This document shows positions 1 through 64,000 of a stretch of DNA of 64,000 bases, one piece after another. The notes under the pieces are model-generated. The model saw only the letters and a list, made by a program, of their open reading frames with translations, made no database searches and was not told where the DNA came from. Where the stretch lies: NCBI GenBank assembly GCA_963750305.1, contig CAVVPX010000002.1, positions 616,845 through 680,844 of the forward strand. Reading direction: 5' to 3'. The position numbers and the translations under genes are program-made. The DNA comes from an uncultured Actinomycetota bacterium (lineage in GTDB: Bacteria; Actinomycetota; Actinomycetes; Actinomycetales; Dermatophilaceae). The first letter of the stretch is position 1; every line of letters starts with the position of its first letter.

Positions 1-195
1 CCTGGTCGACCCGGACAGCGGGCGCAGCGCACCGTTGTGCCTTTGGGAACCGGAGAGGTTGCCGGCGCCACAGGCATTGAGGACCCGGGATCACCCTGCT
101 TCTGGGCCCGGGGTCGCCTGGTCCGGACCCAGCCCGTAGCCATGCCCCGCCGCCCGATTTCAGGTGGGTCGCCGCCCTCGGGTAGCGTCGCCCGC

Positions 196-283
196 GGAGG
201 ATTCGCATAGTGGCCTAGTGCGCACGCTTGGAAAGCGTGTTGAGTGAAAGCTCTCAGGGGTTCAAATCCCCTATCCTCCGCCA
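196..283 (+). tRNA. tRNA-Ser (anticodon GGA), class II long variable arm, CCA encoded
   Basis: Cloverleaf readable by eye: acceptor GGAGGAT / ATCCTCC, anticodon stem CACGC/GCGTG with loop TTGGAAA, long extra arm, T-arm GGGGTTCAAATCCCC, 3' end GCCA. Confidence 0.9.
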
Positions 284-289
284 GCCGAG

Positions 290-315
290 ACGGCCCCGCG
301 CGTGCGCGGGGCCGT
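290..315 (+). terminator. Stem-loop directly after tRNA-Ser
   Basis: Near-perfect palindrome ACGGCCCCGCGC gt GCGCGGGGCCGT followed by TCTGGTTCT. Confidence 0.35.
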
Positions 316-394
316 TCTGGTTCTCCGTCGCTCCGGTGCGGCAGCCGGGGGTGTCCCGGGCTCGACCGGTGCGGTGTCGGCGCCCGTCGGGATG

Positions 395-510
395 GGCCCC
401 GCGGTGTCATACACTGGACTCCGGACCCCCCGTGCGGTGGTACCTTTCCGAACTCCCCCAGGGCAGGAATGCAGCAAGGGTAGGAGAGCTCTTCCAGGTG
501 CGCGGGGGGT
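395..510 (+). ncRNA. ffs: Signal recognition particle RNA (small bacterial type, 4.5S-like)
   Basis: Domain IV architecture visible at 455-480: CCC-CAGG-GCA-GGAA-UGC-AGCA-(A)GGG, with the GGAA tetraloop at 466-469. Termini CCCCGCG (397) and CGCGGGG (501) can pair. The position between tRNA-Ser and dnaX is the usual actinobacterial location of ffs. Boundaries are approximate. Confidence 0.65.
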
Positions 511-680
511 TCTTCGCGCACCTCGGCGGCTCAGCCAGGGACGCTACGGTCCGGCTCCTCAGTGGATGTCGAGGCGTCGGAACGCGAAGGTGGTCGCACC
601 GACGAGCACCTGACGCAGCCTGGATTCTGGGTCGGGCACCGACCGGGTCCGGTGTCCGCCGAGACGGTTAGGGTTCGAGC

Positions 681-3143
681 GTGAGCACCGCCCTGTACCG
701 CCGCTACCGGCCCGAGACGTTCGCCGACGTCATCGGGCAGGAGCATGTCACCGAGCCGCTCATGCAGGCACTGCGGACGGGGCGGGTCAACCACGCCTAC
801 CTCTTCTCGGGCCCGCGCGGGTGCGGCAAGACCTCCAGCGCCCGCATCCTGGCGAGGTGCCTCAACTGCGAGCAGGGGCCAACCCCCGAGCCCTGTGGCA
901 CGTGTGACTCGTGCGTCGCGCTCGCGCGCGGTGGGTCGGGCACGGTCGACGTCATCGAGATCGATGCCGCCAGCCATGGTGGTGTCGACGATGCCCGTGA
1001 CCTGCGCGAACGCGCGTCCTACGGCCCCGCCCAGAGCCGGTTCAAGGTGTACATCATTGACGAGGCGCACATGGTGACGCCGCAGGGTTTCAACGCGTTG
1101 CTCAAGATCGTCGAGGAGCCGCCGGAGCACGTGAAGTTCATCTTCGCGACGACCGAGCCCGAGAAGGTCATCGGCACGATCCGCTCGCGCACCCACCACT
1201 ACCCGTTCCGCCTCGTCCCGCCCGCGCGGCTGCAGGGCTACCTCGAGCAGCTGTGTGCCGCCGAGGATGTGGCGGTCGCGCCGGGGGTGCTCTCGTTCGT
1301 CGTCCGCGCGGGCGGCGGGTCGGTCCGGGACTCACTCTCGGTCCTTGACCAGCTGATCTCGGGGTCCGGCGCGGACGGCTTGACCTATGAGGGTGCCGCT
1401 GCCCTGCTCGGCTTCACCGGCGGCGAGCTGCTCGACGCCACGATCGACGCGTTCACCGCGGGCGACGCGGCCGGGGTGTTCCACCAGGTCGACCGCGTCA
1501 TCGACACCGGGCTCGACCCGCGCCGGTTCGTCGAGGACCTCCTCGAACGGCTGCGCGACCTCATCGTCATCGCCGCTGTTCCCGATGGCGCCGCGTCGGT
1601 CCTCCGGTCGCTGCCGGTTGACCAGCTCGACCGGATGCGCCAGCAGGCGGCCGCTTTCGGCCAGGCGTCGCTGTCTCGTGCGGCCGACCTGGTCAACGCG
1701 GGCCTGACCGAGATGACCGGAGCCACCGCTCCGCGGCTCCAGCTCGAGCTGATCTGTGCGCGCGTGCTGCTGCCCGGGGTGTCAGGGGAGCAGGGGTACG
1801 CCGCCCGCCTGGACCGGCTCGAACGCCGCCTCGACGTGGGCGGGGTGCCGTCCCAGGCCCGCACGCCTGCGGGGGCAGCGCCTGCGGGGGCACCGCCTGC
1901 CGCTGCGCCGACTGCGGCTGCGCCGACGGCGGCGGGTCCGACGGCGGTGGGGCCGACGGCGGTGGATCAGCGCGGAATGGATCAGCGCGGGGTGGATCAG
2001 CGCGGCGTGGATCGGCCGACCGCCGAACGCAGCAAATCCACACCCCCGTCCGCGCCTGCCGTTCCGGCCGTGGTGGAGCCCGTCGAGGAGCCGCGATCTG
2101 ATCGGCACGAGCCGCCACCGGAGGACCTCTGGCCGCCGGATGAGCAGGTCGAGGCCGCCCAGCTCGGGGACGTTGCGCCTGAGGTCGTTGCCCCGACGCC
2201 CCCGCCCGGTGGGGGGATCGACACCGCGGCGATCCGCCGCTCCTGGCCGGACGTGCTCGCCGCGATCTTCGGGCTCAAACGCGCGACCTGGACGTTCCTG
2301 TCCGAACACGCGCAGGTCCTGGACTACGACGGCCAGCGGTTGCTGCTCGGGATCTCCACCGTCGGGTTGGCCAACACGTTCCGTCGAGGTCAGCACGCAG
2401 AGCTGGTGCGCCAAGCCCTGGTCGACGTCCTCGGGGTGGACGTCCGGGTCGAGGGGGTTCCGACGACCGACGCCGGCCCGCGCGGTGGCCCGGAGGGCGG
2501 GTCTCGCGGGGGACCGGATTCCGGTTCCCGCGGTAGGTCGGGCGTAGGCCCCAGCGGTGGGCAGGGCGCAGGCCCCAGCGGTGGGACGGGCGCAGGCCCC
2601 AGCGGTGGGCAGGGCGCAGGCCCCAGCGGTGGGTCGGGTGCAGGCCCCAGCGTTAGGACGGGCGCCGGGCCCAGCGGTAGGACGGGCGGCGGTCCCGGTG
2701 GCGTCCCCTCCGAGTCTGCCCAGACCCGCGGGACGGCTGCGCCGACCCCTGCCGCGGCCGCTCCGGACCGTCGTGCGTTCGCGCCGGAGTCGACCTCGGA
2801 CTGGGCCAGCGGCCCGGCCCATGATGCAGCGCCGTCCTGGGCCACCGACCCCGGGCGGGGGCGCGCCGGCGGGCCGTCCGCACCGGCGGGGGCCGAACAC
2901 CAGAGGGCCGACGCCCCACGGGCCGACCCCCAGCAGGCCCACGGTCCGCAGACGGGCTCGCCCCTCGCTCGAGCCCGCGCCGAGGTCGCCGGCGAACGCC
3001 CCGTCGAGCCGGATGCCCCCCAGGTGGCCGACGACTCAGTCGTGAGCGTCGACGACGAGAACATCGAGGACGCCGGGGACGTGGGTCAGCCGGTCTTTGA
3101 GCGCCTGCTCGGCGGCCGGGTCATCGACGACGGCGCTTCCTGA
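681..3143 (+). CDS. dnaX: DNA polymerase III subunits gamma/tau
   Basis: N-terminus MSTALYRRYRPETFADVIGQEHV, Walker A GPRGCGKTS, zinc module CNCEQGPTPEPCGTCDSC, SRT motif RSRTHHY. Long Pro/Ala/Gly-rich linker precedes a conserved C-terminal domain. Confidence 0.95.
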   Translation: MSTALYRRYRPETFADVIGQEHVTEPLMQALRTGRVNHAYLFSGPRGCGKTSSARILARCLNCEQGPTPEPCGTCDSCVALARGGSGTVDVIEIDAASHGGVDDARDLRERASYGPAQSRFKVYIIDEAHMVTPQGFNALLKIVEEPPEHVKFIFATTEPEKVIGTIRSRTHHYPFRLVPPARLQGYLEQLCAAEDVAVAPGVLSFVVRAGGGSVRDSLSVLDQLISGSGADGLTYEGAAALLGFTGGELLDATIDAFTAGDAAGVFHQVDRVIDTGLDPRRFVEDLLERLRDLIVIAAVPDGAASVLRSLPVDQLDRMRQQAAAFGQASLSRAADLVNAGLTEMTGATAPRLQLELICARVLLPGVSGEQGYAARLDRLERRLDVGGVPSQARTPAGAAPAGAPPAAAPTAAAPTAAGPTAVGPTAVDQRGMDQRGVDQRGVDRPTAERSKSTPPSAPAVPAVVEPVEEPRSDRHEPPPEDLWPPDEQVEAAQLGDVAPEVVAPTPPPGGGIDTAAIRRSWPDVLAAIFGLKRATWTFLSEHAQVLDYDGQRLLLGISTVGLANTFRRGQHAELVRQALVDVLGVDVRVEGVPTTDAGPRGGPEGGSRGGPDSGSRGRSGVGPSGGQGAGPSGGTGAGPSGGQGAGPSGGSGAGPSVRTGAGPSGRTGGGPGGVPSESAQTRGTAAPTPAAAAPDRRAFAPESTSDWASGPAHDAAPSWATDPGRGRAGGPSAPAGAEHQRADAPRADPQQAHGPQTGSPLARARAEVAGERPVEPDAPQVADDSVVSVDDENIEDAGDVGQPVFERLLGGRVIDDGAS
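1896..2015 (+). repeat. Two families of in-frame 15-bp tandem repeats inside dnaX
   Basis: gc(g/t)gcgccgac(t/g)gcg-type units encode AAPTA/AGPTAV. They are followed by ggatcagcgcggnnt x3, encoding (M/V)DQRG. Confidence 0.8.
2541..2684 (+). repeat. In-frame 24-bp tandem repeat x6 inside dnaX
   Basis: Units ggcgcaggccccagcggtgggcag with few substitutions, encoding GAGPSGG(Q/T/S). A degenerate seventh unit follows. Confidence 0.85.
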
Positions 3144-3366
3144 GCGCACCGACGCGGGTGGGTCGGGCCGCCGCGAAGACTGCTGCCGGCCTGGGTGGGT
3201 GCAGACCGGCTGCCCCTTGCAGGGTGCGCGGAGAAGGCGTCGCCGTCGGAGGCTTGGTAGCGAGGACCAGCATGGCTGATATCGTGACTCGTCTGTGACG
3301 TACGGCGTTGTGTACCAGTAGGATTCGGCGGGTTGGTTGTCGGTGGTCGGGTCTAGGTTGAGGGGT

Positions 3367-4800
3367 ATGGAAGCAGCCGTGACCGACCAGGAGGCGGTGG
3401 CCGCGATGGCCACGCTCCGGGCTTGGGCGGGCCGGCTTGCTGGGCGGGTCGGGTGGGTGCAGGAACCTGACGTCAGCGATCTGGTGGTGCAGCTCGGTTC
3501 GGTGCTGCGTTGCGCTGAGGGTGCGCGGGTGGCGTTGGTCGCTGAAGCGGCGCAGCGGGGGCTGGCTGCCAGTTCTGGCCCGTTCGGGTCCCTGGGCGGG
3601 GACCTGAAGGCGTGGGTCGGGCAGCGGTCACCTGGTGTGCCGGTGGGTGAGGTCGCCCGGGTGGTGCGGGTGGTCCAGGGTGGGCGGACCCGGACCCATG
3701 CACCGGTCCTTGCGGCGGTGACCTGGGGGCGGGTGGGTCTGGTCGCGGCGGACCTCGCGTTGGGGGAGATGACCCGGTTGAAGCCGCTGCTGAACCCTGA
3801 CGTCGTTGAGGCGGTGTGGGAGTCCTACCTGATGCTGGCTGAGACTGGGGACCTGAAACTGGTCCGGGCCTTGCGGCCGGCGATGATCGCCCGGTTCGGG
3901 GGCGAGGGTGAGCTCCAGGACCGGCAGGACACCGCCAAGGCGCGGACCGGTCTGACCCGCCCCCGCCCGTTGGACGACAAGTCCGGGTGTGAGGGGCTGG
4001 TGGAGTACAGGCTGGTCACTGACGCCGAAGGCAGGGCCGTCATCGAAGCAGCGATCGGGCCGTTGTCGGCGCCGGTCCCCGGCCCGGACGGGGAACCCGA
4101 CCCCCGCACCGCTACCCGCCGCCGGGCCGAGGCGCTGGTCGGGATGCTCCGCCGGGCGACCGAAGCCGGCGAGAAGGTCCCGTCGGTGGCCAAGACCCAG
4201 CTGATGCTCACGATCCGCGCGACCGACCTGGTCGCGGGCAGCAACGCGGCCGAGGTCCTCGGGTCGTTGGACACCGGGCTGCTGCTGGGGACGGAGACCG
4301 CCCGCAAACTTGCTTGTGACGCCGCGATCACCCCGGTGGTCCTGGACGAGGAGCAGAACCTGCTCCACCTCGGCCGCACCCGGCGCCTGTTCACCCCGAC
4401 CCAGCTGAAAGCGCTGTGGTGCAGGGACCGGCACTGCACCTACCCCGGCTGCGACACCCCAGCCCACTGGTGCGACGCCCACCATGTGGTCCATTGGGTC
4501 GACGGCGGCCCCACCGACCTGGACAACGCGGCCCTGCTCTGTGGGTTCCACCACACCCTGGTCCACCAACGACGACTCACCGCAACCCTGACTAGATCCC
4601 GAGGTCGACCCGACTCGAGCGGCGGGGGTTCGGGGGGCAACGGGGGCGGAGCCCCCGTTGGTTGCGGCTCCTCGGGGGTGAACGGGGGCGGAGCCCCCGT
4701 CGGTTGGGACCTGACCCCCGGCTCCTACGACCGCGCCCTCGCTTCCGACCGGGACAGACCCAGAGACATCGGCAGCGACCCACCACCCTGCGTCGCCTGA
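3367..4800 (+). CDS. HNH endonuclease with DUF222-type N-terminal region (13E12-repeat-like family)
   Basis: C-terminal motif CTYPGCDTPAHWCDAHHVVHWVDGGPTDLDNAALLCGFHHTLVH. ATG at 3367 has a GAGGGG SD; an alternative upstream start lies at 3337. Confidence 0.8.
   Translation: MEAAVTDQEAVAAMATLRAWAGRLAGRVGWVQEPDVSDLVVQLGSVLRCAEGARVALVAEAAQRGLAASSGPFGSLGGDLKAWVGQRSPGVPVGEVARVVRVVQGGRTRTHAPVLAAVTWGRVGLVAADLALGEMTRLKPLLNPDVVEAVWESYLMLAETGDLKLVRALRPAMIARFGGEGELQDRQDTAKARTGLTRPRPLDDKSGCEGLVEYRLVTDAEGRAVIEAAIGPLSAPVPGPDGEPDPRTATRRRAEALVGMLRRATEAGEKVPSVAKTQLMLTIRATDLVAGSNAAEVLGSLDTGLLLGTETARKLACDAAITPVVLDEEQNLLHLGRTRRLFTPTQLKALWCRDRHCTYPGCDTPAHWCDAHHVVHWVDGGPTDLDNAALLCGFHHTLVHQRRLTATLTRSRGRPDSSGGGSGGNGGGAPVGCGSSGVNGGGAPVGWDLTPGSYDRALASDRDRPRDIGSDPPPCVA
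4639..4701 (+). repeat. Direct duplication of a hairpin-forming 20-21-mer at the 3' end of the HNH gene
   Basis: aacgggggcggagcccccgt occurs at 4639-4659 and 4681-4700. Each copy is self-complementary: ACGGGGG cggag CCCCCGT. Confidence 0.8.
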
Positions 4801-4977
4801 CCGGTGAAACTATGGCCCGCTGCATGGTTGGCGTCACGTCCGCCCTTGGCGTCGCGTCCCCCATTGCGACCCGCCGGGAATCCCTCCCGGTGAGGTCCCG
4901 GTGATGGTGGTCCGCCGGGCACCGGGGCCATCACCCTCGCCGCGAGCCCGGATGGAGCCCCGACTTGGGATGAGGTG

Positions 4978-5415
4978 TCAGCGACCCGCCAGCTGACTCG
5001 CCAGGCGGTCGAGATCCTTGGTCATGGCCCGCCTCATGGCTTTTGCCATCACGGGTGCAGCGACGGTCGAGAACCCACTTGGCGTTCCTCGGTTGCGCAA
5101 CCTCATCAAGGTGCCACCCGGGACGTCCTCCCACGTGTACGTCGTCTCCATGGGGAACGGCCCGCTCGAAGTGCGCATGACAAGTCGACGGCCTGGCTCC
5201 AGTGCCTCCACCCGGTAGGTGTAGACCAACCGGCGACCGAGGAACTTGGCCGTGAAGTCGAGCAGCGACCCGACAGCGATCGGCGGCTGACTGCGCCAGC
5301 TCACGGACTGGATGTTGGTGTACCACTGGGGCGCGTTGGTCGGGTCGCCTGCGTAGGCGGCCACCTCCTCAGCTTGAAGCGGAAACAGCCTCTCGACCTC
5401 TACGTCGACCTGCAT
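4978..5415 (-). CDS. SRPBCC family protein (polyketide cyclase/dehydrase-like)
   Basis: MQVDVEVERLFPLQAEEVAAYAGDPTNAPQWY... is a typical START/Bet v1-like N-terminus. ATG at 5415 was chosen over the longer ORF start at 5514. Confidence 0.75.
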   Translation of the reverse strand: MQVDVEVERLFPLQAEEVAAYAGDPTNAPQWYTNIQSVSWRSQPPIAVGSLLDFTAKFLGRRLVYTYRVEALEPGRRLVMRTSSGPFPMETTYTWEDVPGGTLMRLRNRGTPSGFSTVAAPVMAKAMRRAMTKDLDRLASQLAGR

Positions 5416-5680
5416 GGAACTCAGTATGGACGGCCGCTTGGCGCGCGAGGCAGAGATCAGGCTCGACCTGTGTGTCGGCACGACCTCGGGGATCACGCCA
5501 GTCCGGCGCCGCACCTCGTTCGCGAGGGAAACCCGACTTCAGTCCTCTTCCCGAGCCCTGCACCCGCCTGGGTCCGACCCGCCCGGCTCCGACCCGCCGT
5601 GCGCGCGGTGGAGACCGCCGTTCCGGCTCGTCGATGTGCGGCGACCGTGCGACCCGGTGGTCTGACCCACAGCCGGGCGG

Positions 5681-5726
5681 ATCGCGTGGTCGAGGGTGCA
5701 ACGGTGCGCACCCTCGACCACGCGAT
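5681..5726 (-). terminator. Perfect 19-bp stem hairpin downstream of the secreted-protein gene
   Basis: ATCGCGTGGTCGAGGGTGC (5681-5699) pairs with GCACCCTCGACCACGCGAT (5708-5726). It lies 33 nt after the minus-strand stop at 5759. No U-tract. Confidence 0.45.
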
Positions 5727-5758
5727 GACACGTCCTGGTCCACATGACCGTCGGCCGG

Positions 5759-6145
5759 TCAGCTGCAGCCGGTGCAGTAGACGTACCCGGTGCCGAGGTT
5801 GTACTGGAGGTTGCCGGGGCTGGCGTAGTAGGGCGTCGCGCCGAAGAAGAAGGCCGAGCCGACCCGCTCGGAGACGACCAGCTTGAGGTAGTACGGGCGG
5901 AGGCTGCTGCCGATGTTGAAGGCGGCGCAGCCGTTGCGGTCGATCGGGGTCGAGTAGCCGGTGAAGGCCCACTGGGCACCGTTCCAGTACTGCAGCTTTG
6001 CGGGCGTGCCCGTGAAGCCCATGCCGGGGGTCGGGGACCGGAAGCAGCCCGAGAGGTAGCTGGCGGCGTGGGCGGGGGTGGCCGTGGCGACACCGAGGCC
6101 GAGCGGCGCGGCGATCGCCAGCGCCAGGGCGGCGACGCGACGCAT
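5759..6145 (-). CDS. Small secreted 4-Cys hypothetical protein
   Basis: Signal peptide MRRVAALALAIAAPLGLGVATATPAHA. The mature part of about 100 aa is Gly/Tyr-rich with 4 Cys, including C-terminal CTGCS. Start taken at internal ATG 6145; the ORF extends to 6241. Confidence 0.6.
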   Translation of the reverse strand: MRRVAALALAIAAPLGLGVATATPAHAASYLSGCFRSPTPGMGFTGTPAKLQYWNGAQWAFTGYSTPIDRNGCAAFNIGSSLRPYYLKLVVSERVGSAFFFGATPYYASPGNLQYNLGTGYVYCTGCS

Positions 6146-6367
6146 GACCCGGCTCCGGCCCGAGGAGCGGGCGGGGATGGGGATGGCGACCTCGGCCTCG
6201 ACCGAGCTCTGCGGGGTGACGGTGGCGACGTGGTGAGACATGGGGCTCTCCTTCTGGGACTGATCGGACCTTGTTGTCTGACCGGTTGACGCCAGAGTGG
6301 GCGGGGTCGCTGAAGAGCCGCTTAAGGGCCACTGAGGACCTCGGTCGCTACGGGCCAGCGACAGAGT

Positions 6368-7837
6368 TCAGTCCAGGTGCCGGAACCGTGCCCACAGCCG
6401 CGACCACGGCTCACGCGGACCGCTGCAGACTGCGACGGGCAGTCCCTGTTCCTCGTTGTCGACGTCGACGCCGTTGTCGAGGCGGGTCACCACCTCGCAC
6501 GTGGCGAACCCGTCGGACACGTGGTCGAGCTGGCCGCCGACGATGACGACCGTCGTGGTCGAGTCGGGCGGGCGCGCCACGGACCACAGGTGGTTCTGCC
6601 CGCTGTATGCACCGGGCAGCCCGTGATCGGGCCCGTACCTCGCCACGGCACCGGCCTCGCCGTAGTTCGACGTGACCACCGCCACCGTTCCCGCGCCGGG
6701 CCGGGTGGCCGCGACGACATACGCCTCGGTGATCTGGTCGACGTAGTCCGGCCAGCCGACCTGGTCGGCAACCAGCTGGCTGATGCCGGGGATCGGCGTG
6801 GAGCCCAGGCTCGTGACCGGGACGACGGGGAGCCCGAGCAGCACTGCGACCACCCCGTTGACCGCGACAGCCGCCACCGTGGCCCGACGCCTAAACCTAT
6901 GTCCGACAAGCCATTTCGCGACGGGAACACAACCGGCCGCGTAGGCCACTACCAGCACCCCGACCGTGTAGTGCGGCTGAGCCCCGGCGACGAACGTGAA
7001 GGCGACGACCGCCACGAAGGCGACGGCCAGCGACCGCACGTCCCGCCCACCGCGTCCGCTCGCGAGCCACCACAGCCCCGTCACCCAGATCGGCACGAGC
7101 GGTGGTCCCAGCAGCACCAGCAGCAGGACCCACATCTGGACCCGAACCTCGGCGGCGTTGTTGGCCGACAAGGCGCCACCCATCGTGAGCTGTGGCCAGC
7201 CGTGGGTGGCCTGGTAGCCCAGCCCCGGCGCCGCCACCAGCAGCGCCACGACGGCACCGGCCCACAGGCACGGCGACCGCAGGGCGCTGCGCGGACCGGA
7301 CGCCAGCAACCCGCCGGCCAGACCGAGCAGCAGGACCACGACCAGCCACCGGTTGGCTGTCGTGACACCGGCGACGAGCCCCACTGCCACCCACCACCTC
7401 GGGTCCCGGCGCAGGGCGCGCACCCAGCACAGCACCAGCCCGGTCCACAGGGGCAGGTCGACCGTCGAGGTGAGGAGCAGGTGCCCGAACATCATCGCTG
7501 AGGCGGACAGCCCCAAGCCGAAGGCGGACAGGACCTGCGCGCCCCTGCCGCCGCCCAGCTCGGCCGTGAGCAGCGCAGCGAGGAGGACGGTCACCACCAG
7601 GGCGACGAGCGGGACGAGGTGCATCACCCAGGCGTGGTCGGAGACGGCTGCGGCGAGTCGGGCCAGCGCCGGGGTGACCGGCGGTTGGTCGACATAGGCC
7701 CACGCCGGCGGCAGCATCCGGAAGTACAGCTCGTCCCGGTGGTACCCGTAGCCCCCTGCGCCGGCGCCGAGCAGCACCCCGGTGAGGGCAGCCGCGCCGG
7801 CCACCGGTCGCCACGAGACCTGCTGACGTGACGGCAC
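6368..7837 (-). CDS. Glycosyltransferase family 39 (ArnT/PMT-like) membrane protein
   Basis: N-terminal motif YHRDELYF, about 10 predicted TM segments, soluble C-terminal domain. GTG at 7837 is preceded by GGGAGGGGG. The rest of the 1056-aa ORF is antisense to plsC/recR. Confidence 0.75.
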   Translation of the reverse strand: MPSRQQVSWRPVAGAAALTGVLLGAGAGGYGYHRDELYFRMLPPAWAYVDQPPVTPALARLAAAVSDHAWVMHLVPLVALVVTVLLAALLTAELGGGRGAQVLSAFGLGLSASAMMFGHLLLTSTVDLPLWTGLVLCWVRALRRDPRWWVAVGLVAGVTTANRWLVVVLLLGLAGGLLASGPRSALRSPCLWAGAVVALLVAAPGLGYQATHGWPQLTMGGALSANNAAEVRVQMWVLLLVLLGPPLVPIWVTGLWWLASGRGGRDVRSLAVAFVAVVAFTFVAGAQPHYTVGVLVVAYAAGCVPVAKWLVGHRFRRRATVAAVAVNGVVAVLLGLPVVPVTSLGSTPIPGISQLVADQVGWPDYVDQITEAYVVAATRPGAGTVAVVTSNYGEAGAVARYGPDHGLPGAYSGQNHLWSVARPPDSTTTVVIVGGQLDHVSDGFATCEVVTRLDNGVDVDNEEQGLPVAVCSGPREPWSRLWARFRHLD

Positions 7838-7984
7838 TGGTCCCCCTCCCGCTCCGCGTGTAGGCCCGAGGGTGGCACGTCCGCGAGCTCGGTGGCACGT
7901 CCGCGGGCCCAGTGTCCCGCCCGCGCCCCGCCCGAACCCTGACCGCCGCGTGACCGCTCGGGGCCCGGCCGCTAGCGTTCGACC

Positions 7985-8665
7985 ATGCTGTACCGCGTGG
8001 GCAATGCCGTACTCCGGCCGCTGACCCACGTCCTGTACCGGCCGACGATCACCGGCACCGACCGGGTTCCGCGTCGCGGAGGGGTCATCTTCGCCAGCAA
8101 CCACCTGTCGTTCATCGACTCCTTCGCCATCCCGCTGGCCGCCCCTCGCAGGGTGCACTTCCTCGCCAAGTCCGACTACTTCACCGGGACGGGGATCGGC
8201 GGGGCGATCCGGCGGGAGATGTTCGAGACCATCGGGGCGATCCCCGTCGACCGCGACTCCCCGCGGGCCGCGCAGGAGTCGCTCGACGCAGGGCTGGCGG
8301 TGCTGACGGGTGGCGAGGCGTTCGGGATCTATCCGGAGGGGACCCGCTCGCGCGACGGCCGGCTGTATCGCGGGCGGACCGGCGTGGCCTGGCTGGCCCT
8401 CACCGCCGGCGTGCCCGTCGTCCCGGTGGGGCTGACGGGCACCCAGGACATCCAGCCGATCGGCGCCAGCTTGCCGCGCCTGGCCAAGGTCGGGGTCGCC
8501 TTCGGAGACCCGATCGACCCCACGACGCGGTACGCCGGTGTGCCGGCGGGGCGCGCGCGCCGGCAGCTGACCGACGACGTGATGGATGCGATCGCCACGC
8601 TGACCGGCCAGGAACGGGTCGACGAGTTCAACACGCCACCCGGCGGGGAGCAGGCGGGGGCGTGA
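7985..8665 (+). CDS. Lysophospholipid (1-acyl-sn-glycerol-3-phosphate) acyltransferase family protein
   Basis: HX4D motif NHLSFIDS and YPEGTRS motif. Confidence 0.85.
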   Translation: MLYRVGNAVLRPLTHVLYRPTITGTDRVPRRGGVIFASNHLSFIDSFAIPLAAPRRVHFLAKSDYFTGTGIGGAIRREMFETIGAIPVDRDSPRAAQESLDAGLAVLTGGEAFGIYPEGTRSRDGRLYRGRTGVAWLALTAGVPVVPVGLTGTQDIQPIGASLPRLAKVGVAFGDPIDPTTRYAGVPAGRARRQLTDDVMDAIATLTGQERVDEFNTPPGGEQAGA

Positions 8666-8695
8666 CCACGCCCGGTCCGGGCTAGGCTCGCCGGT

Positions 8696-9295
8696 GTGTA
8701 CGAAGGCGTGGTCCAGGACCTGATCGACGAGCTCGGGCGGTTGCCCGGGGTCGGTCCCAAGAGCGCCCAGCGGATCGCCTTCCACCTGCTGCAGACCGAG
8801 GCCATCGACGTGCAGCGGCTGGTCGACGCGATCACCGAGGTCAAGGCCCGGATCCGGTTCTGCCTGACCTGCGGCAACGTGGCCGAGGGCGAGGTGTGCC
8901 GGATCTGCGCCGACACCCGCCGCGACACCAGCCTGATCTGTGTCGTCGAGGAGCCCAAGGACATCGTGGCCATCGAGCGCACCCGCGAGTTCCGGGGCCG
9001 CTACCACGTGCTGGGCGGCGCGATCAGCCCGATCGAGGGCATCGGCCCGGACGACCTGCGGTTCACCGAGCTGATGACCCGGTTGGCCTCCAGCGAGGTC
9101 ACCGAGGTGATCATCGCGACCGACCCGAACCTCGAGGGCGAGGCCACCGCCGCCTACCTCGCGCGGTTCCTGCGGCCCCTGGGTCTGCGGGTCACCAGGC
9201 TGGCCTCCGGTCTGCCGGTCGGTGGCGACCTGGAGTATGCCGACGAGGTCACCCTCGGTCGTGCCTTCGAGGGACGGAGACTGCTGGATGCCTGA
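8696..9295 (+). CDS. recR: Recombination protein RecR
   Basis: [32 protein letters not shown], zinc finger [16 protein letters not shown], Toprim domain. Confidence 0.95.
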
Positions 9296-9842
9296 GGACC
9301 TGACCGCGCTGGCCGAGGACTGTGCCCAGGAGGCGCAGGCCTTCCTCGACACCATCACCGAGGTGGCCTCCGGATCCGCGCCGGACGCAGCGATCCCGAT
9401 GTCCCTGCTCGCGGTGTCCCAGGTCCTGCTCATGGGTGCCCGGCTCGGCGCGATCCAGGACATCGTGCTGGAAGACCAGTTCGAGGCCGACCCCGGCCCC
9501 GAGCCCGAGGTGGACCCGCTGCTCTCCGGGCTGGCCAACCTGTTCGAGGGCGTGGACGACTACGCCCACCTGGTCGACCCGCTCGTCGACCTGGAACTCG
9601 TCCGCGGCGCGCTGTCCAACGACCTCGTCGAGATCGCCTCGGCGCTCTCGCACGGGTTGCGGCACCACCACGCCGGTCGGTTGAGCGAGGCTCTGTGGTG
9701 GTGGCAGTTCAGCTATCTGTCCGACTGGGGCGACTGCGGGTCACGAGCGCTGCGGGTGCTCCAGTCCCTGCTGAGCCACGTCCGCCTGGACGCCGACGAG
9801 GAGATCGTCTCCGAGGCCGAGTTCGACGCGCTCCACCCCTGA
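9288..9842 (+). CDS. DUF5063 domain protein
   Basis: ATG overlaps the recR stop (ATGCCTGA). Acidic helical protein that, from memory, regularly follows recR in Actinobacteria. Confidence 0.7.
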
Positions 9843-9850
9843 GGTCCGGC

Positions 9851-10912
9851 TCAGGCGATCCTGGTGCCGTTGGGCAGCCGGCGCACCGGTGTGCGCAGCC
9901 GCGCCCGTGCGACCGCCATCGCGCCCACGCCCACCAGGACGAGGAAGCTCAGGCCATAGGGCCAGACCGGTCCGGCGATGTCGGCGGGCCGCTCCTGGGC
10001 CGGGTCCCCCTGGGCGGTGTTCGGGTCGACGTAGCACTCGTCGCGCACGCTGCCGTCGTCCCCGGCCCGCGCCGACCGGACGCCGATGCTGATGTACCGC
10101 ATCGGCGTGGGCCCGGCGTACCCCTGGCGGGTGTCGACCTCGGTCGGCGCCGCGTCGGCCACGACGACGAACGGGTTGACCGCCAGCAGCCACCAGATGC
10201 GTTCGGTGTGGTTGACGGTCTGGGTGCGGGTGTACATGACGCAGTCGGCGACCGTCGGCTCGCGGGGCTGGTCGATGTAGAACGACTCCGGGATCCCGCG
10301 CACCTGGACCTCCTCCGTGGTGTCGACCAGGAAGTAGGAGAGCCCGAACACGATGAGGGTGCCGAAGACCAGGGTCGAGGTGGCGAGATAGGTCAGCACG
10401 GCCGAGGCCACCGGCCGAGCCGCCAGCGTGGAGAACATCAGCCCGAGCGCGCAGACCACCGACAGGACGAGGACGAGCACCAGCATCGAGAGCAGGATCC
10501 GTCCGAAGGAGATCCCGCCCACCGCCCATGCCCACACCAGGAACGGCAGTGCCGTCACGAGGAACGCGGTGGCGATCCCGACCGAGGCGACCAGCTTGCC
10601 GAGCGCGATGTCACCGGCGGTGAGCAGCGTGGTCTGCAGGGTGGCCAGCACGCCGTGCTCGCGGTCGCCGTTGACCGAGGTGGCGGTCAGGCTGGGCATG
10701 ATCAGCATGCCCAGCCCGAGCACGATGAACATGACGATGTCGTACTGCGCGGGGCCGGACCCGATGTCGGGGTCGTTGACCGTCTGGTGGGTCAGCACGC
10801 TGACACCGGCGATGACCAGGAACCAGACACCCAGCACGATCGGCCAGCGCGAGCTGCGGGTGCGCTGCTGGAGCTCGAGACGGGCGACCGTGCGGACGCC
10901 GGAGCCGGTCAC
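9851..10912 (-). CDS. ABC-2 type transporter permease
   Basis: 6 TM segments with a large extracytoplasmic loop. 4-nt ATGA overlap with the upstream ATPase gene. Confidence 0.75.
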   Translation of the reverse strand: MTGSGVRTVARLELQQRTRSSRWPIVLGVWFLVIAGVSVLTHQTVNDPDIGSGPAQYDIVMFIVLGLGMLIMPSLTATSVNGDREHGVLATLQTTLLTAGDIALGKLVASVGIATAFLVTALPFLVWAWAVGGISFGRILLSMLVLVLVLSVVCALGLMFSTLAARPVASAVLTYLATSTLVFGTLIVFGLSYFLVDTTEEVQVRGIPESFYIDQPREPTVADCVMYTRTQTVNHTERIWWLLAVNPFVVVADAAPTEVDTRQGYAGPTPMRYISIGVRSARAGDDGSVRDECYVDPNTAQGDPAQERPADIAGPVWPYGLSFLVLVGVGAMAVARARLRTPVRRLPNGTRIA

Positions 10913-11868
10913 TGGCGGTCCTCCGTCGCGGCGAGGTACGCCGTCTCCAAGGACCCCTGGGACGGGGTGAAGGCCGTGATCCGGACGCTCGCGCCGACCA
11001 GGTCGGTCAGCAGCCGGGCGGCCTGCTCCTCGCCGCCGACCTCGACCTCGGCGCCGCCCGCGAGCGGCCAGCTCGGCACGCCCACGCGGGTGAGGAACTC
11101 CTGCAGCGCTGCGGGGTCCAAGGTGGTGATCCGCCAGCGGGCCAGCGCGGTCGCCACCCCCTCGACGGCCTGGGTCTGGATGCTGCGTCCGCGGGCGACG
11201 ATCACGGCGCGGTCGGCGATCTCCTGCAGCTCGGTGAGGATGTGGCTGGACACCAGCACGGTCTTGCCCTGCCCGGCCAGCGCCCGCAACAGGTCACGCA
11301 GCTCGATCCGGCTGCGGGGGTCCAGACCGGAGGCCGGCTCGTCGAGCAGCAGCACGCTCGGGTCGTTGACGAGGGCGCGGGCCAGGCCCAGACGCTGCTT
11401 CTGCCCCCGCGAGAGCACGCGGGCCCGCCGGTCGGCGAGGTCATCCAGGTGGACGGCCCGGAGGAGCTCGGCGACGCGAGGCACGGCCTCGGCAGTGGGG
11501 ATGCGGTACGCCGCCGCGATGGTCAGCAGCACCTCGCGCACGGTCAGGGCGTCCCACGTCCCGAAGCCGTCGGGCATCCAGCCGATCCGCGCGCGGACCG
11601 CGGCCGCGTCGGTCACCGGGTCCAACCCGTCGATCGAGATGGTGCCCTGGTCGGGCACGAGCAAGGTCGAGAGCATGAGCAGCAGGGTGGTCTTGCCCGA
11701 CCCGTTCGGGCCGATCAGCGCGGTCACCTCGCCGGGGCGGGCCACCAGGCTGATGTCGTCGACGGCCACCACCGAGCCGAAGCTGCGTCGGACGTGGTCG
11801 ACGACCAGGCCCGCGTTCGCCTGGGCCACCCCTCCGGCTCCCCCCGGCTGCTCCGTTGCGGTCTCCAC
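10909..11868 (-). CDS. ABC transporter ATP-binding protein
   Basis: Walker A GPNGSGKTT, signature LSRGQKQRL, Walker B LLLDEPASGLD. Confidence 0.9.
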   Translation of the reverse strand: METATEQPGGAGGVAQANAGLVVDHVRRSFGSVVAVDDISLVARPGEVTALIGPNGSGKTTLLLMLSTLLVPDQGTISIDGLDPVTDAAAVRARIGWMPDGFGTWDALTVREVLLTIAAAYRIPTAEAVPRVAELLRAVHLDDLADRRARVLSRGQKQRLGLARALVNDPSVLLLDEPASGLDPRSRIELRDLLRALAGQGKTVLVSSHILTELQEIADRAVIVARGRSIQTQAVEGVATALARWRITTLDPAALQEFLTRVGVPSWPLAGGAEVEVGGEEQAARLLTDLVGASVRITAFTPSQGSLETAYLAATEDRQ

Positions 11869-11998
11869 ATGCGGAGCCTACGGGGTGGGGTAGGGCCAGG
11901 TCTTACGATACGGCCAGACCGAGGGGGCACCGAGGGCGTCTATATGCTGGCACCTGCGCAGCATCCCCACTTGCCTCGTCCTCCACCGGAGTAGTGCG

Positions 11999-13282
11999 TT
12001 GAGCCTGGTTGTCCAGAAGTACGGCGGGTCCTCCCTGGCCGACGCCGAGAGCATCAAGCGGGTGGCCGGACGGATCGTGGAGACCCGCAAGGCGGGCAAC
12101 GACGTCTGCGTGGTCGTCTCGGCGATGGGTGACACCACCGACGAGCTGCTCGACCTCGCCCAGCAGGTCAGTCCGCTGCCGCCCGCGCGAGAGCTCGACA
12201 TGCTGCTCACGGCGGGTGAGCGGATGTCGATGGCCCTGGTGGCCATGGCGATCGCCAACCTGGGACACACCGCGCGCTCGTTCACCGGCTCACAGGCCGG
12301 CGTGATCACCGACTCGACGCACGGCAAGGCGCGGATCATCGACGTCACCCCGGGCCGGATCACCGACGCACTCGGTGCCGGTCACATCGTGATCGTCGCG
12401 GGGTTCCAGGGCGTCAGCCAGGACAGCAAGGAGATCACCACCCTCGGGCGCGGCGGCTCCGACACGACCGCCGTCGCGCTTGCCGCTGCGCTGCACGCCG
12501 ACGTGTGCGAGATCTACTCCGACGTCGACGGCGTGTTCACCGCCGACCCGCGCATCGTTCCCAGCGCCCGCAAGATCGAGCGACTCTCCAACGAGGAGAT
12601 GCTCGAGATGGCAGCCTGTGGCTCCAAGATCCTGCACCTGCGCTGCGTCGAGTACGCCCGCCGCTTCGACATGCCGATCCATGTCCGGTCCTCGTTCTCC
12701 TACCACGAGGGCACCTGGATCACCCCCACCAGCAACGCCAGCTCTGCCGAAGGAGACAGTGTGGAAGCCCCGATCATCGCCGGCGTCGCGCACGACCGCA
12801 GCGAGGCCAAGATCACCGTCGTCGGCGTCCCCGACCACCCGGGCAAGGCTGCCGAGATCTTCCAGGCGTGCGCCGCCGCGCAGGTGAACATCGACATGAT
12901 CGTCCAGAACGTCTCGGCGACCGCCACCGGGCTGACGGACATCTCCTTCACCCTGCCCAAGACCGACGGCGGGGCGGCGATGCAGTCGCTGAAGAACATC
13001 CAGGAGCACGTCGGGTTCGGCTCGATGCAGTACGACGACCAGATCGGCAAGCTCTCGCTGATCGGTGCGGGGATGCGGTCCCACCCCGGCGTCTCGGCCA
13101 CGTTCTTCCAGGCCCTCGCCGACACGGGGGTCAACATCGAGATGATCTCGACCTCGGAGATCCGGATCTCGGTGGTGACCCGCGCCGACCGCCTCGACGA
13201 GGCCGTCCGGGCCGTGCACACGGCGTTCGGTCTCGACTCCGACGAGGGTGGCGCCGTGGTCTACGGCGGCAGCGGGCGGTGA
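11999..13282 (+). CDS. lysC: Aspartate kinase (alpha subunit reading frame)
   Basis: [22 protein letters not shown]..., two C-terminal ACT domains. TTG start. Confidence 0.92.
12761..13282 (+). CDS. lysC: Aspartate kinase beta subunit (in-frame internal start)
   Basis: GTG at 12761 is in frame and preceded by AAGGAGA, 4 nt upstream. The product [23 protein letters not shown] matches the known LysC-beta N-terminus of Corynebacterium and Mycobacterium. Confidence 0.55.
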
Positions 13283-13316
13283 CCCTGCCGTGATCCGGTC
13301 AGTGCCGCGCGAGTCC

Positions 13317-14402
13317 ATGCCCCGACTGGGCGTGGTCGGTGCGACGGGCACTGTCGGAGACGTCCTGCTGCGGCTGTTGCCCCTGCGGGCCGACTGTTGG
13401 GGAGAGGTGCGACTGATCGCCACCGGACGGTCCCAGGGTCAGGTCCGACGGGTCATCGGCACCGACGTACCCGTGGTGCAGCTCAGCCGCGAGTCGCTCG
13501 CCGGCCTCGACGTCGTGGTGTTCCTGACCCCGCCGGACGTCGTCCGCGAGTGGGCGGCGACTGCGGTCGAGCTGGGGGCCGTGGTCGTCGACAACAGCGG
13601 CGCGCACCGCCGTGACCACTCGGTCGCACTGATCGCCCCGCAGGTCAACCCGGCCCACCTGCGCGACCGGCCGACCGGGATGGTGGCGACACCCAGCGCG
13701 ACGACGCTCACCCTGATCGACTCCCTCGGCGCGCTCCACGCCGGGTGGGAGCTCACCGACGTCGTGATCGCGACCTACCAGGCGGCCACGGGCACCGGGC
13801 GCGTCGGCGTCGAGCGCCTGCTCGACGAGGTCGAGGTCGTGGCGGCCAACCGCGGACTCGGTCGACTTGCGGGCGACGTGCGAGCCGTCGTCATGGACAA
13901 GCTCGGCGAGGACTCGCCGTTCCCAGCTCCCCTGGCCCTCAACGTGATTCCGTGGTCGGGGGTCGCAGAGGACGACGACGGGTGGACCAGCGAGGAGGTC
14001 GAGGTCCGTGAGGAGATCCGCCGGCTGCTGGGCCTGCCGGCCCTGAACGTCTCGGTCACGCTGGTCCAGGTCCCGGTGGTCGCGGCGCACTCCGCCGTCG
14101 TCCATGCCCGGTTCGCCCGCCCGGTCCCGGTCGCCGATGCCCGCCAGGCCCTGGTCGAGGCACCCTCGGTGGTGGTCATGGACGACGGTGAGCACGGCGA
14201 GATCCCCACCCCGGTCGACGCGGTCGGGTCCGACCCGGTCTTCGTCGGCCGGATGCGCCAGACCGTGGGCAACCCCCACGCCCTCGACTTCTTCGTCACC
14301 GGTGACAGCCTGCGCGCCGGATCTGCCCTCGCCGTGATCCGGGTGGCCGAGCTCATCGCGGCCGACCTCACGAACCACCGCCCCCCGCCGTCTTCCTCGT
14401 GA
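13317..14402 (+). CDS. asd: Aspartate-semialdehyde dehydrogenase-like protein lacking the catalytic Cys
   Basis: MPRLGVVGATGTVG Rossmann N-terminus, YQAATGTG and AAHS motifs. The canonical PNCTT block reads PSATT. Alternative GTG starts at 13290 and 13302. Confidence 0.75.
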   Translation: MPRLGVVGATGTVGDVLLRLLPLRADCWGEVRLIATGRSQGQVRRVIGTDVPVVQLSRESLAGLDVVVFLTPPDVVREWAATAVELGAVVVDNSGAHRRDHSVALIAPQVNPAHLRDRPTGMVATPSATTLTLIDSLGALHAGWELTDVVIATYQAATGTGRVGVERLLDEVEVVAANRGLGRLAGDVRAVVMDKLGEDSPFPAPLALNVIPWSGVAEDDDGWTSEEVEVREEIRRLLGLPALNVSVTLVQVPVVAAHSAVVHARFARPVPVADARQALVEAPSVVVMDDGEHGEIPTPVDAVGSDPVFVGRMRQTVGNPHALDFFVTGDSLRAGSALAVIRVAELIAADLTNHRPPPSSS

Positions 14403-14430
14403 ACGCCCACCCGCGTCCCTGAGGAGAGAC

Positions 14431-14970
14431 ATGAGCACCCGCCACGCCGTCGTGGACACCGCGATCGGACCGTTGACCGTGGTCCGAGACGACCACGGCC
14501 TGACCGGGATCTACTTCCCCGGCCACTGGACCCGCCCGGACGAGCTGGCCTGGGGCGACCGGGTCTCCGGCGGTGACGCCGATCTGCTCGACGCCGACCT
14601 GCTCGACGCCGATCTGCTCGACGCCGTCACGCAGGTGCACGAGTACCTCGCCGGTGCCCGCCGCGAATTCGACCTGACCCTCAACCCACACGGAACCGCG
14701 CGGGCCCGTCAGCTCTGGACGCTGCTCAGCCAGATCCCCTATGGCCGGACCACGACCTACGGGGCACTGGCAGCCGAGCTCGGTGGCGGCGTCAGCGCGC
14801 GTGCGGTCGGCGGTTTCGTCGGCCACAACCCGATCTCGATCGTGGTGCCGTGCCATCGCGTCGTCGGCGCGACGGGCAAGCTCACCGGGTACGCCGGCGG
14901 GTTGGAGCGCAAGGAGCACCTCCTCGCGCTGGAGGGCGCGGTGCCGGCCCCGACCCCCGCGCTGTTCTAG
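14431..14970 (+). CDS. ogt: Methylated-DNA--protein-cysteine methyltransferase
   Basis: Active site IVVPCHRVVGATGKLTGYAGG. Confidence 0.9.
   Translation: MSTRHAVVDTAIGPLTVVRDDHGLTGIYFPGHWTRPDELAWGDRVSGGDADLLDADLLDADLLDAVTQVHEYLAGARREFDLTLNPHGTARARQLWTLLSQIPYGRTTTYGALAAELGGGVSARAVGGFVGHNPISIVVPCHRVVGATGKLTGYAGGLERKEHLLALEGAVPAPTPALF
14575..14625 (+). repeat. In-frame 15-bp tandem repeat x3.4 inside ogt
   Basis: gacgccga(t/c)ctgctc repeated, encoding DADLL DADLL DADLL DA. Confidence 0.85.
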
Positions 14971-14972
14971 TC

Positions 14973-15512
14973 GTGGTGCCGCCCACCGCGCGGTCCACCT
15001 GGCCGGCGTCCAAGGAGCCGTTCGAGGCGGTGGTCACCCGGCACGGACCGATGGTGCTGCGCGTGGTGCGGGCGGTGCTCGGCCCGGACGAGGCCGACGA
15101 CGCCTGGTCGGAGACCTTCCTCGCCGCGATGCGCGCCTATCCCGACCTGCCTGCCGATGCGAACGTCGCGGCCTGGCTGGTCACCATCGGCCACCGCAAA
15201 GCGGTCGATGTGGTCCGCGCCGCCGCCCGACGGGCCGCACCGGTCCAGGACGTTCCGGATTCCGTTGCCCCGCAACGGGCCGATGCGCGAGACCTCGACC
15301 TCGCGTCGGCGGTCGCCGCGCTGCCGCCCAAGCAGCGGCAGGCCGTGGCCTACCACTATCTCGCCGGGCTCCCGTATGCCGAGATCGGACCCCTGCTCGG
15401 CAGCAGCGAGGCGGCCGCGCGCCGGTCCGCCGCCGACGGGATCGCCGCGCTCCGGCGCACCCATCCGGACCTCACCGCCGCCGACGGCGGACCGAAGGAG
15501 AACCTGCCATGA
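14973..15512 (+). CDS. ECF-type sigma-70 family RNA polymerase sigma factor
   Basis: Region 2 (DDAWSETFLAAMRAY..AAWLVTIGHRKAVD) and region 4 (LPPKQRQAVAYHYLAGLPYAEIGPLLGSSEAAARRS). GTG start lies 3 nt after the ogt stop. Confidence 0.8.
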   Translation: MVPPTARSTWPASKEPFEAVVTRHGPMVLRVVRAVLGPDEADDAWSETFLAAMRAYPDLPADANVAAWLVTIGHRKAVDVVRAAARRAAPVQDVPDSVAPQRADARDLDLASAVAALPPKQRQAVAYHYLAGLPYAEIGPLLGSSEAAARRSAADGIAALRRTHPDLTAADGGPKENLP

Positions 15513-16114
15513 CCCCCACCGACCTGACGACGGCATACCCCGTGCCTGAGGTCGACCTGGCCCGGCTGCAGACCCGCCTCGCGGGCGCGGCCGACGCCGA
15601 TGGACTGCTGGACGTCGGCTACCGCACGCTGGACACCCCGGTCGGCGCCCTCCTGTTGGCCGCCACCCCGGCAGGACTGGTGCGCGTCGCGTTCGCCGGC
15701 GAGGGCCACGACACCGTGCTGCAGACCCTGAGCGAGCAGATCAGCCCGCGGCTGCTGAACGCGCCTGCGCGCCTCGACGAGGTCGCCCGCCAGCTCGACG
15801 ACTACTTCGCCGGCCGCCGCCAGCGGTTCGACCTGCCGCTGGACTGGCAGCTCTCCCGCGGCTTCCGCCGCACCGTCCTGGGTCACCTCGCGACCGACAT
15901 CGGCTACGGCGCCACCGCCTCGTATGCCGTCCTGGCCAACCTCGCGGGGAGCCCGAACGCCGTGCGTGCGGTCGGGACCGCCTGCGCCACCAACCCGATC
16001 CCGGTCGTCGTCCCGTGTCATCGCGTGGTGCGCTCGGACGGCTCGATGGGTGGATACCGCGGGGGCCCGGATGCGAAGCGGGTGCTGCTCCACCTCGAGG
16101 GTCACGCGGCCTGA
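15509..16114 (+). CDS. Methylated-DNA--protein-cysteine methyltransferase paralog
   Basis: ATGA overlap with the sigma gene, SD GAAGGAG. Active site VVVPCHRVVRSDGSMGGYRGG. Confidence 0.85.
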   Translation: MTPTDLTTAYPVPEVDLARLQTRLAGAADADGLLDVGYRTLDTPVGALLLAATPAGLVRVAFAGEGHDTVLQTLSEQISPRLLNAPARLDEVARQLDDYFAGRRQRFDLPLDWQLSRGFRRTVLGHLATDIGYGATASYAVLANLAGSPNAVRAVGTACATNPIPVVVPCHRVVRSDGSMGGYRGGPDAKRVLLHLEGHAA

Positions 16115-16151
16115 CGTCTCAGCTGGCCAACGCGGCTCGTCGGGCGCCTAG

Positions 16152-16577
16152 CTAGCTGGACGGCGGACTCACGGGCTCGGGCTGCCACTCGCGCCGGAGC
16201 AGGCCGTACACCCAGGAGTCCGACACCTCGCCGCCCACGATGCAGTCCTCCCGCAGCGTCCCCTCGCGCTGGAACCCGAGCTTCTCCAGCACGCGGCCGC
16301 AGGGCAGGTTGCGGGTGTCGGCCTCGGCCTGCACCCGGTTCAGGTCGAGGGTGTCGTAGGCCCAGCCCAGCAGCGCGCGCCCGGCCTCCGTCGCGACGCC
16401 CTGCCCCCAGACCGCCTCGGCGAAGCAGAGGGTCAGGGTCGTGCTGCGGTACTCCGGGGTCCACCGCGACAGGGCGCACCAGCCGACGAACGCCCCGTCT
16501 GACGCCCGGTCGACGGCGAGGCGCAACCGGACACGGTCGGTGCGCATGGTCGGGGTCGGCAGCGGCATACGGGCCAT
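16152..16577 (-). CDS. GNAT family N-acetyltransferase (RimJ/RimL-like, short)
   Basis: WGQGVATEAGRALLGWAY...LNRVQAEADTRNLPCGRVLEKLGF. The N-terminal part is shorter than usual. Confidence 0.7.
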   Translation of the reverse strand: MARMPLPTPTMRTDRVRLRLAVDRASDGAFVGWCALSRWTPEYRSTTLTLCFAEAVWGQGVATEAGRALLGWAYDTLDLNRVQAEADTRNLPCGRVLEKLGFQREGTLREDCIVGGEVSDSWVYGLLRREWQPEPVSPPSS

Positions 16578-16677
16578 CGTGCCGCAGCGTCCGCATGGCA
16601 GGCGGGCGCACCTGGCGCGCGCGGCGACCTCATAGGGTGGTGCCGATCACTTTTCGACCCCTGCTGGAGGTACTCCC

Positions 16678-17908
16678 ATGACCGTTCGCACCGTGGCCAT
16701 GCTGACCGCAGGCGGGCTCGCCCCCTGCCTGTCCTCGGCCGTCGGCGGCCTGATCGAGCGGTACACCGAGATCGCCCCTGACGTGCGGATCATCGCCTAC
16801 CGCAACGGGTACGCCGGTCTGCTCACGGGCGACTCGGTCGAGGTCACCCCCGAGGTGCGCGAGAAGGCCGCGCTCCTGCACCGCTTCGGCGGCAGCCCCA
16901 TCGGCAACAGCCGGGTCAAGCTGACCAACGTCAAGGACTGCGTGAAGCGTGGCCTGGTCAAGGAGGGGCAGGACCCGCTGCACGTTGCGGCCGAGCAGCT
17001 CACCCAGGACGGCGTCGACGTGCTGCACACGATCGGCGGGGACGACACCAACACCACTGCGGCCGACCTCGCGGCCTACCTCGGGTCGAACGACTACCCG
17101 CTCACCGTGGTCGGGCTGCCCAAGACCATCGACAACGACGTGGTCCCGATCCGTCAGTCCCTCGGCGCATGGACCGCGGCCGAGCAGGGTGCGATCTTCG
17201 CTCGCAACGTGATCGCCGAGCACACGTCCAACCCCCGCATGCTCGTCGTGCACGAGGTCATGGGTCGCAACTGCGGCTGGCTCACTGCCGCCACCGCCAA
17301 GGCGCACCACGACTGGGTGACCTCGACGGAGTTCTCCGGTTGGCTCGACAACGACTCACGCACCTGGGACGTGCACGGCGTGTACGTCCCCGAGCAGCCG
17401 TTCGACATCGCCGCCGAGGCCGCGCGTCTCCGAGCGGTGATGGACGAGTTCGACAACGTGACCATCTTCCTGTCCGAGGGCGCCGGCCTGAACGAGGTCG
17501 TCGCCGAGCTGGAGGCCAGCGGTGCGGACGTCCCCCGCGACCCGTTCGGCCACGTGCAGCTCGACAAGGTGAACCCGGGGGCGTGGTTCGCCAAGCAGTT
17601 CGCCAAGCAGCTCGGTGCGGACAAGGTCCTGGTCCAGAAGTCCGGATACTTCTCGCGGTCGGCGGCGGCCAACGACGCCGACCTCGCGCTGATCCGCGAG
17701 TGCACCGACAAGGCCGTCGACTGTGCCCTCGAGGGCGTGTCGGGTGTGGTCGGACACGACGAGGAGCGCGGTGACGAGCTGCGGGCGATCGAGTTCCCGC
17801 GCATCAAGGGCGGCAAGGAGTTCGACCCCCTCCACCGCGTGGTTCGCCGAGCTGCTCGCGGACATCGGTCAGGCCCAGAGCAGCGAGGCCGGCGGGCCTA
17901 CAGCTTGA
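16678..17908 (+). CDS. pfp: Pyrophosphate/ATP-dependent 6-phosphofructokinase; needs a 1-nt frame correction at C-run 17826-17830 (ORF as read ends at 18021)
   Basis: MLTAGGLAPCLSS, GGDDTNTTA, GLPKTIDNDV motifs. The expected C-terminus STAWFAELLADIGQAQ is in the +1 frame after FDP. Confidence 0.8.
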
Positions 17909-18329
17909 GGAGGGACTCGCGCATGCCCTGCTCCGCCTCGTCGCCCAGCTTCTTCAGCGGGATCACCATCAGCGGCGAGAGCAGGCTGGCGATCCCCTTG
18001 AAGGTGAAGTCGGCCAGATAGGTGACGGTCGTCCGGTTCGCGTCGCCGGAGAAGGTCATCGTGTCGACGGCCGTCACGGTCTTGTTGACCCCGCGAAGCT
18101 GGAACTTCTGTTCGGGCACCAGGTCGGTCACCGTGTACTCCAGGTCGGACTCCTTGCCCAGGAAGCTGCTGGTGTTGCTGTACACCGTGCCGACCTCACC
18201 TCCACCGGAGGCGCGCGTGGTCCGGACGGTGCCGGGGTCCCACTCGGTCGTGTTCGTGAAGTCGGACAGATAGGCCCAGACCGCGCTCAGGGGTCGGTCC
18301 ACGGTCACGGTGCGTTCTACGCTCGGCAT
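17898..18329 (-). CDS. SRPBCC family protein (CoxG/polyketide cyclase-like)
   Basis: MPSVERTVTVDRPLSAVWAYLSDFTNTTEWDPG. GAGGAG SD before ATG 18329. Confidence 0.75.
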   Translation of the reverse strand: MPSVERTVTVDRPLSAVWAYLSDFTNTTEWDPGTVRTTRASGGGEVGTVYSNTSSFLGKESDLEYTVTDLVPEQKFQLRGVNKTVTAVDTMTFSGDANRTTVTYLADFTFKGIASLLSPLMVIPLKKLGDEAEQGMRESLLKL

Positions 18330-18389
18330 GCTGCTCCTCGGGGTTGATACCAGTGTCCCCCGCGATCGGCCGCGCGGCATCCCCGGCGG

Positions 18390-18456
18390 TCCGGTCGGCG
18401 CGGGTTCGGCGCGGGTTCGGCGCAGGTTCGGCGCAGGTTCGGCGCGGGTTCGGCCC
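18390..18456. repeat. 11-bp tandem repeat x5-6 (cgggttcggcg)
   Basis: Read directly. Intergenic, upstream of the SRPBCC gene and downstream of the His-rich gene. Confidence 0.85.
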
Positions 18457-18460
18457 GGCG

Positions 18461-18949
18461 TCAGACCGGGGTGGGCCAGCTGACCTGGGTGACCTCGCCG
18501 CCCACGACCGAGGCGGTCATCGCGATGTCGTCGCCCGGGATCGGCACCAGCTCGTACTCGCCCTCGACCACCGAGGGGTACACCAGGGTGTAGGCCGGGC
18601 CGTCCGGTCCGGGGCGACCGACGACGCCGACGTGCGGGTACGGCGAGGCCGGGTGGGCGTGACCGGTCGGCCCGTCGTGGTCGTGGCCGTGGTCGTGGCT
18701 GTGGCTGTGGCTGTGGTCGTGCTGGTGGTCGTGGCTGTGGTGGTGACTCTGGCCGTCATCGTGACCCTGTTGGTCAGTCGTGGCGCCGCCACCCTCAGCG
18801 GTCTTGGCGGCGGTCGCGCCCGCCGGACGGATCTCGACCTCGAGGTCCTCCAGCGAGGCAGGCATGGTGACGATGAGCGCACCGACGTCCCCGCCGATGT
18901 CGAGCATCACCGGCCCCTGACCGGCGTTCGGGTTCTCTGCAGTGGGCAC
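18461..18949 (-). CDS. His-rich hypothetical protein (putative metal-binding)
   Basis: GTG start with AGGAG SD. Central HHHSHDHQHDHSHSHSHDHGHDHD tract. No signal peptide. Confidence 0.65.
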   Translation of the reverse strand: MPTAENPNAGQGPVMLDIGGDVGALIVTMPASLEDLEVEIRPAGATAAKTAEGGGATTDQQGHDDGQSHHHSHDHQHDHSHSHSHDHGHDHDGPTGHAHPASPYPHVGVVGRPGPDGPAYTLVYPSVVEGEYELVPIPGDDIAMTASVVGGEVTQVSWPTPV

Positions 18950-18961
18950 GGCGGTACTCCT

Positions 18962-19006
18962 GGTGCGGTGGGTGCGGTGGGTGCGGTGGGTGCGGTGGTT
19001 GCGGTG
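18962..19006. repeat. 9-bp tandem repeat x5 (ggtgcggtg) abutting the SD of the His-rich gene
   Basis: Read directly. On the minus strand it reads CACCGCACC and is in frame with the downstream CDS (His-Arg-Thr). Confidence 0.85.
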
Positions 19007-19158
19007 GTTGGCTGGTGCGTGCGCAGACGCTGCGGAGCCAGCTCAGCAGGTCAGCCCAGGACGAACCTACGCCGCCCGCGAGGCGGACGGCGTAGGGAAG
19101 AGCAAGGTGGACCGGCCGGGACTGCCGGTAGCCCCGACCGGTCCGGTCTTGGTGAGGC

Positions 19159-20553
19159 CTAGTTCTTGGTGGCCTCGGGCGGCGACGTCATCGCCTGGTA
19201 GCCACCGGTCGGCACCCCGAGGTAGGGGAACACGTTCAGGGTCGGCGGGCGGGGGGTGTCAACCGTCCCGTCCTCCAACAGCGACGCGGCCCCATCGGGG
19301 GTGAACGACGGGTCGACCAGGGGGATGGTCGCGCCCGCGACGGCCTTGAGCTCGATCGCCGTCACGTCGTCGGTGACCCGACGTCCGTTCGGGAAGCCGG
19401 CCAGGTCGCCGCCCAGGATCCCGTTGGGGCTGGGGTTCCTGGTCGTCGGCGGGATGGCCACGTTCAGACGCAGCATGTCCGCCTGGACCGGTCCGGTGTA
19501 GTTCTGGAAGCCGTCGATGATCCCCTTCGGGATACCGGTGAGCAGGATCGCGAGCAGGTCGGCCCGGTCCTTGTCGTACCCGGCGAGGTTCGGGAACACG
19601 CCGGGGTACAGCACGGGCAGCAGCCCGGCCAGCTCCGGCTTGGCGACGTAGTTCGCGTACTGCTTGTCGTACTGGGGCTCCTTGGCGTTCCAGCGGTCCT
19701 TCTCGGCCATCGGGGTGATGACCTCGTTGAACAGCGGCATGCCCAGGCGGGAGACCTGCTTGAAGGCGCCCGTCGAGATGGTCTTGCCCGTCTCGTTGTC
19801 GAACACGCGGGTGCGCTGGCGGCTGGCGGTCGCCCAGACTCCGATGGTGGAGTTGGGGTCGTCGAAGGCCGTCGGCGTGACGCCGCCCTTGGTGAGGTCA
19901 CTGATCGGCACCTGGATGGCGATCGAGTGGACGTTGAGGAAGGCCAGGCCGTTCTTGCCCTCCTGCGACGGGGTGGGGATGAGGTGCAGGTTCTGGAACG
20001 GACGCAGGACACCGAGGTCGAAGATGCTGCCGGTGTCGACGAAGAAGCCGTCGGCGCGCTGCCCGGCGAACACCTTGCGACCGCCCTTGATCGACTTGAT
20101 CGCGTCCTGGGCGAGCGCCGCATAGTTCGGGGTGCTGCGCGGGCCGACGTTGACCGGCGGGCACGGCAGGTTCTTGGCCAGCGGCTTCCACCCGCCCGCG
20201 CGGTCGTAGCGGACCACCGAGTACGTCTGCGGGCGGTTCCAGCTCGGGCTGCTGAGCGAGGTGATCGGCCCGGTGTTGTACAGGAACGTGTTGTTGTTGC
20301 GGATCGCCGTGTCGAACCGGAACCGGAAGACGACGTCAGCCTCGGACGTGCCGCGGTTACTGATGTTGATCTCGTAGAGCACGTCGGTGCCGAACTCGTA
20401 GAAGTTCGGTCCGCCCTGCGGGTCCTGGAACGGGATGAAGTTGGCGATCAGGGTGACGGTGTCCGGCTTGTCGGGACTGACGAACGCATAGACGTCCGTG
20501 TTGTCGACGACCGGGTCCTTGGAGATCTCTGGGGCTTCGCGGTGTGAACTCAT
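19159..20553 (-). CDS. DUF4331 domain protein, without its own signal peptide
   Basis: Starts MSSHREAPEISKDPVVDNTDVYAFVSPD, the hallmark DUF4331 N-terminal block. SD GAGGAG. Confidence 0.8.
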   Translation of the reverse strand: MSSHREAPEISKDPVVDNTDVYAFVSPDKPDTVTLIANFIPFQDPQGGPNFYEFGTDVLYEINISNRGTSEADVVFRFRFDTAIRNNNTFLYNTGPITSLSSPSWNRPQTYSVVRYDRAGGWKPLAKNLPCPPVNVGPRSTPNYAALAQDAIKSIKGGRKVFAGQRADGFFVDTGSIFDLGVLRPFQNLHLIPTPSQEGKNGLAFLNVHSIAIQVPISDLTKGGVTPTAFDDPNSTIGVWATASRQRTRVFDNETGKTISTGAFKQVSRLGMPLFNEVITPMAEKDRWNAKEPQYDKQYANYVAKPELAGLLPVLYPGVFPNLAGYDKDRADLLAILLTGIPKGIIDGFQNYTGPVQADMLRLNVAIPPTTRNPSPNGILGGDLAGFPNGRRVTDDVTAIELKAVAGATIPLVDPSFTPDGAASLLEDGTVDTPRPPTLNVFPYLGVPTGGYQAMTSPPEATKN

Positions 20554-20554
20554 G

Positions 20555-20815
20555 TCAGCTCCTCGCAGCCTTGGTCAGGCGGCGCACCAGCGCCGGGTCG
20601 TGGATCTCAACCTCGTCCTCGCCCACCATGACGGTGACGACGCCGGACTTGGGGTTCTGGATGTAGGCGACGAGGGTGGCGCTGCTCAGTGCCTCGGCCG
20701 CTTCTGCTGCGGATGTGGGCGCCGCAAAGGCGCTCGGTGCAGCAGCAACGACGGCCACGGTGGCCGCCCCCGCTCCTGCTGCGGCGATGAAACCGCGTCG
20801 TGTGGCATCAGCCAT
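20555..20815 (-). CDS. Small Tat-signal protein (86 aa), hypothetical
   Basis: Twin-arginine motif DATRRGFIAAAGAG, h-region, AFAAP cleavage-like site. The stop is 1 nt before the DUF4331 ATG. Confidence 0.65.
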   Translation of the reverse strand: MADATRRGFIAAAGAGAATVAVVAAAPSAFAAPTSAAEAAEALSSATLVAYIQNPKSGVVTVMVGEDEVEIHDPALVRRLTKAARS

Positions 20816-21073
20816 CTGTGCTCAGTTCCCTTCAGGAACGCACCGGACCACGGTCCGGCGCAAGGGTTTCAGGTCGAAGGACGACCTGTGGTCAACGGTG
20901 ACCGGCAGTGATTCGGAGACCTCGCCCGATCGGATGGGACCACCCCGGACATCCACCCGATCGCTGCCCGGCACCTCGGTCGGATGACCCTGTCGGACCG
21001 CGCGGCTATCATCGAAGGCGCTCCGCAGCGCCGCGTGAGCCCTCACCCCTGCGCCACCCCTGAGAGGTTCACC

Positions 21074-22633
21074 ATGTCTGCCCCAGCCCAGCTGAAGTAC
21101 CCCGACAAGATCGACGGCGCCGTCCTCAAGATCGCCGGGGTCGTCGTGCTCGGCGCGATCATGTCGATCCTGGACATCACCGTCGTCAACGTCGCCCTGC
21201 CGGTGTTCCAGCAGGTCTTCGCCGACGACCCGTCCAAGCCCCTGGCCTACTCCTCGGTCGCGTGGACGGTGACCGCATACACGCTCGCGCTGGCCACGGT
21301 GATCCCCCTGACCGGTTGGGCCGCCGACCGGTTCGGCACCAAGCGGCTCTACATCGCGGCCATCGTGATGTTCACCCTGGGCTCGGCCCTCTGCGCCTCC
21401 GCGAGCTCGATCGAGATGCTCATCTCCTTCCGTGTGCTCCAGGGCCTCGGCGGCGGCATGCTCATGCCGCTCGGCATGACGATCATGACCCGCGCGGCCG
21501 GTCCGGCCCGGATGGGGCGCCTCATGGCGATCCTGGGCGTACCGATGCTGCTCGGGCCGATCTTCGGTCCGATCCTGGGCGGCTGGCTCATCGAGGTGCG
21601 GAGCTGGCACTGGATCTTCCTGATCAACGTGCCGATCGGCGCGGTCGCGGTGGTCTACGCGCTGTGGGCACTGCCCAAGGACACCGCGAAGGCAGCGGAG
21701 AAGCTTGACGTCGTCGGCGTTGCGCTGATGTCACCCGGTCTGGCGCTCTTCCTGTACGGCATCTCCTCGATCCCAGCCAAGGGCACCATCCTGGATGCCG
21801 AGGTGCTGGTCACGATGATCATCGGACTCGCCCTGATCGCGGCCTTCGTCCGGCACTCCTTCCGCCCGGAGCACCCGTTGCTGGACCTGCGGCTGTTCAA
21901 GAACCGCAACCTCAGCGCGTCGAGCGCGACCATGTTCCTGTTCGCCGCGGCGTTCTTCGGCGGACTCCTGCTGATCCCGACCTACTACCAGTCGGTGCGC
22001 GGTGAGTCGACGATCGACGCCGGCTGGCTAGTGGCCCCGCAGGGCCTGGGCGCGATGCTCACCATGCCGATCGCCGGCGCGCTGGTCGACAAGTTCCCGG
22101 TGGGGCGGATCGTCCCGTTCGGACTGGTCCTGATCATCGGCGGCATGTCCGCTCTGACGACCCTGGCCTCCGACACGTCGTACTGGACGATCAGCATCAT
22201 CCTGTTCGTCATGGGTCTGGGGATGGGCGGCACGATGATGCCGATCATGACCACCGCGCTGAAGACGCTGACCTCCCACGAGGTGGCGCGTGGCTCGACC
22301 CTGCTCAACATCGTCCAGCAGATCGCCAGCTCGATCGGCGTCGCGATCATGTCGGTCATCCTGACCAACAACCTCAAGGCGTCCGACATCGCGCAGCCGG
22401 CGATGGCGAGCCTGCGCGACCCGTCGCTGGTCGACCAGCTGGGTGGGCCCGCCGCGGTGGCCGCAGGCCTGAAGGAAGCCGCCGAGGCGTTTGCGAACAC
22501 CTATGTCGTCGCAGCCATCCTGGTCACGCTGACGCTCATCCCGGCCTACTTCCTGCCGCGCAGGCGTGAGGTCTCGCACCTGCTCGACGACGTGCAGGGC
22601 GCCGAGGGCGTGCCTCCGGTGCTCATGCACTGA
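21074..22633 (+). CDS. DHA2-family (14-TMS) MFS efflux transporter
   Basis: ILDITVVNVALP, GWAADRFGTKRLY motifs. ATG 21074 with GAGAGG SD. Confidence 0.85.
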   Translation: MSAPAQLKYPDKIDGAVLKIAGVVVLGAIMSILDITVVNVALPVFQQVFADDPSKPLAYSSVAWTVTAYTLALATVIPLTGWAADRFGTKRLYIAAIVMFTLGSALCASASSIEMLISFRVLQGLGGGMLMPLGMTIMTRAAGPARMGRLMAILGVPMLLGPIFGPILGGWLIEVRSWHWIFLINVPIGAVAVVYALWALPKDTAKAAEKLDVVGVALMSPGLALFLYGISSIPAKGTILDAEVLVTMIIGLALIAAFVRHSFRPEHPLLDLRLFKNRNLSASSATMFLFAAAFFGGLLLIPTYYQSVRGESTIDAGWLVAPQGLGAMLTMPIAGALVDKFPVGRIVPFGLVLIIGGMSALTTLASDTSYWTISIILFVMGLGMGGTMMPIMTTALKTLTSHEVARGSTLLNIVQQIASSIGVAIMSVILTNNLKASDIAQPAMASLRDPSLVDQLGGPAAVAAGLKEAAEAFANTYVVAAILVTLTLIPAYFLPRRREVSHLLDDVQGAEGVPPVLMH

Positions 22634-22653
22634 CGTCCACGCACCGCAGCACT

Positions 22654-22683
22654 GGGCCGCCCGCAGATCTCTGCGGGCGGCCC
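22654..22683 (+). terminator. Perfect 13-bp stem / 4-nt loop hairpin after the MFS gene
   Basis: GGGCCGCCCGCAG atct CTGCGGGCGGCCC. Confidence 0.5.
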
Positions 22684-22720
22684 GCCTGCATCGGAGCGGG
22701 GTGCCGGGCACACTGGAGCC

Positions 22721-22969
22721 ATGGCGCAGGACATCGACATCCAGAAGCACATCACCGACCTCATCGAGCAGGAGCACTCCCTGCGCGACCAGATGAGTCG
22801 GCACGAGATCAACCCGGCGGAGGAGCGCGAGCGGCTGCGCAGGCTCGAGGTCGAGCTCGACCAGTGCTGGGACCTGTTGCGGCAGCGGCGGGCCAAGCGG
22901 GAGTTCGGCGAGAACCCCGACGCAGCCGAGGTGCGGTCAGAGGGCGTGGTCGAGGGCTACAGCGGGTGA
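22721..22969 (+). CDS. DUF2630 family protein
   Basis: MAQDIDIQKHITDLIEQEHSLRDQ...LDQCWDLLRQRRAKREFGENPD. Confidence 0.75.
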   Translation: MAQDIDIQKHITDLIEQEHSLRDQMSRHEINPAEERERLRRLEVELDQCWDLLRQRRAKREFGENPDAAEVRSEGVVEGYSG

Positions 22970-23481
22970 GCCGCGCTGTCGGGCATCTGGACCTGCCGAC
23001 GGTCGCCGAGGTGGCAGCGCTGGGTGGTGGGTATGAGCGAGCCGTGCCGCCGGAGTACACCGACGCGAACGGTCACCTGAACATCGCGCGCTACATGGAC
23101 GTGCACAGCGATGGCGGGTGGCACTGGCTGGAGAGGTTCGGACTCGGCGAGGCCACCGCTCGGGCGGGCGGGGCCTCGACCTTCGACGTCGAGCACCATG
23201 TGCGGTATCTGCGCGAGGTCCACTCCGGCGACGTCCTCACTTTGCACGGTCGGCTGGTCGGCCGGTCGCCGCGCGCACTGCACTCGGTGCAGTTCCTCCT
23301 CAACCGGACCACCGTCGAGCTGGCCAACGTCATGGAGGTCATCGCCCTCAGCATCGACCTGACCGCGCGCCGCGCCGTGGCCTTCCCGCCGGAGGTGGCG
23401 GCCGCCCTCGACGCCCAGCTCGCGCTCGACCGGGGGCTGCCATGGGAGCCGCCGCTCTGCGGGTCGATGGGTGTCGGCTGA
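22966..23481 (+). CDS. Hotdog-fold acyl-CoA thioesterase family protein
   Basis: GTGA overlap with the previous stop. PPEYTDANGHLNIARYMDV is typical of 4HBT-like thioesterases. Confidence 0.65.
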   Translation: MSRAVGHLDLPTVAEVAALGGGYERAVPPEYTDANGHLNIARYMDVHSDGGWHWLERFGLGEATARAGGASTFDVEHHVRYLREVHSGDVLTLHGRLVGRSPRALHSVQFLLNRTTVELANVMEVIALSIDLTARRAVAFPPEVAAALDAQLALDRGLPWEPPLCGSMGVG

Positions 23482-23695
23482 GCGCTGCGCTCACGCTCCG
23501 ACCCTCACCGGGCGGTGATCGGTCAATCACCTCGTCGAGGGCGAATACCGCGCGATGGCACGGGGTAGACACCATGAGCCTGGATACGACGACGGCAGCG
23601 TCGGCGCCCGCGTCCGGGACCGCGCCGCAGGCTCCCAGCCGCGACGCAGAACGGCCTGGCGCACCCCGCGACCAGGCGCGACGAGAGGAGTCCGC

Positions 23696-23869
23696 ATGGG
23701 ACTGGCAGACAAGGCCAAGAATGCCGCTGAGGACATGGCCGGCAAGGCCAAGGAAGGCGTCGGCAAGGCGACCGACGACGAGCAGATGGAGGCCGAGGGA
23801 CGGACCGACCAGTCCAAGGCCGACCTCAAGAACGCCGGCGAGAACGTCAAGGACGCTTTCAAGAACTGA
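23696..23869 (+). CDS. CsbD family general-stress protein
   Basis: MGLADKAKNAAEDMAGKAKEGVGKATDDEQMEAEGRTDQSKADLKNAGENVKDAFK. SD GAGAGGAG. Confidence 0.85.
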   Translation: MGLADKAKNAAEDMAGKAKEGVGKATDDEQMEAEGRTDQSKADLKNAGENVKDAFKN

Positions 23870-23876
23870 CGTACCC

Positions 23877-23931
23877 CAGCCGAGGACCTCGCGGTGCACG
23901 TCTTGACGTGTCACCCCGAGGTCTTCGGCTG
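23877..23931. terminator. Bidirectional terminator-like hairpin between convergent csbD and apbE
   Basis: CAGCCGAGGACCTCG ... CGAGGTCTTCGGCTG (15-bp stem, 1 mismatch) with inner stem CACGTC/GACGTG. Confidence 0.5.
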
Positions 23932-24018
23932 TCCCGATGAGCAGCCGGTGCCCGGTCGCCGGCGCGGCCCGCTCACGCGATGGCGGTGCCGGTCAGGTCC
24001 GCGGAGTTCGCGGCCGCT

Positions 24019-24813
24019 TCACAGGGTGGCCAGGGAGTAGTCCGGGTCGCGGTCGGGGAGCAGTTGCCGGACGAGGTCGCGATCGACGAACGCCGCGGTG
24101 GCCCAGACGTCGGCCCAGAGCGCGCTCGGCCCCCACACCGTGCTCGACCCCTCCGCCACCACGGTGGCGCCGGTCCGAGGGTCGTGGACGTGGGCACCGC
24201 GTGCCGCGTTCCCGGAGGTGGCCACGGCGCCGCTGACGAGGTCGAGCACCCCCGCGATGCGCTCGGGGGTGCGGGGGTCCTGGATCCCGACGCGCCACGG
24301 CGGTCCTGGATCGGTCGCGACGCCAAGGCCGACCTGGAGGTCGCCACCGGCATTGAGGCAGTAGGCGACTGCGGGGGCGGCAGCGAGGTAGGCAGCCGCG
24401 CCGGCGATGGCCCACCCCTTGACCAGGCCGGTGGGGTCGTACCCCAGGGCGCCATCGGCACCAGGCAGGATCGCGGTGAACAGCCCGTCCGTGCGGCGGC
24501 CGGCCTCGGCGGCGAGCGCCTCGACCTCGACGTGCCAGGGGTGCGCCTCGGCGGCGGCGAGCGTGCCGGCGCGCAGCCGGAGGTGCTCGCTGTCGGTGCG
24601 CCAGGTGCTGAAGACGGCGTCGACCTTGCGGAGGTGTGCGAACGCCTGGGCGACGGCGACCTCAGCGTCCTCGGTGGGGGTGCCGGGACCACGCAGATGG
24701 ATCGAGACGGGCATGCCCATCAGCTGCTCGACCCAGGCGCGGCGGCGCGGTGGCGCCTCGGCTGCGGCCGCCGGGTTGACGGTCGAGACGGTGGCCAGGA
24801 CGGTGGAGGTCAC
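24019..24813 (-). CDS. apbE: FAD:protein FMN transferase (ApbE family)
   Basis: GLVKGWA, LNAGGD, ATSGN motifs. GTGA overlap with the FMN-binding gene. Confidence 0.8.
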   Translation of the reverse strand: MTSTVLATVSTVNPAAAAEAPPRRRAWVEQLMGMPVSIHLRGPGTPTEDAEVAVAQAFAHLRKVDAVFSTWRTDSEHLRLRAGTLAAAEAHPWHVEVEALAAEAGRRTDGLFTAILPGADGALGYDPTGLVKGWAIAGAAAYLAAAPAVAYCLNAGGDLQVGLGVATDPGPPWRVGIQDPRTPERIAGVLDLVSGAVATSGNAARGAHVHDPRTGATVVAEGSSTVWGPSALWADVWATAAFVDRDLVRQLLPDRDPDYSLATL

Positions 24814-25262
24814 AGGTGGGCCTGGTCGATCGCGGACTGGAGCGACTGGACGTATCCGTCGGAGGTGACGGTCGCGCCCGAGATCGTGTCGATGCCGGCG
24901 GACTGGGCCGTCACGACCTCCTGGTTCAGGATCGGAACGGCATAGGAGTTGATCTGCTCGTCGCGGTGGCTGCCCGACGGGATCTGCAGCACGTCGGCTG
25001 CGGTGATGGAGCCGTTCTCGACGGTGATCTGCACCTGCACCGGCCCCCACTGGGTCTGGGCCGTGTCGCCGGAGAAGGTTCCGCTCGAACCGCTGGTGGC
25101 GCTGCCGGTGGTCCCGCCCGAGGTGCCGGACGACCCGTTCGTGGTGCCGGGGACCGCCGCCGCGGCAACGACGGTCCCGCTGCTGCTGGTCGAGGTGTGA
25201 TAGCTGAACAGCAGGACGAGGGTGGTGACGGTGGACAACATCCACAAGGTGATGCGGCGCAT
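24810..25262 (-). CDS. Extracytoplasmic FMN-binding domain protein (flavinylation substrate)
   Basis: N-terminal TM anchor, Ser/Thr/Gly linker, flavinylation motif DTISGATVTS. Confidence 0.8.
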   Translation of the reverse strand: MRRITLWMLSTVTTLVLLFSYHTSTSSSGTVVAAAAVPGTTNGSSGTSGGTTGSATSGSSGTFSGDTAQTQWGPVQVQITVENGSITAADVLQIPSGSHRDEQINSYAVPILNQEVVTAQSAGIDTISGATVTSDGYVQSLQSAIDQAHL

Positions 25263-25270
25263 GAGAGCTC

Positions 25271-26665
25271 CTAGTACGCGAAGCGTTCGACGTGGACACA
25301 TCCGGCGGGAACCCCGCCGGCGATGGCGGCTGCCCGAGCGGCGTCCATCCACGGGCCCGAGCCACAGAGGTACACCTCGCGGTCGGCCAGGTCGGGAACG
25401 AGGTGGCGCAGACCTTCGACATCGGTGAGGTGGGCGGCGGCGACCGGGAGCCAGCTGTCGCGGTCGGGGACCCGCGGGCCGTCGATGGCGACATAGCGAG
25501 CGCCGCGGGCCTGGGCGAGCGTGGCGAGCTCGTGCCCGAGGACGCGGTGGGCGGCCGAGGTGGCCCGGTGCAGGACCACGACGTCGCCCGGTCGCTGCTC
25601 CAGGCCCTCCATGAGCGAGCGGATCGGAGCGATGCCGATCCCTGCCCCCATCAGCAGGACCTTGCGCCGCGTCCGGACGCCGGGGTGCAGCCGGCCGTAG
25701 GGGCCCTCGACGAGGACGCGGGTCCCCGGGCGCACCCGAGCCAGTCGGGCGGTGTCCGGGCCGGTGTGGGCGACCGTGATGCGCAGGGTGCGGCCGTCGG
25801 GCGCGGTGGAGATCGAGTACGGGTGCGCGCGGGTCCAGCCCGGCCCGTCGACAAACCGCCACTGGAAGAACTGACCCGCCTGGACCCGGAGGCGGCCGAC
25901 GCCGGGGCCTGCGACCGTCACCGAGGTCACCCCGGCACCCTCGGGGCGCACGTCGACGACGTGCATCGGGTGCCGCAGCATGCCCCACAGCGGGACACCG
26001 ACGCGATACACCAGCACGGCGCCGGCGCACGCCGCATACAGCGACCACCAGAAGACGGTGACCGTGGTCGAGCGCAGGAACTCCTGCCCCGTCCAGAGCT
26101 GGTGGGGCAGCGCGAGCCCCGCCCCGAGATACCCGTAGAGGTGGATCAGGTGCCACGACGCGTACCGCATCCGGGCGCGCGCCGCCCGCACCGAGGTCAC
26201 GACGACCAGGCACAGCGCAACCGTCCCCGCGACCGACAGGAGCACCCCGGGATAGTCGAGGACCAGATCGAGGATCGTGCCCCACAGACCGCGGGGCGAC
26301 GACGCGGCATAGCCGAGGGTGATCAGGACGACGTGTCCGACCATGAGGTTGAACGACGTGAACCCGACGAGCCGGTGCAGGCGGGCCAATCCGTCCTGAC
26401 CTAAGGCCTGCTCGACCCACGGCACCCGCGCCATGAGGAAGACCTGGACCAACAGGAGCGCCGAGGCGAGCAGGCCGGTGATCCGCCCGGTGCTGGTCAG
26501 GCCGGTCGCGGCGCTGCCGAGGTCCTGGACGCCGCCGCCCGCGACCCAGAGCGCGGTCACCGTCACCAGCAGGAGCCAGAGGGCCGCCAGCGACGCATCG
26601 CGCCACCAGCGAGGCACGGCGCGTGCCGGCTGCGGCACCGGAGGGAGTGGTGTTGCCGGGCGCAT
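25271..26665 (-). CDS. Ferric-reductase-like transmembrane domain fused to FAD/NAD(P)-binding oxidoreductase
   Basis: Six TM segments with conserved His (HRLVGF, WHLIHLYGY), RAHPYSIS FAD motif, LLMGAGIGIAPI NAD motif. Confidence 0.8.
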   Translation of the reverse strand: MRPATPLPPVPQPARAVPRWWRDASLAALWLLLVTVTALWVAGGGVQDLGSAATGLTSTGRITGLLASALLLVQVFLMARVPWVEQALGQDGLARLHRLVGFTSFNLMVGHVVLITLGYAASSPRGLWGTILDLVLDYPGVLLSVAGTVALCLVVVTSVRAARARMRYASWHLIHLYGYLGAGLALPHQLWTGQEFLRSTTVTVFWWSLYAACAGAVLVYRVGVPLWGMLRHPMHVVDVRPEGAGVTSVTVAGPGVGRLRVQAGQFFQWRFVDGPGWTRAHPYSISTAPDGRTLRITVAHTGPDTARLARVRPGTRVLVEGPYGRLHPGVRTRRKVLLMGAGIGIAPIRSLMEGLEQRPGDVVVLHRATSAAHRVLGHELATLAQARGARYVAIDGPRVPDRDSWLPVAAAHLTDVEGLRHLVPDLADREVYLCGSGPWMDAARAAAIAGGVPAGCVHVERFAY

Positions 26666-26763
26666 CGGGCGGGTCAGTTCTGCGGTCACAGGATCAGGGT
26701 GACGTCGCGGGCTGTGCAGACCCTGTGGAGTCCCTACGCGTTGGCTGCCGGCGCAGCCTCTCG

Positions 26764-28179
26764 CTAGTGCGGCAGCAGGGTCAGCAGACCGAGAACGGCA
26801 CAACCCCCCAGCGTTCGTAGCGGACTCCACCTGAACCGCAGGATCAGGGCGAGCGCCACGACGGTGATGACGAAGGAGTCGGGGCGCCAGCTCGCCCAGA
26901 TGGGCACGCTGAGCCCAAGTGGCCCAGCAGCCAGGAGCCGGGTGTCGCCGAACAACGTGTGGACCGCGAAGTACAGCGCGAGGTTCGCGATGACGCCGAC
27001 GACCGCCGCGGTGATCCCTGCGAGGGCGCTGGTGAGCTGGCTGTTGCTGCGAAGCCGTTCCACGTATGGCGCCCCGAGGAACACGAAGAGGAAGCACGGC
27101 ACGAAGGTGACCCAGACCGTGAGCAGCGAAGCGGTGACGCCGGCGACCCACGGGCTGAGGTTGCCCGGGTCGCGGTAGGCACCGACGAACGCGACGAACT
27201 GCACGACCATGATCAGGGGTCCGGGTGTGGTCTCTGCCAGGGCGAGGCCACGCACCATCTCACCCGGAGCGAGCCAGCCGTAGACGTGTACGGCCTGCTG
27301 GGCCACGTAGGCCAGGACCGCGTACGCGCCGCCGAAGGTCACGACCGCAGCGCCCGAGAAGAACAGCGACTGGTCGAGCAGGACCGAGGTGCCGAGGATC
27401 TCGGCACTGAGGGCCACGATCACGATCGGGACGGCCCACAGGGTCAGCCCGACGGCGGCGACGGTCGCGGTTCGACGAGGTGTCGGCAGGGCGAGGTGCA
27501 GGGCCTCGTCGCTGATCAGGGGGACGGGACCATGGGTCGCCCGCTGGGACCCGGCCCGCCCCAGGTGCGGGATGGATCGACCGAGGGCCCATCCGGCGAG
27601 GCCGGCGGACAACACGACCAGTGGGAACGGCACGCCGAACACGGTCAGCGCGATGAAGGCGGCGACCCCCACGCCGATGAGCGCACGATGGCTGAAGGCA
27701 CGTGAGGCGACCCGGTGGACGGCACCGACCACGATCGCGATGACTGCCGCACCCAGCCCCGAGAACAGCGCCGTCACCAGTGCGGTGTCGCCGGCGGTGA
27801 CGTACCCGGCTGAGAGGGCCAGGATGGCGAGCGACCCTGGCAGCACGAAGAGGCCACCGGCGACAAGCCCGCCGCGGGTGCCGTTGAGCAACCATCCCGC
27901 GTAGATCGCCAGCTGCTGAGCCTCCGGGCCCGGCAGGACCATGCAGTAGCTCAGCGCATGCAGAAAGCGCTCCTGACCGAGCCAACGACGCCTCTCCACC
28001 AGCTCGTGCTGCATCACCGCGATCTGGCCAGCCGGCCCACCGAAGGTCTGGAGGCTGATCGCGAACCAGGCGCGGGCGGCTTCGCGCAGCGGGATGACGT
28101 CACGGTCGTGGGTGGGCGTCGCAGGGCGGTGACGGTCCTCGGGGGGTCGGTCACCCTGCTGCCCGGCCCTGTCGGTCAT
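26764..28179 (-). CDS. chrA: Chromate ion transporter (CHR family, duplicated domains)
   Basis: FGGPAGQIAVMQHELVERRRWL...LPGPEAQQL and second-half GLALAETTPGPLIM motifs. Confidence 0.88.
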   Translation of the reverse strand: MTDRAGQQGDRPPEDRHRPATPTHDRDVIPLREAARAWFAISLQTFGGPAGQIAVMQHELVERRRWLGQERFLHALSYCMVLPGPEAQQLAIYAGWLLNGTRGGLVAGGLFVLPGSLAILALSAGYVTAGDTALVTALFSGLGAAVIAIVVGAVHRVASRAFSHRALIGVGVAAFIALTVFGVPFPLVVLSAGLAGWALGRSIPHLGRAGSQRATHGPVPLISDEALHLALPTPRRTATVAAVGLTLWAVPIVIVALSAEILGTSVLLDQSLFFSGAAVVTFGGAYAVLAYVAQQAVHVYGWLAPGEMVRGLALAETTPGPLIMVVQFVAFVGAYRDPGNLSPWVAGVTASLLTVWVTFVPCFLFVFLGAPYVERLRSNSQLTSALAGITAAVVGVIANLALYFAVHTLFGDTRLLAAGPLGLSVPIWASWRPDSFVITVVALALILRFRWSPLRTLGGCAVLGLLTLLPH

Positions 28180-28394
28180 GCGAGGTGATGCTCGGGGCGG
28201 GACAGGCTACGCACGGGTGTCCCCTCCCTTTGCGGGTCGACCGGATGAGGACGGACTCTAGCGGCGGCCGCGGCGGCCGCGGCGGCGGGCGACCAGCCCA
28301 TGGGTCGCGAGCGGGCCCTGATCGGCTCACGCCGCGCAATGCCCAGCCGGACCGGACCCGGTGGCCCTGTTGACACCAGCGTCAGGATGAACCG

Positions 28395-28629
28395 ATGGAA
28401 CAGACGGTGACGGTCGACATCGCGGCACCGCCCGAGCAGGTGTGGGCGGTGTTGAGCGACGTGGAGTACTGGTCGGAGTGGACGCCGACGGTGACGTCGG
28501 TGCGCCGCCTCGACGAGGGGCCGCTACGCCCGGGGAGCCGAGCCAGGATCAGCCAGCCACGGGCTGACCGAGCGCTACCTCGCCAACGAAGCCGGGGGGC
28601 TCAAGGCCCAGTGCGAGGAGCCGCGTTGA
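28395..28629 (+). pseudogene. SRPBCC family gene remnant (internal deletion plus frameshift)
   Basis: Intact N-terminus [40 protein letters not shown]. The family C-terminus [21 protein letters not shown] then appears in another frame, ending at 28629. The as-read ORF runs through tRNA-Pro. Confidence 0.6.
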
Positions 28630-28755
28630 GCGAGGGCCCGCGAGGGTGTCGTGTCCCGCCCGTACCGCAACTCTCGACCCGGTCGCGCTCCGGAGGCCCG
28701 CCCAGGGAGAAGGGCCCCGACCGCGGCTGTCGCAGATCAGGGCCCTTCCGCATGC

Positions 28756-28832
28756 TGGTCGGGGTGACAGGATTTGAACCTGCGGCCTCGTCGTCCCGAA
28801 CGACGCGCGCTACCAAGCTGCGCCACACCCCG
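28756..28832 (-). tRNA. tRNA-Pro (anticodon CGG), CCA encoded
   Basis: Reverse complement CGGGGTGTGGCGCAGCTTGGTAGCGCGCGTCGTTCGGGACGACGAGGCCGCAGGTTCAAATCCTGTCACCCCGACCA. Anticodon loop TTCGGGA. Confidence 0.92.
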
Positions 28833-28974
28833 TGGCATACGTGTGCTGCCCGGAGGGGCAGCGACTAGTGAGAATAGCCCACCACTGCGGCCGTGACCCA
28901 ATCGGTTCGGCGCGCTCGCGGTGAACGCGCGGGCGGACGTCAGGGTGCCCACCTCGAACCCGACCGCGCGAGGG

Positions 28975-29961
28975 TCAGGACGCCGTCCGGGGGTTCGACG
29001 AGGGCACTTCTTCGGGCTCAGCCTCCCGCGGCACCAGCGTGAGCAGGGTCGCCTCCGGGCGGCAGGCGAAGCGCACCGGCGCGTAGCGGGAGGTCCCGAG
29101 ACCGGCCGAGACGTGCAGGTAGGCCGCACCCTGCGGAGCCGCCGAGGACGGCTGGTGATCGGCCCCGGCCCACCACCGTGACACGCCCTTGGCGCGGCTG
29201 CGGTCGAGGTCGCAGTTGGTGACCAGGGCGCCGTACAGCGGGACCGCGAGCTGGCCGCCGTGGGTGTGCCCCGCGAGCACCAGGCCCGCGCCGTCGCCGA
29301 CGAGGGCGTCCAAGGCGCGCTGGTACGGCGCGTGCACCACGCCGATGGTCGCGGCGACTTCGGTGGAGGCAGGCCCCGCCACCTGCTCCGGGTGGTCGGC
29401 GTCCATGTGCGGGTCGCCGAGCCCGACGAACTCCAGCGGCACGCCGCAGACCCGCAGGATGGTGCGGGTGTTGTCGAGCTGATGCCAGCCCGTGCGGGCG
29501 AGCCCCGCGACCAGCTCGGCGGTGGGCAGGCGGGGGGTGGAGCCGAGGTGGCGACGATGGTGGCGGGTGAGGTACAGGGCGGGGTTCTTCGGCCTGGGAG
29601 CCCAGATGTCGTTGGAGCCCAGGACGAACAGGCCGGGATACTCCTGCAGCGGCTCCATCGCTGCCAGGACCCCCGGCACCGCCAACGGGTCGCTCAGGTT
29701 GTCACCACTGTTCACGACCAGGTCGGGCTCGAGCTCGGCGAGCCCACGCACCCAGGCGATCTTGCGGCGTTGTCCGGCGACCAGGTGCAGGTCGGACACC
29801 TGCAGCACCCGGACCGGTCGCGATCCCCGCGCCAGCACGGGCACCGCGAACTCGCGGACGACGAACGCGTTGCGCTCGACCAGCCCCGCATACGCGACGC
29901 CGACCACCCCGACCCCGGCGACACCGCCGGCCAGGCGAAGGGCAGTGCTCGCGGCGCTCAC
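28975..29961 (-). CDS. Metallophosphoesterase
   Basis: LQVSDLHL, NSGDNL, GHTHGGQ motifs. GTG start. Confidence 0.85.
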   Translation of the reverse strand: MSAASTALRLAGGVAGVGVVGVAYAGLVERNAFVVREFAVPVLARGSRPVRVLQVSDLHLVAGQRRKIAWVRGLAELEPDLVVNSGDNLSDPLAVPGVLAAMEPLQEYPGLFVLGSNDIWAPRPKNPALYLTRHHRRHLGSTPRLPTAELVAGLARTGWHQLDNTRTILRVCGVPLEFVGLGDPHMDADHPEQVAGPASTEVAATIGVVHAPYQRALDALVGDGAGLVLAGHTHGGQLAVPLYGALVTNCDLDRSRAKGVSRWWAGADHQPSSAAPQGAAYLHVSAGLGTSRYAPVRFACRPEATLLTLVPREAEPEEVPSSNPRTAS

Positions 29962-30011
29962 GGTCCCATCCTCGCAAACCCCGGTTGCGGGCCGGTGGGA
30001 GACTGGTCGAC

Positions 30012-30476
30012 ATGACCCAGACCTCGCTCAAGTCGACCGTGCAGGCCGACCTCACCGACGCCATGCGCGCTCGCGACACGATGCGCTCCGGCACCCTGCG
30101 GATGGTGCTGGCGGCGATCACGACCGAGGAGGTCGCCGGCGACCAGGCACGGGTGCTCAGCGACGACGACGTCCTGAAGGTGCTGGCCAAGGAGGCGAAG
30201 AAGCGCCGGGAGGCGTCGACGGCATACACCGAGGCGAACCGACCCGAGCTCGCCGAGCGCGAGGACGCCGAGCTGGCCATCCTGCAGACGTACCTGCCGG
30301 CCCAGCTCAGCGAGGTCGAGCTCCAGGCGCTGGTGGCGCAGGCGATCAGCGACTCGGGTGCGACGGGGATGCCTCAGATGGGTCTGGCCATGAAGGCCGC
30401 GCAGTCCGCGGTGGCCGGCCGGGCCGACGGCGGCCGGGTGGCCGCGCTCGTCAAGGCCCAGCTGGCCGGCGGCTAG
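30012..30476 (+). CDS. GatB/YqeY domain protein
   Basis: LKSTVQADLTDAMRARD..LRMVLAAITTEEV...LSEVELQALV. Confidence 0.8.
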   Translation: MTQTSLKSTVQADLTDAMRARDTMRSGTLRMVLAAITTEEVAGDQARVLSDDDVLKVLAKEAKKRREASTAYTEANRPELAEREDAELAILQTYLPAQLSEVELQALVAQAISDSGATGMPQMGLAMKAAQSAVAGRADGGRVAALVKAQLAGG

Positions 30477-32911
30477 CCGTTCCCGCGCCCGGACCGTCCA
30501 CTGCCCGAGGTGTGGCCCGAGACCTTGGCCGGCTTGGGCGGTTTGGCCGGCTTGGTGGCCGGCTTGGGCGGTTTGGTCGGCTTGGTGGTCGGCTTGGGAC
30601 CCGGCTGCGGGGCTGGCTGCGGAGCGGGCCTCGAACGGCCGGTGGAGACGTACAGCGTCACCGAGCTGCCCTTGACCGCTCGTCCGCTGGGTGAGGTGAA
30701 CGCGACCAGGCCCGCCGACACGTTGCTATCGGCGTATCCACCGTTGTCGACCGAGAAGCCGGCCTCCTTGAGGCGCGCGGTCGCACCCGAGACGGTCATG
30801 CCCGAGACGTATGGCAGGTTGACGTAGTCGCCGTTGGTGATCTTGTCGGACGGCTTGCTGAAGTCCTTGCGGGGCAGGTCTGCCGTCGCCCGGCCCATGA
30901 TCGAGCCCCACAACGGAGCGGCGATCGTGCCACCGAAGACGTTGGGGTAGTACTGCCCGCCGATGGTCACCCTGTTCATGTCCGTCTTCGAGCTGTTGCC
31001 GAGCGGGGTGCCAACCCACACGGCGAGGGCGCGCTGGGGGGTGAACCCGGTGAACCAGGACTCGTTGTGGTTCTCGTCGGTGCCGGTCTTGCCCGCGGCC
31101 GGTCGACCGTCGGCGAGCCGCGCGCCGGTGCCGGTGCCCCCGGTGATCACGCCCTGAAGGAGCTCGGTGACGCCCGCCGCGACCTGGGGGTCGACCACCT
31201 GCTTGCACGAGGACTTCGGCACCTTGATCGCCTTGCCGGCCAGCGTGGTGACCGAGGAGACCGGGATCGGCTGGCACAGCTTGCCGCCCGCGGCGAGCGT
31301 GGCGTACGACGTCGCCATGGTGATCGGCGCGACCGTCAGCGAGCCGAGGATCACGTCGGAGGGGTTGGAGGTCGGCGCCTTGCCGTCCCCGGTCCTGACC
31401 CCCATCGCCTTCATCATGTCGCGCACCTTGCAGATGCCGAGCTTGACGCCGAGGGAGGCGAACGCGGTGTTGATCGAGTTGGCCGTCGCGTTGCGCAGCG
31501 TGAGCGTGCCGCCGCTGGTGAAGTCGTTGCGGACCCGCCAGTCGGGGTACGGCTTGCACTCGTCGGTGAACTCGGACGGGAGGTAGATCGCGGGCGTGTT
31601 CGGCGTGGCCGACTTGGCCTTGATCGTGCCGTTCACCGGGGTCCCGGTGGACAGGGCCTGGACCAGCGAGTACACCTTGGCCGTCGATCCGATGGCGAAG
31701 CCGTAGGTGCTGCCGCCCATCGCCTGCGGGACGTTCCAGTTGACCTGCTGGTCCTTGAAGTTCGAGCTCTGGGCCATTGCCAGCACCTTGCCCGTGCCCG
31801 GCTCGACCATGGTCGCTGCGGCGCCGAACTTCTTGTAGTCGCTGGGGTACACCTTCTTGGCCAGCTGGTCGCGGGCGTACTTGGTGAGCGCCGGGTCCAG
31901 GGTGGTCTTGATGATGAGCCCACCGGTGTTGATCATGTTCAGGCGGTCGGCAGCGGTCTTGCCCAGCGCGGGCTGGTTCTTGAGCCACTCGATGACGTAC
32001 TGGCAGAAGTACGGCTGGGTGGAGTTCGCGCAGTTGTTCTGCGCCTTCTTGACCTTGAGCATCTTGGCGACCTTGAGGGCCTTGGCGGCCTTCCAGTCCT
32101 TGGCCGAGACGATGCCCAGCTGGTACATGCGGTCGAGCACGACGTTGCGACGGGTCTGGGCGCACTTGGGGTTGTTGCGCGGGTCGCAGCCGCTGGGGTC
32201 CTGCACCGTCCCGGCGAGCAGCGCGGCCTGGGCGAGCGTGAGCTTGCTGGCGGGGATGCTGAAGTAGTGCTGCGCAGCTGCCTCGATGCCGTAGGCGCCG
32301 TCGCCGTAGAACACCAGGTTCAGGTAGTTCTCCAGGATCTCGTCCTTGGTGAGCTTCTTCTCGACCTGGACGGCGTACTTCACCTCCTGGAGCTTGCGGG
32401 TGTAGCTCTCGTCGATGGCCGCTGCCATCGCCTCCTTGTCCTGGGAGCGGGCGGCCTGCTCGAACAGCGTCACCTTGACGTACTGCTGGGTCAGCGTCGA
32501 GGCGCCCTCCTCGGTGCGGCCCGCCGCGGCGTTCTTCACCGCGGCGCGCGCGATGCCGCGCAGGTCGGCCCCACCGTGCTCGTAGAAGCGGTCGTCCTCG
32601 ATCGCGACCTGCGCCTTGCGCATGATCGGGGAGACCTTCTCGATGGGGACGACCACCCGGTTCTCGGTGTAGGGCGTCGCGATCAGGTTGCCCTTGGCGT
32701 CATAGATCCGCGACGCCTGCGGCAGCGGGAGGGTGGTGAAGTCGCCGGGGAGACTGTCGAACAGGTCGACACCGGACTTGGCTGCTGACCCGGCCGCGCC
32801 GACCGCGGGGACGAAGATACCGGCAGTGAGGATGCCCAGGACGATGGCGGTGGCGACGAACGCGCCGAGCAGGCTGACGACGTTGACGAGCAGGCGGGTA
32901 CGGCTGGGCAT
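30473..32911 (-). CDS. ponA: Class A penicillin-binding protein (transglycosylase/transpeptidase) with C-terminal PASTA domain and Pro/Lys-rich tail
   Basis: GT51 motifs AIEDDRFYEHGG, GASTLTQQ; transpeptidase STAK motif; PASTA domain. Start ATG 32911 (alternative 32935). Confidence 0.9.
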   Translation of the reverse strand: MPSRTRLLVNVVSLLGAFVATAIVLGILTAGIFVPAVGAAGSAAKSGVDLFDSLPGDFTTLPLPQASRIYDAKGNLIATPYTENRVVVPIEKVSPIMRKAQVAIEDDRFYEHGGADLRGIARAAVKNAAAGRTEEGASTLTQQYVKVTLFEQAARSQDKEAMAAAIDESYTRKLQEVKYAVQVEKKLTKDEILENYLNLVFYGDGAYGIEAAAQHYFSIPASKLTLAQAALLAGTVQDPSGCDPRNNPKCAQTRRNVVLDRMYQLGIVSAKDWKAAKALKVAKMLKVKKAQNNCANSTQPYFCQYVIEWLKNQPALGKTAADRLNMINTGGLIIKTTLDPALTKYARDQLAKKVYPSDYKKFGAAATMVEPGTGKVLAMAQSSNFKDQQVNWNVPQAMGGSTYGFAIGSTAKVYSLVQALSTGTPVNGTIKAKSATPNTPAIYLPSEFTDECKPYPDWRVRNDFTSGGTLTLRNATANSINTAFASLGVKLGICKVRDMMKAMGVRTGDGKAPTSNPSDVILGSLTVAPITMATSYATLAAGGKLCQPIPVSSVTTLAGKAIKVPKSSCKQVVDPQVAAGVTELLQGVITGGTGTGARLADGRPAAGKTGTDENHNESWFTGFTPQRALAVWVGTPLGNSSKTDMNRVTIGGQYYPNVFGGTIAAPLWGSIMGRATADLPRKDFSKPSDKITNGDYVNLPYVSGMTVSGATARLKEAGFSVDNGGYADSNVSAGLVAFTSPSGRAVKGSSVTLYVSTGRSRPAPQPAPQPGPKPTTKPTKPPKPATKPAKPPKPAKVSGHTSGSGRSGRGNG

Positions 32912-33121
32912 GGGGCCTAGGGTAACCCGGCGCACGCGTCCCCCGGCTCACTTCGACGCGCTGGACGAGGGCTGGATGTCCGCTGGGACGAGGGGTCCAG
33001 GACCCGTCCCGGGGTGACGCGGAGGGCCGTCGGAAACCTCCCTGAAACCAAAGAGCCGGACACTGACCGGCGGGGGCCGACGTATCAAACGAGGGCAAAC
33101 GATCTCCTCCCGGCCGAAAGA

Positions 33122-33146
33122 CCTAGTCAGTAGTTCGGGGTGACTA
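33122..33146. promoter_or_regulatory. Inverted repeat CTAGTCA-N11-TGACTAG in the ponA/whiB divergent intergenic region
   Basis: Perfect 7-bp arms read directly, about 115 nt upstream of the whiB ATG, inside a locally AT-richer region. Confidence 0.35.
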
Positions 33147-33260
33147 GTTACTCGGACCGCAACAACCCCACGGATGAGCCATATCGGCCGAACGGCTGAA
33201 TTTTCTAACCTCAGAAGTGCCGGATCAACGGCAACCAAGCACCTTGGAGGGGAACCCAGA

Positions 33261-33596
33261 ATGACCATCGCACCTGAGCGTCCTGTCGATACCACCGCCC
33301 GCCCCGTCTGGGTGGCCGACTGGGCCGCGCTGGGCAACTGCGCCAAGTCCGATCCCGATGCGTTGTTCGTCAAGGGTGCCGCGCAGCAGTCCGCGAAGAT
33401 CGTCTGCCAGACCTGCCCCGTCGTCGCCGAGTGCCTCGCCGACGCGCTGGACAACCGCACCGAGTTCGGGGTCTGGGGCGGGCTGACCGAGCGTGAGCGC
33501 CGTGCGCTGCTCCGCCGCCGCCCCGACATCACCTCCTGGGCTGCGCTGTTCGAGCGCGCCCGCACCGACCAGGCGGACCAGGCGCTCGGCGCCTGA
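33261..33596 (+). CDS. whiB: WhiB family transcriptional regulator (WhiB4-like by synteny)
   Basis: Four Cys, C-X22-C-X2-C-X5-C (GNCAKSDPDALF...CQTCPVVAEC), and GVWGG turn. SD GGAGGGG. Confidence 0.88.
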   Translation: MTIAPERPVDTTARPVWVADWAALGNCAKSDPDALFVKGAAQQSAKIVCQTCPVVAECLADALDNRTEFGVWGGLTERERRALLRRRPDITSWAALFERARTDQADQALGA

Positions 33597-33695
33597 TCCA
33601 CCTCCGCCCCGACAGGGCGGGCGCACACTGCGCCCCCCGCCCAGCAGGATCCGTCCCCCAGGCCTGCCGGGTGGGGGGTGTTGCTGTGTCCACGC

Positions 33696-34865
33696 TCAGG
33701 CCGTGAGCGCCCGGGCGACCTCGCGCAGGCCGGCGAGGTCGTGGATGTCGGAGGCGGCAGCCGGGACCTGGACGACCGGGATCCCCGGGTGTCCGGCGGT
33801 GAACCGTCGGGCGACCGCTGCCTGGCGGGCAGCGAGCTGCTGGGCGCCGGCGTGCAGGCGCAGGATGCCGGCACTGGACCTGCTCGCCCCTGTCCCCTTG
33901 CCCTCCTCGACCTGCTCGGCGCTCGCCAGGGCCCGCGACGCGCTCAGCCCGGTCGCGCTGACCCGCTGGAGCCGGTTGAGGACCAGCCCGGCGAGCGGCA
34001 TCCGCTCGTCCTCGAGGCGGTCCACGAAGTAGGCGGCCTCGCGCAGCGCGTCGCGCTCCGGGATGGCGACCACGACGAAGGCCGTCTCGGGGTCCTTGAG
34101 CAGGGCGTAGGTCTGGTCGGCTCGCTCGCGGAACCCGCCGAACATCGTGTCCAGGGCCGCGACGAAGGTCTGCAGGTCGGTGAGCAGGTCGCCGCCCAGG
34201 ACCTTGGTCAGCGTCGAGGCGACGAGGTTGACGCCGGTGTTGAGCACCCGCAGATAGGCGCGGCTGCCCTTCTTCACCGGCGCGGTCAGGATGCGGATGA
34301 ACCGGCCGTCGAGGAACGAGCCGAGCCGCTTCGGCGCGTCGAGGAAGTCCAGCGCCGACCGCGACGGAGGCGTGTCGACCACGACCAGGTCCCACCGGGC
34401 GCCGTCACCGTCCTCGGCGAGCGCAGCCCGCAGCTGGCCGAGCTTCTCCATCGCCATGTATTCCTGGGTCCCCGCGAACGAGCTGGAGAGCGCCTGGTAG
34501 AACGGGTTCGCCAGGATCTGGGCGACCTTCTCCGGAGCAGCGTGGGCCTCGACGACCTCATCGAAGGTGCGCTTCATGTCGAGCATCATGGCGTCGAGCG
34601 AGCCGCCTGCCGAGGTGTCGACACCGGCCACCGGCCGCGGCACGTTGTCGAGCTCGTTGAGCCCCAGGGACTGGGCCAGCCGCCGCGCCGGGTCGATGGT
34701 GAGCACCACGACCCGACGACCGCGCTCGGCAGCGTGCAGGCCGAGGGCAGCCGCGGTGGTGGTCTTGCCGACACCGCCCGATCCGCAGCAGACGACCACC
34801 CGTATGCCGCGGTCGGCGGTGAGCGCGAACAGGTCGAGCGCCGGCGCGGTCGGGGTCTGGGCCAT
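33696..34865 (-). CDS. ArsA/Get3-like ATPase (Rv3679-like)
   Basis: Deviant Walker A CCGSGGVGKTT. Overlaps the upstream paralog stop (TGATG). Confidence 0.85.
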   Translation of the reverse strand: MAQTPTAPALDLFALTADRGIRVVVCCGSGGVGKTTTAAALGLHAAERGRRVVVLTIDPARRLAQSLGLNELDNVPRPVAGVDTSAGGSLDAMMLDMKRTFDEVVEAHAAPEKVAQILANPFYQALSSSFAGTQEYMAMEKLGQLRAALAEDGDGARWDLVVVDTPPSRSALDFLDAPKRLGSFLDGRFIRILTAPVKKGSRAYLRVLNTGVNLVASTLTKVLGGDLLTDLQTFVAALDTMFGGFRERADQTYALLKDPETAFVVVAIPERDALREAAYFVDRLEDERMPLAGLVLNRLQRVSATGLSASRALASAEQVEEGKGTGASRSSAGILRLHAGAQQLAARQAAVARRFTAGHPGIPVVQVPAAASDIHDLAGLREVARALTA

Positions 34866-35857
34866 CAGAAGGCTCCGTCCTGGCCGAGGACGTCGGCGAG
34901 TACTCGGATGCCGCCACCCTCGGTGCCGTCGGTCAGGGCGGGCAGGCGGACGACCGGCCGGCCCGCCGCGTCGATCTCGGCGCCCTCCGTCCGCTGCAGC
35001 GCGACGCGGTGTGCGTGCTCGGTGGCCTCGGCGAGCAGCCCGTCCGCCATCGCGTCGTCGACGGTCACGCCCGCGGACGCGAGGTCGGCCCTGAGCCGGG
35101 TTCGCAACCGGCCGGTCCGCCCGGAGGTGAGGGTGTCCAGCTCGCGGTCGGCCAGCAGCGGCTCGCTCACCTGGTTGACGACGACCACACCCAGCGGCAC
35201 GTGGATGCCGCGCAGGTCGACCATCGCGTCCAGGGTCTCCTGCACCGGCATCTCCTCCAGCAGCGTCACCACGTGCACGGCCGTGGTGGTGGACTGGAGC
35301 ATCCGGGTGATCGAGTCGGCCTGCCCCCGGATCGGGCCGACCTTCGCGACGTCGGCGACCTCTGCGTTGACGTTGAGGAACCGGACCACGCGCCCGGTGG
35401 GGGGAGCGTCCAGGACCACGGCGTCGTACACGAAGGCGCCACCCTTGCTGCGCCCTCCGACCCGGCGGCCGACCGCCTCGTAGACCTTGCCGATCAGCAG
35501 CACGTCGCGGACCCCCGGGGCGATGGTCGTGGCGAAGTCGATGGCGCCGACCTTCTCCAGCACCGACCCGGCCCGACCGAGCTTGTAGAACATCTGGAGG
35601 TACTCCAGCAGCGCGGTCTTGGCGTCCACCGACAGGCCCCAGAGCTGGCCGCCACTGCGGTCGGAGACGATCCGGACCTCCTCGCTCGGCAGTGGCGGGA
35701 TGTCGAAGGTCTGGGAGATGCCCTGCCGCCCCTCGACCTCGACGAGCAGGACGCGACTGCCCCGGCGGGTCAGGGCGAGCGCGAGCGCGGCGGCCACGGT
35801 GGTCTTGCCCGTGCCCCCCTTGCCGGTGACGATGTGCAGCCGCGGCGGACTAGCCAA
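34865..35857 (-). CDS. ArsA/Get3-like ATPase (Rv3680-like)
   Basis: VTGKGGTGKTT P-loop. TTG start at 35857 with GGAGG SD 6 nt upstream; the start is uncertain. Confidence 0.78.
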   Translation of the reverse strand: MASPPRLHIVTGKGGTGKTTVAAALALALTRRGSRVLLVEVEGRQGISQTFDIPPLPSEEVRIVSDRSGGQLWGLSVDAKTALLEYLQMFYKLGRAGSVLEKVGAIDFATTIAPGVRDVLLIGKVYEAVGRRVGGRSKGGAFVYDAVVLDAPPTGRVVRFLNVNAEVADVAKVGPIRGQADSITRMLQSTTTAVHVVTLLEEMPVQETLDAMVDLRGIHVPLGVVVVNQVSEPLLADRELDTLTSGRTGRLRTRLRADLASAGVTVDDAMADGLLAEATEHAHRVALQRTEGAEIDAAGRPVVRLPALTDGTEGGGIRVLADVLGQDGAF

Positions 35858-36518
35858 CGGGACCTCCGGGCAGGCCCGCGGACTGCGACCGCACGTGGGC
35901 CAGCGACGCGGCCTCGGCAGCGTCGGGGTCACCCTCCCGGAGCGCTGACAGCAGGGCTTCGTGCTCGTCCACGACCGACTCCCACTTGGAGGTGTGCTTC
36001 GGGTCCACGATCCGATACCGCCGGACACTGCCGAGCAGCAGCTCGACCGTGTCGACGAACACCTGGTAGGTGCTCGCCCTGGCGATGCCGACGTGGAAGG
36101 CGCTGTTGAGCCTGCCCAGCCGGGGGACGTCCAGGGTCAGCAGCGCCTGGCGCATCTGGTGCTGCACCTCCGAGAGCGTCCCGAGCTGCCCCGGCACGAT
36201 CCGCTCGGCGGCGAGCCGGGCGGCGAGCGGCTCGACGGCCAGCCTCGCGTAGTAGGTGCCCTCGAGCTGGTGCGGTTCGACCGGGGCCACGGTGGGACCG
36301 GCATGGGTGCGCTGGACGACCAGCCCCTCGGCGCAGAGCCGCTGGATCGCCTCCCGCACGGGGATCTTGCTCACCGACAGGTCACGGGCCACCGCGTCGA
36401 TGGACAGCCGTTGCCCGGGGGTGAGGTCGCCACCCAGGATGCCCTCGCGCAGGTAGGTGTGCACGTACTCGCTCTTGGTCTGGGTCGCGAGGGGCGCAGG
36501 CACCGGCGGGTGGGGCAT
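35850..36518 (-). CDS. GntR family transcriptional regulator with FCD domain
   Basis: wHTH LSIDAVARDLSVSKIPVREAIQRL and C-terminal FCD helices. The stop overlaps the ArsA-like start by 8 nt. Confidence 0.8.
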   Translation of the reverse strand: MPHPPVPAPLATQTKSEYVHTYLREGILGGDLTPGQRLSIDAVARDLSVSKIPVREAIQRLCAEGLVVQRTHAGPTVAPVEPHQLEGTYYARLAVEPLAARLAAERIVPGQLGTLSEVQHQMRQALLTLDVPRLGRLNSAFHVGIARASTYQVFVDTVELLLGSVRRYRIVDPKHTSKWESVVDEHEALLSALREGDPDAAEAASLAHVRSQSAGLPGGPVG

Positions 36519-36632
36519 CTGACGATCGTAGGCGGTGGGTCGGCGGCGCGACCGGGGAGTGGTCGGCCGGTGACGCACCAGACCTCCGCCGCCCCGGCCG
36601 GCCGGCGCCGGCCGGGGGCTAGGCTTGAGGAC

Positions 36633-36788
36633 ATGACGCAGTGGGAGTACGCGACCGTGCCGCTCATCGTCCATGCCACCAAGCAGATCCTGGACCAGTG
36701 GGGTGAGGACGGCTGGGAGCTCGTGCAGGTCGTCCCGGGCCCCGACGGCACCAGCCTGGTGGCCTACCTCAAGCGCCCGAAGGCCTGA
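36633..36788 (+). CDS. DUF4177 domain protein
   Basis: MTQWEYATVPLIVHATKQILDQWGEDGWELVQVV. Confidence 0.7.
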   Translation: MTQWEYATVPLIVHATKQILDQWGEDGWELVQVVPGPDGTSLVAYLKRPKA

Positions 36789-36791
36789 CCC

Positions 36792-37265
36792 GTGAGCGCC
36801 GTGGAGGACCGTCTGTCCGCGATCGGGCTGAGCGTGCCCGACGTCGTCGCGCCCGTCGCGGCCTACATTCCCGCCGTGCAGCAGGGGAGCTTCGTGTACA
36901 CCTCGGGCCAGCTTCCGATGGTCAGCGGCGTCATGCCGCAGACCGGCAAGGTCGGCGACGGCGACGGGCTGGTGTCGGCGGAGGACGCCAAGGCACTCGC
37001 GCAGGCCTGCGCGCTGAACGCGATCGCCGCGGTGAAGTCGGTCATCGGTGACCTCGACCGCGTCGAGCGCGTCGTCAAGGTCGTCGGGTTCGTCGCGAGC
37101 GACCCGTCCTTCACCGGCCAGCCCGGAGTCGTCAACGGGGCGAGCGAGCTCCTGGGCACTGCCTTCGGTGACGCCGGTGTCCATGCACGGTCGGCGGTCG
37201 GGGTCGCGGCACTGCCGCTGGACGCCCCGGTCGAGGTCGAGATCATCGTCGCCGTCCGCGCCTGA
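36792..37265 (+). CDS. RidA/YjgF family protein
   Basis: FVYTSGQLP...ARSAVGVAALPLDAPVEVE. Confidence 0.85.
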   Translation: MSAVEDRLSAIGLSVPDVVAPVAAYIPAVQQGSFVYTSGQLPMVSGVMPQTGKVGDGDGLVSAEDAKALAQACALNAIAAVKSVIGDLDRVERVVKVVGFVASDPSFTGQPGVVNGASELLGTAFGDAGVHARSAVGVAALPLDAPVEVEIIVAVRA

Positions 37266-37271
37266 CTCGCC

Positions 37272-38105
37272 GTGACGAGGGACCTCCCGATCCCCGGCAG
37301 CGCCTCGCTGCTCCAGCGGCTGCACGCGTTGGCCGCCGGCGAGATCGAGCCGGCCGCGCCCAGGCTCGCCTCGACCGTGATGCTCCTGCGTGATGTCGAG
37401 GGTGGTCCCGGGGTCGAGGTGTTCGTCCAGCGACGGGTCTCCACGATGGCGTTCGCGGCCAACATGGTCGTGTTCCCCGGCGGTGGGGTCGACCCGCGCG
37501 ACGCCGACGAGGCGCTGCCCTGGGCGGGTCCGTCGTCGCTGGAGTGGGCCGAGCGGTTGCGCACCACCGACGCGGAGGCCCGGATGCTGGTGGCGGCCGC
37601 GGTGCGGGAGGTGTTCGAGGAGTGCGGGATCCTGCTCGCCGGTCCCGACCCCGACACCCTCGTGGGCGACGTGTCCGGTGACCCCTGGCCGGCCCGCCGC
37701 CAGGCCCTGCTCAGCCGCGAGCAGTCACTCTCGGAGGTGCTCACCCAGGCGGGGCTCTTCCTGCGCTCGGACCTGCTCTCCTACCGGGCGCACTGGATCA
37801 CGCCGGCGGTGGAGCCGCGCCGTTATGACACCCGGTTCTTCGCCGCGCTCGCCCCGGTGGGCCAGCTGGCCGACGACCAGACCTCCGAGGCCGACCTCGC
37901 GGACTGGGTCACCCCCGCCCGGCTGCTCGGCCTCGCCGACGCGGGCGAGGCCAAGGTGATGCCGCCGACCCGGGTCAACCTCGAGGAGCTCGCGCTCGCG
38001 GCCGACGCGGCCACGCTGGTCGCCGAGGTGGTGACACCGGTCACGGTGGCTCCGGTCATGGTGGAGACCGAGGACGGCATCGTCATCCGCAACCCCTCGC
38101 CCTAG
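37272..38105 (+). CDS. NUDIX hydrolase
   Basis: Nudix box FPGGGVDPRD...AAVREVFEECGI. Confidence 0.75.
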   Translation: MTRDLPIPGSASLLQRLHALAAGEIEPAAPRLASTVMLLRDVEGGPGVEVFVQRRVSTMAFAANMVVFPGGGVDPRDADEALPWAGPSSLEWAERLRTTDAEARMLVAAAVREVFEECGILLAGPDPDTLVGDVSGDPWPARRQALLSREQSLSEVLTQAGLFLRSDLLSYRAHWITPAVEPRRYDTRFFAALAPVGQLADDQTSEADLADWVTPARLLGLADAGEAKVMPPTRVNLEELALAADAATLVAEVVTPVTVAPVMVETEDGIVIRNPSP

Positions 38106-38228
38106 CCACGCAGCCACTGCAGCCAGCCGCTGCAGCGAGCCGCCCCGCGAGCACCGCAGCAAGCCACCGCCCCAAGCCACCAGCAAGCACCGCAGCAAGC
38201 TACCGCCGCACCGAGCCGGGAGGACCTC

Positions 38229-39035
38229 GTGACCGTCGCCGAGCCTCGTTCGTCCGTCCCGCCCGGTGAGTGGGACGGGGGGCCGGTGAGCGCGCGGGCG
38301 TTCTGCCTGCGTGAGCCGAACCCCGGACCGATGACCCTGGACGGCACCAACACCTGGGTGCTGTCCGAGCCCGGCGCGGACACGGTCGTCGTCGTGGACC
38401 CGGGTGAGGAGGACGAGCCCCACCTGCAGCGCGTGGCCGAGCACGTCCACGCCCGGGGAGCCCGGGTGGCCCTGACCCTGCTGACCCACGGTCACCACGA
38501 CCATGCCGGCGGCGCCCGCCGGTTCGCCGAGATCACCGGCGCACCGACCCGGTCGATGATGCGCGGGGGCGACCTCGGCGACGGCGAGCAGCTGGTCGTC
38601 GGCGGACTGGCGCTGCGCGTCCTGGCCGCACCCGGCCACACCCTGGACTCGCTGTGCCTCGTCGTGCCGGCCGACGCGGCACTGCTCACGGGTGACACGG
38701 TGCTCGGCCGGGGGACCACGGTGGTGGCCCACCCCGACGGGGACCTCGCCGCCTACCTCGTGACGCTGGACCGCCTTGCCAAAGTGCTCGGCGAGGGCCC
38801 GCTCACCCGGATCCTGCCCGGCCACGGGCCCGTGGTCGAGGACCCCTCTGCGATGGTCGCCTTCTACCGCGCCCACCGACGCGACCGGCTGGAGCAGGTG
38901 CGCGGGGCGCTCGCCGACGGCGCGCGGGGGGTCGAGGAGGTCATGCAGCGCGTGTACGCCGACGTCCCGCGCGAGGTGTGGCCGGCGGCCCGGCAGAGCG
39001 TGGCGGCTCAGCTGGCCTACCTCGAGATGGACTGA
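38229..39035 (+). CDS. MBL-fold metallo-hydrolase
   Basis: LLTHGHHDHAGG motif. Rv3677c-like position next to crp. Confidence 0.85.
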   Translation: MTVAEPRSSVPPGEWDGGPVSARAFCLREPNPGPMTLDGTNTWVLSEPGADTVVVVDPGEEDEPHLQRVAEHVHARGARVALTLLTHGHHDHAGGARRFAEITGAPTRSMMRGGDLGDGEQLVVGGLALRVLAAPGHTLDSLCLVVPADAALLTGDTVLGRGTTVVAHPDGDLAAYLVTLDRLAKVLGEGPLTRILPGHGPVVEDPSAMVAFYRAHRRDRLEQVRGALADGARGVEEVMQRVYADVPREVWPAARQSVAAQLAYLEMD

Positions 39036-39079
39036 CCGGGGCGAGCACTCCCGGTCGGTGGCGGTCCGCGACGCCGGCG

Positions 39080-39757
39080 TCAGCGAGCGCGGCGCTTGAG
39101 CCGGTCGACGTCCATGAGAAGCACCGCGCGGGCCTCGAGGCGCAGCCAGCCGCGGCTGGCGAAGTCGGCCAGCGCCTTGTTGACGGTCTCGCGGGAGGCG
39201 CCGACCAGCTGGGCGAGCTCCTCCTGGGTGAGGTCGTGGGAGACGAGCACGCCCTCCTCGACCGGCCGGCCGAACCGGCTCGCCAGGTCGAGCAGGGCCT
39301 TGGCGACCCGGCCCGGGACGTCGGTGAAGACGAGGTCGGCCAGGCTCTCGTTGGTGCGCCGCAGCCGGCGGGCGAGGGCCGCGAGCAGGGTCGCGGCGAC
39401 GTCGGGCCGGGCGGACAGGAGACGGTGCAGCGACTCGGTGCCGATGCCGATGAGCTGGGTCTCGGCGACGGCCGTCGCCGTCGCGGTGCGCGGGCCGGGG
39501 TCGAACAGGCTCAGCTCGCCGAACATCTCACCCGGACCGAGGATGGCCAGCAGGTTCTCGCGGCCGTCCGGGCTGGTCCGCCCGAGCTTGATCTTGCCCT
39601 CCCGGATGACGTAGAGCCGGTCACCAGGGTCGCCCTCGTGGAACATGACGTCACCACGCTCGAGCCGGCTGGTCGTCATCGACTGCAACATGGTCGCCGC
39701 GGCCGCGTCGTCGAGCGCAGCGAACAGCGGGGCCTTCCGCACCACGTCCTGGTCCAC
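39080..39757 (-). CDS. crp: cAMP receptor protein, Crp/Fnr family regulator
   Basis: cNMP-binding domain ([28 protein letters not shown]) and C-terminal HTH ([20 protein letters not shown]). Confidence 0.92.
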
Positions 39758-39801
39758 GGGCGACAGTGTGCCATGCCACCGTCAGACGCGCCCCGTACCC
39801 T

Positions 39802-40584
39802 GTGGTGGTGTCCAGCCAGACCGGCGTCCCCGCCGTCCGCCCGCCCCGTCGCCGGGCCGCCTCCTCGTTCCACGACGAGACCCCGGTGGCCCGCACCCGG
39901 CGCGCCCGCCGGATCTATCGCGAGCTGCATGACACCTATCCCTATGCCCATTGCGAGCTCGACTTCGACAACCCGCTCCAGCTGCTCGTGGCGACCATCC
40001 TGTCCGCGCAGACCACCGACGTGATGGTCAACAAGGTGACCCCGACGCTGTTCGCCACGTGTCCCACCGCCGAGGCTCTGGCTTCCGCCGACCGGGAGCA
40101 GCTGGAGCAGATCCTCAAGCCGACGGGCTTCTTCCGCGCCAAGACCAACTCGGTGATCAAGCTCGGCGCCGACCTGGTCGAGCGCTTCGACGGCGAGGTC
40201 CCGCCGCGGCTCACCGACCTGGTCACGCTCCCCGGTGTCGGTCGCAAGACCGCGAACGTCGTGCTGGGCAACGCCTTCGGCATCCCCGGGATCACCGTCG
40301 ACACGCACGTCGGACGGCTGGTCCGGCGGTGGGCCTGGACCGAGGAGGAGGACCCCGTCAAGGTCGAGCACGCCGTCGGCGCGCTCATCCCGCGCAAGGA
40401 GTGGACCATGCTGTCCCACGTCGTGATCTTCCACGGCCGGCGCATGTGCCACGCCCGCCGCCCCGCCTGTGGCGTGTGCCCGATCGCCCGGCTGTGCCCT
40501 GCGTACGGCGTGGGGGAGACCGACCCGGTCAAGGCGCGTGCGCTGCTCAAGTACGAGCTGGCCCCCGGGGCTCAGACCGCATGA
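39802..40584 (+). CDS. nth: Endonuclease III
   Basis: [12 protein letters not shown], Hh[17 protein letters not shown], FeS cluster C-X6-C-X2-C-X5-C. The start is uncertain (ATG 39766 or GTGs 39802-39808). Confidence 0.88.
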
Positions 40585-41294
40585 CGGACCGGACGCCGGA
40601 CGCCGGCGCCCGGGCCGAGATGCAGGCCTCGGCCCGACCGTCGTGGATGGACGCCGTGGTCGCGCGGCTCGCCGACGACCCCGACGCGATCGGTCGCCTC
40701 GCCGTGCCGCCCGAGGGCGCGCGCGAGTCGGCCGTGCTGATGTTGTTCGGGCCCCACGCCGCTGGTGGCGAGGACGTCCTGCTCACCGAGCGCGCCCACG
40801 ACATGCGCTCGCACCCCGGCCAGGTGTCGTTCCCCGGCGGTGCGCTCGAGCCCGGGGACGACGGTCCGGTCGGCGCGGCGCTGCGTGAGGCCAGCGAGGA
40901 GGTCGGTCTGGACCCCGCGAGCGTCGAGGTCGTCGCGACCTTCCCCGCGCTCTTCCTGCCGCCGAGCGGATTCCTCGTGACGCCCGTACTCGCCTGGTGG
41001 ACCGCGCCCCACCCGCTCACCGTGATCGACCGGCGCGAGGTCGAGCGGGTGGCCCGGGTGCCCATCGCGGCGCTGCGTGACCAGGGGAGCCGGTTCACCG
41101 TGACCCACCCCAGCGGCTATACCGGCGGCGCGTTCGACGCCGAGGACCTGTTCGTCTGGGGATTCACCGCGATGGTGCTGGACGGCGTGCTCGACCTGGC
41201 CGGGTTGTCGGTGCCGTGGGACCGCGCGGTGCATCGCCCGCTGCCGGAGCGGTTCCTGCGCGCCTCGGTGCCGAGGCGCGGGGTGACGCCGTGA
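40581..41294 (+). CDS. NUDIX hydrolase (CoA pyrophosphatase-like)
   Basis: ATGA overlap with nth. Nudix box [27 protein letters not shown]. Confidence 0.8.
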
Positions 41295-42496
41295 CGTTCT
41301 CCTTCCTCGACGTGGGGCTCCTCCTGGCCTTCGTCGGCTACGCCTGGACGGGATACCGAAGGGGGCTGCTCACCAGTGTGCTCAGCCTCGGGGGGTTCCT
41401 GGTGGGCGGAGCGGTGGCCATGCTGCTCCTGCCCCACCTCGTCGGGTCCTGGCCGGCCCTCGCGGACGCCCAGGTCCTGCGCAGCGTCGTCCTCGTGCTC
41501 GGGGTGTTCGCGCTGGCCTCGATCGGCCAGACCCTCGCGAGCCGCGTCGGGTCCCACCTGCGCACCGGGCTGCGGTTCGGCCCGGCTCAGCTGGTCGACT
41601 CCGTCCTCGGCGCCGCCGTCGTCGTGGCCTCGGTCGCCGTGCTCGTCTGGTTCGTGGCCGGGGCGCTGCGAGGCGGTGCGCCCGCTCCGGTGACCAAGGC
41701 CATCGGCGAGTCCCGTGTGCTGCGGGTCATCGACGCCGTCGTGCCGCCCCAGACCTCGCGCCTGTTCGCCGGGTTCCGCCAGGTCCTGGACCGCGAGGGC
41801 CTGCCACGCGTCTTCGACTCCCTGCGCGCCGAGCCGATCCGCCCCGTAGAACCGCCGGACCCGAACGTCGCCAGGACCCAGGGCGTCGTGGACGCGGCCG
41901 GCTCGATCGTCAAGATCACCGGGGTCGCGCAGAGCTGCCACCAGGGGCAGGAGGGCACCGGCTGGGTGGTGTCCCCCGGGCGGGTCGTCACCAATGCCCA
42001 CGTGGTTGCCGGCATCAAGCGCGCCACCGTGCGGGTCCGCGGGACGGGCCGGTCCTACACCGGTCAGGTGGTGGTGTTCGACCCCCAGCGCGACCTCGCC
42101 GTCCTGTTCGTGCCGAACCTGCCCGCCGAGCCGCTGCCGCTGGGGTCAGACCTCGAGCGTGGCGACGGGGGCGTGGTCGCGGGCTTCCCGCTGGACGGGC
42201 CGTACCGCCTCGACGCGGCGCGGGTTCGCCAGGTCCTCAACGCCCGGGGCGCGGACATCTACGGCAAGCCCGGCACGCTGCGACAGGTGTACTCCCTGTA
42301 CGCACGGGTCCAGCCGGGCAACTCCGGCGGTCCCCTGCTGTCCACCGAGGGTGAGGTGGTCGGCGTGATCTTCGCGAAGTCCCTCGATGACGACTTCACC
42401 GGCTATGCCCTCACGCTGGACGAGGCGGCGCCCGTCCTGCGCGCGGCGGCGGGTGCGACGGCCCGGGTCGGCACGGGCGGGTGCCTGAGCCGCTGA
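41291..42496 (+). CDS. marP: MarP-family membrane serine protease (CvpA TM domain plus trypsin-like domain)
   Basis: GTGA overlap. 4 N-terminal TM segments, catalytic TNAHVV, DLAVL, GNSGGPL. Confidence 0.88.
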   Translation: MTFSFLDVGLLLAFVGYAWTGYRRGLLTSVLSLGGFLVGGAVAMLLLPHLVGSWPALADAQVLRSVVLVLGVFALASIGQTLASRVGSHLRTGLRFGPAQLVDSVLGAAVVVASVAVLVWFVAGALRGGAPAPVTKAIGESRVLRVIDAVVPPQTSRLFAGFRQVLDREGLPRVFDSLRAEPIRPVEPPDPNVARTQGVVDAAGSIVKITGVAQSCHQGQEGTGWVVSPGRVVTNAHVVAGIKRATVRVRGTGRSYTGQVVVFDPQRDLAVLFVPNLPAEPLPLGSDLERGDGGVVAGFPLDGPYRLDAARVRQVLNARGADIYGKPGTLRQVYSLYARVQPGNSGGPLLSTEGEVVGVIFAKSLDDDFTGYALTLDEAAPVLRAAAGATARVGTGGCLSR

Positions 42497-42506
42497 GCGC
42501 TGCAGC

Positions 42507-42578
42507 CGAACCGCCGAACCGCTGAACCGCCGAAGTGCCGGACCGCTGAACCGCCGAACCGCTGAACGGCTGAACCGC
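42507..42578. repeat. 8-bp tandem repeat x9 ((c/t)gaaccgc)
   Basis: Read directly. Intergenic between marP and the acyltransferase gene. Confidence 0.85.
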
Positions 42579-42622
42579 GAGGACGGGGCAATCCCGATCG
42601 CCGAGCGGTCCGAATACCAGAC

Positions 42623-43402
42623 ATGTTCCTTCGGTCACCCGGTCCCGCGCCCCGCCGCGACCTGACCTACCAGCTGGTCGTCCGCGCCCTGCGCGGGCTG
42701 TTCCGCCTGCTCGGACTGCGGATCACGATCGAGGGACTGCACCACGTGCCCGCCACCGGCCCGGCGATCCTCGCCGCCAACCACACCGGGTACCTCGACT
42801 TCACCTTCGTCGGTCTGCTCGGCACGGCGCGGGGGCGCCTGGTGCGGTTCCTGGCCAAGCAGTCGACCTTCGACAACCCCGTCTCCGGGCCCGCCATGCG
42901 GGCCATGGGACACATCCCGGTGCTACGACCCGACGGCACCGTCGCCGCCCTGCGCGCCTCACGCGCGCTGGGGCGTGGGGAGATGATCGGTATCTTCCCC
43001 GAGGCGACGATCAGCCGGTCGTTCACCCTCAAGCAGCTGCGGCGAGGTCCGGCGTATCTCGCCGCAGCACATCGTGCACCGTTGGTTCCGGTGGTGACCT
43101 GGGGAGGGCACCGCCTGTTGACGGTCGGAGGCCGGTTCGGCCTTCGACGTGGAACCGCGGTCACTCTGTTGGTCGGTGAGCCCATCCAGCCCGGGCCCGC
43201 CGACACGGTCACCGAGCTCGAGCAGCGGCTGCAGGTCGCCCTCACCGAGCTCTACGACCGGGCCCAGCGGGAGTACCCGCAGCGGCCACGCGGCCGGCGC
43301 GACCGCTGGTGGGTCCCGGCCCACCTCGGTGGCACCGCTCCGACCCCGGCCCGCGCGGCCGAGCTCGAGATCAGGCTCGCGCCGAGGTCCGCAACCACGT
43401 GA
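42623..43402 (+). CDS. Lysophospholipid acyltransferase family protein
   Basis: HX4D ANHTGYLDF and FPEATIS motifs. Confidence 0.8.
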   Translation: MFLRSPGPAPRRDLTYQLVVRALRGLFRLLGLRITIEGLHHVPATGPAILAANHTGYLDFTFVGLLGTARGRLVRFLAKQSTFDNPVSGPAMRAMGHIPVLRPDGTVAALRASRALGRGEMIGIFPEATISRSFTLKQLRRGPAYLAAAHRAPLVPVVTWGGHRLLTVGGRFGLRRGTAVTLLVGEPIQPGPADTVTELEQRLQVALTELYDRAQREYPQRPRGRRDRWWVPAHLGGTAPTPARAAELEIRLAPRSATT

Positions 43403-44288
43403 TGAGGTGCCGGTTCACGATCTCTGGTGCCTCCTCGGGCAGGAAGTGCCCGTGGTCGCGCACCAGGTACTTCTCGAACGAGCCGGACACGAAGGCCCCC
43501 GACCCCACGGCCGTCCCGGCCAGCACGGCCCCGTCGCGCTCCCCGTGCAGGTGCAGGACCGGCACCGAGATCTGCTCCCGCAGGCGTGCGGCATAGCGCC
43601 AGCCGTCCGGCCGCACCTGGCTGCGCACCAACCACCGCGAGTACTCGGCGGCCGAGTGGGCGACGAACGGCATCGCCATCGCGTCCGTGTACCGCTGCGC
43701 CTCCTCCAGGCTGGGCCAGATCCCCTCCGGGGAGGCCCACTCGCGCAGCAGGCGCGAGACCTGCCCGGTCTCACCCGACAGTTGGCGCTCGGGGACGAAC
43801 GGGCGTTGGAGCCCGACCAGATAGCTGTTGGCCCGGATCTGCGCGAGGCTGTGCGTCGAGGCACGCCTGAAGACCAGCGGGTGCGGCATCGACAGGCTGG
43901 CGACGGCGGTGGTGACGCCCGGCTGGAACACCGGCATGCTCCACGCGATCCACCCTCCCCACGCGTGGCCGACCACCACGGCCGTGCTCTCGCCCAGGCT
44001 GCGAATGAGGCTCGCGACGTCTGCGGTGGAGGTGACGGTGTCATAGCCGCGCGGCGGCTTGTCCGACGCACCGTATCCGCGGAGGTCGACGGCGACTGCC
44101 CGATAGCCTTGTGCCGCAAGGGCTTCCAGCTGATGACGCCAGGCCCACCAGAACTGCGGGAATCCGTGGAGCAGCAGCACGAGCGGGCCCTCGCCCAGCT
44201 CGGCGACGTGGAACCGGGCGCCGTTCGCCGCCACGAAACGGTGCTCCCAGGGGCCGTCGACCAGGACGGAGGCGACGTCGGGCGTCAC
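43371..44288 (-). CDS. Alpha/beta hydrolase (epoxide-hydrolase-like)
   Basis: HGFPQFWWAWRHQ and nucleophile elbow VVGHAWGG. Confidence 0.8.
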   Translation of the reverse strand: MTPDVASVLVDGPWEHRFVAANGARFHVAELGEGPLVLLLHGFPQFWWAWRHQLEALAAQGYRAVAVDLRGYGASDKPPRGYDTVTSTADVASLIRSLGESTAVVVGHAWGGWIAWSMPVFQPGVTTAVASLSMPHPLVFRRASTHSLAQIRANSYLVGLQRPFVPERQLSGETGQVSRLLREWASPEGIWPSLEEAQRYTDAMAMPFVAHSAAEYSRWLVRSQVRPDGWRYAARLREQISVPVLHLHGERDGAVLAGTAVGSGAFVSGSFEKYLVRDHGHFLPEEAPEIVNRHLITWLRTSARA

Positions 44289-44292
44289 CGGA

Positions 44293-44691
44293 TCAGTCGG
44301 CCGAACCGGACTTGAGGGTCGCGATCGTCTCCTGGGCGTTGCGGATCGTCTTCTCCGGTTTGGGCTGGAGGTGCTGGAGCGCGGAGCGGCCGGCCAGCGC
44401 CAGGCCGCCGGCGACCAGCAGCAGCAGACCGGTCACGATGAGGTAGCCCGCCCACTCCGGGAGCCAGATCGCCACCACCAGCGCGAGGGTGTGGAACAGG
44501 AAGATCAGCCCGAGCAGCGCCACGAAGCCGGCCACGGCGAACATCGCCACGCCCTTGCCGGCCGTCTTGGCCTGGACCGCCATCTCGGCCTTGGCCAGGG
44601 CGATCTCGCTGCGCACGATGCTGGACACGTCGTGGGTCGCGTCGGCCACCAGCTGACCCAGGGTGCGCTCGGTGTCGTTCGGCGTCGCCAT
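44293..44691 (-). CDS. Holin-X / DUF1469-like membrane protein
   Basis: LGQLVADATHDVSSIVRSEIALAKAE followed by two TM helices. ATG 44691. Confidence 0.65.
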   Translation of the reverse strand: MATPNDTERTLGQLVADATHDVSSIVRSEIALAKAEMAVQAKTAGKGVAMFAVAGFVALLGLIFLFHTLALVVAIWLPEWAGYLIVTGLLLLVAGGLALAGRSALQHLQPKPEKTIRNAQETIATLKSGSAD

Positions 44692-44863
44692 GACTTCCCT
44701 TCGTAGGCAGCGTGCGGTTCGTCGCGCTCCGACCCTACCGGGGGTGGGCGCGCCCGCGTCCGACATCGCCGCTCCTAGACTCGACCCGCGGCCTGTGCGC
44801 ACCCGGTCACCCGCCCTGCCCACAGATGCGCCCGCCCACCACCGGTCAACAGAGGAGAGAGCC

Positions 44864-45346
44864 ATGCGTGCCCGAGACCTGGCCCAGGAGTTCCCCTTCA
44901 CGACGCTGGAGACCACGGCCTACGACGCGGCCCGGATGATGGCCGACGCGGGGCGACCCGGCCTCATCGTCTGCGACGGTCGGGGCGTGCCGCTGACCGT
45001 GCTGCCCGGGTCGCAGGTCCTCCGGTTCGCGATCCCGACCTATGTCCAGGAGGACCCGCATCTCGCCCGGGTCTATGGCGAGAAGGCCTCCGACGAGCTG
45101 TTCTCGACCCTCGCCGCCAGGACGGTGCACGACATGGTGCCCGGTCACAGCGACCGTGACGACCTGCCCATCGTGGACCCCGACGCGACGTCGTTGGAGG
45201 TCGCGGCGGTCATGGCGCGGATGCGCAGCCCCCTGGCGGTCGTCATGGACGGCGACGAGGTGATCGGCGTCATCACGGTCAGCCGGCTGCTCGCGGCGAT
45301 GCTGCACCAGGGCCCCTCGGCACCGGAAGCAGCGGCTGCTCCGTGA
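44864..45346 (+). CDS. CBS domain protein
   Basis: Two CBS-like repeats. SD AGAGGAGAGA before ATG 44864. Confidence 0.7.
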   Translation: MRARDLAQEFPFTTLETTAYDAARMMADAGRPGLIVCDGRGVPLTVLPGSQVLRFAIPTYVQEDPHLARVYGEKASDELFSTLAARTVHDMVPGHSDRDDLPIVDPDATSLEVAAVMARMRSPLAVVMDGDEVIGVITVSRLLAAMLHQGPSAPEAAAAP

Positions 45347-46635
45347 TCACGGCCTTGGTCCTGGTCGCGTTCGCCGCGGCCTACGTCCTGATCGCGACCG
45401 AGCGGATCCACCGGGTCGCGGCAGCCCTCTGGGGTGCGGCGGCGATGGTGCTGCTCGGCGTCGTCGATGCGCACGTCGCGTTCTTCAGCGAGGACACCGG
45501 TGTCGACTGGAACGTCATCTTCCTGCTGTTCGGGATGATGGTGATCGTCGGCGTCATGCGCCAGACGGGGATCTTCGAGTACCTCGCGATCTGGTCGGCC
45601 AAGCGCGCCCACGGACGTCCGTTCGCGGTGATGGTGATGCTGGTGCTGATCACCGCCGTCGCCTCGGCGCTGCTGGACAACGTCACGACGGTGCTGCTGA
45701 TCGCGCCGGTGACGCTGTTGGTCTGCGACCGCCTGGGCCTCGACCCCGTGCCGTTCCTCATCGCCGAGGCGATGGGGTCCAACATCGGCGGCACCGCAAC
45801 CCTGGTCGGCGACCCGCCCAACATCATCATCGCCAGCCGCTCCGGCCTGTCCTTCAACGACTTCGTGGTCAACCTCGGCCCGATCGTGATCGTGCTGCTG
45901 GCGGTGTTCATCGGGTTGTGCTGGCTGTTCTGGGGTCGCGGGTTCAAGGTCGACCCCGAGCGGGCCGAAGCCGTGATGCAGCTCGACGAGCGGGAGGCGA
46001 TCCACAACCGGCCCCTGCTCGTCCGGTCGCTGGTCATCCTGGGCATGGTCCTGGTCGCGTTCGTCGCCCACGGCGTCGTGGACATCGAGCCCTCGATCGT
46101 CGCGCTGCTCGGCGCCGGCGCCCTCGTCGCCGTCTCGCGGCTGGACCCCCGCGAGTACCTCTCGGAGGTCGAGTGGCCCACCCTGGTCTTCTTCGGCGGG
46201 TTGTTCGTGATGGTCGGCGCTCTGGTCGAGGTCGGCATCGTCGGTGCCATCGGCACCGCGCTCACCGACTTCGTCGGCGACCGCTATCTCCTGGCGGGCT
46301 CGGTGGTGCTGTGGGCCTCGGCGGTGTTGTCCGCCATCGTCGACAACATCCCGTACGTCGCCACGATGGCTCCGATCGTGAACGACCTCATCAGCGGCGC
46401 GGCCGACAACCCGCAGGCCCGCGCGCTCTGGTGGGCGCTGGCCCTGGGCGCGGACCTGGGCGGCAACGCCACCGCGGTGGGTGCCAGCGCGAACGTGGTG
46501 GTGCTCGGCATCGCCGCCCGCAACGGGCACCCCATCAGCTTCTGGCAGTTCACCAAGTACGGGCTGTTGGTCGCGCTGGTGACGGTCGCGGTGAGCTGGG
46601 GGTACTTCCTGCTTCGCTACTTCGCGTTCGCCTGA
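45343..46635 (+). CDS. ArsB/NhaD superfamily permease
   Basis: GTGA overlap with the CBS gene. About 11 TM segments, motifs [10 protein letters not shown] and [16 protein letters not shown]. Confidence 0.8.
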
Positions 46636-47984
46636 CCACCACGGTCACCGGCCGCGGAGGCGACCGGTTCGAAGCAGTCGGGCACACCGTCGCCGTCCAG
46701 GTCCTCGGTCTCGATCACCTCGATCCTGCGGTACTCGGCGTTGCGTCGCCGAAGCACGACCGCAGCCAGCGCCGCAGAGAGCAGCGAGCCGATCAGCACG
46801 GCGAGCTTGGCCGGCCCGAGCAGGCTCTCGTCGGGGAAGGCGAGCTCGCTGATGAGCAGGGAGACGGTGAACCCGATGCCGGCGAGGAGCGAGAGGCCGA
46901 GCACGTCCGCCCAGGCCAGGTCCTCGTCGAGCTCGGCGCGGGTGAAGCGGGCGAACACCCAGGTGCCACCGAAGACCCCGAGCAGCTTGCCCAGGACCAG
47001 GGCGGCGACGATGCCCAACGCGAGCGGGTTGGTGAGGGCCTCGACGAACCCGGTCTCGGCGCCCTCACCGACGACCGAGACGCCGGCGGCGAAGAAGGCG
47101 AAGACCGGGACGGCCAGACCTGCCGACAGGGGGCGTACCCGGTGCTCCAGTCGGTGGGCGACGTCGGTGTCGGCGTCGTGCGTGCTCAGGCTCGGGACGC
47201 CACGCTGTCGTGGGCGGACCGGGACCGTGAGACCGAGCAGGACGCCGGCGACCGTGGCGTGCACACCAGAGGCGTGGACCAGGGCCCAGGTCGCCAGCGC
47301 GAGCGGGATCAGCGCCCACCACCAGACCAGGCGCCGCTGCACCAGCGCGGCGAAGGCGAGCAGCGGCAGCAGGGCCAGGGCGAGCATGCCGACCGACAGG
47401 TCGGAGGTGTAGAAGATCGCGATGATGGTGATGGCGACGAGGTCGTCGACCACGGCGAGCGTCAGCAGGAACGAGCGCAGGGCCGACGGGAGATGGCTGC
47501 CGAGCAGGGCCAGGACGGCCAGGGCGAACGCGATGTCGGTCGCGGTCGGGATCGCCCACCCACCGAGCAGCTCGGTGGATCCTGAAGCCAGCACGACCAG
47601 GGCGTAGACCAGCGCCGGGAGTGCTACACCGCACAGTGCGGCCGCGATCGGCACGGCGGCCTTGGCTGGGTCGCGCAGGTCTCCGACGAGGAACTCTCGC
47701 TTGAGCTCCAGGCCGGCGACGAAGAAGAAGATCGCCAGGAGGCCGTCGCCCGCCCAGGTGTTCAGGGTGAGGTCCAGGTGCAGGACGTGCGGGCCGACCA
47801 CGGTGTCTCGGAGGGTGAAGTAGGCCTCCTGTGCGGGCGTGTTCGCCCAGATGAGGGCGATCGCGGCGGCCGCCAGGAGCAGGGCGCCACCGACGGTCTC
47901 GGTGCGCAGGAGCGCGGTCACGTGCTGAGCCTCGGGCCAGCTCGACCTGCTGAACACGCGTCTCGGAAGGCTGGGTGTCGTCAT
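46617..47984 (-). CDS. nhaA: Na+/H+ antiporter NhaA
   Basis: WINDGLM-like [22 protein letters not shown] and LTLAVVDDL motifs. ATG 47984. Confidence 0.88.
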
Positions 47985-48166
47985 AGGCGATGGGCTCCCC
48001 AAGGGGTCGGCTGGTCGGGTCACCCCTGGTCCGGGGCGGCCGACCAGGCTTCCCGGCACTCCGGTCCCCACAGTACCGGCGCCACCCCCGCCCGGCCGAC
48101 TCGTCCGGGAGGTGGGCGACCGCTCGGCGCCGGTCAACGACGGCGGCGGAAAACTGAGGGGTTCCC

Positions 48167-48204
48167 TTCCGACAGATAGAAGATATTATCCGCCATACGG
48201 AAAC
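48167..48204 (+). promoter_or_regulatory. 38-nt AT-rich element with TCCGCCATACGGA inverted repeat (copy A), upstream of the malic enzyme operon
   Basis: TTCCGACAGATAGAAGATATTATCCGCCATACGGAAAC. 27 of 38 identical to copy B, in the same orientation relative to the downstream gene. Confidence 0.55.
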
Positions 48205-48248
48205 ACGACATCAGCGTCGACGTCGCCGCAGACCAGGAAGGCATCACC

Positions 48249-49657
<1,409 letters not shown>

Positions 49658-49661
<4 letters not shown>

Positions 49662-50953
49662 TGCCTGAGCTCTCCTACGCCGCAACGGCCCTCGCCGGGC
49701 TGACCGACGATCTCGATGCCCATCTGGCGAGTGCCGATGCGGCGCTCGCTGCGCAGTTCCCCGGCGAGCGGGCCGCCCGCCAACCGGTGCACACCGTCTA
49801 TGTCCCCGCCGACCGATACGACGCAGGGCTCGCGCCCCGGTGGGGCCAGGAGGCGCTCGCCGCCCTGGATGCCGACGGTGGGACGCCGGCCGAGTTCGCC
49901 GCCGTCCTCGGGCTGGCTCCGGACCTCGCCGACGAGGTGGTGGCCCGGGTGCGCGCCAAGCTCGCCCGCGAGCCCATCGAGGACCTGCGGGTGGACTTCG
50001 AGGACGGGTTCGGCAACCGGTCGGACCCGGTTGAGGACGCGGCCGTCGTGGCGGCGTCGGACGCCTTGCGGGAGGCGATCGCCGACGGCCGGGCGACGCC
50101 GTTCCACGGCATCCGGTTCAAGAGCTTCGAGGCGCCCACCCGGGCACGCGGACTGCGCACCCTGGCCGGGTTCCTCGCCGGTCTCGTCGGCCCGGACAGC
50201 GTGACAGGTGCCGAGGGCGGCCGGCTGCCCGACGGGTTCGTGGTCACCCTGCCCAAGGTCACCTCGGTCGACCAGGTCGAGGCGATGGTCCTCGCGTGCG
50301 CACGGATCGAGGGCGAGCTCGGGCTGGCGCCGAACGCGATCGGCTTCGAGATCCAGGTCGAGACGCCGCAGTCGATCCTCGGCCCGGACGGCACGGCATT
50401 GGTGGCCCGCATGGTGCACGCCGCAGCCGGTCGGTGCACCGGCCTGCACTACGGCACCTACGACTACTCCGCGTCGTGCGGGATCGCAGCGAACTACCAG
50501 AGCATGGAGCATCCCGCCGCCGACCACGCGAAGGCGGTCATGCAGGCAGCAGCCGCCGGCACCGGCGTACGTCTCTCGGACGGCTCGACGAACATCCTGC
50601 CCGTCGGCGACCGCGAGGCGGTCCACCACGCCTGGGCCCTGCACGCCCGGCTCATCCGTCGCTCGCTGGAACGCGGCTACTACCAGGGGTGGGACCTGCA
50701 CCCGGCGCAGCTGCCCAGTCGCTATGCCGCCACCTACGCCTTCTATCGCGAAGGTCTGCCCGCGGCGGCGCTGCGATTGAAGAACTATGTGGGACAGGTG
50801 GATTCGGGAGTGATGGACGAGCCGGCCACCGCCCGAGCGCTCGCGGACTTCATCGTCCGCGGCCTGGACTGCGGCGCGATCGACGACGACGAGGTGCTCG
50901 AGACGACCGGAATCGACCGGCCTCGAATCAACCACCTCGCGCGCCGCACCTGA
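49658..50953 (+). CDS. Uncharacterised malate-synthase/citrate-lyase-beta-like TIM-barrel family protein (possibly the family annotated DUF6986)
   Basis: ATGA overlap with the malic enzyme gene. The VDFEDGFG acidic motif resembles the metal/substrate motif of the HpcH/CitE/malate synthase superfamily. Family name is from memory only. Confidence 0.55.
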
Positions 50954-51007
50954 CGCCACGGCTGGGTGAAAGATGACCCTTGACCGGGTCGGCCCGTCGC
51001 CCTACTA

Positions 51008-51045
51008 TTCCGTCAGACGTAATTTGTTTTCCGCATCACGGAAAC
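51008..51045 (+). promoter_or_regulatory. 38-nt AT-rich element with TTTCCGCATCACGGAAA inverted repeat (copy B), upstream of uricase
   Basis: TTCCGTCAGACGTAATTTGTTTTCCGCATCACGGAAAC. Confidence 0.55.
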
Positions 51046-51118
51046 CGCCTCACTGCCGAGGTTCTCGAGAGGGACCGGCCGGGCGCCAGCAGATCGACGC
51101 GCAAAGGAGCACAGCCCC

Positions 51119-52036
51119 ATGGGCTACATCCTCGGACCCAACCAGTACGGCAAGGCGGAGAACCGGGTCGTCCGCATCTATCGCGACACCGACCGGCACG
51201 AGATCCGCGACCTCAACGTCTCCACCTCGCTGCGGGGCGACTTCCGCGCCGCGCACGAGACCGGTGACCAGGCCGACGTCCTGCCGACCGACACCCAGAA
51301 GAACACCGCGTTCGCGTTCGCCAAGGAGCACGGGATCACCTCCCCGGAGGACTACGCTCTCGCCCTCGGTGCGCGGTTCCTCGAGGCGACGCCCAAGGCG
51401 ACGGCCTCGCGGATCGAGGTCGAGGAGTACACGTGGGAACGCATCCCGGTCGGCGGCGCCGGGCACGACCACGCGTTCGTGCGGGGTGGCACCGAGGTGC
51501 GCACCACCGTGGTCACCTCGGACCGCAGCGGCGACCAGCCTCGCGCCTGGGTCGTCTCGGGGCTTCAGGACCTCGTGGTGCTGAAGTCGACCGGCTCGGA
51601 GTTCAAGGGGTTCCTGAAGGACGAGTACACCACCCTGCCGGAGGTCGACGACCGCATCCTCGCGACCTCGCTGGTCGCCCGGTGGCGCTACGAGGGCACT
51701 GACCCCTCGGCCACGATCGACTGGAACGCCTCGTTCGAGGGCATCCGCGCGGTGATGCTGGAGGCATTCGCGACGACCTACAGCCGAGCCCTCCAGGAGT
51801 CGCTCTATGCGATGGGCGGCGCCGTCCTGGAGGCCCATCCCGAGGTTGCCGAGATCAAGTTCTCCGCGCCGAACAAGCACCACTTCCTGGTCGACTTCTC
51901 GGCCTTCGCCAGCGAGAACAACGGTGAGGTGTTCGTCGCCGCCGACCGTCCCTACGGCCTCATCGAGGCGTCGGTCCAGCGTGAGGACCCGACCGACCCG
52001 GGCGACGCATGGCTGACCGTCCCGGGCTTCTGCTGA
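51119..52036 (+). CDS. uox: Urate oxidase (factor-independent urate hydroxylase)
   Basis: LGPNQYGKAENRVVRIYRD...TDTQKNT, two T-fold halves. Confidence 0.9.
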   Translation: MGYILGPNQYGKAENRVVRIYRDTDRHEIRDLNVSTSLRGDFRAAHETGDQADVLPTDTQKNTAFAFAKEHGITSPEDYALALGARFLEATPKATASRIEVEEYTWERIPVGGAGHDHAFVRGGTEVRTTVVTSDRSGDQPRAWVVSGLQDLVVLKSTGSEFKGFLKDEYTTLPEVDDRILATSLVARWRYEGTDPSATIDWNASFEGIRAVMLEAFATTYSRALQESLYAMGGAVLEAHPEVAEIKFSAPNKHHFLVDFSAFASENNGEVFVAADRPYGLIEASVQREDPTDPGDAWLTVPGFC

Positions 52037-52046
52037 GTACCGCGCC

Positions 52047-53447
52047 ATGACCACCACGGCACACACCCGGCCCGAGGACGAGCGGCTCCCGCTCCCGGCA
52101 ACCTTCGCCTACGGCGTGCAACACATCCTGACCATGTACGGCGGGGTCATCGCCCCGCCACTGATCGTCGGAGGGGCGGCCGGTCTCACCGGTCCCCAGA
52201 TCGGGCTCCTGGTCTCCGCGGCCCTGCTCGTCAGCGGGCTGGCCACCATCCTGCAGAGCGTCGGCGTCCCCTTCTTCGGCTCGCAGCTCCCGCTCGTGCA
52301 GGGGATCTCGTTCGCCAGCGTCTCGACCATGACCACGATCGCCTCCGGTGACGGCGGCCTCCCCGTCGTCTTCGGCTCGATCATGGTGGCGGGCGTCATC
52401 GGCCTGGCGATCAGCCCGTTCTTCTCCCAGGTGGTCCGGTTCTTCCCACCGGTGGTGAACGGCACCATCATCACGGTCATCGGGATCTCGCTGTTCCCGG
52501 TCGCCGTCCGGTGGGCGATGGGTGGCAACGCCCAGGCGCCGGAGTACGGCTCGGTGGGCAACATCGCGCTGGCGGGCTTCACCCTGCTGGTGATCCTGCT
52601 GCTGAGCCGGCTCGTGCAGGGTCCGGTCAGCCGGCTGTCGATCCTGCTCGGCATCGTGATCGGCACCGTCGGTGCGCTCGCCGTCGGCAAGGCCGACTTC
52701 TCCGGCGTGGGCGAGGGTGCGGTCGCGGCCTTCCCGACGCCGTTCGCGTTCGGCGCTCCGGCCTTCGAGGTCGGCGCCATCGTCTCGATGACCATCGTGA
52801 TCCTGGTGATCATGACCGAGACCACCGCCGACATCCTGGCGGTGGGTCAGATCGTCGACACCGAGGTCACCCCCCGGCGTGTCGGCGACGGGCTGCGAGC
52901 GGACATGCTCGCGACCGCGATCGCCCCCGTGTTCAACTCCTTCCCGGCGAGCGCCTTCGCGCAGAACGTCGGCGTCGTGGCGATCACGGGCATCAAGAGC
53001 CGGTGGGTCGTCACGGCCGGCGGCTCGGTGCTGGTCCTGCTCGGGCTGCTTCCGCTGCTCGGTCGGGTCATCGCGGCCGTCCCCCAGCCCGTTCTGGGTG
53101 GCGCGGGCATCGTGCTCTTCGGGTCCGTGGCAGCGAGCGGGATCCGCACGCTGTCCAAGGTCGAGTACGACGGGAACCTCAACCTGGTCCTCGTCGCGAC
53201 TGCCCTGGGCTTCGGGATCATCCCGATCGCCGTCCCGGTCTTCTGGGACCGGTTCCCCGAGTGGTTCGCCACCATCTTCCACTCCGGCATCAGTGCTGCG
53301 AGCATCGTCGCCATCCTGCTCAACCTCTTCTTCAACGAGTTCCGCTGGGGCCTGAAGCCCGCTCCCTCCGTCTTCGCGGCCGGTCCGGCCCGCGCCGTCA
53401 CCGAGGAGCAGGCCGCAGGTCTTCGCCGAGAGGACACCACGCCATGA
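52047..53447 (+). CDS. NCS2 family nucleobase (xanthine/urate) permease
   Basis: YGVQHILTMYGGVIAPPLIV, QGISFASV, FAQNVGVV motifs. Confidence 0.88.
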   Translation: MTTTAHTRPEDERLPLPATFAYGVQHILTMYGGVIAPPLIVGGAAGLTGPQIGLLVSAALLVSGLATILQSVGVPFFGSQLPLVQGISFASVSTMTTIASGDGGLPVVFGSIMVAGVIGLAISPFFSQVVRFFPPVVNGTIITVIGISLFPVAVRWAMGGNAQAPEYGSVGNIALAGFTLLVILLLSRLVQGPVSRLSILLGIVIGTVGALAVGKADFSGVGEGAVAAFPTPFAFGAPAFEVGAIVSMTIVILVIMTETTADILAVGQIVDTEVTPRRVGDGLRADMLATAIAPVFNSFPASAFAQNVGVVAITGIKSRWVVTAGGSVLVLLGLLPLLGRVIAAVPQPVLGGAGIVLFGSVAASGIRTLSKVEYDGNLNLVLVATALGFGIIPIAVPVFWDRFPEWFATIFHSGISAASIVAILLNLFFNEFRWGLKPAPSVFAAGPARAVTEEQAAGLRREDTTP

Positions 53448-55381
53448 CCGCACCAGCCATCACCCCGTCTCGAAAGACCGTCCACCCCGTCGATGAGATC
53501 CTGCCGCTGCCCAAGCTGGCGATCTATGGGTTCCAGCACGTCCTCGCGTTCTATGCGGGTGCGGTCATCGTGCCGATCCTGCTGGCCAACTCGATCGGGC
53601 TGAGCCAGCAGGAGCTCATCCACCTGATCAACGCCGATCTGTTCACCTGCGGGATCGCCTCGATCATCCAGTCCGTCGGGTTCTGGAAGATCGGCGTGAA
53701 ACTGCCTCTGCTGCAAGGGGTCACCTTCACAGCGGTGTCACCGATGATCGCCATCGGCCTCGCGGCCGGGGGAGGCACCGACGGCCTGCTCGTGATCTAT
53801 GGCGCGGTGATCGTGGCCGGCCTGTTCACCTTCTTCCTCGCGCCGTACTTCTCTCGCCTGATCCGGTTCTTCCCTCCCGTGGTCACCGGCTCGGTCATCA
53901 CCATCATCGGCATCGCGCTGCTGCCGGTCGCTGCGGCTGACGCCGTCGGCGGCGCCGGTCCGGACGCCGACCCGAGCAGCGGCAAGAACATGGCGTATGC
54001 CCTTGGCACCCTCGCGATCATCGTCATCATCCAGCGGGTCTTCCGCGGGTTCATGGCCACGGTCGCCGTGCTGGCGGGCCTGCTGATCGGCACCCTGGTC
54101 GCGTGGGCGCTCGGTGACGCCAGCTTCGACGCCGTGTCCGGCTCGGACTGGGTCGGGGTCACCACACCGTTCTTCTTCGGCCTCCCGAAGTTCTCGGCCG
54201 CGGCGATCATCTCGATGATCGTGGTCATGCTGATCACCGCGGTGGAGACCACCGGTGACGTCTTCGCCACCGGTGAGATCGTCGAGAAGCGGATCGTCCA
54301 GGACGACATCGCCCGGGCCCTGCGCGCCGACGGCGTCGCCACCACCCTCGGCGGCATCTTCAACTCCTTCCCCTACACCTGCTTCGCCGAGAACGTCGGG
54401 CTCGTGCGCCTCACCCAGGTGCGCAGCCGCTACGTCGTGGCCGCCGCGGGCGCGATCATGATCGTCATCGGTCTCATCCCGAAGGCGGGCGCCATCGTCG
54501 CCGGCATACCGCATCCCGTGCTGGGTGGGGCCGCGATCGCGATGTTCGCCACCGTGGCCGTGGTGGGCTTCCAGACGCTGTCGCGGGTCGACTTCAACGA
54601 CCACCGCAACGTGGTCATCGTCGCCACCGCCGTCGGGTTGGCGGTGTACGTCACCGTGCAGCCCGATGTCGCCAAGGCCGTGCCGGACTGGGCCCAGATC
54701 ATCCTGGGCTCGGGCATCACCCTCGGCTCGATCACCGCCATCGTTCTCAACCTCGTCTTCCACCACGTGGGCGGCAGCCGGGGACCGGCCGTGGCCGGTG
54801 CGCCGGGCAGCCTGGTCCGACTCAGCGAGGTCAACGAGATGAGCCGCGAGGAGTTCGGACAGACCTTCGGCAGCCTCTTCCAGGGTCCGCGCTGGGCGGT
54901 CGAGCAGGCCTACGACCGGCGCCCGTTCACGGACACCGGTGACCTGCGCGCCGCGTTCCAGGAGGCCCTGTTCTCGGCCAGCACCACCGAGCAGACCCAG
55001 CTGATCAACGCCTACCCGCAGCTCGGCGCGGCCAGCGTGGCTGACGGCGGCGAGGGAGAGGCCTCGCGCACCGACCAGACCTTCCTCGGCATCACCCGCC
55101 TGGCCGACGAGGAGCACCGTGAGCTCGGCGACCTGACCACGGCCTATCTCGACAAGTTCGGCTTCCCGCTCGTGATCTCGATCCGCGACGAGGCGTCCTT
55201 CGCGACCGTCCTTCGCCACGGCTGGCAGCGACTGGGCAACTCCCAGCGCCAGGAACACGCGACGGCGCTCGTGGAGGTCGCGAAGATCGCCGGATATCGC
55301 TTCGACGACCTGGTGGCTGAGGCGAACCCGATCCACGCGGCGCGCATCCGGGAGATCCGGGGCGGTGGGGATGGGCACTGA
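53444..55381 (+). CDS. NCS2 nucleobase permease fused in frame to an OHCU decarboxylase (UraD) domain
   Basis: ATGA overlap with the previous gene. Permease motifs YGFQHVLAFYAGAVIVPILL, QGVTFTAV, FAENVGLV. After the last TM (LNLVFHH) there is no stop. The frame continues into LSEVNEMSREEFGQTFGSLFQGPRWAVEQAY...AYPQLG...KFGFPLVISIRD. Confidence 0.8.
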   Translation: MTAPAITPSRKTVHPVDEILPLPKLAIYGFQHVLAFYAGAVIVPILLANSIGLSQQELIHLINADLFTCGIASIIQSVGFWKIGVKLPLLQGVTFTAVSPMIAIGLAAGGGTDGLLVIYGAVIVAGLFTFFLAPYFSRLIRFFPPVVTGSVITIIGIALLPVAAADAVGGAGPDADPSSGKNMAYALGTLAIIVIIQRVFRGFMATVAVLAGLLIGTLVAWALGDASFDAVSGSDWVGVTTPFFFGLPKFSAAAIISMIVVMLITAVETTGDVFATGEIVEKRIVQDDIARALRADGVATTLGGIFNSFPYTCFAENVGLVRLTQVRSRYVVAAAGAIMIVIGLIPKAGAIVAGIPHPVLGGAAIAMFATVAVVGFQTLSRVDFNDHRNVVIVATAVGLAVYVTVQPDVAKAVPDWAQIILGSGITLGSITAIVLNLVFHHVGGSRGPAVAGAPGSLVRLSEVNEMSREEFGQTFGSLFQGPRWAVEQAYDRRPFTDTGDLRAAFQEALFSASTTEQTQLINAYPQLGAASVADGGEGEASRTDQTFLGITRLADEEHRELGDLTTAYLDKFGFPLVISIRDEASFATVLRHGWQRLGNSQRQEHATALVEVAKIAGYRFDDLVAEANPIHAARIREIRGGGDGH

Positions 55382-55889
55382 CGCCACGGTGGTCGGTCGG
55401 TCCGTCGAGGGCTTCAACGCCCTCGACGGACCGGAGGCCGCGGCTCGCGCCGCGTCGTGTCTGTCCGTGCCCAGGTGGGTCGAGGCCGTCGTGTCCGGTC
55501 GCCCGTACTCAGGCTGGGCGGCGCTGTCCGAGAAGGCAACTGCCGCAGCCACAGACCTGACTGACGCCGAGCTCGAGGGTGCGCTGGCGCGCCACCCTCG
55601 GATCGGGGAGCGGGCTGGCGGGCAGCACGACGCCGCGTTCTCGGCGCAGGAGCAGTCCGGGGTGGACCCCGCGGACACCGGAACGACCGCGCGGCTCGCG
55701 GCGGGCAACGTGGCCTACGAACAGCGGTTCGACCGGGTGTTCCTGATCCGCGCGGCGGGACGGTCCAGCGAGGAGATCCTCGCCGAGCTCGAACGCCGGC
55801 TCGCCAACGACGACCGCACCGAGCGTGGTGAGACGGTGACCCAGCTGCGCGAGATCGCGCTGCGACGACTGCGAGAGGTGGCGACCTGA
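55371..55889 (+). CDS. uraD: 2-oxo-4-hydroxy-4-carboxy-5-ureidoimidazoline (OHCU) decarboxylase, stand-alone
   Basis: ARHPRIGE...SAQEQSGV...YEQRFDRVFLIRAAGRS motifs. GTG 55365 or ATG 55371. Confidence 0.8.
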   Translation: MGTDATVVGRSVEGFNALDGPEAAARAASCLSVPRWVEAVVSGRPYSGWAALSEKATAAATDLTDAELEGALARHPRIGERAGGQHDAAFSAQEQSGVDPADTGTTARLAAGNVAYEQRFDRVFLIRAAGRSSEEILAELERRLANDDRTERGETVTQLREIALRRLREVAT

Positions 55890-56215
55890 TGGGGACGCTG
55901 AGCACCCACGTCCTGGACACGAGCCGGGGACGGCCGGCCGAAGGCATCCGGATCACCCTGGAGGCGACCGACGGTGCGTCCCTCGGAGAGGGCGTGACCG
56001 ACACCGACGGCCGGGTCGGCAGCATCGGCCCGGAGCGGATGGACGCCGGTGACTACCGGCTGCGGTTCGCCTCGGGCGACTACTTCACCGCGCAGGGCGA
56101 GGCCGGGTTCTATCCCGAGGTGGTCATCGTCTTCACGATCACCGACGGTGACCAGCACTACCACGTGCCCGTGCTGCTCAACCCGTTCGGCTACTCGACC
56201 TATCGCGGGAGCTGA
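55889..56215 (+). CDS. uraH: 5-hydroxyisourate hydrolase (transthyretin-like)
   Basis: LSTHVLDTSRGRPAEG...YHVPVLLNPFGYSTYRGS. Confidence 0.92.
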   Translation: MGTLSTHVLDTSRGRPAEGIRITLEATDGASLGEGVTDTDGRVGSIGPERMDAGDYRLRFASGDYFTAQGEAGFYPEVVIVFTITDGDQHYHVPVLLNPFGYSTYRGS

Positions 56216-56217
56216 AC

Positions 56218-57576
56218 GTGGCCACGACGACGGTCCTGGACGGCTGCACCGTGGTCACCATGGATGCCGCACGGACCGAGCACCGCATCGGCCACGTCGT
56301 CATCGAGGGCACGCGGATCCGATCGACGGGGACCGGCCGGTATGCCGGACCCACCGAGGGCGTGACCGTCGTGGACGAGACCGGCTGCGTTGCCACCCCG
56401 GGGCTGGTCAACACCCACCACCACCTGTACCAGTGGGCGACCCGTGGTCTGGCCGTCGACTCGACGTTGTTCGGCTGGCTGACCGAGCTGTACCCGATCT
56501 GGGGGCGGATCGACGAGGACATCGTCGGTGCTGCCGCGGCCGCCGGGCTGGGCTGGCTGGCGCGGACCGGCTGCACGACCGCGATGGACCACCACTACGT
56601 CTTCCCGCGCGATGGCGGTGACGTCCTCGGGGCCGAGATCGAGGCAGCTCGCCGGATCGGGTTGCGGTTCATGGCAACTCGCGGGTCGATGGACCTCGGC
56701 CAGAGCCAGGGCGGTCTGCCGCCCGACCACGTGGTCGAGCGGCTCGAGGACATCCTCCGCGCAACGGCCACGGCTGTCGACACGCACCACGACGGGTCGG
56801 CGGACTCGATGCTGCGCATCGGGGTGGCGCCGTGCTCACCGTTCTCGGTGACGGGCGACCTTCTGCGCGAGGCAGCGGTGCTGGCTCGGGACAAGGGGGT
56901 TCGGCTGCACACCCACCTCGCCGAGACGCTGGATGAGGAGGAATTCTGTCGGGAGCGGTTCGGCCAGACTCCCGTCGAGTACATGGAGTCGGTGGGGTGG
57001 CTCGGACCCGACGTCTGGTATGCCCACGGGATCCACTTCGACGACCCCGGCATCGCTCGCCTGGCGGCGACCGGCACCGGTGTTGCGCACTGTCCCTCGT
57101 CCAACGCCCGCCTCGGGGCGGGCATCTGCCGGACTCGCGACCTGCGGGACGCCGGTGTCCCGGTGGGCCTGGGCGTGGACGGGGCCGCCTCCAACGAGGC
57201 GACCTCGCTGATCGAGGAGGCCCGCCACGCACTGTTGTTCGCGCGCGCCCGGGGTGGCCCGGAGGCTCTGGGCGTCCGAGACGCGCTGGAGCTGGCGACC
57301 ATCGGCGGGGCGAGGGTGCTCGGCTGGGAGGACCAGATCGGTTCGCTGGAGGCCGGCAAGCTGGCCGACCTCGCGCTGTGGCGGATGGACACCCTCGCTC
57401 ACGCAGGGATCGCCGACCCGGTGGCGGGGCTGATGCTCGGCGACCGACCGCCGCTGGAGCTGCTTCTGGTGGGTGGCCGTCCGGTCGTGGAGCGCGACCG
57501 CCTCAGCACGGTGGACGAGGAGACTCTCGCGGTCGACGCCACGCGGGCTGCCACGCGAATCCTGGCTCGGCAGTAG
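56218..57576 (+). CDS. Amidohydrolase of the guanine/8-oxoguanine deaminase family
   Basis: PGLVNTHHHLYQ metal motif, HLAET, AHGIHF, VDGAASN. Confidence 0.8.
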   Translation: MATTTVLDGCTVVTMDAARTEHRIGHVVIEGTRIRSTGTGRYAGPTEGVTVVDETGCVATPGLVNTHHHLYQWATRGLAVDSTLFGWLTELYPIWGRIDEDIVGAAAAAGLGWLARTGCTTAMDHHYVFPRDGGDVLGAEIEAARRIGLRFMATRGSMDLGQSQGGLPPDHVVERLEDILRATATAVDTHHDGSADSMLRIGVAPCSPFSVTGDLLREAAVLARDKGVRLHTHLAETLDEEEFCRERFGQTPVEYMESVGWLGPDVWYAHGIHFDDPGIARLAATGTGVAHCPSSNARLGAGICRTRDLRDAGVPVGLGVDGAASNEATSLIEEARHALLFARARGGPEALGVRDALELATIGGARVLGWEDQIGSLEAGKLADLALWRMDTLAHAGIADPVAGLMLGDRPPLELLLVGGRPVVERDRLSTVDEETLAVDATRAATRILARQ

Positions 57577-57628
57577 CCGGACCGGAGGTGGGTCGGGGAT
57601 TGACGACCGACCGGGGTTCGTTCTATTC

Positions 57629-57666
57629 TATCGCCAAGCGGAAACTAGATTCCACAATACGGAAAA
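57629..57666 (+). promoter_or_regulatory. 38-nt element (copy C) with two TCnnC-N4-CGGAAA boxes, upstream of hyi
   Basis: TATCGCCAAGCGGAAACTAGATTCCACAATACGGAAAA. It ends 17 nt before the hyi ATG. Confidence 0.45.
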
Positions 57667-57682
57667 GCAAGGAAGGGCGACG

Positions 57683-58528
57683 ATGACGACCGAGAACTCC
57701 CAGGACCACGGCCTGCGCTACCTCGTGAACTGCTCCATCCTGTTCTCCGAGCGGCCCCTGCTCGAGCGTCCGGCCGCCGCTCGCGACGCCGGCTTCGACG
57801 CCGTCGAGTTCTGGTGGCCCTGGCCGGACCAGCCGGTACCCGCCGATCGTGACGTCGACGCCTTCGTCACCGCGGTGCAGGACGCCGGTGTGCAGCTGGT
57901 CGGCCTCAACTTCTTCGCCGGCGACCTGGCCGGCCCCGACTGCGGGGTGCTGTCGATCCCCGCCCGGGCCCAGCAGTTCCGCGACAACGTCGAGGTCACC
58001 GTGGGCATCGGTCAGCGGCTGGGTGCCTCGGCCTTCAACGCGCTGTACGGCAACCGGGTCGAAGGCGTCTCACCGCAGGAGCAGGACGAGCTGGGCCAGG
58101 AGAGCCTGAGCCTGGCCGCGAAGGCCGCGGACCAGGTCGGAGCAACGGTGCTGGTCGAGTCGGTCAGCGGTCCGAAGCCCTATCCGCTGCGCACCGCGGC
58201 TGACGGCGTCGCGGTCGTGGAGGCCGCGCGCGCCGCCGGGTCCGCCAACGTCGCCTACCTCATGGATCTCTACCACCTCGCCGCGAACGGCGACGACGTG
58301 GCCGCGGCCATCGCCGCCCACACGGGCGTCACCGCCCACGTCCAGATCGCCGATGCCCCCGGTCGCGGCGAGCCCGGCACGGGCGACCTCGACCTCCAGG
58401 GCCACCTGGGCGCGCTGGCTTCGGCCGGGTACGCCGGATGGGTCGGGCTGGAGTACAAACCCACCACCGCGACCACTCCCGAGAGCTTCGCCTGGCTGCC
58501 GCGCGAGCGCCGCGGCGCCCGGGCCTGA
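57683..58528 (+). CDS. hyi: Hydroxypyruvate isomerase family TIM-barrel protein
   Basis: NCSILFSERPLLERPAAARDAGFDAVEFWWPW. SD AAGGAAGGG. Confidence 0.8.
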   Translation: MTTENSQDHGLRYLVNCSILFSERPLLERPAAARDAGFDAVEFWWPWPDQPVPADRDVDAFVTAVQDAGVQLVGLNFFAGDLAGPDCGVLSIPARAQQFRDNVEVTVGIGQRLGASAFNALYGNRVEGVSPQEQDELGQESLSLAAKAADQVGATVLVESVSGPKPYPLRTAADGVAVVEAARAAGSANVAYLMDLYHLAANGDDVAAAIAAHTGVTAHVQIADAPGRGEPGTGDLDLQGHLGALASAGYAGWVGLEYKPTTATTPESFAWLPRERRGARA

Positions 58529-58564
58529 CCCACCGACCGACGGCACCAACCCCCACCGCCGAAC

Positions 58565-58608
58565 TTGGGTGCGTGAACGCTCGCGATTCCGAGCATCTGG
58601 ACACCCAA
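58565..58608. repeat. 44-bp palindromic intergenic element, copy 1
   Basis: TTGGGTGCGTGAACGCTCGCGATTCCGAGCATCTGGACACCCAA. 39 of 44 identical to copy 2. Confidence 0.8.
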
Positions 58609-58650
58609 AGCTGCCGGTAACCACCGCCATCCCCCACGCAGGAGCACATC

Positions 58651-59532
58651 ATGACCAGCATCGCCTTCATCGGACTCGGCATCATGGGCAGCCCGATGGC
58701 CATCCACCTCGCCGAGGCCGGGTTCGACGTGGTCGGCTACAACCCGAGCCCGGAGCGCACCAAGGCCCTGGTCGCTGCCGGTGGCCGCGCCGCCGCGACC
58801 ACCGCCGAGGCAGTGAAGGACGTCGACGTCGTCGCCGTGATGGTGCCGGACTCCCCGGACGTCCAGGACGTCCTCGCCGGTGAGGGCGGCGTCTTCGCCA
58901 GCGCCCGCCCCGGCACCCTGGTGATCGACTTCTCCAGCATCCGCCCGGACATCACCGTCGCCCTCGCGGCCCAGGCGCGCGAGCGCGGCTTCCGGCTGCT
59001 CGACGCCCCGGTCTCCGGTGGTGAGGCCGGCGCGAAGAACGCGGCCCTGTCGATCATGGTCGGCGGCGAGCCCACCGACTACGCCCAGGCCCTGCCGGTG
59101 TTCGAGGCCGTGGGCAGGACCATCGTCCACGTCGGCGCCAGCGGTGCCGGGCAGACCGTGAAGGCCGCCAACCAGCTGATCGTCGCCGCCAACATCCAGG
59201 CGCTCGCCGAGGCCGTGGTGTTCCTCGAGGCCTACGACGTCGACCTCGGTCCCGCCCTCGACGTGCTCGGCGGCGGACTGGCGGGCTCCAAGGTCCTGGA
59301 GCAGAAGCGGGGCAACATGGCCGGCCACACCTTCGAGCCCGGGTTCCGGATCGACCTGCACCACAAGGACATGGGCATCGTCACCGCGGCCGCCCGCGAA
59401 GCCGGGGTCGTCATACCCCTGGGTGGGCTGGTCGCCCAGCTGATGGCCTCCGCCCGCGCCAACGGCGACGGGGGGCTCGACCACTCGGGCCTGCTGCGCG
59501 GCGTCGAGCGGCTCTCCGGCCGCCTCACCTGA
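58651..59532 (+). CDS. glxR: 2-hydroxy-3-oxopropionate (tartronate semialdehyde) reductase
   Basis: IAFIGLGIMGSPMA Rossmann fold, 6-PGDH-like C-terminal domain. Confidence 0.88.
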   Translation: MTSIAFIGLGIMGSPMAIHLAEAGFDVVGYNPSPERTKALVAAGGRAAATTAEAVKDVDVVAVMVPDSPDVQDVLAGEGGVFASARPGTLVIDFSSIRPDITVALAAQARERGFRLLDAPVSGGEAGAKNAALSIMVGGEPTDYAQALPVFEAVGRTIVHVGASGAGQTVKAANQLIVAANIQALAEAVVFLEAYDVDLGPALDVLGGGLAGSKVLEQKRGNMAGHTFEPGFRIDLHHKDMGIVTAAAREAGVVIPLGGLVAQLMASARANGDGGLDHSGLLRGVERLSGRLT

Positions 59533-59595
59533 GCCCCGACCACCCCTACCCCCGCTGACCTTCCCCAGCCCCCGCCCCGCCCCGCCCCCACGGGT

Positions 59596-59639
59596 TTGGG
59601 TGCCTGAACGCTCGGAATTCCGAGCGTCTGGGCACCCAA
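59596..59639. repeat. 44-bp palindromic intergenic element, copy 2
   Basis: TTGGGTGCC tgaa CGCTCGGAA|TTCCGAGCG tctg GGCACCCAA. Two 9-bp perfect arm pairs around a 4x4 internal mismatch. Confidence 0.8.
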
Positions 59640-59684
59640 TCCCGCCTGAAACCTTCGCCACCTCGAGCAAACAGGAGCACGACC

Positions 59685-61463
59685 ATGGCACGTATGACGG
59701 CCGCCCAGGCTGCAGTGGAGATCCTCAAGAAGGAGGGGGTGACGCACCTGTTCGGCCTGCCGGGCGCGGCGATCAACCCGTTCTACAAGGCGATGCAGAC
59801 GGGCGGCGGGCTGCACCACACGCTCGCCCGGCACGTCGAGGGCGCCTCGCACATGGCCGAGGGCTACACCCGCACCAAGGCGGGCAACATCGGTGTCTGC
59901 ATCGGGACGAGCGGACCTGCGGGCACGGACATGATCACCGGCCTGTACTCGGCGAGCGCGGACTCGATCCCGATCCTGTGCATCACCGGCCAGGCGCCGG
60001 TCGCCAAGCTGCACAAGGAGGACTTCCAGGCGGTTGACATCGCCTCCATCGCCAAGCCGCTGACCAAGATGGCGGTGACCGTGCTGGAGGCCGCGCAGGT
60101 GCCCGGCACCTTCGCGCAGGCGTTCCACCTGATGCGGTCCGGCCGTCCGGGTCCGGTCCTGATCGACCTGCCGATCGACGTCCAGATGACCGAGATCGAG
60201 TTCGACATCGACACCTATGAACCCCTACCCGTGTATCGGTCGCTCGCCACCCGCGCCCAGGTCGACAAGGCGCTGGACCTGTTGTGCCGCAGCGAGCGTC
60301 CGCTCATCGTGTCCGGCGGTGGCGTGATCAACGCCGACGCGGCGGACCTGCTGGTCGAGCTCGCCGAGCTGACCGGGACGCCCGTCGTGCCCACCCTGAT
60401 GGGTTGGGGCACGATCCCCGACGACCACGACCTCAACGCCGGCATGGTCGGCCTGCAGACCAGCCACCGTTATGGCAACGCGACGATGCTCGAGTCCGAC
60501 TTCGTCCTCGGCATCGGCAACCGCTGGGCCAACCGCCACACCGGCGACCTGGAGACCTACACCCGCGGTCGCACCTTCGTCCACGTCGACATCGAGCCGA
60601 CCCAGGTCGGTCGCGTGTTCGCCCCCGACTACAGCATCGTCTCCGACGCCAAGGTGGCCCTGGAGCTGTTCGTCGAGGCCGCTCGCGAGCGCAAGGCGGC
60701 CGGCACCCTGCCCGACCGCAGCACCTGGTCAGCCTCCTGCCAGGAGCGCAAGCGCACGCTGTGGCGCAAGACCAACTTCGACGCGATCCCGATCAAGCCG
60801 CAGCGCGCCTACCAGGAGATGAACAAGGCGTTCGGCAAGGACGTCCGCTATGTCTCGACCATCGGGCTCTCGCAGATCCAGGCAGCCCAGCTGCTCCACG
60901 TGTACCAGCCCCGGCACTGGATCAACGCCGGTCAGGCCGGACCCCTGGGCTGGACCGTGCCTGCGGCTCTCGGTGTCGCCACGGCCGACCCGGACTGCAC
61001 GGTCGTCGCGCTGTCCGGTGACTACGACTTCCAGTTCATGATGGAGGAGCTGGCGGTCGGGGCGCAGTTCAACATCCCCTACATCCACGTCCTGGTGAAC
61101 AATGCCTACCTCGGTCTGATCCGTCAGTCCCAGCGCGGCTTCGACATGGACTTCCACGTGCAGCTGTCCTTCGAGAACATCAACTCTCCCGAGGTCAACG
61201 GGTACGGCGTGGACCACGTCAAGGTCGCAGAAGGCCTGGGCTGCAAGGCGATCCGTGTCACCGACCCCGACGAGATCCTGCCCGCGCTGGAGCAGGCGAA
61301 GAAGCTGATCGTCGAGCACCGGGTGCCGGTCATCGTCGAGATCATCCTCGAGCGCGTCACCAACGTCTCGATGGGACAGTCGATCGAGAGCGTGACCGAG
61401 TTCGAGGAGCTCGCCGACTCCGGGCTGGATGCCCCCACCGCGTTGTACGCCAACCTCGACTAG
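59685..61463 (+). CDS. gcl: Glyoxylate carboligase (tartronate-semialdehyde synthase)
   Basis: [34 protein letters not shown], ThDP motif [17 protein letters not shown]...NNAYLG. Confidence 0.92.
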
Positions 61464-61474
61464 AGACGTATGTC

Positions 61475-62602
61475 ATGACCCGTGTCGTGTTCGCCCCGGA
61501 CAAGTTCAAGGGGACGTTGACCGCCGCTGAAGTGGCGGCGCACGCCTCCACCGGCCTCCTGCGCGTCCGCCCGGACGCGGAGGTGGTCGTGGTGGCCGTC
61601 GCTGACGGCGGGGACGGGACGCTCGCCGCTGCGGAGGCGGCCGGGTTCGCGCGGGTGACCCTCACCGCCGCGGGGCCGACGGGTGAGCCGTGCCCGACGG
61701 CCTACGGTCGGCGAGGTGAGGAGGCGGTCGTCGAGCTCGCCGAGATCTCCGGTCTGGGGCAGCTGCCCGGCGGCACCCTGGCGCCACTCACGGCCACCAG
61801 CCGGGGCACCGGCGAGCTGATCGCAGCCGCAGTGGCTGCGGGCTGCCGCCGGATCGTGGTGGGGATCGGCGGCAGCGCCTGCACCGACGGGGGTGCCGGC
61901 CTCGTCGTCGGCCTCGGCGGTCGGGTGCTGGACGCCGCGGGCGAGCCGGTGGCCGACGGCGGCGCTGCGCTCGCCTCGGCGAGCACCCTCGACCTGACCG
62001 GGCTCCCGGCTGCGCTCGCCGCGGTCGAGCTGGTCATCGCCAGCGATGTCGACAACCCGCTCACCGGGTTGCGCGGGGCGGCCGCGGTGTACGGCCCGCA
62101 GAAGGGCGCGTCCGGTGAGCAGGTCGCGGTGCTCGACGCCGCGCTCGCGCACTGGGCGGACCTGGTCGACCGGGCCACCGGCACCGACCTGCGCGACCAG
62201 CCGGGTGCTGGGGCCGCCGGCGGGGTCGGGTATGCCTTGGCCGCCTTGGGCGCCCACGCGCGCCCGGGCGCCGAGGTCGTCTTCGAGCTGACCGGGCTGC
62301 ACGACGCCCTGGTCGGCGCCGACCTGGTCGTCACGGGGGAAGGATCCCTGGACGCCCAGACGCTGAACGGCAAGGCGCCGGCGGCGGTCGCCGCCGCCGC
62401 GCGGGTGGCGGGCGTGCCGGTGGTGGCGCTGGCCGGTCAGGTCGCGCTGTCGACCGCCGAGCTGGAACGCGCGGGGTTCAGCGCGGCCTACGCCCTGGTC
62501 GACGTGGCCAGCACCCCCGACGAGAGCTTCACCAGCCCGGGTCCGCTGCTGGAACGCCTCGGTGAGCGGATCGCCCACGAACACCTCGAGGAGCAGTCAT
62601 GA
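61475..62602 (+). CDS. glxK: Glycerate kinase
   Basis: VVFAPDKFKGTLTA, ADGGDGT, VVTGEGSLDAQTLNGKAP. Confidence 0.9.
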   Translation: MTRVVFAPDKFKGTLTAAEVAAHASTGLLRVRPDAEVVVVAVADGGDGTLAAAEAAGFARVTLTAAGPTGEPCPTAYGRRGEEAVVELAEISGLGQLPGGTLAPLTATSRGTGELIAAAVAAGCRRIVVGIGGSACTDGGAGLVVGLGGRVLDAAGEPVADGGAALASASTLDLTGLPAALAAVELVIASDVDNPLTGLRGAAAVYGPQKGASGEQVAVLDAALAHWADLVDRATGTDLRDQPGAGAAGGVGYALAALGAHARPGAEVVFELTGLHDALVGADLVVTGEGSLDAQTLNGKAPAAVAAAARVAGVPVVALAGQVALSTAELERAGFSAAYALVDVASTPDESFTSPGPLLERLGERIAHEHLEEQS

Positions 62603-63468
62603 GGTTCGCCCGGCTGGGTCCGATCGGGTCGGAGCGACCCGTGGTCGAGGGTCCGGACGGCACGCTGCTCGACCTCACACCGCTGACGTCCGACCTGGAC
62701 GGCGACTTCCTCCGAGGGGGTATCGGTCGAGTCGCCTCCGACCTGCACCTGCTCGAACCCGTTGCCGCCCAGGGACGTTGGGGGTCGCCACTGACCAGGC
62801 CGGGCAAGGTCGTGGGGATCGGGCTCAACTACACCTGCCACGCAGCCGAGGCGGGCGTCACACCTCCGGACGAACCTGTGGTGTTCCTCAAGGCCACCAC
62901 CTCGGTGTGCGGGCCGCACGACGAGATCCGGATCCGGTCCGGTGCGACGCGGACCGACTACGAGGTCGAGCTCGGGGTGGTGATCGGCCGTGAGCTGCGT
63001 GGCCAGGTGAGCCCTGAAGCGGCGCTGACGGCCGTCGCGGGATATGTGCTGGCACATGACGTGTCCGACCGTGAGCTCCAGCTCGAGCGGGGCGGCACCT
63101 GGACCAAGGGCAAGTCCGCCGACACCTTCTGCCCGCTGGGGCCGTGGCTGGTGACCCCGGACGAGCTCGACCCGGCGCACCACGCACTCTCGTTGTCGGT
63201 CAACGGTCGCCCGGCGCAGCAGGGTGACACCAGCGGGATGATCTTCGGCGTCGCGCACATACTCGGATACCTCAGCACGCTGATGACCCTGGAGCCGGGC
63301 GACGTGGTGATCACGGGAACTCCCGCGGGGGTCGCGATCTCCCAGCCCGAGCCCCGCCCCTACCTCCGGCACGGTGACGTGGTGGAGCTCGACGGTGGTG
63401 TGCTCGGTCGCCAACGCAGCCGCGTGGTCGACCCCTCTGTCGTGCGGGAGCGGTCGGGGGCACGATGA
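62599..63468 (+). CDS. Fumarylacetoacetate hydrolase (FAH) family protein
   Basis: ATGA overlap. KVVGIGLNY, DYEVELGVVIG, GDVVITGTPAGV. Confidence 0.85.
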   Translation: MRFARLGPIGSERPVVEGPDGTLLDLTPLTSDLDGDFLRGGIGRVASDLHLLEPVAAQGRWGSPLTRPGKVVGIGLNYTCHAAEAGVTPPDEPVVFLKATTSVCGPHDEIRIRSGATRTDYEVELGVVIGRELRGQVSPEAALTAVAGYVLAHDVSDRELQLERGGTWTKGKSADTFCPLGPWLVTPDELDPAHHALSLSVNGRPAQQGDTSGMIFGVAHILGYLSTLMTLEPGDVVITGTPAGVAISQPEPRPYLRHGDVVELDGGVLGRQRSRVVDPSVVRERSGAR

Positions 63469-63518
63469 TCAGAGCGCAGCGAACCCGGCCGGCACGACCT
63501 GACCAGAAGGAGATCTCC

Positions 63519-64000
63519 GTGGACAGCGAGGTCCTGATCCGCGCACAACGAGCCGTGGTCGCCGGTCGTGAGACCAGCGCGGGGGTCCGGGTGCGTGACG
63601 GGCGGGTGGTCGCCATCGAGGATCTCGATGCCACGGCCGGTGATGCGCGCGTGGTGGAGCTCGCGGCCGACGAGGTGCTGCTTCCCGGTCTCGTCGACTC
63701 CCACGTGCACGTCAACGAGCCGGGCCGCACCGAGTGGGAGGGGTTCGCCAGCGCCACCCGGGCCGCGGCGAGTGGCGGGGTGACCACGATCATCGACATG
63801 CCCCTCAACAGCATTCCGCCGACGACCTCGGTGGGGGCCCTGGAGGAGAAGCGCGCGGTCGCGCGCGACCAGGCCTACGTCGACGTGGGGTTCTGGGGGG
63901 GTGCGGTGCCCGGCAACGTGCCCGACCTGCGCGAGCTCCATGACGCCGGGGTGTTCGGGTTCAAGTGCTTCCTGCTGCCCTCGGGCGTGGACGAGTTCCC
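63519..64000 (+). CDS. allB: Allantoinase (5' partial, continues beyond the window)
   Basis: LPGLVDSHVHVNEPGRTEWEGF...GGVTTIIDMPLNSIPPT. GTG 63519 has an AAGGAG SD; alternative ATG 63465 overlaps the FAH stop. Confidence 0.85.
   Translation, partial: MDSEVLIRAQRAVVAGRETSAGVRVRDGRVVAIEDLDATAGDARVVELAADEVLLPGLVDSHVHVNEPGRTEWEGFASATRAAASGGVTTIIDMPLNSIPPTTSVGALEEKRAVARDQAYVDVGFWGGAVPGNVPDLRELHDAGVFGFKCFLLPSGVDEF

What the first reader, a model, noticed from the sequence alone, without database searches (positions are those of the whole stretch)
14431..16114. ogt / ECF sigma / ogt-paralog trio: sigma factor translationally coupled to an alkyltransferase
Three tightly packed genes lie on the same strand. 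The first is a standard Ogt (PCHRV). The second is a minimal ECF sigma (regions 2 and 4 only) starting 3 nt after the ogt stop. The third is a second MGMT-fold protein, also PCHRV, whose ATG overlaps the sigma stop (ATGA, SD GAAGGAG). No recognisable anti-sigma factor (ZAS, RskA or TM type) is adjacent. ECF sigmas are almost always co-encoded with their cognate regulator. A suicide alkyl-acceptor protein in that slot therefore suggests an Ada-like adaptive response, in which Cys alkylation of the MGMT paralog controls sigma availability. Actinobacteria generally lack the classic Ada AraC-type switch. I do not know of experimental work on this pairing.
Basis: inference. Interest (0 to 1): 0.6.

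Follow-up and report, generated by a model that had tools for sequence, protein, structure and literature searches.

The report
Sigma factor coupled to Ogt repair
A small alternative sigma factor is encoded between two single-use DNA-alkylation repair genes and seems to switch on only its own three-gene operon; the pairing is already catalogued (ECF group 122), and the second repair protein is the best, still untested, candidate for the damage sensor that restrains the sigma factor.

Summary
ogt1 (14431-14970), a minimal ECF sigma (14973-15512) and an N-terminally extended ogt2 (15509-16114, ATGA overlap) form one tight operon with no recognisable anti-sigma gene.

The sigma-to-ogt2 pair is deeply conserved:
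- 80/80 related loci have it, and the ogt2 start overlaps the sigma stop in 78/78 complete loci.
- 74/75 sigma-positive genomes in a 401-genome sample of the phylum have it.

ogt1 varies in position or is absent.

An ECF-type promoter, CTCAC-N17-CGTCT, precedes the operon in 72/81 loci and precedes 19/23 divergent ogt1 genes. In this genome the operon copy (14367-14393, inside the 3' end of asd) is the only strong site. The regulon therefore looks like the operon itself.

Ogt2 keeps every catalytic and DNA-binding residue. It adds a conserved N-terminal helix whose presence tracks sigma adjacency.

The association is already published as group ECF122, with mechanism unknown. The claim that Actinobacteria generally lack Ada is inaccurate: 139/401 genomes have an Ada zinc domain. 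This genome does lack it.

Verdict: a new member of a known, uncharacterised kind, of moderate interest.

The parts
14364..14398 (+). Predicted ECF-type promoter of the operon. The -35 core CTCAC is at 14367-14371, followed by a 17-nt spacer and the -10 CGTCT at 14389-14393. It lies inside the last codons of asd (stop at 14400-14402). The predicted transcription start is at about 14399-14402.
   Evidence: CTCAC-N17-CGTC is found in 72/81 upstream regions, always with a 17-nt spacer; the best motif in shuffled sequences reaches 9. A weight matrix built without the window scores this site 25.5 bits, the top site in the 3.72-Mb genome; the next scores 15.2 bits.
14431..14970 (+). ogt1: canonical two-domain O6-alkylguanine-DNA alkyltransferase, 179 aa, PCHRV. 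It carries a lineage-specific DADLL x3 repeat insert.
   Evidence: Pfam PF02870 and PF01035; TIGR00589. Orthologues occur in 61/80 loci, in variable position and orientation.
14973..15512 (+). ECF (group 4) sigma factor, 179 aa, with regions 2 and 4 only and no cysteine.
   Evidence: Pfam Sigma70_r2 and Sigma70_r4_2; TIGR02937. It is 60-76% identical to 80 loci across actinobacterial genera. Conservation is shown.
15494..15500 (+). Shine-Dalgarno sequence GAAGGAG for ogt2, inside the 3' end of the sigma gene.
   Evidence: Read directly from the sequence.
15509..16114 (+). ogt2: sigma-linked MGMT subfamily, 201 aa. It has an extra N-terminal helix (residues 14-30), an intact PCHR site (Cys170), the Arg153 finger, Tyr139, Asn162, Tyr183 and Glu197. 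Its ATG overlaps the sigma stop (ATGA).
   Evidence: Pfam. Alignment to M. tuberculosis OGT. AlphaFold2 model with pLDDT 91.7 and pTM 0.85. TM 0.86 to PDB 4wxc. Clade conservation. Overlapping start in 78/78 loci.

Best explanation
This is a self-contained, autoregulated alkylation-repair operon of the ECF122 type.

Shown:
- ogt1, the sigma gene and ogt2 are one translationally coupled unit.
- The unit is preceded by a conserved ECF-type promoter (CTCAC-N17-CGTCT).
- In this genome that promoter has no other good copy.
- Both Ogt proteins look catalytically complete.
- The sigma-to-ogt2 order and start/stop overlap are essentially invariant across the phylum, whereas ogt1 is movable.

Inferred:
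- The operon's own sigma recognises that promoter, giving positive feedback.
- Ogt2, made 1:1 with the sigma, binds it and keeps it off RNA polymerase, using its clade-specific N-terminal helix and its unusually conserved N-domain.
- When Ogt2 repairs an O6-alkylguanine, the irreversible alkylation of Cys170 destabilises it. This is known to happen to alkylated alkyltransferases.
- The sigma is then released and transcribes the operon. That makes bulk repair enzyme (Ogt1) and fresh Ogt2, which recaptures the sigma once lesions are gone.
- Basal expression could come from read-through from ask-asd, since no terminator lies between them and the operon.
For: - Gene identities.
- Pair conservation: an ogt2-like gene lies directly downstream in 80/80 loci. 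Start/stop overlaps are -4 (54 loci), -14 (21), -8 (2) and -11 (1), in 78/78 complete loci.
- Phylum sample: 74/75 sigma-positive genomes, covering up to 53 genera, have ogt2 adjacent on the same strand. The 75th has a frameshifted copy.
- Weaker sigma homologues (29-40% identity) lie upstream of ogt2-like genes in most further loci fetched.
- Promoter: present in 72/81 loci with an invariant 17-nt spacer, against at most 9 in shuffles. It also precedes 19/23 divergent ogt1 genes at a fixed 25-28 nt from the start codon. It is retained in a clade with a 35%-identical sigma and a leaderless start (L102). It is unique in the own genome, 25.5 bits against 15.2.
- Ogt2-specific constraint: the extra helix H14-30 is modelled at pLDDT about 90. 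Similarity to that helix occurs in 16/16 loci with a sigma (15) or a sigma remnant (1) upstream, against 5/16 where the similarity is absent (Fisher p = 7e-5). The N-domain is 69% identical pairwise, against 54% for Ogt1 in the same genomes. Catalytic and DNA-binding residues are conserved in every intact sigma-linked copy examined.
- No Ada zinc domain in this genome. The module is under-represented in Ada-positive genomes: 13/76 against 126/325, p = 3e-4, not corrected for phylogeny.
- In other lineages AlkB, Oxygenase-NA and Tag genes are coupled downstream of ogt2.
- Precedents: the MGMT-fold C-domain of Ada is the contact site for RNA polymerase, and an Ada-sigma interaction is documented (PMC4437013).
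- The literature lists ECF122 with conserved MGMT genes and no anti-sigma factor, mechanism unknown.
Against: - There is no direct evidence of sigma-Ogt2 binding.
- No anti-sigma domain is detectable in Ogt2. The extension is a single helix, much less than a class I anti-sigma domain.
- No genuine sigma-MGMT fusion was found. The apparent ones are frameshift artefacts.
- A pseudo-multimer fold could not be set up.
- That the operon's own sigma reads the conserved promoter is an inference from co-occurrence.
- In G230 (same family) the sigma has decayed to a 28-codon remnant while ogt1 and ogt2 stay intact. Ogt2 therefore has value without the sigma, which also fits a plain enzyme.
- Translational coupling and fixed gene order also occur between genes that do not interact.
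Confidence: 0.5

Rival explanations
1. Ogt2 is only an output. The sigma drives expression of two alkyltransferases with different substrate ranges, and its activity is set elsewhere: by read-through from ask-asd, by its own turnover, or by an unlinked regulator. The N-terminal helix and conserved N-domain of Ogt2 would serve DNA repair, for example cooperative DNA binding, and not sigma binding.
For: - Ogt2 keeps every catalytic and DNA-binding residue and a canonical fold.
- It is retained intact where the sigma has decayed (L084).
- No anti-sigma domain is detected.
- Several ECF groups are known to be controlled transcriptionally, without an anti-sigma factor (PMC8999054).
- No terminator separates asd from the operon.
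Against: - It does not explain why ogt2, but not ogt1, is locked to the position directly after the sigma gene with an overlapping start across the whole phylum.
- It does not explain why the helix tracks sigma adjacency.
- An autoregulated sigma whose only target is its own operon needs a brake, and no other candidate is encoded nearby.
Confidence: 0.3
2. Ogt2 is an Ada-like positive co-factor. Alkylated Ogt2 binds the sigma or RNA polymerase and is required for transcription from the operon promoter, rather than unalkylated Ogt2 inhibiting it.
For: - In E. coli the MGMT-fold C-terminal domain of Ada provides the contact with RNA polymerase, and methylated Ada activates transcription (PMC4437013).
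- The same coupling and co-occurrence data fit this model as well.
Against: - ECF sigma factors are normally active once free, so an obligatory activator would be unusual.
- Stoichiometric co-translation is the hallmark of sigma/anti-sigma pairs.
- Ogt2 has no sequence-specific DNA-binding domain such as the AraC helix-turn-helix or N-Ada.
Confidence: 0.1
3. The adjacency has no functional meaning and is chance packing of unrelated genes.
For: None beyond the absence of experiments.
Against: The pair is conserved in 80/80 loci and in 74/75 sigma-positive genomes of a phylum-wide sample, with a shared promoter.
Confidence: 0.01

Closest known systems
ECF sigma group ECF122 (Casas-Pastor et al. 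2021, PMC7826278; summarised in the 2022 review PMC8999054, whose example is WP_057211282.1 from Cellulomonas sp. Root930)
   Same: A minimal ECF sigma from Actinobacteria with no cognate anti-sigma factor. 6-O-methylguanine DNA methyltransferase is the conserved neighbour and is proposed as a possible regulator. The mechanism is listed as unknown.
   Different: No difference in kind is evident. This report adds the promoter motif, the single-operon regulon, the universal start/stop overlap, the Ogt2-specific helix and the status of ogt1 as a regulon member. Formal assignment with the ECF Hub HMMs could not be run.
E. coli Ada adaptive response (N-Ada zinc methyl acceptor, AraC-type helix-turn-helix and C-Ada MGMT domain)
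   Same: The logic is the same. Irreversible self-alkylation of a repair protein would switch on more alkylation-repair genes through a positive feedback loop. An MGMT-fold domain contacts the transcription machinery (PMC4437013).
   Different: - There is no Ada_Zn_binding domain and no AraC helix-turn-helix, either here or anywhere in this genome.
- The proposed sensing cysteine is the O6-alkylguanine acceptor, not the phosphotriester acceptor.
- Output runs through a dedicated sigma factor, by release from inhibition, not through an activator bound to DNA.
Thiol-sensing zinc anti-sigma factors such as RsrA/SigR and RshA/SigH (own knowledge of the family)
   Same: A cytoplasmic partner is co-transcribed directly after an autoregulated ECF sigma. 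Covalent modification of the partner's cysteines releases the sigma.
   Different: - Ogt2 has no anti-sigma domain and no HxxxCxxC zinc motif.
- The modification would be an enzyme-catalysed, irreversible alkyl transfer from DNA, not reversible oxidation.
M. tuberculosis ada operon (AdaA-AlkA fusion plus Ogt; own knowledge)
   Same: An actinobacterial inducible alkylation-repair operon containing an Ogt with the same fold. Ogt2 is 38-39% identical to MtOGT, TM 0.83-0.86.
   Different: - It is regulated by an Ada-type zinc domain rather than a sigma factor.
- MtOGT lacks the N-terminal helix.
- All five sigma-positive genomes of one genus (g9) in the sample carry both systems; related loci are named Mycobacterium.

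Membership tests
ECF (group 4) sigma-70 family | Only regions sigma-2 and sigma-4 are present, with no regions 1.1 or 3; size about 20 kDa. | tested here: met
   179 aa. Pfam Sigma70_r2 (residues 21-87) and Sigma70_r4_2 (109-153) only. TIGR02937 scores 58.9 bits against a cut-off of 42.9.
ECF122 | A conserved 6-O-methylguanine DNA methyltransferase gene in the immediate neighbourhood. | tested here: met
   80/80 related loci and 74/75 sigma-positive genomes have it.
ECF122 | No cognate anti-sigma factor is encoded next to the sigma gene. | tested here: met
   The neighbours are asd, the two ogt genes and a GNAT gene. No anti-sigma Pfam family matches 40 Ogt2 orthologues at E <= 10.
ECF122 | Assignment by the ECF Hub group HMM, or similarity to the group's reference sequences. 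| not testable with these tools
   Neither the ECF Hub models nor the reference WP_057211282.1 are available here. Membership is inferred from context and taxonomy.
O6-alkylguanine-DNA alkyltransferase (Ogt/MGMT), applied to Ogt1 and Ogt2 | A PCHR active-site cysteine with the His-Glu network, an arginine finger, Tyr and Asn of the binding pocket, and a two-domain fold. | tested here: met
   - Ogt2: C170, H171, E197, R153, Y139, N162 and Y183 all align with MtOGT residues and are invariant in the clade.
- Ogt2 model: TM 0.83-0.86 to PDB 4wxd, 4wxc and 4bhc.
- Ogt1: both Pfam domains and PCHRV.
- Enzymatic activity was not tested.
Class I anti-sigma factor (anti-sigma domain or zinc anti-sigma factor), applied to Ogt2 | An N-terminal anti-sigma domain of about four helices, often with an HxxxCxxC zinc motif. 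| tested here: not met
   There is only one extra helix (residues 14-30), and zf-HC2, RskA and other anti-sigma families do not match. If Ogt2 acts as an anti-sigma factor, it is not a member of this family.
Ada regulon regulator | An N-terminal Cys4 zinc methyl-phosphotriester acceptor (Ada_Zn_binding) with an AraC-type helix-turn-helix. | tested here: not met
   PF02805 is absent from the operon proteins and from the whole 3.72-Mb genome.

The most novel reading that the evidence does not exclude
Ogt2 is a consumable ('suicide') anti-sigma factor. It is a fully active DNA-repair alkyltransferase, and its own irreversible alkylation by a lesion is the signal that frees an ECF sigma. This would be a structurally new class of anti-sigma factor and an Ada-independent adaptive response.
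Probability: 0.4. Interest if true: 0.8.

Novelty: new member of a known kind. Interest (0 to 1): 0.5.

Why it matters
Inducible alkylation repair in bacteria is understood almost entirely through Ada. About a fifth of the sampled Actinomycetota genomes carry this sigma/Ogt module instead of, or alongside, an Ada-type sensor, and nobody has tested how it is switched.

If Ogt2 is the brake, the consequences would be:
- a new anti-sigma architecture;
- a case where an enzyme's single turnover is itself the signal;
- a very compact, orthogonal damage-responsive switch (one promoter, one sigma, one sensor) of use in synthetic biology.

This analysis makes the question directly testable. It supplies the promoter (CTCAC-N17-CGTCT), the predicted single-operon regulon, and the residues to mutate: Cys170 and the N-terminal helix residues L20, R23, L24 and A28.

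Tried and rejected
1. Natural sigma-MGMT fusions as 'Rosetta stone' evidence. The 1.84-billion-protein representative search gave several 250-390-aa hits containing both domains (Pfam). Their sequences contain out-of-frame stretches or internal deletions and are frameshift or assembly artefacts. Rejected.

2. Pseudo-multimer AlphaFold. One distant locus (L102) has the sigma gene and ogt2 in the same frame, separated by a single TGA (P0271). I tried to build a block alignment for it. MAFFT repeatedly aligned sigma rows onto the Ogt2 half (A2-A6). No job was submitted, because the result could not have been interpreted.

4. Search for further regulon members in the own genome. The core motif count (62) is close to expectation (45). 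The only other candidate (C3:85902, 15.2 bits) has no downstream ORF.

5. Anti-sigma-domain homology of the N-terminal extension. No Pfam signal.

6. The extra cysteine Cys159 near the active site as a possible second sensor. It is invariant in the close clade but is Leu or Met in many sigma-linked distant copies, so it is not essential to the system.

7. Supplementary tables of the ECF classification paper. They are not held.

8. Sigma-70-type promoter and intrinsic-terminator scans of 14000-16700. Nothing found.
Full report
**The observation**

The + strand between 14431 and 16114 carries three tightly packed genes.
- ogt1 runs from ATG 14431 to TAG 14970 (179 aa).
- The sigma gene starts at GTG 14973, two bases after that stop, and ends at TGA 15512 (179 aa).
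- ogt2 starts at ATG 15509, overlapping the sigma stop as ATGA, and ends at TGA 16114 (201 aa). GAAGGAG lies 8 nt upstream of its ATG.

Pfam and NCBIfam confirm the identities. Both Ogt proteins have the ribonuclease-like N-domain and the DNA-binding C-domain with PCHRV. The middle protein has only sigma-70 regions 2 and 4 and matches the ECF superfamily model.

The neighbours are ask-asd upstream and a convergent GNAT acetyltransferase downstream. No anti-sigma family matches anything here.

**Conservation of the pair**

A scan of one genome per species found 317 relatives of the sigma. The best 80 were fetched: Mycobacterium, Actinoplanes, Kitasatospora, Streptomyces, Paenarthrobacter, Amycolatopsis, Iamia and others, at 60-76% identity.
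- In all 80, an ogt2-type gene (58-75% identical) follows the sigma gene directly on the same strand.
- In all 78 loci with a complete ogt2, its start codon overlaps the end of the sigma gene: by 4 nt in 54, 14 nt in 21, 8 nt in 2 and 11 nt in 1.

ogt1 behaves differently. It abuts the sigma gene upstream in 37 loci, is divergent in 23 (13 within 400 nt, 10 further away), is downstream in 1, and is absent within 4 kb in 19.

In an even sample of 401 genomes of the phylum:
- The sigma matched at E <= 1e-25 in 76 genomes, the window's own included, from 53 genera.
- In 74 of the other 75, the best ogt2-like match lies immediately downstream on the same strand (coordinates compared by hand). The 75th has a frameshifted copy (L099).
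- Most pairs share the relative reading frame expected for an overlapping stop/start.
- Further ogt2-like genes without a strong sigma hit mostly turned out to have a weaker sigma homologue (29-40% identity) directly upstream: 13 of the first 16 fetched, and 5 of 14 more.

**The promoter**

I enumerated gapped motifs in the regions upstream of the operon. For abutting loci this was upstream of ogt1; otherwise it was upstream of the sigma gene.
- CTCAC followed by CGTC occurred in 72 of 81 sequences, against at most 9 for any motif in shuffled sequences.
- The spacer is exactly 17 nt in all 72.
- The consensus is (T/C)CTCAC(A/G)TT-N-(A/G)CGTCTAC. This has the shape of an ECF promoter.
- In Paenarthrobacter and in L102 the -10 element sits 8-12 nt before the start codon, so the mRNA is leaderless. 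That supports reading CGTCT as the -10 element.
- Where ogt1 is divergent, even 0.9-2 kb from the sigma gene, 19 of 23 copies carry their own motif at a fixed 25-28 nt from the ogt1 start. ogt1 is therefore a regulon member wherever it sits.

In the window the site is GACCTCACGAACCACCGCCCCCCGCCGTCTTCCTC at 14364-14398. This is inside the last codons of asd, about 40 nt upstream of the ogt1 ATG.

A weight matrix built without the window scores this site 25.5 bits. That is the best site in the 3.72-Mb genome. The runner-up scores 15.2 bits and has no gene downstream. In this organism the predicted regulon is therefore the operon itself. No sigma-70-type promoter and no intrinsic terminator were found between asd and the GNAT gene, so read-through from ask-asd may give basal expression.

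**What Ogt2 is**

Ogt2 aligns with M. tuberculosis OGT, E. coli Ada-C and human AGT (E about 1e-24). It keeps the active-site PCHR (Cys170), the arginine finger (Arg153), Tyr139, Asn162, Tyr183 and Glu197. These residues are invariant in the close clade and are kept in every intact sigma-linked copy from distant clades.

An AlphaFold2 model built on 40 orthologues is confident (pLDDT 91.7, pTM 0.85). It superposes on M. tuberculosis OGT with TM 0.83-0.86.

What sets the clade apart:
- An extension of about 35 residues forms a helix (residues 14-30) with invariant or nearly invariant L20, R23, L24, A28 and D35.
- The N-domain is unusually conserved. Pairwise identity is 69%, against 54% for Ogt1 in the same genomes. 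The C-domain figures are 76% and 62%.
- Among 32 MGMT loci sampled across the phylum, similarity reaching into the helix (alignment start at or before residue 24) was found in 16. All 16 have a sigma or a sigma remnant upstream. Of the 16 without such similarity, 5 have a sigma (Fisher p = 7e-5).

A second cysteine near the pocket (Cys159) is invariant in the close clade but is Leu or Met in many distant sigma-linked copies. It is not a general feature of the system.

**Biological setting**

In other lineages, further alkylation-repair genes are translationally coupled downstream of ogt2:
- AlkB-type 2OG-Fe(II) oxygenase (PF13532) in Paenarthrobacter and in L102;
- 'Oxygenase-NA' (PF09859) in 8 loci;
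- 3-methyladenine glycosylase Tag (PF03352) in L047;
- a 207-aa protein with no Pfam match in 23 loci that include named Mycobacterium genomes.

The own genome has three MGMT-superfamily genes: ogt1, ogt2 and an alkyltransferase-like protein with PWWRV in place of PCHRV. It has no Ada zinc domain.

The domain is rarer in sigma-positive genomes: 13/76 against 126/325, Fisher p = 3e-4, not corrected for phylogeny. The five sigma-positive genomes of one genus (g9) all have both systems; related loci are named Mycobacterium.

**How it most likely works**

An autoregulated sigma whose only good target is its own operon needs a brake and an input. The only proteins always made with it are Ogt2 (always, and in fixed order with an overlapping start) and Ogt1 (often).
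- The sigma has no extension and no cysteine.
- Ogt2 carries extra, sigma-correlated structure.
- Alkyltransferases are irreversibly modified and destabilised by their own reaction (established knowledge of the family).

A precedent for an MGMT fold touching the transcription machinery exists in Ada (PMC4437013).

This remains an inference. I obtained no interaction evidence, Ogt2 is not a member of any known anti-sigma family, and the assignment of the promoter to this sigma rests on co-occurrence.

The main rival is that Ogt2 is simply a second repair enzyme and the sigma is controlled elsewhere. One observation fits this. In G230, a genome of the window's own family, the sigma has decayed to a 28-codon remnant that still overlaps ogt2, and the -35 element has mutated to CTCGC, while ogt1 and ogt2 remain intact (L084). 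This also fits a dual-function Ogt2.

**What is known**

A 2022 review of non-canonical ECF sigma factors lists group ECF122 among groups without an anti-sigma factor. [quoted passage not shown] The review cites the 2021 ECF re-classification. The main text of the classification paper does not discuss it. Full-text searches found no experimental work on the pairing.

Earlier notes of this scan on other genomes reach the same reading. I had reached it independently before reading them, and I treat them as leads only. One of them, that related partners in other phyla carry a genuine anti-sigma domain fused to the MGMT, could not be tested here.

**Verdict**

The finding is real and the co-occurrence is very strong. 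The kind is already catalogued, so this is a new member of a known but uncharacterised kind.

This analysis adds:
- the promoter;
- the single-operon regulon;
- the universal overlap between the sigma stop and the ogt2 start;
- the Ogt2-specific helix and its link to sigma adjacency;
- the regulon membership of ogt1.

Interest is moderate (0.5). It would be high if Ogt2 is shown to be a consumable anti-sigma factor.

Noticed in passing
window 14575-14625 (inside ogt1): About three and a half copies of a 15-bp unit encode GDADLL-DADLL-DADLL-DA in the N-domain/linker of Ogt1. These columns are gaps in 98% of 60 orthologues, so the insert is lineage-specific and probably a recent slippage expansion.
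   Followed up: partly
L084 (G230:C1:342645-346226), about 1590-1675 on the minus strand: In a genome of the window's own family, the sigma gene between intact ogt1 and ogt2 has shrunk to a 28-codon ORF (MTTPPGPFDRV...EEDS). It keeps the sigma N-terminal motif and still overlaps the ogt2 start (GTGA). The upstream -35 element reads CTCGC instead of CTCAC, with the 17-nt spacer and CGTCTAC intact.
   Followed up: partly
L001, about 5076-5700, and 22 other loci that include named Mycobacterium genomes: A conserved 207-aa protein (MTPARNRVSPLGDVIAMTGRGAWMGNRGRLHEG...) with no Pfam match is translationally coupled, by a 4-nt overlap, to the end of ogt2. It is a candidate new member of the alkylation-repair operon. 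It is absent from the window.
   Followed up: partly
L083 1369-1704 (-), equal to G000:C3 near 1,250,000: The genome's third MGMT-superfamily gene is a 111-aa alkyltransferase-like protein with PWWRV in place of PCHRV. It lies between a ThiF/MoeB-like gene with a rhodanese tail and a UvrD-like helicase gene.
   Followed up: no
L116 (G204:C2:889200-892800), about 1045-1572 (-): An Ogt2-clade gene in a same-order genome has no sigma upstream and has lost the acceptor site: TPVHR instead of NPCHR, that is Cys170 to Val and Asn162 to Thr. It looks like a decayed or repurposed copy.
   Followed up: no
window 14364-14402: The operon promoter is embedded in the last 12 codons of asd. No terminator separates asd from ogt1. 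The asd 3' end is therefore under dual constraint, and read-through may set the basal level of the operon.
   Followed up: partly
G000:C3:85902-85936 (+): The second-best match to the promoter matrix (15.2 bits, TCTCTCACTATCCATCGGGGACCGACGTCTTGCTT) lies in an AT-richer stretch with no ORF of 80 aa or more starting downstream on that strand.
   Followed up: partly
L102 (G344:C49), about 1585-1640 (-): In a distant clade, the sigma gene and ogt2 do not overlap. They are in frame, separated by one TGA and 36 nt. That spacer holds a second, degenerate copy of the promoter motif (CTCAC-N17-CGAC) and an AGGAG. An alkB gene overlaps the ogt2 stop.
   Followed up: partly
proteins P0124, P0180, P0238, P0267 (representative library): Predicted 'sigma-MGMT fusion' proteins in public metagenome gene calls are frameshifted read-throughs. 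This is possible because the ogt2 frame stays open far upstream through the sigma gene; in the window it is open from 14741.
   Followed up: yes

What the first reader, a model, noticed from the sequence alone, without database searches (positions are those of the whole stretch)
18461..20815. Tat-signal mini-protein + signal-less DUF4331 + His-rich protein: candidate uncharacterised metal-handling / hitch-hiker export module
Three co-directional minus-strand genes form this module.
1. 20555-20815 encodes 86 aa with a textbook twin-arginine signal (DATRRGFIAAAGAG...AFAAP). Only about 50 mature residues follow.
2. One nucleotide after its stop (TGAcATG, SD GAGGAG) a 464-aa DUF4331 protein starts directly with MSSHREAPEISKDP. 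From memory, DUF4331 proteins normally have their own signal peptide, and SSHREAP is the first conserved block of the mature protein. Here the only export signal is on the mini-protein. This points to Tat co-export of a folded complex, as in hydrogenase small/large subunits, or to a split gene.
3. 209 bp downstream a 162-aa protein carries HHHSHDHQHDHSHSHSHDHGHDHD.

After Met removal or signal cleavage the N-terminus Ser-Ser-His is an ATCUN-type NH2-X-X-His Cu(II)/Ni(II) site. DUF4331 has no established function. The combination argues for a metal (Cu/Ni/Zn) acquisition, buffering or maturation role.
Basis: inference. Interest (0 to 1): 0.7.

Follow-up and report, generated by a model that had tools for sequence, protein, structure and literature searches.

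The report
Tat escort operon for signal-less DUF4331
A tiny protein that carries only a Tat export signal is almost always encoded just upstream of signal-less versions of a widespread, unstudied protein family (DUF4331), which suggests piggy-back export of a folded protein that probably binds nickel or copper.

Summary
Three co-directional minus-strand genes are present:
- an 86-aa twin-arginine mini-protein (20555-20815);
- a 464-aa signal-less DUF4331 protein starting MSSHREAP (19159-20553);
- a 162-aa His-rich protein (18461-18949).

It is not a split gene. In 80 other genomes (Actinomycetota, Chloroflexota/Dormibacterota, archaeal MAGs), signal-less DUF4331 is preceded by a homologous Tat mini-ORF in about 77 loci. 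It is followed by the third protein in about 72.

Nineteen loci whose DUF4331 has its own signal peptide have neither partner (Fisher p = 1.6e-18). Those loci instead carry TPR plus HupE/UreJ_2 or NicO-like membrane proteins.

His is always residue 3 of the predicted mature chain, through signal-peptidase cleavage or Met removal. That is an ATCUN-type N-terminus. A NiCoT nickel/cobalt permease adjoins the module in 8 of the 80 loci.

DUF4331 has no solved structural relative, and I found no literature on it. An ECF-type promoter motif (CCATCC-N15-CCGAA) precedes the operon. In three loci the same motif also precedes an adjacent sigma/RskA gene pair.

Best reading: MelC1/MelC2-like Tat hitch-hiker export of a metal-binding protein. 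Export, complex formation and metal binding are inferred, not shown. The His tract is lineage-specific.

The parts
20912..20937 (-). ECF-sigma-type promoter-like motif, CCATCC(G)-N15-CCGAA(T). The predicted transcription start is about 90 nt upstream of the mini-protein ATG.
   Evidence: It is the only match in the 64-kb window. ATCC-N15-CCGAA lies upstream of the mini gene in 15 of 73 loci, against 0.003 expected per region. A relaxed form is found in about 35 of 73. The same motif sits 32 nt upstream of the adjacent ECF sigma gene of a sigma/RskA pair in L033, L034 and L080.
20816..20905 (-). Structured 5' leader with four hairpins. The last hairpin, GUUCCUGAAGGGAAC, covers the purine-rich stretch just upstream of the start codon.
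   Evidence: MFE -41.8 kcal/mol, z = -3.44, and 0 of 200 shuffles fold as well. No Rfam family matches. Function is unknown.
20555..20815 (-). Tat-signal mini-protein, 86 aa. The signal peptide is residues 1-31 (nt 20723-20815), ending SAFA|AP. The mature part is 55 aa and includes a conserved domain of about 35 aa, LVAYIxxPxSGxxxxMVGEDEVEIHDPALVRRL. This is the proposed escort.
   Evidence: 29 direct homologs show invariant R6 R7 and a conserved C-terminal block. An HMM built from them hits an ORF immediately upstream of DUF4331 in 74 of 80 loci, and 73 of the 75 HMM-hit ORFs, the window's own included, carry [ST]RRx[FL]. Three further divergent copies were found by eye. NCBI names an ortholog 'twin-arginine translocation signal domain-containing protein'. 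A profile search of PDB sequences matches only the Tat signal peptides of known substrates. No Pfam or NCBIfam family matches.
19159..20553 (-). Signal-less DUF4331 protein, 464 aa, the proposed Tat cargo. After Met removal the N-terminus is Ser-Ser-His (ATCUN-type X-X-His).
   Evidence: PF14224 at E = 5.9e-141. All 120 closest homologs start MSSHREAP or very near it. The AF2 model has pLDDT 88.8 and pTM 0.90, with a mixed beta/alpha fold and residues 1-10 at pLDDT 57. There is no Foldseek hit in PDB (best E = 0.02, TM <= 0.16) and no profile hit. Invariant residues across both classes include S3, H4, A7, P8, D17, T19, D20, Y22, F24, D179, K285, R330, R362, N364, G390 and R391.
19040..19158 (-). 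Two strong GC-rich stem-loops of 15 and 14 bp directly after the DUF4331 stop. They could act as a terminator, an attenuator or an mRNA stabiliser between genes 2 and 3.
   Evidence: MFE -68.9 kcal/mol, z = -4.73, and 0 of 200 shuffles fold as well. There is no U-tail, and the consensus terminator scan does not call them.
18461..18949 (-). Third gene, 162 aa, with no signal peptide. It forms a small beta-sandwich interrupted by a disordered His/Asp-rich loop (about residues 50-100, nt 18650-18800). It is a proposed cytoplasmic accessory protein or metallochaperone.
   Evidence: 578 homologs. It lies directly downstream of DUF4331 in about 72 of 80 loci. In the AF2 model the core has pLDDT above 90 and the loop 50-59. 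Foldseek gives only weak generic Ig/CBM20/prealbumin-like hits, E >= 0.02. Residues conserved across 72 loci: E37 (100%), H106 (99%), R112 (99%), plus L16, D17, G19, G23, A24, E39, G130, Y132 and G151. The His-rich loop is lineage-specific. No Pfam family matches. The UreE, ZnuA and SelP hits are low-complexity matches far below cut-off.

Best explanation
This is one copy of a widely conserved, self-contained three-gene operon.

- Gene 1 encodes a minimal Tat escort: a cleavable twin-arginine signal peptide followed by a conserved domain of about 35 residues.
- Gene 2 encodes a DUF4331 protein that has lost its own signal peptide. Methionine aminopeptidase removes Met1 because Ser is at position 2 (established rule). 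This exposes, already in the cytoplasm, the same Ser-Ser-His N-terminus that signal peptidase creates in the Sec-exported majority of the family.
- Gene 3 encodes a cytoplasmic beta-sandwich protein with a conserved Glu/His/Arg site. In this lineage it also carries a long His/Asp loop.

Proposed mechanism:
1. DUF4331 folds in the cytoplasm.
2. It is probably matured or metal-loaded there with help from the gene-3 protein. An N-terminal X-X-His site binds Ni(II) or Cu(II).
3. It binds the escort's small domain and crosses the membrane as a folded complex on the escort's Tat signal. Streptomyces MelC1 carries apotyrosinase MelC2 in the same way, and the gamma subunit of FAD-glucose dehydrogenase carries its catalytic subunit.
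4. Outside the cell, DUF4331 acts as a metal-binding protein in the Ni/Co/Cu economy of the envelope.
5. Transcription is driven by a SigK/RskA-like ECF sigma factor.

Shown here:
- the genes themselves;
- the family-wide conservation of their linkage;
- the mutual exclusivity of 'own leader' and 'Tat mini-ORF upstream';
- the invariant position of His3 in the mature chain;
- the Ni/Co-permease neighbours in related loci;
- the shared promoter motif.

Inferred:
- physical complex formation;
- Tat-dependent export;
- metal binding and which metal;
- the role of gene 3.
For: 1. Linkage. A scan of one genome per species returned 80 loci, all with signal-less DUF4331.
- HMMs of the window's neighbours hit an ORF ending -17 to +189 nt before DUF4331 in 74 loci. 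They hit an ORF starting just after it in about 72.
- 73 of the 75 HMM-hit mini ORFs, the window's own included, have [ST]RRx[FL].
- Three 'missing' loci have divergent or frameshifted Tat mini-ORFs. One of them is in a Nitrososphaerales chromosome.
- Flanking genes are not conserved, so the three genes form the unit.

2. Complementarity. Nineteen distinct loci whose DUF4331 has its own leader have no mini-protein and no third protein. The one signal-less plasmid copy, L097, has both. Fisher p = 1.6e-18.

3. Single origin. All 22 full-length signal-less representatives form one pure split in an NJ tree of 107 sequences.

4. Mature N-terminus.
- In 90 leader-bearing representatives, position -1 is A (82), G (6) or S (2).
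- Position -3 is A, V, T, G, S or L.
- The chain then starts SSH (84), ASH (4), TSH (1) or SNH (1). Signal-less ones start M-SSH.
- One representative, P0276, has its own Tat signal fused directly. So the same cargo family uses Sec, cis-Tat and apparently trans-Tat signals.

5. Metal context.
- A NiCoT permease (PF03824, E = 3e-98) is adjacent in 8 of 80 loci.
- Leader-bearing DUF4331 is followed by TPR plus HupE_UreJ_2 (PF13795, E = 3e-43) in Marinobacter, Comamonadaceae, Lichenicola, Pseudoalteromonas and Variovorax.
- It is followed by TPR plus a NicO-like protein in Streptomyces, Embleya and Nonomuraea.

6. Tat link. In L030, tatA- and tatC-like genes directly follow the module.

7. Translational coupling in the window. 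The junction reads TGAcATG and the SD lies inside gene 1.

8. Precedents. MelC1 carries the Tat signal and MelC2 hitch-hikes (PMC2758597). The GDH gamma subunit is a dedicated Tat 'hitchhiker protein' (PMC6719666).

9. Regulation.
Against: - No experiment or interface model supports a mini-protein/DUF4331 complex.
- No natural mini-DUF4331 fusion was seen among the best 150 representatives.
- The escort's mature domain is very small and has no conserved metal ligand.
- H4 is the only invariant His in DUF4331, and there is no invariant Cys. The invariant residues that follow (REAP...DxTDxYAF) suggest that the N-terminus may be part of a structured site rather than a free ATCUN tail.
- NiCoT adjacency occurs in only about 10% of loci and is absent from this window.
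- HupE_UreJ_2 and the NicO-like proteins are themselves uncharacterised.
- The His-rich loop of gene 3 is missing in many orthologs.
- In this window two strong hairpins separate gene 3 from gene 2.
- Exporting a pre-loaded metal-binding protein is not an obvious way to acquire metal.
Confidence: 0.6

Rival explanations
1. The hitch-hiker export is real, but DUF4331 is not a metalloprotein. It would be an extracytoplasmic enzyme or binding protein, for example acting on an envelope polymer or an anionic ligand. The invariant N-terminal Ser-Ser-His would then serve catalysis or structure, for example as an N-terminal nucleophile or a buried N-terminal plug. The permease-like neighbours would be unrelated to Ni/Co.
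For: - Invariant residues are mostly Asp, Asn, Arg, Lys and aromatics, with a single His and no Cys.
- The segment after SSH is as conserved as SSH itself.
- The fold has no relative among known metalloproteins.
- HupE_UreJ_2 and the 549-aa NicO-like proteins have no tested function. The NicO match is only E = 2.6e-07.
- In Rhodobacterales the gene sits inside a type II secretion cluster with no permease nearby.
Against: - His is exactly at mature position 3 in both processing routes, which is the defining ATCUN geometry.
- A bona fide NiCoT lies next to the module in 8 of 80 loci, in three phyla.
- Close orthologs of gene 3 carry long His/Asp loops.
Confidence: 0.25
2. The genes are linked but there is no co-export. 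Signal-less DUF4331 works in the cytoplasm together with the gene-3 protein. The mini-protein is a separately exported or membrane-anchored small partner, for example a signalling or tethering peptide.
For: - DUF4331 and gene 3 both lack signal peptides.
- There is no direct evidence for a complex.
- A mature domain of about 35 residues is smaller than any characterised Tat escort. The mature GDH gamma subunit is 121 aa.
- Cytoplasmic paralogues of exported systems exist. MelD2 with the signal-less MelD1 is intracellular.
Against: - The strict either/or between an own leader and an upstream Tat mini-ORF is hard to explain otherwise.
- The conserved part of the family begins exactly at the mature N-terminus in both classes.
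- The genes are tightly or translationally coupled in many loci.
- tatA and tatC lie adjacent in L030.
Confidence: 0.13
3. Split gene, assembly error or programmed frameshift. Under this reading the mini-ORF and DUF4331 are really one Tat-signal-bearing gene.
For: Only one nucleotide separates the stop from the ATG in the window. At least one family member, P0276, does have a Tat signal fused in cis.
Against: - The two-ORF arrangement recurs in about 79 independent genomes, with gaps from -17 to +189 nt and varying relative frames.
- The mini-protein's C-terminal domain is conserved and has no equivalent in leader-bearing DUF4331.
- AGC-UGA-C is not a known slippery site, and the junction sequence is not conserved across loci.
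Confidence: 0.02

Closest known systems
Streptomyces melC operon (MelC1 'caddie' / MelC2 tyrosinase)
   Same: It is a bicistronic actinobacterial operon. The upstream gene encodes a small protein with a Tat signal. The downstream gene encodes a signal-less metalloprotein that is activated and secreted only together with it (PMC2758597).
   Different: There is no homology. The NCBIfam BagZ/FevE hit is E = 0.044 at 13.9 bits against a 200-bit cut-off, and the PDB caddie match covers only the signal peptide. MelC1 is larger and itself delivers Cu through His residues. This mini-protein has no conserved metal ligand, and a separate third protein is the candidate chaperone. The cargo is DUF4331, not a type-3 copper protein.
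Small gamma 'hitchhiker' subunits of FAD-dependent dehydrogenase complexes (Burkholderia cepacia FAD-GDH)
   Same: A dedicated small subunit supplies the twin-arginine signal for a signal-less catalytic subunit (PMC6719666).
   Different: The gamma subunit is a 121-aa five-helix protein that stays in the enzyme complex. The escort here has a domain of about 35 residues and a different composition, and its fate after export is unknown.
Hetero-oligomeric Tat substrates: [NiFe]-hydrogenase small/large subunits and PaoABC
   Same: One signal-bearing subunit carries signal-less partners that fold and receive their cofactor in the cytoplasm. PaoABC is a three-component case (PMC4273604). The hydrogenase example rests on established knowledge.
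   Different: Those signal-bearing subunits are full redox proteins with cofactors. This escort seems to do nothing except carry the signal. No redox cofactor motif is present.
Leader-bearing DUF4331 operons (DUF4331, small lipoprotein or Ig-like protein, TPR protein, HupE_UreJ_2 or NicO-like membrane protein)
   Same: They share the same PF14224 family and the same predicted mature N-terminus, X-S-H-R-E-A-P. They are also uncharacterised and are sometimes preceded by an ECF sigma/anti-sigma pair.
   Different: They have their own, mostly Sec-type, signal peptide. They have no Tat mini-protein and no gene-3 homolog, and their partner set is different.
ATCUN (amino-terminal Cu(II)/Ni(II)-binding) motifs, e.g. 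serum albumin and histatin-5
   Same: They combine a free alpha-amine, a non-Pro residue 2 and His at position 3 (established definition). This is met at sequence level after the predicted processing.
   Different: ATCUN sites are usually short flexible tails of variable sequence. Here about 25 residues after the His are also nearly invariant, so the site may be more elaborate. Metal binding has not been tested.
Mycobacterial SigK/RskA (ECF19) regulon
   Same: RskA-type anti-sigma genes (PF10099) and ECF sigma genes lie next to the module in 9 and 16 loci respectively. A shared CCATCC-N15-CCGAA motif precedes both the sigma gene and the module. From memory, the M. tuberculosis SigK promoter is CCATCC/CCGAAT (Veyrier 2008), but that paper could not be opened.
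   Different: No sigK/rskA pair lies in this window. The known SigK targets (mpt70, mpt83) are fasciclin proteins, not DUF4331.

Membership tests
DUF4331 (Pfam PF14224) | Full-length match to the family HMM above the gathering score | tested here: met
   470.9 bits against a cut-off of 27. Profile positions 1-421 align to residues 2-448.
Tat (twin-arginine) signal peptide | [ST]-R-R-x-F-L-type motif in the n-region, a moderately hydrophobic h-region and an A-x-A cleavage site | tested here: met
   The window sequence is T-R-R-G-F-I...SAFA|AP. The motif is present in 73 of the 75 HMM-hit mini ORFs, the window's own included. The profile matches only the Tat signal regions of PDB chains. NCBI names an ortholog a Tat signal domain protein. 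No dedicated predictor such as TatP or SignalP was available.
Tat hitch-hiker (escort/cargo) systems | The signal-bearing and signal-less partners are encoded together, and the cargo's relatives are exported proteins | tested here: met
   Linkage in 79 of 81 signal-less loci against 0 of 19 leader-bearing loci. 90 of 125 classifiable representatives carry leaders.
Tat hitch-hiker (escort/cargo) systems | The partners form a physical complex in the cytoplasm | not testable with these tools
   The structure tool returns no inter-chain contacts or PAE. No natural fusion was found among 150 representatives.
Tat hitch-hiker (escort/cargo) systems | Export of the signal-less partner depends on Tat and on the partner's RR motif | not testable with these tools
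   This needs genetics and cell fractionation. The only hint is tatA/tatC adjacency in L030.
MelC1/caddie family (including BagZ/FevE) | Sequence homology of the mature domain | tested here: not met
   NF041221 gives E = 0.044 and 13.9 bits against a cut-off of 200. The PDB caddie match is E = 0.8 and covers residues 1-38 only.
ATCUN motif | His at position 3 of the mature chain, a free N-terminal amine and a non-Pro residue 2 | tested here: met
   This holds at sequence level only. Positions -1 and -3 follow the signal-peptidase rule in 90 leaders and leave X-S-H. Signal-less forms start M-S-S-H, and Ser at P1' allows Met removal (established rule).
ATCUN motif | Square-planar Cu(II)/Ni(II) binding by the N-terminus | not testable with these tools
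   This needs spectroscopy, ITC or ICP-MS on protein with a native N-terminus.
His-rich nickel metallochaperones (UreE, HypB, SlyD) | Homology of the folded domain, not only of the His tract | tested here: not met
   The UreE models give E = 0.0036-0.039 at 14-17 bits against cut-offs above 220, and cover only the His tract. SlyD gives E = 1.7. The fold is a generic beta-sandwich.
SigK/RskA-type (ECF19) regulon | Target promoter shared with the autoregulated sigma gene, and a cognate sigma/RskA pair | tested here: inconclusive
   The motif is present in the window. It is shared with the adjacent sigma gene in L033, L034 and L080. RskA_C has E = 5e-28 in L034. No sigK/rskA pair lies within this 64-kb window, and the published consensus could not be read.
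Ni/Co uptake loci (NiCoT, HupE/UreJ) | A permease gene lies in or next to the operon | tested here: not met
   There is none in this window. It is met in 8 of 80 related loci for NiCoT and in most leader-bearing loci for HupE_UreJ_2 or NicO-like proteins.

The most novel reading that the evidence does not exclude
DUF4331 would be a large, so far unrecognised class of extracytoplasmic proteins. The library of representatives at 50% identity holds more than 5,000 of them. Their function would depend on a processed N-terminal X-Ser-His Ni(II)/Cu(II) site. One ancient branch, found in Actinomycetota, Chloroflexota and some archaea, would have given up its signal peptide. That lets the mature N-terminus form, and be metal-loaded by a dedicated beta-sandwich chaperone, inside the cell. 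The holo-protein would then be exported through Tat by the smallest known escort, a domain of about 35 residues, under control of a SigK/RskA-type envelope-stress sigma factor.
Probability: 0.25. Interest if true: 0.8.

Novelty: new member of a known kind. Interest (0 to 1): 0.62.

Why it matters
Tat hitch-hiking through a dedicated small escort is known from only a few systems, such as MelC1/MelC2 and the dehydrogenase gamma subunits.

This operon would add a very widespread and phylogenetically deep example built from three protein families with no described function. Two of them have no Pfam model.

The same cargo family occurs with a Sec signal, with a cis Tat signal and with a trans Tat signal. 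That gives a natural experiment on why cells choose folded export.

It also yields a concrete, testable idea about DUF4331 itself: a processed N-terminal X-X-His metal site linked to Ni/Co permeases. It connects the module to an ECF sigma regulon as well.

For genome annotation, the mini-ORF is short and easily missed. Signal-less DUF4331 would be wrongly predicted as cytoplasmic.

Tried and rejected
- **PDB sequence search for DUF4331.** The only hit, 8ugc 'FD15', is a designed Ala/Glu-rich repeat protein matched by composition. It is spurious. A profile search found nothing.
- **Foldseek against PDB.** There was nothing significant for DUF4331. The third protein gave only generic beta-sandwich hits.
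- **Literature.** There were no papers for 'DUF4331', 'PF14224' or 'SSHREAP'. A HupE/UreJ plus TPR query found nothing. The SigK promoter paper (PMC2258859) is not held, and a SigK + CCGAAT search gave only irrelevant hits.
- **Rfam scan of 17800-21400.** No riboswitch or other RNA family, including cobalamin or NiCo.
- **Sigma-70 promoter and intrinsic-terminator consensus scans.** Nothing relevant on the minus strand.
- **Natural mini-DUF4331 fusions.** The long N-terminal extensions in P0329, P0412 and P0414 look like out-of-frame GC-rich miscalls, not fusions.
- **Record lookup.** The look-up of encoding contigs could not find P0001, so the source record and organism name were not obtained. 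The closest relatives are Intrasporangiaceae such as Phycicoccus and Pedococcus.
- **Complex modelling.** I dropped the idea of modelling the complex as a fused chain. The tool reports only pLDDT, pTM and secondary structure, which could not distinguish docking from non-docking.
- **Rejected readings.** Programmed +1 frameshift at AGC-UGA-C and a split gene (see rival explanations).
- **Tree rooting.** A midpoint-rooted MRCA test of monophyly was uninformative. I replaced it with an unrooted split test.

Full report
**1. Observation**

- **Gene 1 (20555-20815, 86 aa).** It begins MADATRRGFIAAAGAGAATVAVVAAAPSAFA|AP. This gives a T-R-R-x-F-I twin-arginine motif, a mildly hydrophobic Ala/Gly/Val h-region and an A-x-A cleavage site. 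The predicted mature part is 55 residues.
- **Gene 2 (19159-20553, 464 aa).** It starts one nucleotide after the stop of gene 1 (TGAcATG), with GAGGAG 5 nt upstream. Its ATG is the first possible start after an in-frame stop, so it cannot have a hidden leader. It matches PF14224 (DUF4331) at E = 5.9e-141, and the model's first position aligns to residue 2.
- **Gene 3 (18461-18949, 162 aa).** It starts 209 bp downstream at a GTG with an AGGAG Shine-Dalgarno sequence. It contains the His/Asp tract and has no signal peptide.
- **Flanks.** A DHA2-type MFS efflux gene is transcribed divergently upstream (20984-22633). An SRPBCC gene follows downstream (17898-18380).

**2. Are the genes real, and is the linkage more than chance?**

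All three proteins are under purifying selection.

- The mini-protein has 29 word-index homologs. They share invariant R6 R7 and a conserved C-terminal block, LVAYxxDPxSGxxxxMVGEDEVEIHDPALVRRL.
- The third protein has 578 homologs. Its N- and C-terminal halves are conserved and are separated by a variable His-rich insert.
- The 120 closest DUF4331 homologs are 457-502 aa long and all start MSSHREAP or very near it.

A scan of one genome per species returned 80 loci. All of them encode signal-less DUF4331. They come from many families of Actinomycetota, including Acidimicrobiia and Solirubrobacterales. They also come from Chloroflexota/Dormibacterota, from two 'Bathyarchaeota' MAGs and from a Nitrososphaerales chromosome.

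- HMMs built from the window's neighbours hit an ORF directly upstream in 74 loci and an ORF directly downstream in about 72.
- 73 of the 75 HMM-hit mini ORFs, the window's own included, carry [ST]RRx[FL].
- Three of the six 'missing' loci have divergent or frameshifted Tat mini-ORFs (L033, L034, L048). One locus has almost no upstream sequence (L050).
- Gaps between mini stop and DUF4331 start range from -17 to +189 nt, and 32 of 56 measured gaps are 18 nt or less.
- Apart from these three genes, no neighbour is present in more than 16 loci. The three genes are therefore a self-contained unit.

**3. The complementarity test**

The library of representatives at 50% identity holds 5,422 DUF4331 relatives. 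Among the best 150:

- 90 have an N-terminal leader;
- 34 begin M-S-S-H-R-E-A-P;
- 25 are fragments or unclassifiable.

The leaders are mostly Sec-like. Seven contain an RRxFL-like motif. One (P0276) is a clear Tat signal fused directly to the domain.

I collected 19 distinct leader-bearing loci from plasmid records and metagenome contigs. None has a mini-protein homolog or a gene-3 homolog. The one signal-less copy found on a plasmid (Kitasatospora, L097) has both. The comparison is 79 of 81 against 0 of 19, Fisher p = 1.6e-18.

In an unrooted NJ tree of 107 full-length representatives, all 22 signal-less sequences fall on one side of a single split. This fits a single loss of the leader and a single gain of the escort.

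These results refute the split-gene, sequencing-error and frameshift readings. They are the main support for escort-mediated export.

**4. The mature N-terminus**

In the 90 leader-bearing representatives:

- position -1 relative to X-S-H is A (82), G (6) or S (2);
- position -3 is A, V, T, G, S or L;
- this is the signal-peptidase I pattern, and cleavage leaves SSH (84), ASH (4), TSH (1) or SNH (1).

In the signal-less class, Met1 precedes Ser, which is a methionine-aminopeptidase substrate (established rule). His is therefore the third residue of the mature chain throughout the family. That is the sequence definition of an ATCUN Cu(II)/Ni(II) site.

This also suggests why a trans signal could be useful. 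A signal-less cargo has its finished N-terminus already in the cytoplasm. That last step is inference.

H4 is the only invariant His, and there is no invariant Cys. The next ~25 residues (REAPxIxxDPxxDxTDxYAF) are almost as conserved. The site may therefore be more than a floppy ATCUN tail.

**5. Structure**

- The AF2 model of DUF4331 is confident (pLDDT 88.8, pTM 0.90). Only residues 1-10 and the C-terminal tail are weak.
- Foldseek finds no PDB relative (best E = 0.02, TM <= 0.16). A profile search of PDB sequences is empty.
- The third protein models as a small beta-sandwich with core pLDDT above 90 and a disordered loop at residues 50-100. Its structural matches are only weak, generic Ig/CBM20/prealbumin-like hits.
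- Across 72 loci the third protein keeps E37 (100%), H106 (99%) and R112 (99%), plus D17 and E39. This could be a ligand or metal site.
- The His-rich loop has a median of 11 His in close relatives but is nearly absent in distant orthologs. The His tract is therefore an add-on of this lineage, not the defining feature.
- The mini-protein's profile matches only the Tat signal peptides of known substrates: Fe-hydrogenase small subunit, NosZ, NapA, the MelC1 caddie and Rieske proteins. All are at non-significant E-values, and nothing matches its mature domain.

**6. Functional context**

- **NiCoT.** A NiCoT permease (PF03824, E = 3e-98) lies directly beside the module in 8 of 80 loci. In the Nitrososphaerales chromosome the order is Tat mini-ORF, DUF4331, NiCoT.
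- **Proteobacterial leader-bearing operons.** DUF4331 genes in Marinobacter, Comamonadaceae, Lichenicola, Pseudoalteromonas and Variovorax head operons of this form: DUF4331, then a small lipoprotein or Ig-like protein, then a TPR protein, then a HupE_UreJ_2 membrane protein (PF13795, E = 3e-43).
- **Actinobacterial leader-bearing operons.** In Streptomyces, Embleya and Nonomuraea the order is DUF4331, TPR, then a 549-aa NicO-like protein.
- **Rhodobacterales.** The gene sits inside a type II secretion cluster.
- **Tat genes.** In one Dormibacterota MAG, tatA- and tatC-like genes follow the module.

These associations point to Ni/Co, or to Cu through the ATCUN chemistry. They are circumstantial, and none of these neighbours is present in this window.

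**7. Regulation (new)**

- Upstream of the mini gene the window has CCATCCG-N14-TCCGAAT at 20912-20937 (minus strand). It is the only match in the 64 kb.
- ATCC-N15-CCGAA occurs upstream of the mini gene in 15 of 73 loci, against 0.003 expected per region. A relaxed form occurs in about 35.
- ECF sigma genes lie near the module in 16 loci. RskA-type anti-sigma genes (PF10099, E = 5e-28) lie near it in 9.
- In L033, L034 and L080 the same motif lies 32 nt upstream of that sigma gene as well as upstream of the module. This is the expected pattern for an autoregulated ECF sigma and its target.
- From memory, this matches the mycobacterial SigK promoter. I could not open the paper to check.
- The predicted 90-nt leader folds into four hairpins (z = -3.4). 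Two strong hairpins (z = -4.7) separate genes 2 and 3. Their roles are unknown.

**8. Comparison with known systems**

- The closest analogue by mechanism is the Streptomyces melC operon. MelC1 is a small upstream-encoded protein with a Tat signal. It is required for copper loading and secretion of the signal-less tyrosinase MelC2.
- Also close are the gamma 'hitchhiker' subunits of FAD-dependent dehydrogenases, the hydrogenase small/large subunits, and PaoABC.
- There is no sequence homology to any of these escorts. The module is therefore a new, independent instance of a known mechanism, built from uncharacterised families.
- I found no literature on DUF4331.

**9. Verdict**

- The split-gene alternative is refuted.
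- The hitch-hiker mechanism is well supported by comparative genomics but has not been tested.
- The metal role is plausible, with Ni or Cu more likely than Zn.
- The His tract is lineage-specific.
- Novelty: a new member of a known kind (Tat escort/cargo systems). There is a more novel possible reading about DUF4331 as a new class of N-terminal metal-site protein.
- Interest: 0.62.

Noticed in passing
window 18395-18458: A tandem repeat with an 11-nt unit and 5.8 copies (GCGCCGAACCC on the coding strand, 94% matches) lies immediately after the stop of the His-rich gene. It has no significant RNA structure (z = +0.8).
   Followed up: partly
window 18962-19007: A tandem repeat with a 9-nt unit and 5.1 copies (CACCGCACC on the coding strand, 97% matches) lies just upstream of the third gene's start. 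It sits inside the unusually long 209-bp spacer.
   Followed up: no
window 19040-19158: Two very stable GC-rich hairpins (15 and 14 bp, z = -4.7) follow the DUF4331 stop directly. They may be a U-tail-less terminator or an mRNA processing or stability element that uncouples gene 3.
   Followed up: partly
window 14741-16114: An ECF-type sigma factor ORF (14850-15512) is followed by, or overlaps, an ORF whose C-terminus looks like a methylated-DNA-protein-cysteine methyltransferase (PCHRVV motif). It is only weakly similar to the SigK-like sigma genes next to the module elsewhere, E = 8e-14.
   Followed up: partly
L030 2734-3921: In a Dormibacterota MAG, tatA-like and tatC-like ORFs lie directly downstream of DUF4331 and the third gene. 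No mini-ORF was detected in the 1 kb upstream.
   Followed up: partly
L048 5671-8526; also L037 and L066: Archaeal assemblies carry the Tat mini-ORF plus signal-less DUF4331 but lack the third gene. They are a Nitrososphaerales chromosome and two 'Bathyarchaeota' MAGs. In L048 a NiCoT permease takes the third gene's place. This could be horizontal transfer. For the two MAGs, mis-binning was not examined.
   Followed up: no
L085, L090, L091: In Rhodobacterales plasmids (Sulfitobacter, Jannaschia, Paracoccus), leader-bearing DUF4331 sits between an A24 prepilin peptidase gene and the gspK/J/F/E/D genes. In L090 and L091 a ~75-aa ORF follows it, lipoprotein-like where its sequence was read (L091). 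This suggests that it is a type II secretion substrate there.
   Followed up: no
L083 11262-11915: On a Streptomyces anulatus plasmid, a fasciclin-domain gene follows the DUF4331-TPR-NicO-like operon, and an ECF sigma gene lies upstream. From memory, fasciclin proteins (MPT70/MPT83) are the classic SigK targets in mycobacteria.
   Followed up: no
L084 8853-9962; L102 6900-8105: The HupE_UreJ_2 proteins in DUF4331 operons have an N-terminal extracytoplasmic domain of about 180 aa in front of the HupE-like membrane domain. The predicted mature chain of the L102 protein starts with His (AHA|HKASD).
   Followed up: no
window 20816-20905: The leader RNA of the operon folds into four hairpins (z = -3.4). 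The inverted repeats GGTCAccgtTGACC and GGACCgtGGTCC could equally be DNA operators shared with the divergent MFS efflux gene.
   Followed up: partly
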